This document shows positions 1 through 64,000 of a stretch of DNA of 64,000 bases, in pieces; positions within the stretch are counted from its first letter, which is position 1; each line of letters begins with the position of its first letter. Origin of the DNA: Macrostomum lignano (Eukaryota); assembly GCA_002269645.1 (NCBI GenBank), contig NIVC01001971.1:124001-188000 (forward strand). Reading direction: 5' to 3'. Under the pieces are notes generated by a model. That model had not been told where the DNA came from, did no database searches, and saw nothing but the letters and a program-made list of their open reading frames with translations. A program made the translations under genes and the position numbers.

Positions 1-559
1 GAAAGAGAGAGCGAAGAGAGACTTGAAAATGGGGGGAGGTCCGAGCAGTTGACAAAACATTTCTAAACGATGAGTGAGCCGAGACCAGTTGCCACCCAGT
101 GAGGTGAGGGGGGGAGACCCTTGAAAACTCATTGCAGCACCCGGCAGTCTCTATTGCCAGCGAATGAAAAGATTTCAAGAAAAAATAGATAGAAAAGTTG
201 AGTGGAGGGGGTGGCTGCAGACACTCGCGGGCGCCAGGCTGTCTGGCGGAATTCCTGCAGGCTGCCATGAGCCAAGCTCTAGCCTAAGTTTTTTCTGTGT
301 ATTAAGCTCAGCCCAAGCTGCCCCAGGCTTGCTCAGCATAACTCAGAATCGTAACTTTAGCTCAAGAATATTGAGTTCGATCTAATGAAGCTATTATTGA
401 GTACAAGTATTTAGATTAGAGTTTATCTTCTGCTATTTGAAATTTTCGTAAAAATTGACAAGGGGTAAGTTTAACTGAAAAATTTAATTAATTTGTTTCT
501 TTATTTAATTCACTTCACTGTACAGTGCAATTATATAGTTTACTGATATTGGCCACGTC

Positions 560-1520
560 TCAAGTCATCACCTGACCCAGATTGGCCCACTGACCCATCA
601 CTAATCCTCCTGACCCATCACTAATCCTCCTGACCCATCGCCGATCGTCCTGACCCATCATCGCCGATCCTCCTGACCCATCATCAATCTCTCTGACCCG
701 TCCCGATCCTCCTGACCCATCACTAATCCTCCTGACCCATCGCCGATCCTCCTGACCCATCGCCGATCCTCCTGACCCATCATCGCCGATCCTCCTGACC
801 CATTACTAATCCTCCTGACCCATTACTGATCCTCCTGACCCATTACTGATCCTTCTGACTCATTACTGATCCTCCTGACCCATTACTGATCCTCCTGACC
901 CATTACTGATCCTCCTGACCCAATACTGATCCTCCTGATCCATTACTGATCCTCCTGACCCAATACTGATCCTCCTGACCCAATACTGATCCTCCTGACC
1001 CATCATCGCCGATCCTCCTGACCCATCATCGATCCTCCTAACCTATCCCGATCCTTCTGACCCATTGAAGATCCTTCTGACCCATCATCAATCCTCCTGA
1101 ACAATCATCGATCCTCCTGACCCACCATCAATTCCTCTGACCCACCATCAATTCCCCTGACCCACCATCAATTCTGCTGACCCACCATCAATCCTTCTGA
1201 CCCATCATCAATCCTTCTGACCCACCATCAATTCTCCTGACCCATTGCCGATTCTGCTGACCCACCACCAATCCTCCTGAACAATCATCGATCCTCCTGA
1301 CCCACCATCAATTCCCCTGACCCACCATCAATTCCCCTGACCCACCATCAATTCTGCTGACCCACCATCAATCCTCCTGACCCATTTCCGATTCTGCTGA
1401 CCCACCATCAATCCTCCTGACCCATTTCCGATTCTGCTGACCCACCATCAATCCTCCTGACCCATTTCCGATTCTGCTGACCCACCATAAATCCTCCTGA
1501 CCCATGCGTGATCCTCCTGA
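560..1520. repeat. Minisatellite, ~20-23 bp unit (ctcctgacccatcactaatc / ctcctgacccattactgatc variants)
   Basis: Directly visible tandem array with sub-variants arranged in blocks; the ORFs at 560..760 and 1368..1622 are translations of it. Confidence 0.95.
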
Positions 1521-2384
1521 CCCAGGAAAGCATTCAGTTTGATCACTCAGATTGAGCAGGCAACTTCGAGCACACTCTGGATTCCTCCCAGAGTGGCGAC
1601 TTAACTCCCCAGTGAAGCGCACAGACTCTTAGTTGCCAACTCAAAGCCAAATTGCATCTGTATAAACACAGCATACTGGCACACACGCACGCATCAATGG
1701 TAGAATCATGGGCATTGGCCACTGTTTGCTGTGTGTCAGAAATTCAAATCGAATGACGGGGAGGGGTGGGGGAGATGCATGCACGTTCGTGATGAGGCAT
1801 GGCCGTCTGGCTCAACAAGTTTCTGTTTCAAACGGCGCGCCGTTCCCTCGTGCAAGTTGCGCAAGGTCAGGACGTGTTTTTGTTGTCCATGCAACTCGCT
1901 ACGTCCCCGTGCGACAGTGTTGCAGAACTTGGAGCCTCTTCAATGGCTTGGGTTTGTTGGCCTTCATGCATTTGGGTCTGAGGACATTGATCGGCACGAT
2001 TGCATTGATATAACTCCATTTATAAGTGGCCTGTCTGTGTTTGTATTTGAGCAGGGACTGCTCAAACCTTTTCTTCTTGTATATTGCATGGGTCCGGTTC
2101 CTCCAACATGCATGCGGTAGCGAGCTGGCGTAGAAACCAAGTCTGAGAGATTATAGTTAACAGTTTATTAGATCCGATGCAAATAATCTGTCTTATTTAG
2201 AGCAGATTAAAAGAATTACCTGCTAATTTAAGTAGCGGGTTTTATTCATCAGCTAAAACCGACTGCTCTTCAAGATTTTTTTGTTGGTTTATGGTAAGGT
2301 TTCTTATCGATAGAAACGAAAATCTACTTAGGAAAAAGTAGTATAGAGCGAGACATGTTCTGCTGTATATTAGGAACTAATGCT

Positions 2385-2975
2385 TGGGATGGGGAAAGAG
2401 GCAGATCAGGAGAGGGGAGAGAGGCAGATCAGGAGAGGGGAGAGAGGCAGATCAGGAGAGGGGAAAGAGGCAGGTCAGGAGAGGGGAGAGAGGCAGATCA
2501 GGAGAGGGGAGAGAGGCAGGTCAGGAGAGGGGAGAGAGGCAGGTCAGGAGAGGGGAGAGAGGCAGATCAGGAGAGGGGAGAGAGGCAGATCAGGAGAGGG
2601 GAGAGAGGCAGATCAGGAGAGGGGAGAGAGGCAGATCAGGAGAGGGGAAAGAGGCAGGTCAGGAGAGGGGAGAGAGGCAGGTCAGGAGAGGGGAGAGAGG
2701 CAGGTCAGGAGAGGGGAGAGAGGCAGGTCAGGAGAGGGGAGAGAGGCAGATCAGGAGAGGGGAGAGAGGCAGATCAGGGAGGGGAGAGAGGCAGATCAGG
2801 AGAGGGGAGAGGAGAGAGGCAGCTCAGGAGAGGGGAGAGAGGCAGATCAGGAGAGGGTAGAGAGGCAGATCAGGAGAGGGGAGAGAGGCAGATCAGGAGA
2901 GGGGAAAGAGGCAGATCAGGAGAGGGGAGAGAGGCAGATCAGGAGAGGGGAGGGGAAAGAGGCAGCTCAGGAGAG
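2385..2975. repeat. Minisatellite, 23 bp purine-rich unit ggagaggggagagaggcagatca
   Basis: Tandem copies visible; all three + frames give periodic ERGERQIRRG-type ORFs. Confidence 0.95.
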
Positions 2976-3419
2976 ACGGAGGTCAAGAAAGAGAATCCGG
3001 GAGGTCGGGGGGGCTCAAGTGTTCGCAGGCTGGGCCTTGAGCAGAATAATTAATAAAAAGACTGCTCCCACAATTCTCCTCGATCCTTATTCCTGTGCGC
3101 TGCAGGATGGCTAACAGGGGATTTACTGTTCTCACCCAACTCTCCCAATGCATGCAGAGTTGAAGAGGATAATTTTCCCCGGGCAGAGAGATGGTCGTGC
3201 CAGACGGTCAGTTTAGCTAATTTTGCCGCGGTACAGCTCCCATCCATGAGCCTCTCCTTTCCAGCGCTGTGAGAACTTCGATTCTGTATATCCCCCAGCC
3301 CTTTTTCGCCGTTGCAGATTTTGACAGACTTTTTTCACCAACTCTCTTCATTTACCAGCTATACCGCGTGTCTTTATTGTTTGTCTTTTCTGCTTTTTAA
3401 ACTGATTTCCTGTCTGGGG

Positions 3420-3845
3420 ATCCCTTTTCCGCTCCTTCTCCTCCCTTTTCCGCTCCTTCTCCTCCCTTTTCCGCTCATTCTCCTCCCCTTTCCGCTCCTT
3501 CTTATCCCTTTTCCGCTCCTTCTTATCCCTTTTCCGCTTATTTTCCTCCCTTTTCCGCTCCTTCTTATCCATTTTCCGCTCCTTCTTATCCCTTTTCCGC
3601 CCCTTCTCTCCCCTTTTCCGCTCCTTCTCCTCCCTTTTCCGCTCCTTATCCTCCCTCTTCCGCCCCTTCTCCTCCCTTTTCCGCTCATTTTCCTCCTTTT
3701 CCGCTCATTTTCCTCCCTTTTCCGCCCCTTCTCCTCCCTTTTCCGCTCCTTCTTATCCCTTTTCCGCTCCTTCTTATCCCTTTCACGCTCCTTCTCCTCC
3801 CTTTTCCGCTCCTTCTTATCCCTTTTCCGCTCCTTCTCCGCTTCC
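3420..3845. repeat. Minisatellite, 21 bp pyrimidine-rich unit ccttttccgctccttctcctc
   Basis: Tandem copies; 7-aa periodicity (PFPLLLL) in the ORF track. Confidence 0.95.
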
Positions 3846-4419
3846 TCTCCACTCCCCTCTCGTTCGTGCAGCGAAAAGACGGCGATCGTAGTTTAAAGCC
3901 ATCCCTTTTGATCCTGTCTACACAAGACTTTACTAGCTATAATAACGCTTCATAGGCATACTTTTACGTAACAATAATAGCTTTGAAAGTTGTTCAGTCG
4001 TCATATGGACCTGTCTAATTAATGCCTTTGATAAAATGAAGCATAAAAGTCAGCCAATTGCAGTCAAGCAGAACTCAACTATTTTGAGTTTCTCTGCCAT
4101 TATATAGCAGAATTATTTATTAAGTTGCAGTCACTATGGTACGCCATAAGAAAGCACGTGTCTCTATCTAGTCAACTGTATGGTCTGAGAGCTAAAATTA
4201 TATAAGTGCTAATTATCAATTGTCCATTGGTTTCGGAAGGCTTCAAACTAGTCTGACTTTTGACTTTCATCTATATATCTTTATGTTTTTTGTCTTTTCA
4301 CCGATATCAGCTGTTTGGCCTATAGAAACCAAGGCTACCCACCTCAAACGATGAACGAATTCTAGTGAATATATCACTGGTTCTAATCCTATTCACCAAC
4401 GTCTTTAATCTATATGATT

Positions 4420-4920
4420 ATTTAACCAATTTCTCTAATCTGTTCACCAATTTCTCTAATCTGTTCACCAATTTCTCTAATCTGTTCACCAATTTATCTA
4501 ATCTGTTCACCAATTTCTCTAATCTGTTCACCAATTTCTCTAATCTGTTCACCAATTTCTCTAATCTGTTCACCAATTTCTCTAATCTGTTCACCAATTT
4601 CTCTAATCTGTTCACTAGTTCCCCAAATCGATTCACCAATTCCCCTAATTTATTCACCAACCCCTAATCTATTCACCAACCCCTAATATTCACCAACCCC
4701 TAATCTATTCACCAACCCCTAATCTACTCACTAACCCCTAATCTGTTCACCAAACCCTAATCTATTCACCAACCCCTAATCTATTCACCAATCCCCCTTA
4801 AGCTGTTCACGGACCCTCATCGATCTGTTCACCAATTACCCTCATCGATTCACCAATTACCCTCATCGATTCACCAATTACCCTCATCGATTCACCAATT
4901 ACCCTCATCGATTCACCAAT
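4420..4920. repeat. Minisatellite, 21 bp unit aatctgttcaccaatttctct, grading into aatctattcaccaacccct and catcgattcaccaattaccct variants
   Basis: Tandem copies; 7-aa periodicity NFSNLFT in the ORF track. Confidence 0.95.
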
Positions 4921-5319
4921 GCCTCTAATCTGCTCACTAATATCCCTAAGCTACTTACCAATTTCCCAAATGCATTCTCCGATTCCCAACTTCACTCACC
5001 AATCCTTAGTTCATTCACCAATTTTCTCCATAACTGAGTCAAAAATTTTTGCATTCTGTTTGCCATTAATATTATTTTGTAATTTGCAAATTTTCATGAT
5101 TTCTAATTTGTAATCGAAGTTATGGTTAGCAAAAAATAATGTTTTAATACTCTCTAAAACTCTCTCTTTTTCTCTTTGAAGATCAACTAAAGTTAGAATT
5201 TTTATTTTTCTAATCCCTCCCCACCTCCCTGCCCCACCTTTACCGGATCGGTTCCGGGATTGCCTAGCCGCCCGCTCCCCCAGAGCCCCGTTGCAACAGG
5301 GGGCAGTTGAGCGGTCCGC

Positions 5320-21160
<15,841 letters not shown>

Positions 21161-21839
21161 CCAAATCGGCGGCCTGTTTCTGATAATGTCAAGGACACCT
21201 GAAGCTAGAACTCTGGACACGAAAGCAAAACTCCGACTATCGAGGGCTCCAATCCAGATTTCGAGCTTACAAGCGTCCATGTATTGTGCAGTCCAGTCAA
21301 TATTCTACTTGTAAATAATTCTATATTGCTAACACAATACATCCTTGTCGTTCTGTTTTCAATCTGTAAATCAATCAGTTTTTAATGTCAATCAATTTGT
21401 CGAATTTTAGTTGCAAAAATCTTTGAGAATGTTTACCTGCGCCCCTGACCGAAACAGTCGCGACCTGGACTGATCTCGATGACCTTGAACAATGACCTTT
21501 GCACACACGTGTGCATACTAAATTATAATCTACTCTCTTCTATTGTTGTAGTTGGCAGACCCGATCAGCCGCTGTTCTCCGTACGCGTTAAAAATGTTTC
21601 GCCAAACAGTCTGATAGATATGATCGATATATTTAAATATAAATGCATCCAAAAATTAACTTTTAATTGTCTTGTCTAGCGCTTGCCTTGTGGTCCTGTG
21701 TCGTTTAAGTGATTCAGACATTGTCTCTGAAGCTTCTATTTTATGCGTTTATTTATTTCTGAGTTTATACTTTTTCAGAAGCACCCGATTTATATAGAGA
21801 TATTCAGAAGTAGACATCTATGAGCGCATTCTGATTTCA

Positions 21840-22425
21840 GAGATCTATAGATACTTAGTGTAAGAGATCTATAGGCAGATTCGGGTGCAGAGATCTATAG
21901 GCACATTCAGGTGCAGAGATCTATAGGCAGATTCAGGTCCAGATATCTATAGGCACATTCAGGTGCAGAGATCTATAGGCACATTCAGGTGCAGATATCT
22001 ATAGGCAGATTCAGGTCCAGATATCTATAGGCACATTCAAGTGCAGAGATCTATAGGCACATTCATGTGCAGAGATCTATAGGCACATTCAAGTGCAGAG
22101 ATCTATAGACACATTTATGTGCAGAGATCTATAGGCACATTCAGGTGCAGATATCTATAGGCAGATTCAGGTCCAGATATCTATAGGCACATTCAGGTGC
22201 AGAGATCTATAGGCACATTCAGGTGCAGATATCTATAGGCAGATTCAGGTCCAGATATCTATAGGCACATTCAAGTGCAGAGATCTATAGGCACATTCAT
22301 GTGCAGAGATCTATAGGCACATTCAAGTGCAGAGATCTATAGACACATTTATGTGCAGAGATCTATAGGCACATTCAGGTGCAGAGATCTATGGACAGAT
22401 TCAGGTGCAGAGATCTATAGGCAGA
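21840..22425. repeat. Minisatellite, 26 bp unit agagatctataggcacattcaggtgc
   Basis: Tandem copies, with a larger multi-unit block repeated within the array. Confidence 0.95.
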
Positions 22426-22976
22426 TTATTACTTGTCAGGTAAAGTAAAATACAAAGCCCATACTTTTTCAACTTGAAGACAAAAACTGCTAACAGAAAT
22501 GAAGGCCTCTGTAGCAGAGGCTCCTCTTGTGGATATGAAAAATCAGCAAGCAAAAATCTAACTGTATGCCTTACACACACCCGAGAGCAAACACCTCATT
22601 CCTGTCTCACTTCTCACCCCTCATAGCAGCAGTTCCGCAGCAGCTCGTGCAGGGTTGCGGGGCGGGGGGTTACGAATAAAGAAGAGGGACCTTTTTATAT
22701 CCCGACCTAGGGGAGATAAGACACGGCTTGTGTATGCTATAGTAAAGATGCTTTGCGATCCTAGCTATACTCGTAGTGTAATAGAGAGGCCGTGGAAAGA
22801 AGATCCTTATAAATAGAGGCACCAACCAACGTGTCTTTTTAAAAGGGATTAATAAAGAGACTGAAATCCTCTATCCATGTGTGGCACTGACACTCCCAAT
22901 CTCGAGGAATAATCCTGTAGCTAGCAATATCAATCAAAGAGATATAATAATAATAATAATAATAATAATACTCGCA

Positions 22977-23250
22977 GGGGCTGTAGCCCAGTGGTTGGAG
23001 CGTCGCACTCACGACTGATGGGTCGGGGGTTCGATTCTTGACTCACTCGGAACAATTTGTGTCCTTGAGCAAGACACTTAACTCTGCATTGCTTCAGTTC
23101 ACCCAGCTGTAAAATGGGTGCCAGCATTAGCTGGGGTAATTGAGGCTGTGTGTGGCGACCCCCCAGTCCTTGGACTGAACAGCCGCACGCAGCCTTCAGA
23201 TGCGCCGCGCAATAGCTGCGGCTGAGCTGTCGGTTGCACATCTGGCCATT
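22977..23250 (+). mobile_element. tRNA-derived SINE with CORE-like central domain (3' end not defined)
   Basis: Pol III A box TAGCCCAGTGG (22984-22994) and B box GGTTCGATTC (23028-23037), followed by tgtgtccttgagcaagacacttaactc..gcttcagttcacccagctgtaaaatggg (~23058-23118). This resembles the recalled MIR CORE consensus (tgtgaccttgggcaagtcacttaacctc..cctcagtttcctcatctgtaaaatggg). Confidence 0.8.
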
Positions 23251-25354
23251 GTCGGCATTGTCGGAGGGCTGCGGACCCCTGGCGCAACGCCTTCGGGGAC
23301 ATTATCCCACAATCATCGCTGAGGCAATTCCGCAGACTTCTGAGCACACTCATGCACACGCTCACGCAGGATGTACAGCGACCCGTGCACTCTCTGTACA
23401 TGCCTTCAAACCTGGAGGTCGTAGCTTACAGAATGCATTTAGTTTCTCATAAAGCTTACAAGAATTTTATCTACTAAAACAGAAAAAAGTTATTTCATAA
23501 CTAATTTAAGTCATAAAGTCCGAAAAATTCTGACTCTTTTAATCACAGAGCAAAAACGGATGGTGGTGATGATTAAACACAACTTGTTTCTATTCATAGC
23601 TCGTATATAAGGAACAAATCATCACTTTTTAAATTCGTTGTCACTTTTACTGTAAGACTATCAATGTGACATTGTGATGCTTTTTAAACGATAATTTTTG
23701 ACCAGCAAACACCAAAGCTGCGCTTGCAGCTGCCTCCTATATTTTGTTCTGGGATTAAAAGTAGTAGCATATAATTGTCAGCAGAGCCATTAAAGAGACT
23801 CAAAATCTTCTTAGCTGAAAAAAACGCGAACAAGCTCCAACCTGATCTAAACTGTTCGCGCCTCATCAATGCCATTCTCAAAGAAGGGGGATATTTCTAG
23901 CTTCGCCAGAAGCAACAATATATGATTATTAATTTGCACCGAATGACCCCATCCCCTTCACACACCTCTGGGGCCCGCAATCATAAAACAGGTTGCCGAC
24001 AAAAGAGGCGAGCTCGCATTGTTAAACATAAAAAATGATGACTAATGGATTAGATATTAGCTTAGGTGAATTAATCCGTTTCAATTAGCTAAACGTTCTG
24101 TTTTCTCATTTGAATGATTTGCAGGCTAAAAAACTGCAAACTGCCTACCTGGTTAAAATGCAGTTTTTAAAGCGATATTGAAATTTAAAAGTAATAAAAA
24201 TTAGCAAAATTAGAGGCTAAAACTGAATCCAGGCATACTGAATGAACTCGCACAGCGCAGGGTGCCAACACAGAAATCGAGACCCCCCCACTCCACCGAA
24301 AACACGCGGGCCAAAAAACCTGCTCTCTAAAAGAAGATTAATGACCTCGGAGCGTGATTTTAATACCGAAAATATTCGCTAAAACACGAAGGGCAGAGGG
24401 GAGAGAGAGTGAGTGGGAGAGAACCGAGCGCCCGCACAGATCTCACATATTCCCCCAGCCATAGATCCCAGCTGCTGCTCAGAAACTGCTCACACTCCTA
24501 TATCCTGTCCCGGATAAACCTCTCCTTATCTTGGCAAACTAAGTCCTCGAATATGCCAATAATACCTCATGCTCCAATGGCATAGAGCCCTCAGAGCATC
24601 ACTTTATTGCATTTGTCAGCCAAATTGATAAATCAAATCTTTATTGCATAGAAGTCTATGTAAAAGCTCAAAAATTTAATAGAGAGAGAGAGTCTATGAG
24701 AGAGGTTGCTGCTAGGATCCTTATTTATTTATTTATGCTGATGTCTATGACCGCTTGGCCATAGACAGAAGCTGTTTAGAATCTATAGTAAAGATGCTTG
24801 AATGGGATTTTAGGCATTTAGGCAACTTAGACTTCGATTTTTTTCTGTGTAGCTAGCGTCATACTACTCCCAAGTATGAGTAGAAAAAGTAACATATTGT
24901 TTAGCTTTTTTGGAAAAAGTCTGATAAAAAATGTACAAAAGAACTTATTGAAGACTTCAGATAATTTTTGAACGATACGTGCAAAGTCTCCAGCCCTTTG
25001 CAGCAGGTGACAAACATATCATTGGTACACTATTGTCGAGGTCGATTATTAAAGGTATCGCAGTTTAGTTGAAGAGTTCAACAAGAAGCATGAATAAACA
25101 ATTGATATTGGAAAAGCTTATGAAAAAAATAAAGCATAGAAAATATAAGAATAGAGGTGCACAATGACGGTACTGCTACTAAGAATCCTTAAAAAATGAA
25201 CCGATACAATTTGGATTAAGGTGCTAAGCTACGTAAAGCCTTTACAGTTTACATGCAAGAAAAATTATGCTTTTTTTCAAGAAAACGAGCAGAAACAAGA
25301 ATATTTAAGAAATCTGCATTTAGAAATTTTAGGTCACTGAGGCACGATGGGAAA

Positions 25355-25900
25355 CTTAGTGTACACTAAAGCCCGATGGTGAGTGGGTGCTTGGCCTGGG
25401 GGGGGGCGAGTGTACACTAAAGCCCGATGGTGAGTGGGTGCTTGGCCTGGGGGGGGCGAGTGTACACTGAGGCCCGATGGTGAGTGGGTGCTTGGCCTGG
25501 GGGGGCGAGTGTACACTGAGGCCCGATGGTGAGTGGGTGCTTGGCCTGGGGGGGGCGAGTGTACACTGAGGCCCGATGGTGAGTGGGTGCTTGGCCTGGG
25601 GGGGAGTGTACACTGAGATGCCCTGATGGTGGTGAGTGGGTGCTTGGCCTGGGGGGCGAGTGTACACTGAGGCCCGATGGTGAGTGGGTGCTTGGCCTGG
25701 GGGGGAGTGTACACTGAGGCCCGATGGTGAGTGGGTGCTTGGCCTGGGGGGGGGCTGAGGCCCGATGGTGAGTGGGTGCTTGGCCTGGGGGGGGGCGAGT
25801 GGTGAGTGGGGGCTTGGCCTGGGGGGGGCGAGTGGTGAGTGGGGCTTGGCCTGGGGGGGGCACTGAGTGCATGGTGAGTGGGGGCTTGGTCGGTGGTGGG
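25355..25900. repeat. Minisatellite, ~49 bp G-rich unit ggcccgatggtgagtgggtgcttggcctgggggggcgagtgtacactga
   Basis: Tandem copies with variable G-run length, degenerating at the right edge. Confidence 0.9.
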
Positions 25901-26689
25901 GCTTGGTCGTGTACCTGGAGGCGAGTGTACCTTGGCCCGTGCTTGGCCTAGGGAGCGAGTGTACACTGAGGACTGATTTGTATGGGTCCAGCGCAGGGTA
26001 ATAATCATTAAACCGACTGAGCTAAGCCTGGATACAATAGCAGGGCAAGATAGAAGATTTTGCTTAATGTCGTATTAAAAATAAGAAATATATTAATTAC
26101 AAGATGGGGAGTATATAATATAATATTTTCAAAAGAAAGAATAGCGATAAGAAAATGCATACGAGATGAAGAATATAGGAAAAACGACTGACTGAAGAGC
26201 AATGTTTTATCCAGGGCTAGCAATTATTTTTAATAAAAGAAAATTTAAAGTGTAAGTGATACCAATAGTATTCTAGTGGGGTTCACAAACAACTAATCTA
26301 CGACTTTACTCAGTAGTTTACTGGTGGCAACTTTATTTTTCTAGACTAATATATTAAAACAAACGAACTAATCATTGTCTTTTGGTATGACTATAAAGCA
26401 GTATAAACGAGAGAAGTACGAGAGAAGTGCATGAAAAATATGGATAAGGGAGTTTCGCAGAAAATAAATTGTGGGCGCTTGGAATTTCCCTAATGGCTAA
26501 CAACGAATAAAGAATACCCCTAGCAGCTCAACAACTATAAACAGTTCTATTTAACAGAACAGCCATGCGGAATTCTCCTTAGCAACGCAACTATAAGAAG
26601 TTCCTATAAGCAACGCAACTAATTACCTTGAAAACACAGCCGTAACAAATTCCTCTTAGAAATAACTATCAGAAACCCACCTAAGCAAC

Positions 26690-27170
26690 ACAACCATATG
26701 GGATTCCTCTTAGCAACTCGACCATTTGGAATATCCCTTAGCAACTCGACCACATGGGATTTCCCTTAGCAACTCGACCATATGGGATTCCCCTTAGCAA
26801 CGCAACCATATGGGATTCCCCTTAGCAACTCGACCATATGGGATTCCCCTTAGCAACTCGACCACATGGGATTTCCCTTAGCAACTCAACCATATGGGAT
26901 TCCCCTTAGCAACGCAACCATATGGGATTCCCCTTGGCAACTCGACCATATGGGATTCCTTAGCAACTCGACCATATGGGATTCCTCTTAGCAACTAGAC
27001 CATATGGGATTCCCCTTAGCAACTCGACCATATGGGATTCCTCTTAGCAACTCGACCATATGGGATTCCTCTTAGCAACTCGACCATATGGGATTCCTCT
27101 TAGCAACTCGACCATATGGGATTCCTCTTAGCAACTCGACCATATGGGATTCCCCTTAGCAATTCAACCA
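26690..27170. repeat. Minisatellite, 28 bp unit ccatatgggattccccttagcaactcga
   Basis: Tandem copies with degenerate flanks. Confidence 0.95.
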
Positions 27171-27664
27171 TAAGGAATACCTTTAGAAACACAACTATAG
27201 AGAATTCCCCTTTGTATCACAACTATAAGGAATTACCATTAGCAGGGGAAGACAGGATTTTGTCCAGGGATTCCGTGCAGAAACACAAATAGTAGTCTAA
27301 GTTAAAAGATGAATAGAAGCAAAACTTTGCATACAGGTTTATGAAATTCATGAACCATAGAGAAAAACAACACTATATGACACAATCAGCAATTTCTTGA
27401 ATTTTGTTCGTTGTTTGAAAAGAATAGAAAGGTTTACAGTGATTAAACCACCGAATGAAATAATCAACGCCAATAAGTACAAATGTTCTGAATAGAATAG
27501 ATATAAAAATATAAGTATTTGTGTTTTAAGAGCGCGCCCTATAAACAAACAGCAAACTATTCAGTATAAATTTTCATACACTAATGTAAAATTTGAATAG
27601 TCAGATCACGACAACAGGCTACAGGTTGCTCAGATTGCAAATCGAAGACAAAAAACCATGACAA

Positions 27665-28998
27665 CTAAAGCAAAAACTTGCCAACCACAAGGCCCAGCAC
27701 CATGGCCAGGACTAGGAACAGAGCCGGTGGCACCAGCGGGCCTCTGGCCGTGGCCACGGCAGTTGAACCTGACGCCGACGAGACATTGGCAGGTCCCGAC
27801 GGAGAGCTGGGCGGCGACGGTCGCATGGCCAGCTTGCGCAGACGGAGATCCTGCAAGAAAGATGGTTGTTAATTTTAACTGGCCAGTTATGCACACCTCG
27901 TAATGCTTATGACTAATTAGGGGTAAGCGTCATAGAAAGTACGCGATGCACTTTTGGAGATTTGTAGCCTAGTGGTAGCCGAGGGGCCCAGCCAAGGTAA
28001 GTCGCAAAAATGCCTATCCGAAAAAATACAGACGTAGTACTAATTAGATGACGAGGCATTTAGTCTTAATAGGACAGTTATTGATACTCCTGCTGTTTAC
28101 CAAAATTTGCGTTAATTTTGCTTTAAAGTTTTTCACAGGTAAGTCGAATTTTTGGTAAAAAATTAAGTCGCACGGCCAGTGTAAATCTGGGAGGCTGTGC
28201 ATGTATGGGTAGGAGCTTTGAACTCATTATTGAAAGCATCTCGCATTTATAACAACTCTGGTTAGTCTACTTGAGTAGGTAGAAAGTTAAACGATAACAA
28301 AACGACTCTTGGACGACTTTATCATGTACGTTCAAACGTACTTTAGAAGTACGCGAGGTACTTTTTAAAGTACGGAAAGTTTTTCAATTACACAAAGCAC
28401 TTTTCAAGACTTTGTACTTTTACAAACAAAAACAGGGTCTCACTTGTTCCGCTAGCCGAGAGTTTTCATCGCGCAGTCGCTGCAACTCCTGCTGCATTTC
28501 GTGCGCGTTTTTCGGCAAATCCGAAGGCGCCGAATTGGCCGCCGCTGCCCCCGGTTGATTGGGCGACGGCGCAGAAGCGTTGGCGACTCCGTCGGCTTCA
28601 ATTTGTACAACGCGCAGCTTGGAGTCCATCAGCTTGTCGGACGAAGCCGAACGCCAGGCCTCGTCAAGAGCGGCGCCAGCCAGATTAGGAGGCGTACTGG
28701 CTGGCATTAGCAGGCTCTGCACCATGAATTTGTGCCGGGAGCGCTGCTCGGCTGTGTCGGACTGATCGCCAGCGCTTGGCTGCAGCATGACGGCGACTTC
28801 GACCTCGCCGCCGGCCTGAATCAGGCCGCTATTTGGCCGGACGCAGTACCGTTTCGGAGCGGTTGTCTTCACTTTAAAGGCCACGGGCTGGTCGGCAATG
28901 GGATTGCTAAGCCGCAGAGTGGTGGTGACCACCCGGTCGAATGGGCCGCGGAACACCAACTCGGAATCTGGCTTCAGGCTTAGGATCTGGCTAGGCAT
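27665..28998 (-). CDS. VAP: VAMP-associated protein (VAP-A/B, Scs2 family), 246 aa; exons 28998-28444 and 27850-27665
   Basis: MSP domain with the VAP consensus FKVKTTAPKRYCVRPNSG and RHKFMVQS; coiled coil ELQRLRDENSRLAEQ; C-terminal TM anchor ALFLVLAMVLGLVVGKFLL. Phase-0 GT-AG intron 28443-27851. Confidence 0.95.
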
Positions 28999-29214
28999 AG
29001 CGGCTGGCTAAGGCTGGGTGAAGCAATATAATTACACACTTTTCAGGTGAGAAGAGATGGAACAGCTAATTGGCTGAAACGGATTCATTAACACAATTGT
29101 CAGCAGGTTAGTAGTGACCGCCCTGGCGTCGCTGGAGTTGGGAGTTCCTCATTTCTCAATGACATCGGATTTCTAAGCCCAACACTGCAAGTACTTAACA
29201 AGCTTCAGATCCTA

Positions 29215-29530
29215 AAAGGACAGATCCTAAAAGGACAGATCCCCAGCTTCAGATCCTAAAAGGACAGATCCCCAGCTTCAGATCCTAAAAGGACAGATCC
29301 TAAAAGGACAGATCTCCAGCTTCAGATCCTAAAAGGACAGATCCCCAGCTTCAGATCCTAAAAGGACAGATCCCCAGCTTCAGATCCTAAAAGGACAGAT
29401 CTCCAGCTTCAGATCCTAAAAGGACAGATCCCCAGCTTCAGATCCTAAAAGGACAGATCCCCAGCTTCAGATCCTAAAAGGACAGATCCCCAGCTTCAGA
29501 TCCTAAAAGGACAGATCCCCAGCTTCAGAC
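29215..29530. repeat. Minisatellite, 29 bp unit cagatcctaaaaggacagatccccagctt
   Basis: Tandem copies followed by a degenerate cagatcc-rich tail to ~29770. Confidence 0.95.
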
Positions 29531-30574
29531 CCGAAAACTCCAGATTCAAAGAAGAGTCTAGATTCTCAAATGAAAGATCCTCAAAATCCCCAAACTTAAA
29601 ATACTACAAGTTCAGATCCCTAAAGTTCAGATCCTCATCTTCAGGCCCTCTAAGCTCAGATCCCTTAAATTTCAGACCCTAAAGTTTAGATCATTAACTT
29701 CAGATCCTCAAGTTGGAATCCCCAAACTTTAGATCCTTTAAAGACAGATCCCTAAAGTCCAGATCACTAAACTATTTCATTATCTTACCACTTTAGTAGA
29801 GAAACTGAGCCAGTCAAAACAAACACCAACACGTACTCAAAAGATGGTCATAAAAGTAGAAATATTTGAATTTCTTATAAAGCCATAATAAATTCCAGGT
29901 AAAACAGATTACCGGGTTGCAGAGATGAGTTCAAGTATTATGAAGGTAGTTTGAAGATAGCTAGCATTACATCATATCCTATTCTATTAGAGTCATAATT
30001 TAAGTTTACGACAAAGTAATTCCTGTACTTTATATCCGCGTGGCCATAGACAACTTTTAAAACTTGAGGATACGACGACAGATTACAATTACAATATGAT
30101 TATTATACAGATATTGCTATGAAAACCATGTTCTCTAATAAGACTAAATGCCATATTTGGAAGCTTCGAGGATTACGCAAGCTACTATTAATTCCACAAA
30201 AAATGATTTCGCATCGCATTCTAATTGAATGCCGGAAAACATTAAGGTACATTATGTAAAAAAAGATTAGTTTTGCGAGAACCAACTTTTGAAACTTAAA
30301 CTTAAGACAAAAACTTTACAGCCAACGATTAAAACAGACAGACAAACAGTTTAAGAGGAAATTAACTTTTCACACCGGAAATCTTATCTACTCTTTTTCA
30401 GTAGAAAAATTAGCGCTCTCATTTTACTTTATAATAGTAAATAATCTATTTAACTGTACAAGAATTAGCATTTTCCCTGTTTGAAGCTGCAAAAGAAAAG
30501 GGATGGCGCCCCAACCCCCAGCAAGGACGATAAACAGTTGACTTTCCTCTTGCCCGCTTGTGTCTGACTTTGGC

Positions 30575-30800
30575 CTCTCTCCTTACTGCTCTCTAATTGG
30601 CTGAGCTAGATTGGGCCTGCACCCTAGACTTGGTTTCGTCCGTCTGAATTCGACCTCTCTCCTTACTGCTCTCTGATTGGCTGAGCCAGATTGGGCCTGT
30701 CCTCTAGACTGGGTTTCGTCCGTCTGAATTCGACCTCTCTCCTTACTGCTCTCTGATTGGCTGAGCTAGATTGGACCTGCACCCTAGGCTGAGTTTCGTC
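30575..30800. repeat. 80 bp tandem repeat, ~2.8 copies, each with two ATTGG (CCAAT) motifs
   Basis: ccttactgct recurs at 30581, 30661 and 30741. Confidence 0.9.
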
Positions 30801-31131
30801 TGTGTAGTTTCGAGTGCAGTTCTGTGGCAGGGGCTGTGCAGCTGCAGCGAACGGGGAGTCTCCACTTGATGGATTTGATCTTCAACTTGACTGAAAAAGC
30901 AATACGCTCGTAAGTTTTCTTTCATACATTGGCTTTAACCTTTTTAAACTTTTTTGTTGGCAATTGAGATACTATTCGATCAAGTCGTCCTATATGGTCA
31001 AGAGAAGCAATAAAACTGCTACCTTGGGTTTAAATTTAACAATTAAAGTAATTATGAATAAAAACCGTTTACCAAAATGTTTGCAAAGGGTAGCAAAATA
31101 CGCAAACGTAATCGGCGACTTTAGCATCTCT

Positions 31132-34100
31132 TTACGTGTCAGCCAAATGGAAGTCGCTGGGGTCCATCTCGCCATTTTTGCTAGCCCAATGGCCGCGATT
31201 ACAAGAGGCCAGCTCGTCGAACACGACCCGCTTACACTGGGCATAGTCGGCGCATTTCAATGCTCGCAAGCTGACACTGTTCAAGTCTAAATATTCACCA
31301 TCGGCTAATAATCTGCTTTGGATTCGAGCATTAATACGTTTGGCTACCGTCACCGAGGCTGATTGGTTGGCAATCTCTTCAGCCAGTTTGACTATTCGCG
31401 ACAAAGCGGCTCGCTTCGACAGTCTGGAGACTCCGCCACCGTCTAGACTGTCGGTGTCGGGCAGCTGGCGCTCAGCCGGGGTGACATTCTGCGATCGGCG
31501 AATATTTTTCTTACCCTGCGGCCCGTCAATCACTTCGGCTGTGCCGGCACTGCCGTCTACTGGCCGATACCAATTGATTGACAGCACGGCGGTGTCGGGA
31601 TCGGTCGAGCCAAGGCGCAGAGGGTCGCTGGTGCGGCCCAGCCAGGGATCGGCCACGAGCTGGTAGGCTGGGGAGGCCAAGCGATGCCGGAGACGGGGCA
31701 GGCGGCAGAGGAAGCCGCGGGCCATGTTGGCGTGACTGTAGCGACCGGCCACGTCTACGGACTGGGGTCGGGGCGGGTGACAGACGTTTGTGAATGGACT
31801 GTAAAATTGGTGAATCTATTTGTGACCACTTGTGAACAGAATGGATATTTAGATGGTGAACAGAAGGGCTATTTGGTGAACAGAATGACTAGTTGGTGAA
31901 CAGAATGGCTGCTTGGTGAACAGAATGGCTGCTTGGTGAACAGAATGGCTGCTTGGTGAACAGAATGGCTGCTTGGTGAACAGAATGGCTGCTTGGTGAA
32001 CGGAATGGCTGCTTGGTGAACAGAATGGCTAGTTGGTGAACACAATAGCTACTTGGTGAACATAATAATAGCTAGTTGGTGAACCAATTGGTGAGTTTGC
32101 GAGTTGAAAACCTATGCAACCAACAAGGCAAAAGCAAACAAACTGACCTGCAGAAACACTGGCTCAATGAAATTCGCAAGCAGGCCGCCCTGCAGGCCAA
32201 CATAGTTGCATAGCAGCAGCTTGTCGGAGCCGCAGTGCACAGCCAGACTGTTAGGATCTTCAGCCTCCTCTAAGCCGAATGTGCGCACCATTGAGCAATC
32301 GTATTTTTCGTAGCAGGCCAGCGAACCGTAACGAGACAGGTCCGGCTCCAGGACGCCGCATCTAAGGAGCGAATTATGAGGAGTGTGGTACTGTACTGAA
32401 TAGGGATTTGTAAACAGCGGGATACTGAAATGGGGATTTTTACAGAGTGGGAACTGAAATAAGAATGGAAAACAATTTTTGATTTCAAAGATTTGGAGTA
32501 AAATTGAGCATAGAAAGACGCCCTACTCACTTATCGCGAAGTAGTTCCTCTTGCGAGTGCCGTCCGAGCGGGTCGCCGCCAATCGCTCCGGCGGAGTCGC
32601 CGCCGCTGTCACCTGCGGAACAGTCGCCATCAGGCGGCGAGCTGAGCAGCAGGTGCAAAGCCAGGCCGGGTTTCAAGCGCAGCCGGTCGTCGCGATTATT
32701 TGGCTCCAACCAGCGGCCCTGGCCGGAGAAGTAGGCCGACACCTCCTGGGCTAAGCGAATGCGAAAGGCCCGCTTGGCGCACACAAAAGCGGTGCTGTCA
32801 ATCACGAGCTCGCCGTAGGAGTTGTATATGTGCTCCAGCCAGTGATCGTTGACGCTGGAGCCCGTGCCCAGGGCGACCAGCTGCACTGCTGAGGATTTTT
32901 CAGGGTTTCAGTTCTACTGCACTTTGCTTTTATCTGGGATGTTTAGTCTGCGGATTTGGGATAGCGTGGCCCAGCAACTGAGGATCTGGGAGGCTGGCCC
33001 AGAAACTGAGGATCTGGGAGGTTGGCCCAGCAACTGAGGATCTGGGAGGCTGGCCCAGCAACTGAGGATCTGGGAGGCTGGCCCAGCAAATGAGGATCTG
33101 GGAGGCTGGCCCAGCAACTGAGGATCTGGGAGGCTGGCCCAGAAACTGTGGATCTGGGAGGCTGGCCCAGCAAATGAGGATCTAGGCTGGCCCAGCAACT
33201 GGGGATCTGGGAGGGTGGCCCAGTAACTGGGGATCTGGAAGGCTGGCCCAGCAACTAAGGATCTGGGAGGCTGGCCCAGCAACTAAGGATCTGGGAGGCT
33301 GGCCCAGCAACTGAGGATCTGGGAGGCTGGCCAAGCAACTGAGGATCTGGGAGGCTGGCCCAGCAACTGAGGATCTGGGAGGCTGGCCCAGCAACTAAGG
33401 ATCTGGGAGGGTGGCCCAGCAACTAAGGATCTGGGAGGCTGGCCAAGCAACTGAGGATCTGGGAGGCTAACCCAGCAACTGTGGATCTGGGAGGCTGGCC
33501 CAGCAACTGAGGATCTGGGAGGCTGGCCCAGCAACTGAGGATCTTGGAGGCTGGCCAAGCAACTGAGGATCTGGGAGGCTAACCCAGCAACTGTGGATCT
33601 GGGAGGCTGGCCCACAGTGGTGTGATTGGAAAGTTTTCCAAATTTCGCGCCGACTGAAAATTTTCGCGCCATGCCAATAATATTCTACTGACAGCCAAAT
33701 AAGTCAATTGATGACACTTTTGAAGATGCGTCTGGCTACCAATTAGCATGTCTCTTAAGTCACAGCCGTGTCCCCCCTGAACTTCTTGTTGGCGATGTCT
33801 GCAGACAGACGACTGCTCGTGCTGGTGATTGACGACGTTGACAGCAGCTCAGCAGCCTTGCGCTTTAAGACGAGCTCAGCTAGCTTCCCTGCCTTCTTCT
33901 GTTTCTTCTTCTGCACATTCTGCTGCTAACGCCTGAGATTGAACTCAGTTTGTTAGATTAATCTCCTAAGCTATGACATTCTTGTATTTCATACTGTCTG
34001 ACAAGAGAGTAAGTGTAAAAAGCAGAAAATAAGAATGCAATTTTCGCGCCCATGGTTCCACAAAATTTCGCGCCAGACCCCCAGGATTCGCGCATTCGCG

Positions 34101-37100
34101 CCATTTTCGCGCCTGGCGCGAATTCGCGCCTGAATCACACCACTGCTGGCCCAGCAACTGAGGATCTGGGAGGCTGGCCAAGCAACTGAGGATCTGGGAG
34201 GCTAACCCAGCAACTGGGGATCTGAGAGGCAGGCCCAGCAACTGGGGATCTGGGAGGCTGGCCCAGCAACTGAGGATCTGGGAGGCTGGCCCAGCAACTG
34301 AGGATCTGGGAGGCTGGCCCAGCAACTAAGGATCTGGGAGGCTGGCCCAGAAACTGTGGATCTGGGAGGGTGGCCCAGCAACTAAGGATCTGGGAGGGTG
34401 GCCCAGCAACTAAGGATCTGGGAGGCTGGCCAAGCAACTGAGGATCTGGGAGGCTGGCCCAGCAACTGTGGATCTGGGAGGCTGGCCCAGCAACTGAGGA
34501 TCTGGGAGGCTGGCCCAGCAACTGAGGATCTGGGAGGCTGGCCCAGAAACTGTGGATCTGGGAGGCTGGCCCAGCAACTGAGGATCTGGGAGGCTGGCCC
34601 AGCAACTAAGGATCTGGGAGGCTGGCCCAGAAACTGTGGATCTGGGAGGGTGGCCCAGCAACTAAGGATCTGGGAGGGTGGCCCAGCAACTAAGGATCTG
34701 GGAGGCTGGCCAAGCAACTGAGGATCTGGGAGGCTAACCCAGCAACTGTGGATCTGGGAGGCTGGCCCAGCAACTGAGGATCTGGGAGGCTGGCCCAGCA
34801 ACTGAGGATCTTGGAGGCTGGCCAAGCAACTGAGGATCTGGGAGGCTAACCCAGCAACTGTGGATCTGGGAGGCTGGCCCAGCAACTGAGGATCTGGGAG
34901 GCTGGCCAAGCAACTGAGGATCTGGGAGGCTAACCCAGCAACTGGGGATCTGAGAGGCAGGCCCAGCAACTGGGGATCTGGGAGGCTGGCCCAGCAACTG
35001 AGGATCTGGGAGGCTGGCAGTGGTGGCCTTGCAAGTAGGAATCTGAGAGGGTTCTAAGAAGGCATCTGGTAAACAGACTCTATAAGCATGGCAATACCCA
35101 CGGTAAAAGTGGAACCTTAAACTAAAAAGCGACTCACTAGGCTCCGACTGTGGCAATCGCGAATCGGACAAGAATATCGCGGCCACTTTGTCGACGCCGC
35201 CAATTTTGACATCACGAAGCAGAGCGTCCAGCTGCTTCTTGCACTGATCGGCGTAGCGATCGCCAGGGAGAGCGCCAGAGGCGGCCTGCGCGGTCATTGA
35301 GACCAAGGACGCGGCCGGAGAGGCCGAGCGATCCGCGTAGCCGCCGCCGCCGCCGCCGCCGCCGCTGCCACGGGCGATGACATTCAAAGCTAGCCTGGCT
35401 GCCTCCTCCTTGGCCTTCTGCTTGGACTTGGCCTCGCCCGCTTCGTACTCGCTTGGCACTCCGTCAATTGTTAAAATAGCTAAATAGGCAAAATTTCCGC
35501 CCACCTGAACAGTTGTAGGGTTTGGGTAGGCCAGTGTGAAGGAACGCGGAGAGCTGCGAGATATGCGGGAATTCGGGGAAAGGAATGCGGGACTTTGGGG
35601 GAAAGGAATGCGGGACTTTGGGGGAAAGGAATGCGGGACTTCAGGGAAAAGGAATGCGGGACTTTGGGGGAAAGGAATGCGGGACTTTGGGGGAAAGGAA
35701 TGCGGGACTTTGGGGGAAAGGAATGCGGGACTTTGGGGGAAAGGAATGCGGGACTTTGGGGAAAGGAATGCGGGACTTTGGGGGAAAGGAATGCGGGACT
35801 TTGGGGGAAAGGAATGCGGGACTTTGGGGGAAAGGAATGCGGGACTTTGGGGGAAAGGAATGCGGGACTTTGGGGGAAAGGAATGCGGGACTTTGGGGGA
35901 AAGGAATGCGGGACTTTGGGGGAAAGGAATGCGGGACTTTGGGGGAAAGGAATGCGGGACTTTGGGGGAAAGGAATGCGGGACTTTGGGGGAAAGGAATG
36001 TGGGACTTCGGGAAAAGGAATGTGGGACTTCGGGGGAAAGGAATGTGGGACTTCGGGAAAAGGAATGCGGGACTTCAGGCTCAGGGAAAGGAATGTGGAA
36101 ATCGGAGGAAAGGGATGGGAGACTACAGGGAAAAGGGAATACGGGACTTCAGGCTCGGGAAAAGGAGATCCGGGACTTTGGGGAAAGAGGGATGTGGAAC
36201 TTCGGGGAAAAGGAATGCGGGACTTCAGGGAAAAGGAATGCGGGACTTCAGGGAAAAGGAATGCGGGACTTCAGGGAAAAGGAATGCGGGACTTCAGGGA
36301 AAAGGAATGTAGGACTTCAAGATTGGGGAAAAGGAGATCCTAAACTTTGGGGAAAGGGGGATGCGGAACTTCGGGGAAATGGGGGGGGGCGGCGTAACTT
36401 CGGGAAAAGGGGATTGCGGGACTTCGGGAAAAGGGGATTGCGGGACTTCGGGGAAAACGGGGATGTGGGACTTCAGGGAAAACGAGGATGTGGAACTTCA
36501 GGGAAATGGGAAACGGGCCCAGAATTGGGAATGGGAAGCGCAGCAGAAATACATTAATTAAACAAAGAATTAAAACAGCATACCCTAGGCGCCGTAGGCC
36601 TATACTCAATGCTGCCTCGCATGGCAACCGTATACTCATTAAGAATCTGATGCGGCAATTTCTGCGATCTGCCATTAATAAAGGTGCGCAGCATCTCCTG
36701 AGCAGAATCCGATTTGGCCACATTGGCGTACCGAGGCATGCCGTGGGCCCGGTCGGTGGCATCCAGGCTCGGCATTAGGCGCACATTTCCTGACCGCTCC
36801 GATTGGGTGCGGCGATCGATGTACGGCTCCTGACTAGCGGCAGCAGGGCCAGGAGCAGCGGCAAACCCAGATGGAGCCGGCGCGACCTGACTATACTGCA
36901 CCGGTTGCGGCTGCCTCTGCTGACTAGCCAGTCTGTCTCCAGCCTCGCCGCCAAGCGCAGGAAAATCGCCATCGTCAGCTTGAAACTCTTGAGCCGGTTG
37001 GTTCGGCGCCAATAAGCCGAGACTCTGCATCCGACTGCTCAGCGTCACGTGCGAATTCATTGGCAAGTTGAACACTTTTTTAATATGATTTTTTGATCCC

Positions 37101-37201
37101 AAATGCGCCTCGTACTGCGGCCAGGCCGGTATCTGGCCGGATCGGCATACCTGGCACATGTAGGGCGGACCCTCGGATTGCAGCATGTCCTGGGTAGGCA
37201 T
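31132..37201 (-). CDS. ADAR/ADAD-family dsRNA-binding protein, 728 aa, predicted catalytically inactive; exons 37201-36584, 35504-35138, 32888-32531, 32361-32148, 31761-31132
   Basis: Five GT-AG exons join in frame (2187 nt = 729 codons). U1/JAZ-type zinc finger CQVC..QYEAHLGSKNH. dsRBD split by intron 1 (KLPHQILNEY...AKSKQKAKEEAARLAL). Adenosine-deaminase (A_deamin) motifs LVALGTG, LHLLLSSPPDGD, SDKL..NYVGLQGGLLANFIEPVFL, SINW, EVIDGPQGK, SRLSKRA, DYAQCK..F, GHWASK. Confidence 0.9.
31855..32090. repeat. Intronic minisatellite, 20 bp unit ttggtgaacagaatggctgc (ADAR-like intron 4)
   Basis: Tandem copies visible. Confidence 0.9.
32955..35015. repeat. Intronic minisatellite, 28 bp unit ggaggctggcccagcaactgaggatctg (ADAR-like intron 2), interrupted by a MITE
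   Basis: Tandem copies on both sides of 33615-34145. Confidence 0.95.
33615..34145. mobile_element. Non-autonomous hAT-type DNA transposon (MITE), 531 bp
   Basis: Perfect 13 bp TIRs cagtggtgtgatt / aatcacaccactg; 8 bp TSD ctggccca at 33607-33614 and 34146-34153; subterminal ttcgcgcc repeats at both ends. CAG termini with an 8 bp TSD are typical of hAT. Confidence 0.9.
35560..36500. repeat. Intronic minisatellite, 23 bp unit gggggaaaggaatgcgggacttt (ADAR-like intron 1)
   Basis: Homogeneous left half, degenerate right half. Confidence 0.95.
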
Positions 37202-40200
37202 TTCTTTATGCTGGCAATTGATCTGCCGATACAAATACAATAATATTACTGTAAGTAGTGCGATTTCAACCGAAACTGATCAGTGGCATAAAAATTAAAA
37301 TTAATTCACTGATGCAAAATTTTAATAGAGAAAATTGATACACGTTATAAGCAAAGCCATTGCAATCACCCTAGAATGGAAAGAAAGCATTTTTCATAAA
37401 TTCAACTTGACAGTTGAAGTGTATGACTAGCTATAAAACTCAGTCTCACCCACAGAGAATAAGGCAACCACTGTTTAAAGCTTATGGTTTTATAAACTCT
37501 AAATTCAAAAAAATGATTAACTAAAAATACAAAAATTATAATAGATAGGAAAATAAGTATGTAAAATTAATATTACCAAAATATAATAACCAATTAGAAT
37601 TTAATATCCTAGACCCTATTTAATAAAGAGTATAAAAAGATACTTATGATTTTCTATTAGCTTTCATTTTTCTTAATTTCCATAATTGAAATCAACTTGT
37701 AATAATATTCAATGACATTTATCAGCCTGTCATTCACTAAATACAGCTAATAAAATGATACAATTAATGAACATTAAAAGCCTCAAATTTTTAATAAGTT
37801 TTAATATGAGTATTTTCACTTTCATTTCAGGGGGCTAAAGCTCTAAAGTCCCTAGCATTGGGGATTTAAACAACAGAGTTTCAACACCATGTGCACATTG
37901 GGGTTGGGTGGTGGGGCTAAAGTTAAAATGAATGTTATTGCTTTCAATGTGAAGGGAGCTCTCAAGTCCCTAGAATTGGGAACTCAAGCAACAAAGACAG
38001 AAATGTTTGACACTACATTTAGAGATTGCTAGATTACAAATGAGGCTTCTTGGAAATCAACTGTTGAGTAGGCTATCAGCCTCAAAGAAGATCTTGCATG
38101 GTAATAATTGGAGACTTTTTTACTTTAGTTACTTAAACAATGAGAAAATATGTCAGGAGAGAGAAGAGAGAAGGAAGAGAGGAGAGGAAGAAAGAAGACA
38201 GAGAAAGAAGAGAGAAAGGGAAAATAAGAGAGGATTAGAGGGGATAGAAGGAAAGAGAGAGAGAAGAGAAAATGAGGCAGAAAAGGAGAATCTCACCATT
38301 AGCCTGTGCAATCTCTGCAGCTTGAGCAGCAGCATTTTGTATAGCAGCTCAGGGTAGAAGGCCTCCAACTCCAGCCAGATGACATAGCTAACTAGTCAAA
38401 GTTGTCGCCCATACAGTAGGTCAAAGACTGCATCAAGTGTGGCCTTGTATAGAGTCCTACTCTCAAATCTTACATATACATAAAAATTTTGACCTGAAAA
38501 TATGCTTGGCATATAATATTTGGCATGCTACAATTGCTGCGCCACACTAAATTTGGGTGCCACTGTGCCAATGTATGGCATAGCCATAGTTGCAAACAAA
38601 AAAATACTTTTTAAAATACACTTCTTGTAATTTTTTTAAAAACTAACCAAAAACAAGAAGCACTATACAATGATTACTTTATTCACTTACTATACTATAG
38701 GTTTGATATTGGCAATCCTCTACTTATGCACATTTAATTATTTTTGGAATTTTTAACTAATTTTGAACAAAGTTTTAAGTTGAACAAAGTCAATGTGGTC
38801 AAAGTTTGAACAAAGTTGTAGTCTAAAAAGTTTCACAATTTAGGGTTAAGGTTAGGGTTAGGATTAGCAATCTCTTAGAATGCCAGTCCTTCCTACCTTA
38901 GTCCCTTTTTAAAAAATGGAGCAATTGCAGAACATTGTTATTTTTTTTAAAAATAGCCCCCTAATTAAATGTGCAAAACATAGGCATAGGAATGTTTCAA
39001 AAAGCACAAGGCACACACCCCTGTCAAGTTAGATTTTTTATATGGAAAATGCACATTATCATATACCAATTATTTTCAGAATCCTTGTTAGTACCCATTT
39101 TATAAAGTGCCACAAGCACTCATTTTGGCGCTGCAGGCACTTATTTTAGTGCTGCAGGCATTCATTTTGGTGCTGCAGGCGCTACGTTTTGTTGCCCTAA
39201 AGCAAAATACATTTATGCAAAGTAGCAAAAACCAAAAAAGGAAGAAGTCTATATTTTACATTTAAAATATAGAGGGGCCAGCCTTGGCCAGATACCATTA
39301 CTGGCCCCCTCATTTTAAAAAGTGAAAGGGCTGTGGCCCCATTGGCCCCCTGTTCCTACACTGGCATTCTTTCATTTTATAATCACCTAGCACTGACCCT
39401 ATGGGAGTCGGGACTTTTGTTATACGATCCCAGCCCATAGAGAACAGAAAATTGCTCTTAAAATCAAATTTCAAAATGGGACCACTTTTAAGCATATCAT
39501 TTTTAAAACATAAAATCTAGTGTCTTATAGAAGTTAGAAGCTAGTCACTTTCACTTTCGTTATGTACTAGTGCTATGCCTTTATAATAGTATACTCGAAT
39601 GTTCTTTCAATGTAATAACGGTATATTCGAATCTTTCTTAGAAACTGAATCTATGCGAACGCCAAATAATAGTTTGTTTTAATGCGCGAAATAAATTGGA
39701 GAATTATTTTTTGTTTTAATCGTATGGGGGGGAAATCACTATATATAGGAGCGGTTTTGCGACAAATATACTCCAACTGTCTTTTACCCGTGAGCAAATA
39801 ATTGCGAACAGAATAAGCAGTTCAATCTAAACCATTTCAAAGTCTTTGAGCTAAATAGCGACTTATTCATTTGCAAAACCTATGAAACGATTCTAAGAAA
39901 TTTGCTAAGAGAAGGGAATTGGGACTAATTCCTGGAGATATACTAAGAGAGGCGCCGTGACCCTCTAGTCTCGGTGAACGCCCGATTAGGACTATTCACT
40001 AATACATATATCAGTACTAGACCGCTCAGGCCATAAGCTACCAGAACGCTACCAGAAAGCAGGCCATAAGCTACCAGAACGCTACCAGAAACGCTACGCT
40101 ACCCAGAAATATTTAAATGAAATTCTAAGAAATAGTTAGGGAGTAAAAACAAGTATAATCAGGATAACTGTAGTTGGCAAACAGAAATATCCCCTGTTAC

Positions 40201-40304
40201 AACTTGGTGGCAATAGAGGGATAATTTGTAGGGACAGAAGTAAGCCTTGTCACAACTTTGGTTACAGCGGTAGGATTTTGTACCGTACGGGAATACCCCT
40301 ATGA

Positions 40305-41210
40305 CAGTTAGGCCTATATGATCATTTAAATGGTAAATTTATATATAGGCCTAGATGATTGCAAGACAAAACTAAAAGAGCTTGTAGGTTTTGAATTATG
40401 ATCACACTAGTAGTAGATTTGTATTTGAGAGATTGTAAAACAAAATTGACTGGATTACTGTCCTAAATTGAAATTGTCACTGTAGAGCACTGAAATGTAG
40501 GCATACCTAGTATATTTATGGAAGGGTGTAGCTTATATTCACTTTCGTCATATGATCATTTAAATGGTGAAATTATAAGTACATGATTGCAAGATGAAAC
40601 CAAAAGAGCTTATAGATTTTGACTTACAATCACACAAATAGTAAAATTGTATTAGAGAGATTGTATGACAAAATGGTAGGAAATTGTTGCTATAATGGAT
40701 ATTTCAATCAAACAATCAATTGTAGCCTCTAATATGTCTGCAAACATTAAATTATAAGATTCATTATAAGATTCGCAAGCATTGCTTTCTTCCCTTACTT
40801 TTGTCATACAATCATCCCTTGGTATAACACATAGGTCCAATGAACTAGGGGGATCGTATAATGAAAGTGAGTGGGGGCTAGGGGCGGCGTTTGTAAATCT
40901 TATAATGAATACAATTTCATTCTTGAACTGCTCCAAAGACTAGCTGTTAAATGTAGACTGGGACTCTATGTCTACAGAATGACGATGATCACTTAATATA
41001 GCAATTTAGGAAATAGTAATCTATTCACTTTTGTCATATGATCTTTCTAATGCAATTCTACTAATTCAGTGATCATAATTCAAAACCTACAAGCTCTTTC
41101 AGTTTTGTCTTGTGATCATCTACATATAATTTCACCATTTAAATGATTGTATGACAAAAATGAATATAAGCTACATGCTTTCATAACTCTGCTATGCCTA
41201 CAATCCTCAA
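40305..41210. repeat. Decayed foldback-like structure: ~110-160 bp direct copies (~40310-40420, ~40495-40650) and an inverted copy (~41060-41210)
   Basis: gatcatttaaatggt..gcaaga..aaa..aaagagctt.tag.ttttga recurs forward twice; its reverse complement (caaaacctacaagctctttc..caccatttaaatgattgtatgac) lies at 41082-41157. Confidence 0.7.
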
Positions 41211-44200
41211 GTTGACTGAAAAGTAAGTTGCAGTAATGAATTAGGTTGACTGTAAAGTGAGTTGCAATGATTTTTTCTTGAAAAATAAATGTGAAACATA
41301 CTTTTTTTTATAAACTAGAGTGTCTTTTCGACTCTTTTATAATGGGGATCATAAGACAAAACTTGACCTGCTCAGGGATTGTAAAATGAAAGAATGCCCC
41401 TACACCTATAGGCTATGGTGCGAAACTAGATTGCCTAAATAAGATATTCTATAAATATAGTAAAACAGTAAGTTGGTCCTACTTTTACTTGCATACACAC
41501 TAACAATAATATACATTTTACCAAAGGAACATGCCAGGCCCAGGCCTCCTGGACTTGCAGCTTGCAGCTAATTGTACATCTATATAGGCAAATGACAATT
41601 ATGACACATAATGGTTAGGCCTACCAAGATGTGGCCATGGGCAACATTTTAGACATCTTGCTTATTCAATTTTCTGAGTATATGGACACCAAACTTGGTA
41701 CCTTGGTTACAAGGCGATGTACTTTACTTAATAAGTTAATATATAGCATAAGTGTGTAGCCTATAAAACGGCTGCCTGTGCTGTGCACACAACTAACAAA
41801 GTAGGCCTGGGTTGGTACTGGTACTGGTACGTCATTAAACTGTTTAAAATGACAAAAAATGGTGGCATTTGTCGCACCCCAGAAAATAAGACTAACACAT
41901 GAATGTTTGTCAAGGTGCTGGAGCAGGTATACTAGAAAAGTAAAATTTATTTAAGTTCAACAGCTTTTTGCTTGGCTGCAGTGAACTGTGAGTGGGAGAG
42001 TGTGACGTTGAACAGGTTAGAAAGATAGTTAGAGGTCCGGGTTGGAGGGTTAGAGTAGTACTATTTTACAGCACTATTTTACTGTTCGCGCCGGGTTAGA
42101 GCTACGGTGCGAATTCGTCGTCATTGTGCAAATCAAATTGTGAATTACACATAAAAAATAAATCCAATCAGTAATAAAATATAGCTCAAAAGAATTAATT
42201 TTAATGAGTTTTAGACACAATTGAAAATCTTGCGATTAACACACAAAGTACATTTGTTTATTTGTAAATTGTACCGTGAGCATAACTGGCGGAAGGCTAA
42301 CTCGCAGTAAAAGAAAAGAATTAGGTCTAATGTGCATATTTATTTACTCAATTCATTTCATTATACTCACCCATTGAATAGAGCACATCGCATTCCAGCA
42401 CTTATGTGTCCTTGCTTATTTATCAAACTCGAATTAAAACCATTGTCTTATTGGTCATGCAGCTATATATTTTGCAGCTAGCATTGACTGATTTGCAGTG
42501 ACAAAATTTAACCTCCACCTAATACCCAGCAATGCCAGCAATTTTAGTCTCAGACTAAGGTCGACTTTGAAATCTGCATTTAAGTACTTAGCCATGTATA
42601 TATAGTCTTTTATTCCTTAAATTCCTTAAATCAAACAAGGATATATGCAGCTAAGGTGGATATCTCTGATCTCTGATCGATCATGAGCTGTGACCAATGA
42701 CCATGCAAAGGCCAGGCCTGCTATGGCGGGGCTCATTTTCTAATAAGCCCCGCAGCTATTAATACTCTCCAATCCACGAGTTATAATAAATTGGTACTTT
42801 TTACGCATGCATGCAAGAACGGGACACCTGATATTGCATATGAATCGATATATTACGATCCAAATTTGAAACGTGTCATCAGATCAATGTGCTCGATCAT
42901 GCATTAAACTCCAAAGGCGCGCGTTTTGTCTTGTAATTAGTGTGTAGTGCTACTAAAAACAAGTGTTTTGGAATACGCGTATCTGTGTTTGAGCTGACCA
43001 TTTTCTTACATTTACATGTACATCAATCTCATTAACAAAAAACCAAGGAATATACAGTGGTCCTTAAAAATGGATGTTCACTGTTTTCAGGCTTAGTATA
43101 CATCATACTTTTGAATTAAAAATGTTGATAAATTTTACATTAGACGTAGTGCAGCTCAAAAGTTAGCCTTTTATAGTTTAGCCCAGCCAGCTGTGCGTAT
43201 GATACATGCACATGTACAGGTAGCTTTACTAACGCAGAAAAAAGCAGACTGGTTCCCTTTGGAAAAATCTATCAAAAAGTCAGCGGACATTATACTCGTA
43301 CACGTACATTTACCTTTGGAATTCATCATTGATTGCTCGATCAATCCTTACTGTAGAAAGTTACATGTATGATGTACCAATAAAATGATTTACATGTACA
43401 TGGTTGTTGTGTACATGTATGAAACAGTTCTATATACACGGACAGCGAAATCGACTGAAGCTTCCGGCGTTTGTTTGACGTTTCTGGCAAATGGGTACTT
43501 TTTACAGTAACGCCGACGTTTCGGCCGACAATGTCGTTTTGCGTCGGTGAACTGTAAAGATACCCTGCACCTGGCATCTGCCACCCGACGTTGGCGGATG
43601 ATGAATTTTTCACGGGGATACATGTAAACGCACTTATTTAGGCTTATACAGATACTACTTCAACTCTTCAAGTGGGTGATTGTGAGTAGTAGTGTTGTAT
43701 AGTCAGTCTACTAATAAATTTTTATTCTTCAAACTCATGCAATTTAGTATTTAATTAACCATCTATTCGCTTTGCTCAATGTGCGCACTTACTGTTTCTT
43801 AGTCAAAAATAGCTCAGTTTGAGAGCTGTGCAGCACTTTTTTTAAAACGCTGCATCGAGCCCACCCACACTATGCATTTAAAAAAAGTAAGCGTGCACAC
43901 ACACAATGAAACTGGGCAAATAACAATGCTCCGTCTTGGATAGTTGGAACAGAAATTAGAAATACGAAAGGCGTAGCTGCTTCCTGTTTCGAGTGGGGGC
44001 GAAAAATAATATAAGAAGTAGAATGGCATGCTATGTATGGCTTGCAGAGGTCCAGATTGAGCCTTACCCTAGCCAACACACGAACAGGCCAAAGTATGCG
44101 GCTATGCAAATTAATACGCGAATGCAGCTCATAACTATAGAACAATGCAGTTCGCATCGGATGCCTGTGTGAGCCAGCTGCAGGGGTGCAGCCAGGATTC

Positions 44201-44402
44201 TTCATCTCTCCGTGCATCTATACTCGTGTTGGACAGGGCCGCGGTAAAGAGTAAATAAAAGTTGTAAAGCCTTAGTTCGGAAAGGGCCGCGTCGACGTAA
44301 AAAAACCCGACTCGATTTGAATTATCAAAGATTAGCAAAATAAAATTATCTTTGGTGCCGATCGTGGCGCACTCACCAATTAAGTTGAGCATCTGAGCGG
44401 CA

Positions 44403-45842
44403 ATGGAATTTGTAACTAACTTTCGTACTCTTTCGTACGTCAATTACATCGGCGTTGACGATTTCTCCGATCGTCTGAGCTACCAGATTAGCAGCAGCAT
44501 CCTGACCGTGCTGGGCATACTGGTGACAGCGCGTACCTACGCTATGATGCCGATCGCCTGCTACATACCGCAGGGATTCGGCTTTGAGAAAGGCGGCCAG
44601 CTGGACTTTGTGGATCAATACTGTCTGACAGAGGGCACTTACGCTGTTGATGTCAGGCATTTCCATCTTCATAGCGAACGAAACGATGGCGGGCTGAGCG
44701 CCTATGCGGAGCATAAAATCTACTACTACCAGTGGGTGCCTCTTGTGCTCGGCTTCCAGGCTGTGCTGTGCTGCCTGCCCCGCCTGGTCTGGCGCATGGT
44801 CAGCTTCGACCGGGCCGGCACTGACGTCGGGCGAATCGTCAAGCTGGCCAAGGACGCCTCGGAGGACTCTAGCGGCGGCCTGACGCGCAGGCGGATGGTC
44901 ACGCATATTGCCAGGTTAATCGAGAGGATGATCAAACGACGCCTGCCACCGAAGAAAGAGGAAAGTGGACAGTTAGACGCCCGGGCGCGCCTAATTGTGG
45001 CCTGGCGCACGTTCAGTCGCATGAAGCCATCGCAGCTTAGTGGAAACTACCTGATTATTACCTATCTGCTAATCAAGTTTGCCTACCTGTTGAACGCCGT
45101 AGGCCAGTTGCTTACAATGAAAGAGTTTCTACAATTGAACTCCACGCGCTACACGATGCCTGGAATTGATCTACTCAGAGAGGTGCTGGCCGACATCGAC
45201 TGGCAGAACACCATGGTGTTCCCTCGAGTGGGCGCCTGCGCCGTGAAGATGCGCTCCGCCGTTGGAGTGAACTGGCTGTACGCCCAGTGCGCCCTGCCGG
45301 TCAACATGATCAACGAGAAGATTTACGTATTTCTGTGGTTCTGGTTCTTCGTGGTCGCCGTGGTAACAATAGTGAGCGCATTCGGTTGGCTCTACCGTCT
45401 GGCCTGGCGCTTCAGCCTGATCAACTTTGTCAAGGACTACCTGCGTCTAGCGGACAACTATAGCGAACTAAAATCTAAAAAGCATTTGATGCACAAGTTT
45501 GTTAAGCGGTATTTGAGTCGCGACGGTGCCTTCTTAATGAAAATGATTGCGCTCAACTGCGGTGATATGGTCTGCGCAGACGTGGTCAACGCTATGTGGG
45601 AGAGCTTTCTGTTGCGCGAGAAACTTGGCGACGCCTCGAATTCAACGGAGTTGCCCGGACTGCTGGCTCTGAACTGCCGCGGGCTGCCCGCTTCCAACTG
45701 CGTGAATAGGCGCAGAAAAATGCTGAGATGGCAGAAGAGCGCACCGGAGTCAAATCAACCACCAGCGGACTTGGACGAGCTGGCTGAGCACGCCGCGGAG
45801 CTGGAGCAGTGCCGGAAGGAGGGCCGCGAGATCGACCCCTGA
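44403..45842 (+). CDS. inx: Innexin (gap-junction protein), 479 aa, single coding exon
   Basis: DDFSDRLSY..SSILT; extracellular Cys pairs (PIACY..DQYCL; FPRVGAC..AQCALPVNMINEKIYVFLWFWF); YYYQWVPLVLGFQA signature; four TM segments. Confidence 0.95.
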   Translation: MEFVTNFRTLSYVNYIGVDDFSDRLSYQISSSILTVLGILVTARTYAMMPIACYIPQGFGFEKGGQLDFVDQYCLTEGTYAVDVRHFHLHSERNDGGLSAYAEHKIYYYQWVPLVLGFQAVLCCLPRLVWRMVSFDRAGTDVGRIVKLAKDASEDSSGGLTRRRMVTHIARLIERMIKRRLPPKKEESGQLDARARLIVAWRTFSRMKPSQLSGNYLIITYLLIKFAYLLNAVGQLLTMKEFLQLNSTRYTMPGIDLLREVLADIDWQNTMVFPRVGACAVKMRSAVGVNWLYAQCALPVNMINEKIYVFLWFWFFVVAVVTIVSAFGWLYRLAWRFSLINFVKDYLRLADNYSELKSKKHLMHKFVKRYLSRDGAFLMKMIALNCGDMVCADVVNAMWESFLLREKLGDASNSTELPGLLALNCRGLPASNCVNRRRKMLRWQKSAPESNQPPADLDELAEHAAELEQCRKEGREIDP

Positions 45843-47685
45843 TACCTGGGTCGCTGTTGCCACGCCGAATCCTGTGTGCTTTGATATGAGTCAGGTTTCA
45901 GTTCTATTGACTTTTGACCAAGCAACTTTAAAACTCTTTGTGTCTTTTCGTTGCACATTTAACCGTTTTTCTATGTAATTTTACCATACTTGGGTTTCAC
46001 TAATTACCAAGCGCCAAACCAGCACGCAACTGACCCTGTCTGTCTTTCAACTTGACAGCTTAAATTATTATTCTCGTTGTATCCTTGTGATCTATTTAGG
46101 CATGCATGATCCTCGTTTTTACTTTTATTATGTTTCTCGTATATATTTCAAGTTTTTTTCATTTTTAAACCAGAAATCGCATTCCAATTGGTAATGACGA
46201 CAATTATAAAAATAATTGTACCAATCAATACTTTAAATACTATTTACCTAAAATAACGTCCTTTCGAATCGCGGTCATCAAATGAACTTTAATTTCGTAG
46301 AATCACACGATTTTTACATTAATTTCATTCCTTTATACATCAATCGTGTGATTTGATAGCGATGTGAAGACTCTAAACAAACAATGTGACCATCGTTTAG
46401 GTTGTGCAGTGACCATTGTTTAGGTTGTGACCGTTTTTTTAGTTTGTGACCATTTGTTACGAGCTACAGCCTCCAATACTGCGTTTCTATTGTATTACGA
46501 TTGAAGTTATGAAAGAAATATGAATATATGTTTCAAATATCCTTTGCTAAATAAATGTTATAGTAGCGATTGTACATTCCAATTGCTAGCCACTATAAAG
46601 ATTAATATAACACCTATAACAGAAAGTTTAACACAAAATATCTGTTAAACACTGTGGTTCATGCTTACACACCTATATGCACTTTATAAAATGGCATAAA
46701 TTGCTGCGACCCATTTTCTGTGCAAGCCATGTTAATATAGAAAAATTCAGAATCGAAACATTTCCTAGTCAGGTAGATAGTAGCACTTTGTTCTGTGTTC
46801 TAAAAGAATGCTTTAGTGTTCCAATGTTTGCTGTTGGGCTATAGTACGCAGTCGTCCCGGTCGCGTACGATATTGGGTGGCGTTGGAATGTGCGATGTGC
46901 GCGCAACGCATGCAGCAACTGCCAGCTGCAGCATCAACAAAAATCTCATTCGCTGCAGACGTTACGAGCTTATAGACAACCGCCTTGACAACCTTGAAAG
47001 CGCGCTCGAATCGCTCCCACCCCCTACCCTTCTGGACTAGAGCGTAGATTCCCTCTGGCACACTTTCTTCCCCAGTCGCATCCCATTCCTGTGTTTCGAA
47101 TAAGGCCGTTTTGCTAAACCCGATCAATAATTTTGCAGATGGAGCGTATAGGGGCGATGGGGGCCAGAGAAAGGAACGAGCTAAACAGTGTTTGTCCGTG
47201 GTCTGCAGGAGAGGTACCGATTGGCGTGAAGGCTACGCCATTGTCTACTAGTTGGGGGGAAGAATCCCCTTCAGCCTTTGGTCCTGCCTCCGACTTTCGC
47301 CGCTACCCCCCAAGCCATTCTAGGATCGGAAATAAAAGGAGGGGTTTGAGGGGCGAACCGTTCCCTCGGTGGTTGCAGTGCCACTGGTTTATCTTTTGTA
47401 CACGATTTCTGATTCTCGGCTTGAAAACAGGGTGAGTATTAAGTATTGCATATTCGACTAGATAAATAAAAATGTGGGTTACTCTCTAGCAAATATAAAT
47501 ATAAAAGGGCCACTGTACATGTACATACAAGACTGTGTTAAACGTATTAATCCAGGACTTGCCCTTACACAAATCATTCCTGGATAGTCGTTTGTCCACG
47601 TGACCTACGCTCGTATTATTCTTATAGATTTCTCAGTTTGTCTAATAAAACTTGCACCAATCCAAAATTCCATTGGAGGGAGCAG

Positions 47686-49095
47686 ATGGAGGACGTGCGG
47701 AACGACCAGGGCGGCAATTTCAGCTGCACCAGCTGCAGCAAGGCGCTCACCGGGCAGCGCTACATCCTGCGCGAGGAGAAGCCGCACTGCATTCAGTGCT
47801 ACGAGCAGGTGTTCGCTAACAGCTGCGAACAATGCAAGGAGAAGATTGGCTGCGATTCCAAGGTAAGCTGGATGGTAACATGTAATATTGACTTATCAAA
47901 AAACAGTAAACGCAAATTGCATGTACCCGTATGAGTAGTTGGAGCGACGTTTTTTTAGTAAAGGTTCTTCTTTAGAAGCTTTTCAAAAGGACCGTACTAC
48001 TTTAGTATAACAGTACGTGAAACTCAGAGATCGTGTAATGTTTTACACCTTCTTTACACCTTTGACACTGGAATGGAGATTAGTAGGCTATTGTGTCCGT
48101 TAAGTTTCGGCTTAGTTCCCATTGCTAAGTATATAATGGTACAAGCGGATTCCCGTCCTCTCCAGGACCTGTCGTACAAGGACCGGCACTGGCACGAGCG
48201 CTGCTTCAAGTGCTCCTCCTGCCAGGGCAGCCTGGTTGACAAGCCCTTCGCCACTAAAGACGACGCGTTGTTCTGTTCAAATTGTCACGACGAAAAATAC
48301 GCCGCCCGTTGCGACGGCTGCGGCAAGCCGTTCAACGCCGGGATTCGCAAGTACGAATACCACGGCAAGCAGTGGCATGAGGACTGCTTCCTGTGCAAGG
48401 AGTGCCGAGAGCCAATTGGCAGCCGTTCGTTCATCCCGCGCGACCAAGAGGTCTGCTGCGTGCCCTGCTACGAGCAGAAGTACGCGCAGAAGTGCCGCAA
48501 ATGCGAGCAGGCTATTAAACGCGGCGGAGTCACGTACAAAGGCGAGCCCTACCACAAGGAGTGCCTGGTGTGCGGCAACTGCAACGGGCAGCTGGCTGGA
48601 GTGAAGTTCACCAGCAAGGAGAACAAGCCCTACTGTGCCGAATGCTACGGCCAACTATTTGCTAAGAAGTGCTGTCGCTGCACCCAGCCAATCACGGGTC
48701 AGTCAGTGCGCTAACCTGGGGTTACGACCAGTAGTATTATTAGGACATTGAAGCTTGAGAAAGGAAATGACGAGACCAATCTTGCCTTTAACTTTTGTTT
48801 TCCATAGTAAATTGCATCGAATAAGGTTTTATTATAATACGAAAAGTAAAGGGCAGAGAAGCTCAGCGGAAAAATTTATTCTTTTAAGTTTGGGGCAGAA
48901 TTTCTTTTGATAATAAATAGAAAAATTCTCTGAACACATTCAAACCTAGGCTTCGGTGGCTGCAAGTTCATCTCGTTCGAGGACAGGCACTGGCACTCGG
49001 ACTGCTTTGTGTGCTACAAGTGCTCAGTGAACCTGGTCGGCCGCGGCTTCTTAACAGACGGCGATGAAATTCTGTGTCCGGAGTGCGGCCGCTGA
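47686..49095 (+). CDS. FHL: Four-and-a-half LIM domain protein (FHL2/limpet-like), 284 aa; exons 47686-47862, 48166-48697, 48950-49095 (possible extra 5' exon 47139-47431)
   Basis: Half LIM (FSCTSCSKALTGQRYILREEKPHCIQCYEQVFANSC) followed by DLSYKDRHWHERCF and further LIM domains ending HWHSDCFVCYKC..LCPECGR*. GT-AG introns in phases 0 and 1; 855 nt total. Confidence 0.93.
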
Positions 49096-50335
49096 GTCTC
49101 GTATTTAGGATACGGGGAGGAAGCCAGCAAGCACACGATGGCGAATGTCCTAATTCAACTACTTACTCACAGCTGCAGTAGTATAGCTTGGTTATTTATG
49201 AACGCACAGTCGCCAATAGGCTTCAACAGCAGCAGTAGAATTACACAGAGTTTTTGTTAGAAAATTTCAACTTTGAAACATCAATTGATGCACAAAAGAA
49301 ACGAAAAAGACGCAAGATTTTATATGCTACTAATGCATCAATAGTTGGCTTAAACGCATTGATCCATTCGATTGATAATCATTATTTTCTTTTTTAGCCA
49401 CTTTCCCTTTATATATAAAATATTTATGCTTAACTTTAACAGCTAAACAAAGCTTATATAGCCTTTATAAAAACCCATCTAATAACTTAACAAATACACA
49501 TAATATATTCTATCGTTATAAATTCGCTCATTGGACAAAACGATAATTTGCGAATCAATTATTTATAAACGCAAACGAAACACTTCAGACGCAGTTATTT
49601 AACTTTTTTTCATTAAAAGCGATTTATATATTTTTTATAATGAAATAAAATAATATAAGTACAGCGCAAATAATGAACAGAAATAGCCAATGTAAAAAAC
49701 ATTATATTTACAATTCAGAAAAGAAATCATAACACAATTATCACTGATATAATAATAATAACAATATTAGTTTTTAATAAAAACAAAATTAAAATTAATT
49801 CAGCCACGCACCAATCCTACTAATAGTAGAGGAAAAGCGTGTAAACAAATCCTATTTATATCTGTTATAAAATAAAAGCAGCCTTATTAAGATGAGAAGT
49901 TTAAATCGAAATCGATTATTTCTACATAACAGACAAAAAAAACAAATTTGGTGCATCGATTTTCATAACTTTTGTTGAGACATCTGGACACCAAATTTGG
50001 ATATAAGGACTGGATAGGAATGGAGCAGCTTACTAGTTTATAAGCCTATTAATTTATCTTATTAGGATTTCTGTTGAAAATATATAATGGGATTTCAATT
50101 CAGATTACATCAACGGGGTTTTAATTCAGAATATTGGGTGGGGATCTCTATAAGGACATTTTCTACGTAATTGTAGGACTATATATATATATATATACTA
50201 TAATATAATTACTAACTGAAAAACATTACGAGTATACCTTTGGCCTCTGATAAATTAGGCGCGTTACTAATGTACTAAGAAAACAAATGTACTTTTATCC
50301 TTATAATCAATTTCGTCTTCTCCTTTGTTGACGCA

Positions 50336-52746
50336 CTAAAAGTCGTCCTGGGCTTTCGCATTTTTATAATAGGTCGTTAGTTCCATATTAAGCGCAGAGC
50401 CCTCTTCTCGCATGATGGCGTCAAGATCCCTGTCCAGCCTGGCCTTCTCCTCCGCCGGCTTCTCCTCGATGATGTAATCGGGCATTGCGCTGGCGGCTCT
50501 CGCTGCACCGGCCGGCCGGTTGAAGCCTCTTCCGCCGCGGCCTCGGCGAGATGGGCCGCCTTGCCGAACGCCGCGGCTGACGCCGTAACGGCGCTGGGGT
50601 GAGTAGCCGCCGACGTTGCCAGGATAACCCGCTGGTTGGTTTCTATACTGTCGGTTAAGTCGATTACTGTTGACAAACTCAACTGTGTTTCTGTAAATCC
50701 AATTATTAATTTGAGGCATAAGTAAACTGAATCTAGCTAGTACAAGTACTAGCATCCCATGGCTCTGAGATCCTCACTCACCGATCCCATCGCTCTCAGA
50801 TCCTCACTCACCGATCCCATCTCTCTCAGATCCTCACTCACCGATCCCATTGCTCTGAGATCCTCACTCACCGATCCCATCGCTCTCAGATCCTCACTCA
50901 CCGATCCCATCGCTCTCAGATCCTCACTCACCGATCCCATCGCTCTCAGATCCTCACTCACCGATCCCATTGCTCTGAGATCCTCACTCACCGATCCCAT
51001 CGCTCTCAGATCCTCACTCACCGATCCCATCGCTCTCAGATCCTCACTCACCGATCCCATCGCTCTCAGATCCTCACTCACCGATCCCATCGCTCTCAGA
51101 TCCTCACTCACCGATTCCATGGCTCTGAGATCCTAGCTCACTGATAGATCCCATAACTCTTAGATCCTCACTTCAAGATACCGCAGCTCTGAGATCCCAT
51201 ATTCCTAGACTCGGCCTGAGATCCCATATTCCCTGACTCGGCCTGAGATCCCATATTCCCACAGTCGGCCTGAGATCCCATATTCCCAGACTCGGCCTGA
51301 GATCCCATATTCCCTGACTCGGCCTGAGATCCCATATTCCCAGACTCGGCTTGAGATCCCATATTCCCACAGTCGGCCTGAGATCCCATATTTCCAGACT
51401 CGGCCTGAGATCCCATATTCCCACAGTCGGCCTGAGATCCCATATTCCCAGACTCGACCTGAGATCCCATATTCCAAGACTCGGCCTGAGATCCCATTTC
51501 CCAGACTCGGCCTGAGATCCCATATTCCCTGACTCGGCCTGAGATCCCATATTCCCACAGTCGGCCTGAGATCCCATATTCCCAGACTCGGCCTGAGATC
51601 CCATATTCCCTGACTCGGCCTGAGATCCCATATTCCCAGACTCGGCTTGAGATCCCATATTCCCACAGTCGGCCTGAGATCCCATATTTCCAGACTCGGC
51701 CTGAGATCCCATATTCCCACAGTCGGCCTGAGATCCCATATTCCCAGACTCGACCTGAGATCCCATATTCCAAGACTCGGCCTGAGATCCCATTTCCCAG
51801 ACTCGGCCTGAGATCCCATATTCCCTGACTCGGCCTGAGATCCCATATTCCCACAGTCGGCCTGAGATCCCATATTCCCAGACTCGGCCTGAGATCCCAT
51901 ATTCCCTGACTCGGCCTGAGATCCCATATTCCCAGACTCGGCTTGAGATCCCATATTCCCACAGTCGGCCTGAGATCCCATATTTCCAGACTCGGCCTGA
52001 GATCCCATATTCCCACAGTCGGCCTGAGATCCCATATTCCCAGACTCGACCTGAGATCCCATATTCCCTGACTCGGCCTGAGATCCCATATTCCCACAGT
52101 CGGCCTGAGATCCCATATTCCCAGACTCGGCCTGAGATCCCATATTCCCTGACTCGGCCTGAGATCCCATATTCCCTGACTCGGCCTGAGATCCCATATT
52201 CCCAGACTCGACCTGAGATCCCATATTCCAAGACTCGGCCTGAGATCCCATATTCCCACAGTCGGCCTGAGATCCCATATTCCCAGACTCGACCTGAGAT
52301 CCCATATTCCAAGACTCGGCCTGAGATCCCATTTCCCAGACTCGGCCTGAGATCCCATATTCCCAGACTCGGCCTGAGATCCCATATTCCCTGACTCGGC
52401 CTGAGATCCCATATTCCCAGACTCGACCTGAGATCCCATATTCCAAGACTCGGCCTGAGATCCCATTTCCCAGACTCGGCCTGAGATCCCATATTCCCTC
52501 AGTCGCTCACCTGCCAACTCGGAATGCATGGCTTCGCCGGTTCGGGCCTCCCCTGCCAACAGCGCCGGCAGGGCTGCTAGCGGGAAACTGTGCTGCCCGC
52601 GCCGAAGGCACGACCACTACCTCTCGCTCTCGAAACGGCCGTTCAATTCGACCCTGAAGGACCCCCCGCAGTCGGTCATTCATCGCACCTTCGTACCGAT
52701 TGCCACCGCCACCTCTATTACGGCCGGATGGAGCGCCTCTGCGCAT
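50336..52746 (-). CDS. CHTOP / Friend-of-PRMT1-like RGG-rich protein; exons ~52800/52746-52511 and ~50690-50336 (5' end uncertain)
   Basis: Arg/Gly-rich segments in both exons. C-terminal EEKARLDRDLDAIMREEGSALNMELTTYYK has the spacing of the duplicated LDxxLDxYM FoP motif. Phase-2 donor at 52510; phase-compatible acceptors give exon starts at 50690, 50666 or 50642. Confidence 0.65.
50755..51135. repeat. Intronic minisatellite, 30 bp unit cgctctcagatcctcactcaccgatcccat
   Basis: About 12 copies; 10-aa periodicity in the ORF track. Confidence 0.95.
51185..52495. repeat. Intronic minisatellite, 27 bp unit cctgagatcccatattcccagactcgg with multi-unit higher-order blocks
   Basis: About 48 copies ending ~15 nt from the splice donor. 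Confidence 0.95.
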
Positions 52747-53510
52747 GTCGTAAGGCCGACGTCTGGGCAGATGACCGCCACCTCTCTGGTACTGCAGGCC
52801 TGTGAATCTGGGCAAACAGCATGACAATTTTTAAATGCTTCTAAGCGCGTGTATTAGGGTATAGTTTTTTCATATTTAGAAAAGCAACAGACCCAAATAG
52901 ACTAACCAATGGAACAGAACGATAGGTTTCGGCGGGAAACGATGCAGCTTTGTATCATCATACTACTACCAGTAGTTTTTCGTAAGTAGAAATGTTGAAG
53001 AACGATAAAAGAAAATGAAATGCTTCGTTAGGAGACATGAAATAGCCCATTTTTTGCTTCTCAAAGCCTAAAATAATTCCCTTTTTATGTCTCTAAAAGT
53101 AGTTATTTGCAAATTATACATGGCACCACTATTAAAATCACCTGTCATTCAGAGTAATTGGCGTTGCATCAAGAATGTGAATTTTCGCTGGAAGTTTCAT
53201 ATCTTCTTTATAACCTGGAAGAGTGTTGAAAATTTGAACTTGAAGAACTGCTTATAATGAAGCAATATCGAAATAATATAAAAAAATTTTCTATGAGTCA
53301 AGAAAGCAGTGACAATGACATAGCTGAGAAGGTAATGAATGGCTTGAATAGGAATTAGAAGTTGAAAAATTGCAGATAACCATTTAATTGTATTTTCAGA
53401 CTTTTAGACAGGGGAACTTCTGATGGATTTTTTGCTGCTGCTCAAAGCCACGTAGACAAAGATTGGCAAGTGAAAAATTGCTTGTTAGTTAAGCACAGCA
53501 GCTTGTCAGA

Positions 53511-53710
53511 ATGTCGGATTCTACCATTGTCAAGATTCTGCACCAGCACCTCGGCATGAGGAAGCTGTCCGCTTGTTGGGTTCCCCATCAGTTCAGTGCT
53601 AACCAGATGCGAGCCAGGTTTGACGGAGGCTACTCAAAGTAAGTGGACAAAATCCTCATTGGCAACGAAACCTGGGTCGACTTCTATGGCCCAGAGACCA
53701 AGGAGTCGAT
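53511..53710 (+). mobile_element. Degraded mariner (Tc1/mariner) transposase fragment
   Basis: Translates as MSDSTIVKILHQHLGMRKLSACWVPHQF...K*VDKILIGNETWVDFYGPETKE. This contains the WVPH(EL) motif and the GDETW motif with D->N, plus an in-frame TAA at 53640. Confidence 0.85.
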
Positions 53711-55250
53711 CTCAGATCTCAGGATGGGGGGTGCTTTAGCGCATGGTTTTAGCACCTGCAAGAGTGCTTTGATTTGAATTGGAAATTATGTTGAGAAGTG
53801 ATATGCACTGCATTTTCTGATTGTAGATTTTGGCACAGATGCAAGTTGCAACCAAAAGATATGAAAATTTCTAGGAACTTAAGTACTACTCATGGTTATA
53901 TAGCATATTTTGTATATTTGAAACTAGAGTTCTTAAGAGTACTCAACTTAATATCCAAAAGTAGAATAATCAAACCTATTTTTTAATACTTAAAATCAAT
54001 AAAATTTTATCATATTTATTTATATTTAAATAGTTGATTAAAGTCAAATAGTTTATAAGATTAAGTAACTTATTTGATAATAACTAGTAAATGTATAAAT
54101 ATGCATTACTATAATCCAAGAAACAAGAATTAAAATGTAATGTTAATATAAATTTAACAAAATGCATTATTTAATCATCAATTTCCATTACAATGAGTCC
54201 CTAATATACTAAGCACCAGATGTCCCAATACACATCAGATAAGCTCCACATTTATCATTATGACTAGTCTAAGTAATTAGATGAGGGCAAAGAAAACATT
54301 CTTTTTCATCCTTAGCAGCTTTGAATGTAGTGGTGACCCAATATATAGTCACTCTTGGGATTCCTATTAATTTAGCAATAATGGTAAGCATGTACCTATT
54401 AAAAAGGCATATAATGATTGCAATATAGCACTTTTGTATGATTAAAATTCTAAAAACTGAATGCTTCATTGTGTTTATTAAAATACTACTCCCTTTATAT
54501 ACAAGTTTTGTGTCACTAGCTTATATTTGAAAGTAGCATTATTCATTTAAATTTTGTCTCAAAATTCTATTGGGACACCCAATATATAATTATAATATAT
54601 ACCAAGGTCCTATTTGGATCTTTTTATTGACTCTCACAATAGTTGCCAATATACTAATAAATATTTTATTAATTTGATATTCACTATCTATATAGTAATA
54701 CCCATAAACCATAGTATAAAGAGATGTTTTAGCAATACAATGTGTCCAACAAAAAATAAACTTCAAAATTGACCTAGTATATGACAATGTATGATAGAAA
54801 TAATTATATAGAAATATAATATACTATAATATAGGCCTACTATATAGCTAGTGCAATAATCCTTGGTTTATCAAGTGCAATAATCCTTGGCTTATTAAGT
54901 ACAATAATCATTGGTTTATCAAGTAGAATAATCCGTCTTTCTAATTAGTTCAGCAATAAAAGCTTTCAATAAAAAATACATTACTAAGATTTGAACCTCG
55001 GATTGCGCTAGATTTTTTAGTCAATTATTGCACCAGAATGCACTGGTATACAGGGTGTAATACATATCCAACCCCCTTTTGTGCCAAAATTTTCTGTGAA
55101 GAAGGCCATCTTCCTGATTATAATATAGGTACATAGACAATAAATAAAAAACCTACTATATTGCAATCTATTTAAGAATCAAAATTCAACTAGTCAGTTT
55201 TTTCTTTAGCATTTTTACTATGCATTTTTAAGTCAAAAGAGCTACTCGAC

Positions 55251-55828
55251 CCAGGATGGAATTCTTGCACAAAAGTTGTTACATGTTTGTATGAGCTTGT
55301 CAAATTCATACGCACTTGCACGCTGAAAAGGAGCCTACTTGCATGCTCTTAAAGAAGGTGTGTGTGCGCTCCATCGTATACGCTTGCAAGGAAGCTGTTT
55401 GCAGCAGAATCACAGACAGGATTTGACTTTTACATGCATTCAACATGGTTATGTGCCATGTAGTGTGTGCGCGCTCAAGTTCTCTTACTTTTCATAGTCC
55501 AGAAGGTTGTTTTTATGCTGGAAAATTTTAAACAAAAGTAAAACAAAGAAAAATAGTTTTTAGCAAAAACAGTTACTTTAAAGTTTAGTGGAACTCTTAT
55601 AATTTTTAAAGAATATTTTCTTCAAAAATTATAATGTTCAAGCTACTTTAAATTTAAAGTACAACTTTTTCATTTACATTGACATAAGAATTGAAAAACT
55701 AGAAATTTCATTTTTTAGCACATGGGCCCGCCATGATCTGCATTATGACTTTTTTACAGCTAGCGTGCGCACTGCTCCAAAAATGTGCACAGGCATTTTC
55801 TTACCCCGGAGCAAGAATTCTATCCTAG
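55251..55828. mobile_element. Possible old MITE with ~19 bp imperfect TIRs
   Basis: ccaggatggaattcttgcac at 55251 versus gagcaagaattctatcctag at ~55809-55828; internal gtgtgcgc repeats; no clear TSD. Confidence 0.35.
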
Positions 55829-56789
55829 TGCTTGGCCTTTAAAAAAAGCATGTTTTTTTAATATTTAATCCATTTAGCATTCAGCAATTTTTTAGCCATG
55901 ATGCATAGTACTGTCATGGCAAAATTTCTGATCATATAGTATAAGTACAGTGCAAGTATAGATCATACAATGATCATAATTGATTTAAAAATTATATAGT
56001 ATAATGAATTTAAGAACAATTGAGGTCTATTATGTCTATACAAATTAATATCTAGTCTTACTACTTTTACATAGAATATAATATAGATTAGGAAAGCAAA
56101 TGATCCTAGGCTATACTATAAATTAGCTTTAGGTATGATGGGATTATTCTATATTAATCAACTGTTGTCATGCACACCAAGTATGCCAAAATTTTAATGA
56201 CCTTTTTATTATGCATGTCAAATATATACTAGGCCTACTTAGCTACAGGGTGGTCCAAAGATGCAGTGGGGAGACAGGTGTTGCCCAATCAGCTATATAC
56301 GAGGCCTAACATTTAGGCATTATTAAACATGCCAAATGAATGCCATGCCGCAATGTAAAGCTGCAATTGCAACTATAAGATGATCCAATTGGCTTGATTG
56401 ACATTTTAAATCTTTGTGCTAATGTTAATATATTCTAAGAAAATAAATTTTCAAAAATCATTCAGAATGTTTTACAAAAAATAACAGTTTTAACTAAACT
56501 TTTTACTAGACTATAAGTATAACCATGTGCACAATGACAACCACAACCAAAATATAAAACTTCAAAATTCTAAGTTTTGATGCATGCCATCATTCATGCC
56601 TATTTTTACCATTGCCTTGAGAATGCCAATTGCGCCATATTTCTAGCATTGCCTTGAGCACGCCAATTGCGCCATATTTTTTATCATTGATTTGAGCACG
56701 CCAAAAAAGCAAGCACGCCAAAAAAATCTGGCGAACCATATGCACGCCAGAAAATTCCGGCGTATCTGCCGCCTTCCTGACTATGTGGC

Positions 56790-57054
56790 CTGTTGTATTG
56801 TAGCAGGAAGGATTAAATAATTGTAGAATACTTTTAGGCGAATTCGCTTTTAACTAGCTGCTTTAAATTTAGAAGTAAGATGAAAAATCTGATCTGTTGC
56901 TAACATACTTCCTCTTTTCTTATGAAAAGAATTTCGTTGTTGTCATTCAGTCATTCTGGGGATAGGATGATTCGCCTAAAAGCGAAAGCGAATTCGCCTA
57001 AAAGTATTCTACAACTATTTAATCCTTCCTGCTTTACCTGCTACAATACAACAG
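56790..57054. mobile_element. Foldback/MITE-like element, 265 bp, with ~60 bp terminal inverted repeats
   Basis: ctgttgtattgtagcaggaaggattaaataattgtagaatacttttaggcgaattcgcttt pairs with aaagcgaattcgcctaaaagtattctacaactatttaatccttcctg(ctttacctg)ctacaatacaacag. No TSD recognised. Confidence 0.75.
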
Positions 57055-58849
57055 CAAACGAAACGATAACGAAAACAATTTTCCTGGAAAAAGGAAAAGT
57101 CAAAATAAAGATTAAAATTATTAAAAGTAAAAAACAAATTTGCGATAAACTGTACTGTTATAAAGTTACAATATTTTTTGAATTCCTTTAATTACTTTTA
57201 ACCATTAATATTTACATGAAATAGTGTTGAAGTCTAGAATTTTTTAAATATAAAGAGTTGTATAAATGATTTGAAGATTATTATTGTAAAAAAAACTTGA
57301 AATCATCAATCGGTTGCTTCTTCGTTGTGTTGACGATGAATTTTCAATGTTTTTTTTCTGGCTTGGTTTCCAAAATTTAAAGTCATATTAAATTGTTAGT
57401 TTGGAATCATTAACATTGTATAATTAATGACGTAAAACAAATTCATTTCCACAAAATTGTCTAATTTATGCGTGCACTTTTGTAGTGTGCCCTTATATAC
57501 ATTGTACTATGCACTAAAAATGAGGTGTCTTTAGATATATATCTACCTTTCTTTCTCATATACTAATCTTCTGATATCCTAATTGTCCAATAGATATAAA
57601 TAGAATAATGCATGCGTATCGTCAAGTAGTGTGCAGTCTGAATAAGTGCAGTGTGTGGTACATGTATTATTTTAGTGGATTACGGTCATAATCAACGTAA
57701 ATTTGTTTTCGTTGATTACTGGAACTAACATGAAATTACTGTATTTGAAACAGCAGATTAAAAACTAACAACAGGACAGGGGTCGCTTTCAGAAGCTCGA
57801 AATTCCACAACGTCGAAGTTTTGAGCTTTAGGGTATTTCGATCTTACGAAGTTTTCGAGGTTTTGAAAGGGAGCTCTGTTGTGAAATATCGAGCTTATCC
57901 CACGCCCCGGATCTGCAGGTATAATATACAGTAACACTGTAAACTTGCACGTACATTTTTATACATGCTCATATAGATTTTTACGGATGAAAATGCGGTC
58001 TTATTTATTCCGAGCCTCTAGATCGTGGATGTCCCCGCTGAAACATCAGTGCAGTATGTGTGGTACACTGTACGGGCATTTACAATTACTGAAATTAACT
58101 CAAACTGCATTAGATCTGTTAAACCGAGTTGAACGTAGGGTTAACCTAAAAGCATGTTTAACATTGAAGATCAAGAAAATCCATTCGATACAATTATGTC
58201 TGTCTCGCAATAAAAAGAAGTACTACTGAGATTGAATTAGTGGGAAGTGTCAGAGTTCAGTGCAGTTTATTATAACTGTATGCCAATATAAACTGTGCAA
58301 TACGCGCGCCAACTCAATGTATTTGCTTTTTACATTTCTAACTGCAAATAGCTGCACATTTTGCCTAATAAATAAATCTTAATGCATTATCGATTAGAAA
58401 TATCTGCAATTAATTACTAATAAATAATCAGTGAATAGACTATTATATGTTAACAAGTGCAAGGCCATATAATAGAAAAACTTTTAAGCTAACCGACAGA
58501 GAGTGAGATGAAGGGGTGTTCAGTTTTAAAAGTATCATAATTAATATCGAAATTAAACTATAATGGGCAGCAGAGGTAGTACAGCTGTAGCTTGCATAGC
58601 TCAGACAGTGCAAGCACAATAGAAGATTATGGACCAGAGCTTGTGGGGAATGCAATTTGATTGCTGCTGTACCGTTTAGTGCAAATTTTCCTAGCTTACT
58701 ACAATCTACACTGTGAAATGATGACATTGTAAATACGAATGATTCATTTTATAATTCTGCTGCTATAAATTGTTTGAAGACTTGACAAATCAAACTACAT
58801 GTAGTGCCCTTCATACAGCCTAATTGGCGCCCGCTAGCACAGATTTCAG

Positions 58850-59310
58850 CGCTCCCTGACACCCATTTTGGCGCCCCTGACATCCATTTTGGCACCCTCT
58901 GACCCCATTTTGGCTCCCTGACGATTTTGGCGCCCCTGACACCGATTTTGGCGCCTCGACGATGTTAGCGCTCGCTGACACCGAATTTGGCGCCCCCTGA
59001 CACCCCATTTTGGCGCCCTTCGACACCGATTTTGGCGCCCCCCGATACAGACTTTTGGCGTCTCCTGACGCCTCCATTTTGGCGCCCCTGACACCGATTT
59101 TGGCGCTCCCTGACACCGATTTTGGCGCCCCTGACACCCCATTTTGGCGCCCTCCGACACCGATTTTGGCGCCCCCCCCGACACAGACTTTTGGCGTCAC
59201 CTGACGCCTTAATTTTGGCTCCCCTGACAGTCTGACACTGATGTGTGGCGCACCCTGACACCTATTTTGGCGTCCCCGACACAGACTTTGGCGACCCGAC
59301 GATTTTCGAG
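58850..59310. repeat. Minisatellite, 20-21 bp degenerate unit ccgattttggcgcccctgaca
   Basis: Tandem copies just downstream of the EGF-like gene. Confidence 0.9.
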
Positions 59311-59497
59311 CTCTCAGACATCGAATTTGGCGAGGGTTTAGGGATGAGTTTAACTTGTCGAAATTCTGTGTCTATCCAATAAGCTAAAGTTTCTGCATGC
59401 AAAATCAAAACAAAATCATCTAAAGTACATGTGCACCTTTGCTGAGCGAGGATAGAGAGAGGATAAATGCTGCGCCGCTGCAGTCGCACCTGTCAGC

Positions 59498-60142
59498 TCA
59501 GCCTCGCCAATCGTCCCCATCGATGTCGTCCTCATCGTCGCTGCTGACTTCGGCGTCGATGAACTCCAGCACGGCTGCCGGGTCGAATGGCTTCAACGAG
59601 GAGGCGACTCCGTCCGGTCGTTCTTCGCCGCCGACGCTGTAGTCGGTGAGCATAGCAACGGTTGCTAGGGGCTCATCGCCAGGCGCCGGCTGACGAACGG
59701 CGAGTCTCCGGTGACGCAGGCGGGCGCAGCAGAGGTAGCCGAGCACCAGCAGCAGCAGCAGCAGCAGGGCTACAAAAAGGAACACCGATACGAATGCCGC
59801 AGTGCTGAGGTCGAGAGTCGACGGCAGCAGCGGGATGTCGCAGTTGTAGCCGGTGTAGCCGCTCGGGCACTCGCAGCTCGGCTGGTCCAGCCGCTCCTCA
59901 ATCCGGCTGTGCGCCACCGACCATTTCACCGCCACGGTGCAGCGGCCGCCGTTGGCGCAGTAGATCTGCTCGTGCGGCTCGCATGGCACCTTGCGGAATA
60001 CAAACGGGCGAAGGTATTCAGCTGGCGGCAGCTGCACCCGGGCTGGCTGGCGGCCGCAGGCGTCCACCACAAGCGGCGTAGGCGCCAGCAACAGCGGCAA
60101 CAGTGATGGAAGCAGCGACTTGGCCGAATAGTAATGTCGCAT
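59498..60142 (-). CDS. Single-pass membrane protein with one EGF module (EGFR-ligand-like precursor), 214 aa, single exon
   Basis: Hydrophobic N-terminus (signal peptide-like), EGF module C-x7-C-x5-C-x21-C-x-C-x8-C, short stalk, TM segment AAFVSVFLFVALLLLLLLVLGYLCC, basic stop-transfer ARLRHRR and an acidic tail. Confidence 0.8.
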   Translation of the reverse strand: MRHYYSAKSLLPSLLPLLLAPTPLVVDACGRQPARVQLPPAEYLRPFVFRKVPCEPHEQIYCANGGRCTVAVKWSVAHSRIEERLDQPSCECPSGYTGYNCDIPLLPSTLDLSTAAFVSVFLFVALLLLLLLVLGYLCCARLRHRRLAVRQPAPGDEPLATVAMLTDYSVGGEERPDGVASSLKPFDPAAVLEFIDAEVSSDDEDDIDGDDWRG

Positions 60143-61082
60143 GTCGCTCTGCCGCTGCTGCTGCCGCTGCCACCGCCGCTGCCACCGCCGCTGCCGCCGC
60201 CGCTGCCGCCGCCGCAGCCGCAGCTGCCGCCGTCACGAGAAAGTAGATACCGTGACTACTGCAGCATAACTATACTGATGATTGTGTGACGCGGCAAATT
60301 TTGCTAGCACTCTATGCTGCCTTAATATTGTAGCAATTTGCTAATTATTGGCATTGGATTTGCTAGAACTTCAAATTCAACTGCTCGGAAGAGAAACAAA
60401 ACATATCGGTAGCAGGTATTATACAGCTGATGATGGGAAGGCGAGGGGAATCTATTGAATGCGGGAAAACTGTGGTTTTTTTCTGTTGCAGACAGCCACG
60501 CAGCAGCAGCAGGGCAGCAAGTGTTGGAAATGGGAGGTTGGCTTGGCTTCCCCATATTTTAGGGCCAAAGTTGGCCCCACCTCCACCCAGGTTGCGCTGG
60601 CCCGCTGCAATCTCTCTTCCCTACCCCACCCACCCTATGCAGCCAAGAAGAATAGACGAGAAAGGCCTACTTACTGCCGCGCCAACCCCCCCCCCCACCG
60701 CTGGCATAGGCCGATTGCGTACATGGCCTGAATCGCCCCCACCCAAGCAGCTGGGCTCCGTATGGTACGCACACACACACACACACATACACACACACTG
60801 GAGCTCTAACGCCCTTCACATTCACCATTCTGCGGCTTCACACAACGGCTGGGCTGGGGTGGTGGTTGGGGTGGGGAGAGAAGGGATTGAAGTGGGCGAG
60901 ATAGAGGGGCAGAGAGGCGATAAAGGGAAGGGATTAATTTAAGAACTAAACGTGGAATAAATGCTTCTTGACGTCGATGTTGCTCATTGGGTTTGGAGGT
61001 TTGGCAGTTGACTACAGCTTGCTGTTTGTGTGTTAGAGTCGGGGATGAATGGAGGAGGGGGAGATGAAGGGAGACTCATGAG

Positions 61083-61255
61083 AGACACGGGTGAGATGAA
61101 GGGATTACTGAAATGAAGGGAAGAGAGGGAGACTCAAGAGAGACACGGGTGAGATGAAGGGATTACTGAAATGAAGGGAAGAGAGGGAGACTCAAGAGAG
61201 ACACGGGTGAGATGAAGGGATTACTGAAATGAAGGGAAGAGAGGGAGACTCAATT
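61083..61255. repeat. 58 bp tandem repeat, 3 copies
   Basis: agacacgggtgagatgaagggattactg recurs at 61083, 61141 and 61199. Confidence 0.9.
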
Positions 61256-61705
61256 GAGACACCAGTGAGATTAAGGGAGACTCAGAAGCAACCACAAGAT
61301 TGAGATGGTAGGAGATTCAGCTGGGGAAGTGAGAAGTGCGAGCCTCAACGAGTTCGCAAGCCCACTTGCCCCGAGAGTCCCGTTATCTATACACAAAGAT
61401 TCGCCCACGAAGTCCCCCAAACTCCGTGCATAGCTGGCCTTTTCCTGCGCGTTATACTCGCAGCTATTTTTGGGCAAATATTGTTTGTTCCACAAGTCGC
61501 CAAATTAGTAGAACAATATCAGCCTTACGTCCACCACATGCATGCAGGCTTATCACTCAGAGCGTGAAAATGAGCAGACTTTGGACTAAATCTTTTACGT
61601 GCTCACTGTCTAATACGCCCTCGTATCTGAAACACAGAAATACTAATGCAGCACGATAACTCTATTAATATGACATCACAAAGGCTATTATAGTAGATAA
61701 ATGGG

Positions 61706-64000
<2,295 letters not shown>

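Follow-up and report, generated by a model that had tools for sequence, protein, structure and literature searches.

A probable selection-maintained, catalytically dead ADAR-family gene in the flatworm Macrostomum lignano

Introduction

Catalytically dead relatives of the ADARs recur in animals. Nematodes have ADR-1, molluscs have ADAD-like proteins, ADAR3 occurs in the brain, and ADAD1 and ADAD2 occur in the vertebrate testis. The latter two, which carry mutations at three of the four zinc-site positions, are testis-specific and needed for male fertility, with editing unaffected (PMC7360552). In Caenorhabditis elegans ADR-1, every zinc-coordinating residue is reportedly mutated; the protein binds RNA and promotes the access of ADR-2 to its targets (PMC7360552), and phylogenetic trees show it as divergent among the ADARs (PMC8797187). 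The squid protein sqADAR/D-like carries the substitutions C451S, C516A and E396A; in vitro it inhibits ADAR2 and is itself inactive on dsRNA (PMC10278661). The ADAD clade is placed as sister to ADAR1 (PMC9989829, PMC6651903). Planarian work has so far covered two active ADARs only, ADAR1 and ADAR2, each with a single RNA-binding domain (PMC8797187).

Here we analyze a locus within a 64,000-nucleotide stretch of M. lignano DNA (the window, to which all coordinates refer). We put the probability at roughly 80% that it is expressed, is maintained by selection, and encodes an ADAR-family protein that is catalytically dead. What is new is a flatworm example that is unusually divergent, with an active site that is maximally degenerate yet a domain that is demonstrably constrained.

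Results and Discussion

Gene model and genomic context

The locus is annotated in GenBank as gene BOX15_Mlig013792g1 (contig NIVC01001971.1, Macrostomum lignano), a contig that matches the window at 100% identity over 9 kb, and the gene annotation of this species derives from an RNA-seq genome-guided transcriptome (PMC5730564). The gene lies on the minus strand (37201-31132) and has five exons; all introns are GT-AG, and the coding sequence of 2187 nt specifies 728 amino acids plus a stop codon. The intact 728-aa ORF and splice sites claimed in the first-pass annotation are thus present in the five-exon model, and the region that it had assigned to the deaminase, 32148-32888, corresponds precisely to exon 3, intron 3 and exon 4. 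The features of the locus are:

36584..37201, minus strand: exon 1, aa 1-206; start codon, CCHH motif, low-complexity linker, first half of the dsRBD
35138..35504, minus strand: exon 2, aa 207-329; second half of the dsRBD (KSKQKAKEEAA), Gly run, start of the deaminase domain
32531..32888, minus strand: exon 3, aa 329-448; deaminase core with DSTAF and PPDGD
32148..32361, minus strand: exon 4, aa 448-519; LEPD, SRYGS loop, RTFGL, HCGSDK
31132..31761, minus strand: exon 5, aa 520-728 and stop; C-terminal half of the deaminase fold, IP6 ligands
32967..35018: minisatellite in intron 2, 28-bp unit, about 73 copies; intronic and outside the protein
33614-34146: MITE-like insert of 533 bp that interrupts the intron 2 minisatellite

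Exon 1 begins with the ATG at 37201 and ends at the donor AGG/gtatgc, with both exon and splice site identical in the paralogs. The acceptor of exon 3 is a tandem NAGNAG with an alternative start at 32885, and both acceptors occur in GenBank models. The many intronic ORFs are minisatellite translations. We considered whether the 728-aa ORF itself could be a chance or repeat-derived frame, and this was ruled out, as its five exons are backed by Pfam and conserved across the paralogs. Full-text literature searches and the supplements to PMC5730564, PMC5173321 and PMC7336406 yielded no expression pattern, RNA-binding data or phenotype for this gene.

The deaminase domain

The region of aa 334-713 matches Pfam A_deamin (PF02137) with E=7.1e-26 and 91.9 bits against a cut-off of 27. 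The match spans profile positions 1-327 of 329 and is far beyond chance, so that the initial assignment to the ADAR-family deaminases, made by eye, is borne out by HMMER at near-full profile coverage.

For the structural comparison we used an AF2 model built from a 112-sequence alignment (mean pLDDT 70.4); an 11-sequence alignment gave a poor model (51.6). The deaminase domain is mostly predicted with pLDDT >90, and values are around 90 over most of aa 490-600 and 630-720. The top Foldseek matches to this model are ADAR deaminase domains only, with E-values down to 5e-21 and TMt of 0.85 for Hydra ADAR, 0.83 for human ADAR1 and 0.77-0.81 for ADAR2. Judged by its sequence and its predicted structure, which combine an A_deamin fold with a dsRBD, the protein belongs to the ADAR family, broadly defined.

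Loss of the catalytic residues

Residues were mapped with HMMER alignments to human ADAR1 and ADAR2 and with a MAFFT alignment of 33 sequences. The following motifs occupy the positions of the active site (human ADAR2 numbering on the left of each pair):

32785-32799, minus strand: DSTAF, aa 359-363; H394 to T361, E396 to F363
32623-32637, minus strand: PPDGD, aa 413-417; C451 to D415
32340-32351, minus strand: LEPD; K483 to D455
32220-32237, minus strand: HCGSDK, aa 490-495; C516 to G492 (MAFFT), with Cys491 adjacent

The replacements of DCHAE by DSTAF and of SPCGD by PPDGD had been read correctly from the sequence, with exact coordinates for the former, and the alignments agree. The same reading held that all three zinc ligands are lost or displaced. 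This stands for H394 and C451, and for the third the better description is displacement by one residue, not clear absence, as HMMER pairs Cys491 with C516 through a one-residue insertion and MAFFT pairs Gly492. The proposed equivalence of LRTK and LACY has to be abandoned: both HMMER alignments pair GVLEPDL with GQLRTKI, which places D455 at K483, and LACY aligns with the TIPV strand. With this correction, too, K483 is non-conserved. In addition, the flipping loop ESGEG, which contains E488, reads SRYGS, and TWDG, a motif that mediates dimerisation of the deaminase domain, reads TFGL (within RTFGL). The residue set of active ADARs (H394, C451, C516 and E396, together with K483, E488 and TWDG) is therefore absent, and residue mapping and gene model together uphold the central proposal of an ADAR-type deaminase domain that lacks a usable catalytic set within an intact, spliceable gene.

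Without the zinc-binding His, the first Cys, the Glu, K483, E488 and TWDG, and with the second zinc Cys displaced by one residue or lost, the mechanism of the CDA fold predicts neither water activation nor adenosine deamination. On these substitutions, the protein is almost certainly non-catalytic. A deaminase or another metal-dependent enzyme with a rebuilt site would require new ligands, and candidates, which may form a residual metal site, adjoin the old ligand positions: Cys418 lies three residues past the C451 position, His490 precedes Cys491, the latter is the residue that HMMER aligns with C516, and the domain is under purifying selection (see below). Nevertheless, Phe363 occupies the place of E396, with no Glu or other acidic proton shuttle there or close by, and neither an H-x-E nor a C-x-E motif was found in the translated domain when the sequence was read by eye. 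The equivalents of the flipping loop and K483 are also replaced, and the squid ADAR/D-like protein is already inactive in vitro with fewer substitutions (PMC10278661). We regard a rebuilt enzyme as extremely improbable.

Partial retention of the inositol-hexakisphosphate ligands

The IP6 ligands were taken from Table 1 of PMC10278661 and examined in the 33-sequence alignment. R401, K519, K629, Y668, K672, W687, K690 and D695 are kept, and R400 is replaced by Lys; Y658 is kept under one alignment only. Three ligands are lost (R522L, W523C and K662A). The retained ligands encoded by exon 5 are K635, Y692, K696, W711, K714 and D719.

The N-terminal region

Near the N-terminus lies a motif with the spacing of a zinc finger:

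37085..37156, minus strand: C16-x2-C19-x13-H33-x5-H39 (YMCQVCRSGQIPAWPQYEAHLGSKNH), a putative U1/matrin-like C2H2 zinc finger

Shuffling the protein sequence reproduces this spacing by chance in 0.19% of cases. Profile support is non-significant (Pfam zf-met, E=1, covering the H-x5-H half only; C2H2 fingers in the PDB, E of about 0.9), AF2 pLDDT is <50 across the motif, and one paralog carries G35V within it. The motif was found in none of 154 ADAR-family relatives.

The 728-aa protein contains a single dsRBD. The isolated segment scores 23.8 bits with Pfam dsrm against a cut-off of 23, and 18.8 bits in the full protein. AF2 predicts an alpha-beta-beta-beta-alpha fold for aa 170-250 with pLDDT 87-97, for which the Foldseek matches to dsRBDs, namely ADAR1 dsRBD3 and Loquacious dsRBD1, are weak (E of 4e-3 at best and 8e-3 to 6e-2 otherwise). 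The lysines of the KxKAK motif are retained, and the GPxH loop is non-canonical.

Genomic copies and selection

The gene was compared with two other genomic copies, L002 and L003. Exons are about 99% identical between copies, compared to about 94-95% for intron-containing stretches, and the splice sites are conserved (8 of 8) in all three. The gene differs from its paralog L002 by 15 synonymous and 7 non-synonymous changes, giving a dN/dS of 0.148 (binomial p=1.8e-5); for the deaminase domain alone the value is 0.08 (p=4e-4). The comparison with L003 yields 0.159. Across both copies, dN/dS is 0.15-0.21 for the gene as a whole and 0.08-0.11 within the deaminase domain, in a test that rests on about 22 substitutions per pair. 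The check on selection that accompanied the initial reading thus returns a value of 0.15 (p=2e-5), well below 1.

These numbers bear on whether the locus is a decaying relic, that is, a duplicated ADAR gene that is becoming a functionless pseudogene. The whole catalytic set is gone, the divergence from every relative is extreme, one copy of the three, L003 (contig NIVC01001199.1), has a premature TAG at codon 505, and the highly redundant genome of the DV1 line relaxes the constraint on each copy (PMC5730564). Against decay, dN/dS is significantly below 1 and lowest in the dead domain itself, an ORF of 728/729 aa is kept in two copies together with all splice sites, the predicted fold is of high confidence, the IP6 pocket is for the most part retained, and the gene models are transcript-based. 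A relic is therefore improbable. The low dN/dS, the confident predicted fold and the transcript-based annotation point to a maintained pseudo-enzyme, and the protein is very probably functional rather than decaying.

Placement within the family

To place the protein, an exhaustive search of 1.84 billion representative proteins was carried out with the paralog protein P0001, which is 99% identical to the spliced protein, as query. The top non-self match is a bivalve ADAD-like protein (2e-21), and the matches with a degenerate site are mollusc ADAD1 or ADAD1-like proteins. No ortholog in the protein library exceeds 31% identity, and the conservation seen here is that among recent M. lignano duplicates. 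A word-indexed homolog search, in which the 8000 candidates sharing most words were scored, gave only one lemur ADAR3 besides the M. lignano cluster; low-complexity words are suspected of having filled the candidate list.

Clade HMMs give 131 bits for a mix of degenerate sequences, 127 for ADAD, 108 for ADAT1-like sequences and 104 for both ADAR1 and ADAR2. With the motifs masked, the scores are 89.5 for ADAD, 87.0 for an unnamed group Y, 80.4 for ADAR1, 76.8 for ADAT1-like sequences and 72.6 for ADAR2, leaving ADAD a margin of +9 bits over ADAR1 and +17 over ADAR2. The masked protein scores 73-90 bits against every clade profile, compared to 145-440 for other family members. Nine diagnostic columns were obtained with a relaxed criterion, a strict one having found almost none; the protein has the ADAD state in four (I358, E377, E480 and V489), the ADAR state in none, and neither in five. 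A CRL motif is common to the protein, ADAR1 and ADAD and is not found in ADAR2.

A neighbor-joining tree (Kimura distance, 100 bootstraps) places the protein beside ADAT1-like sequences with 24-44% support. We rejected this placement as uninformative, since the tree is saturated, with all distances to the M. lignano protein at about 1.6-1.7. ADAT1 itself, an A_deamin protein with no dsRBD and an intact HAE/C/C set, was ruled out, as our protein has a dsRBD and a dead site and the ADAT1-like profile is not its best. Among the phylogenetic comparisons with the ADAR, ADAD and ADAT1 clades, profiles and best matches consequently lean towards ADAD, and the saturated tree adds nothing to this. Because the deaminase domain is the most divergent in the family, placement in the ADAD clade is weak; we give true ADAD orthology a little less than an even chance.

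The protein could instead be a lineage-specific offshoot, namely an ADAR1-like (or other A_deamin) paralog that lost catalysis independently in flatworms, evolved very fast and gained an N-terminal zinc finger. ADR-1 would provide a parallel, and the function may differ from that of ADADs. ADAD-type sequences give the best pairwise and profile scores, the four ADAD states are accompanied by no ADAR-specific state, and the Thr at H394 and the Asp at C451 match Aplysia ADAD1, all of which speaks against an offshoot. Conversely, the neighbor-joining tree does not group the protein with ADADs, the motif-masked scores are nearly equidistant from all clade profiles (72.6-89.5), and the CCHH motif has no counterpart in the 154 relatives. 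A single dsRBD is non-diagnostic in flatworms, since the active planarian ADAR1 and ADAR2 each have a single RNA-binding domain (PMC8797187). Catalytic residues have also been lost repeatedly and independently, as indicated by bivalve ADADs that still retain C451, C516 or the His. An independent flatworm origin is thus a tenable, if somewhat doubtful, reading.

Possible function

In its architecture the protein combines a disordered N-terminus, which carries the zinc-finger-like CCHH motif, with a single dsRBD followed by a complete deaminase fold of the ADAR type. We infer that the product is most likely an RNA-binding protein, whose dsRBD, with the KxKAK lysines retained, would engage double-stranded RNA, possibly assisted by the putative zinc finger. 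The deaminase-like domain may serve as a non-catalytic scaffold around the inositol-hexakisphosphate pocket. Candidate target processes are the modulation of editing or an editing-independent role in germline RNPs; the first-pass annotation had also put forward dsRNA sensing and germline small-RNA biology as candidate roles.

A further idea is that the combination of zinc finger, dsRBD and pseudo-deaminase is a flatworm-specific invention, with a fast-evolving, IP6-stabilised deaminase shell repurposed for RNA or protein recognition, perhaps with a metal site formed by Cys418, His490 and Cys491, and acting in a pathway unlike those of ADAD and ADR-1. We consider this unlikely; if true, the pathway could, for example, deal with dsRNA that arises from the M. 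lignano genome, which is very rich in repeats. A maintained pseudo-deaminase whose closest counterparts are the ADAD, ADR-1 and squid ADAR/D-like class remains the best explanation.

M. lignano is amenable to RNAi and transgenesis. Combined with a domain that is degenerate yet constrained, and with the restriction of planarian work to active ADARs, this could make the gene a tractable system in which to separate editing modulation from editing-independent action.

Comparison with known inactive relatives

Vertebrate ADAD1 (TENR) and ADAD2 resemble the M. lignano protein in having a single dsRBD and an inactive deaminase domain. They differ in keeping the His, as stated in the first-pass annotation: human ADAD1 has DTHAV (with LPKGS and MSSSDK at the other motifs) and ADAD2 has DCHGL. 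The sqADAR/D-like protein and human ADAR3 are likewise inactive ADAR-like proteins that occur alongside active ADARs, each with two dsRBDs compared to one here. ADAR3 keeps all catalytic residues and sqADAR/D-like keeps the His, neither of which applies to the M. lignano protein. ADR-1, compared here by its published description only, is also a catalytically dead member of the ADAR family; it has two dsRBDs.

The closest resemblance is to the mollusc ADAD1-like proteins (for example Aplysia californica XP_005110992.1, Physella acuta XP_059164781.1, Littorina saxatilis XP_070204202.1 and Haliotis ADAD), which have the same organization of one dsRBD and an A_deamin domain. Pairwise and profile scores are highest for these proteins, yet the identity is only 25-31%. 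In both, the motifs take the forms 'IDSxA' and 'PPxGD' and TWDG is lacking, and Aplysia ADAD1 has the same Thr at H394 and Asp at C451. The mollusc proteins have 'GDY' and 'MSxSDK' where the M. lignano protein has 'GDC' and 'HCGSDK', and they retain W523 and K662, which are lost here. They lack the CCHH motif and carry a YIPGL N-terminal motif that is vestigial in the M. lignano protein.

The flatworm copy had been thought to be more fully decayed than its known relatives, and hence of a distinct kind. This does not hold, since gastropod ADAD1-like proteins also lack all four residues (H394/E396/C451/C516 read T/L/D/Q in Aplysia ADAD1, S/L/D/S in Physella and T/V/S/T in Littorina), and ADR-1 reportedly does too. 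The current picture of the family is accordingly unchanged: loss of the full catalytic set already occurs in ADR-1 and in gastropod ADADs, which the M. lignano protein joins.

Gene structure and genomic context

The interval 32148-32888, reported in the first-pass annotation as an ADAR-family deaminase domain, comprises exon 3, an intron and exon 4 of a five-exon ADAR-like gene on the minus strand:

37201-36584 (-), exon 1
35504-35138 (-), exon 2
32888-32531 (-), exon 3
32361-32148 (-), exon 4
31761-31132 (-), exon 5

Every intron is GT-AG, and the CDS of 2187 nt recovers exactly the 728 aa originally given for the ORF. The product is 99% identical to UniRef A0A1I8H8C9 (Macrostomum lignano), and the gene is BOX15_Mlig013792g1 in GenBank GCA_002269645.1, where contig NIVC01001971.1 matches the window at 100% identity across 9 kb. 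Since this annotation was derived from RNA-seq through a genome-guided transcriptome (PMC5730564), the model is itself indirect evidence for transcription and splicing; no expression or functional data on BOX15_Mlig013792g1 were found in the literature searched. Two more copies of the gene are present in the assembly (L002 and L003), as expected from the redundant DV1 karyotype (PMC5730564). The exon 3 acceptor (32885-32891) is a tandem NAGNAG (cag/CAG/TGC), where the first AG gives ...SEP-TV-QLV and the second ...SEP-M-QLV. Both acceptors occur among the GenBank models and differ between gene copies, which suggests that both isoforms are transcribed.

The many spurious ORFs of the region are translated minisatellites that fill the introns. 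The repeats, with an inserted element and the array at the window end, are:

35563-36317, 23-bp minisatellite x32, intron 1
32967-35018, 28-bp minisatellite x73, intron 2
33614-34146, MITE-like element (533 bp) inside the intron 2 minisatellite
31854-32066, 20-bp minisatellite x11, intron 4
61690-64000, (ATAG)n, 2.3 kb, window end

The window contains 27 tandem arrays, which fits a genome reported to be 15% tandem repeat. Minisatellite copy number varies among the gene copies (intron 2 measures 2249, 1427 and 536 bp). The MITE-like element has 13-nt terminal inverted repeats (CAGTGGTGTGATT / AATCACACCACTG) and is missing from both other copies, so its insertion is recent. The neighbouring ORFs are:

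19760-21160 (+), Q/H-rich, 466 aa, no Pfam match
28420-28998 (-), MSP-domain (VAP-like) protein
44403-45842 (+), innexin (E=1e-80)
48073-48714 (+), FHL-like LIM protein
50336-50755 (-), FoP/CHTOP-like C-terminal domain
59498-60142 (-), small EGF-like protein

On the same strand as the ADAR-like gene, 2.1 kb downstream of it, is the MSP gene.

Degenerate active site

Pfam identifies a dsRBD, whose coding region is interrupted by intron 1, and a full-length A_deamin domain (aa 334-713, E=7.1e-26), in agreement with the initial family assignment. Against the PDB (phmmer), the deaminase domain aligned to human ADAR1 (1.5e-13), Hydra ADAR, C. elegans ADR-2 and human ADAR2. Residues were mapped using these alignments and a 33-sequence MAFFT alignment anchored on lemur ADAR3. 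By both routes, H394, E396 and C451 (human ADAR2 numbering) correspond to T361, F363 and D415. C516 maps to G492, while HMMER, with one residue inserted, pairs it with Cys491 of HCGSDK. The motif coordinates and the replaced catalytic set described previously are correct, with two refinements. On the HMMER pairing the third ligand has shifted by one residue and is not simply absent. LRTK was misassigned to LACY; it aligns with LEPD (K483 to D455). The flipping loop ESGEG is replaced by SRYGS, and TWDG, invariant among the active ADARs examined, reads TFGL. No H-x-E motif was seen on reading the translated deaminase domain by eye. CDA-fold deaminases require a zinc-activated water and a glutamate proton shuttle, which would rule out adenosine deamination by this protein.

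When 1.84 billion representative proteins were searched exhaustively with HMMER, 389 matched, the best outside the M. lignano cluster at 2e-21 and 31% identity. Among the 112 domain-covering matches aligned, those with degenerate active sites are a subset consisting of mollusc 'adenosine deaminase domain-containing protein 1(-like)' proteins, several of which lack all four catalytic residues. Where the M. lignano protein has T/F/D/G at H394/E396/C451/C516 (MAFFT), Aplysia ADAD1 has T/L/D/Q, a Physella protein S/L/D/S and a Littorina protein T/V/S/T. Every zinc-coordinating residue is reported to be mutated in ADR-1, and three of four in mouse ADAD1/2 (PMC7360552). Human ADAD1 and ADAD2 keep the histidine, as had been noted for vertebrate ADADs. 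A fully replaced catalytic set therefore has precedent in mollusc ADADs and ADR-1, and the exceptional decay and distinctness proposed earlier are not supported. Lingula anatina 'ADAD1' (P0012 / P0169; NCBI name) has intact DSHAE / APCGD / MSCSDK motifs and, with these masked, scores higher with the ADAR1 than with the mollusc ADAD profile; the name 'ADAD1' is thus an unreliable marker of dead enzymes in invertebrate databases.

Relationship to ADADs

ADADs are known from lophotrochozoans and have been described as the sister group of ADAR1 (PMC6651903, PMC9989829). Scores of the M. lignano protein (bits, native/three motifs masked) were 131/96.6 with a mixed degenerate group profile, 127/89.5 with mollusc ADADs, 113/87.0 with an unnamed group Y, 108/76.8 with ADAT1-like proteins, 104/80.4 with ADAR1 and 104/72.6 with ADAR2. 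At the nine columns separating mollusc ADADs from both ADAR types, it carries the ADAD state at four, the ADAR state at none and neither at five. Its ...CR(L/V) motif is common to ADAR1 and ADAD, the ADAR2 version being different. Independent degeneration, without ADAD orthology, is a serious though lesser possibility: the distance tree is saturated and gives the protein no firm placement, and on calibration with clade profiles it scored 73-90 bits (motifs masked) versus 145-440 for every other family member. It is the most divergent ADAR-family member among those compared, and its ADAD affinity is only a lean. One dsRBD plus a dead deaminase is consistent with ADAD, but active planarian ADARs likewise have one RNA-binding domain (PMC8797187), so architecture alone is not decisive. 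We put ADAD orthology at just short of even odds (roughly 0.45).

A candidate planarian counterpart is dd_Smed_v6_4276_0_1 of Schmidtea mediterranea, with 24% identity to human ADAR2 aa 234-699 and 26% to ADAR1 (PMC8797187 S1 Table); that paper discusses ADAR1 and ADAR2 only and leaves this sequence out of its discussion.

Evidence for a maintained protein

Between the window copy and L002, the whole CDS has 15 synonymous and 7 non-synonymous substitutions (dN/dS 0.148, p=1.8e-5) and the deaminase domain 8 and 2 (dN/dS 0.08, p=4e-4); the whole CDS differs from L003 by 14 and 7 (dN/dS 0.159, p=5e-5), all these counts being small. The copies are ~99% identical in exons and ~94-95% in intron-containing stretches, and all splice sites, previously noted as intact, are conserved. 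AlphaFold2 (112-sequence alignment) gave pLDDT mostly >90 across the dsRBD and deaminase core, and the top Foldseek matches of the model were exclusively ADAR deaminase domains (TM <=0.85). Most ADAR2 ligands of inositol-hexakisphosphate (IP6; Table 1, PMC10278661) are retained, the exceptions being R522, W523 and K662. Together, these data argue for a maintained, folded, non-catalytic domain, and uphold the pseudo-enzyme interpretation.

A caution comes from L003 (NIVC01001199.1, BOX15_Mlig028402g1), which is otherwise intact but carries CAG to TAG at codon 505 in exon 4, within the conserved GLQG motif (window equivalent 32190-32192), where its 526-aa GenBank protein, marked partial, stops. 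Either this duplicate was disabled recently or the TAG is an error of the assembly.

Possible function

The dsRBD would bind double-stranded or structured RNA, possibly together with a putative N-terminal finger. Residues 16-39 form C-x2-C-x13-H-x5-H, ending HLGSKNHIKKV, with a spacing that matches U1/matrin-type C2H2 fingers, a class with some dsRNA-binding members. The pattern arose in 0.19% of shuffles. It was found in 0/154 relatives examined, no zinc-finger profile matched it significantly, AlphaFold2 confidence there is low, and one paralog has G35V within it; we regard the finger as a lead, not a finding.

The IP6-type deaminase shell may serve as a non-catalytic scaffold, with the protein's action on RNA being one of occupancy or recruitment. 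If TWDG mediates dimerisation of the ADAR2 type, its loss would argue against heterodimerisation through that helix. Interest is modest and lies chiefly in the experimental tractability of M. lignano. The squid ADAR/D-like protein, with C451S, C516A and E396A, has no activity and in vitro acts as an inhibitor of ADAR2 (PMC10278661). The M. lignano protein is a new and highly divergent member of an established class, the dead ADAR-family proteins, and may be either an editing modulator, as with ADR-1, ADAR3 and squid ADAR/D-like, or have an editing-independent germline role, as with mouse ADAD1/2.
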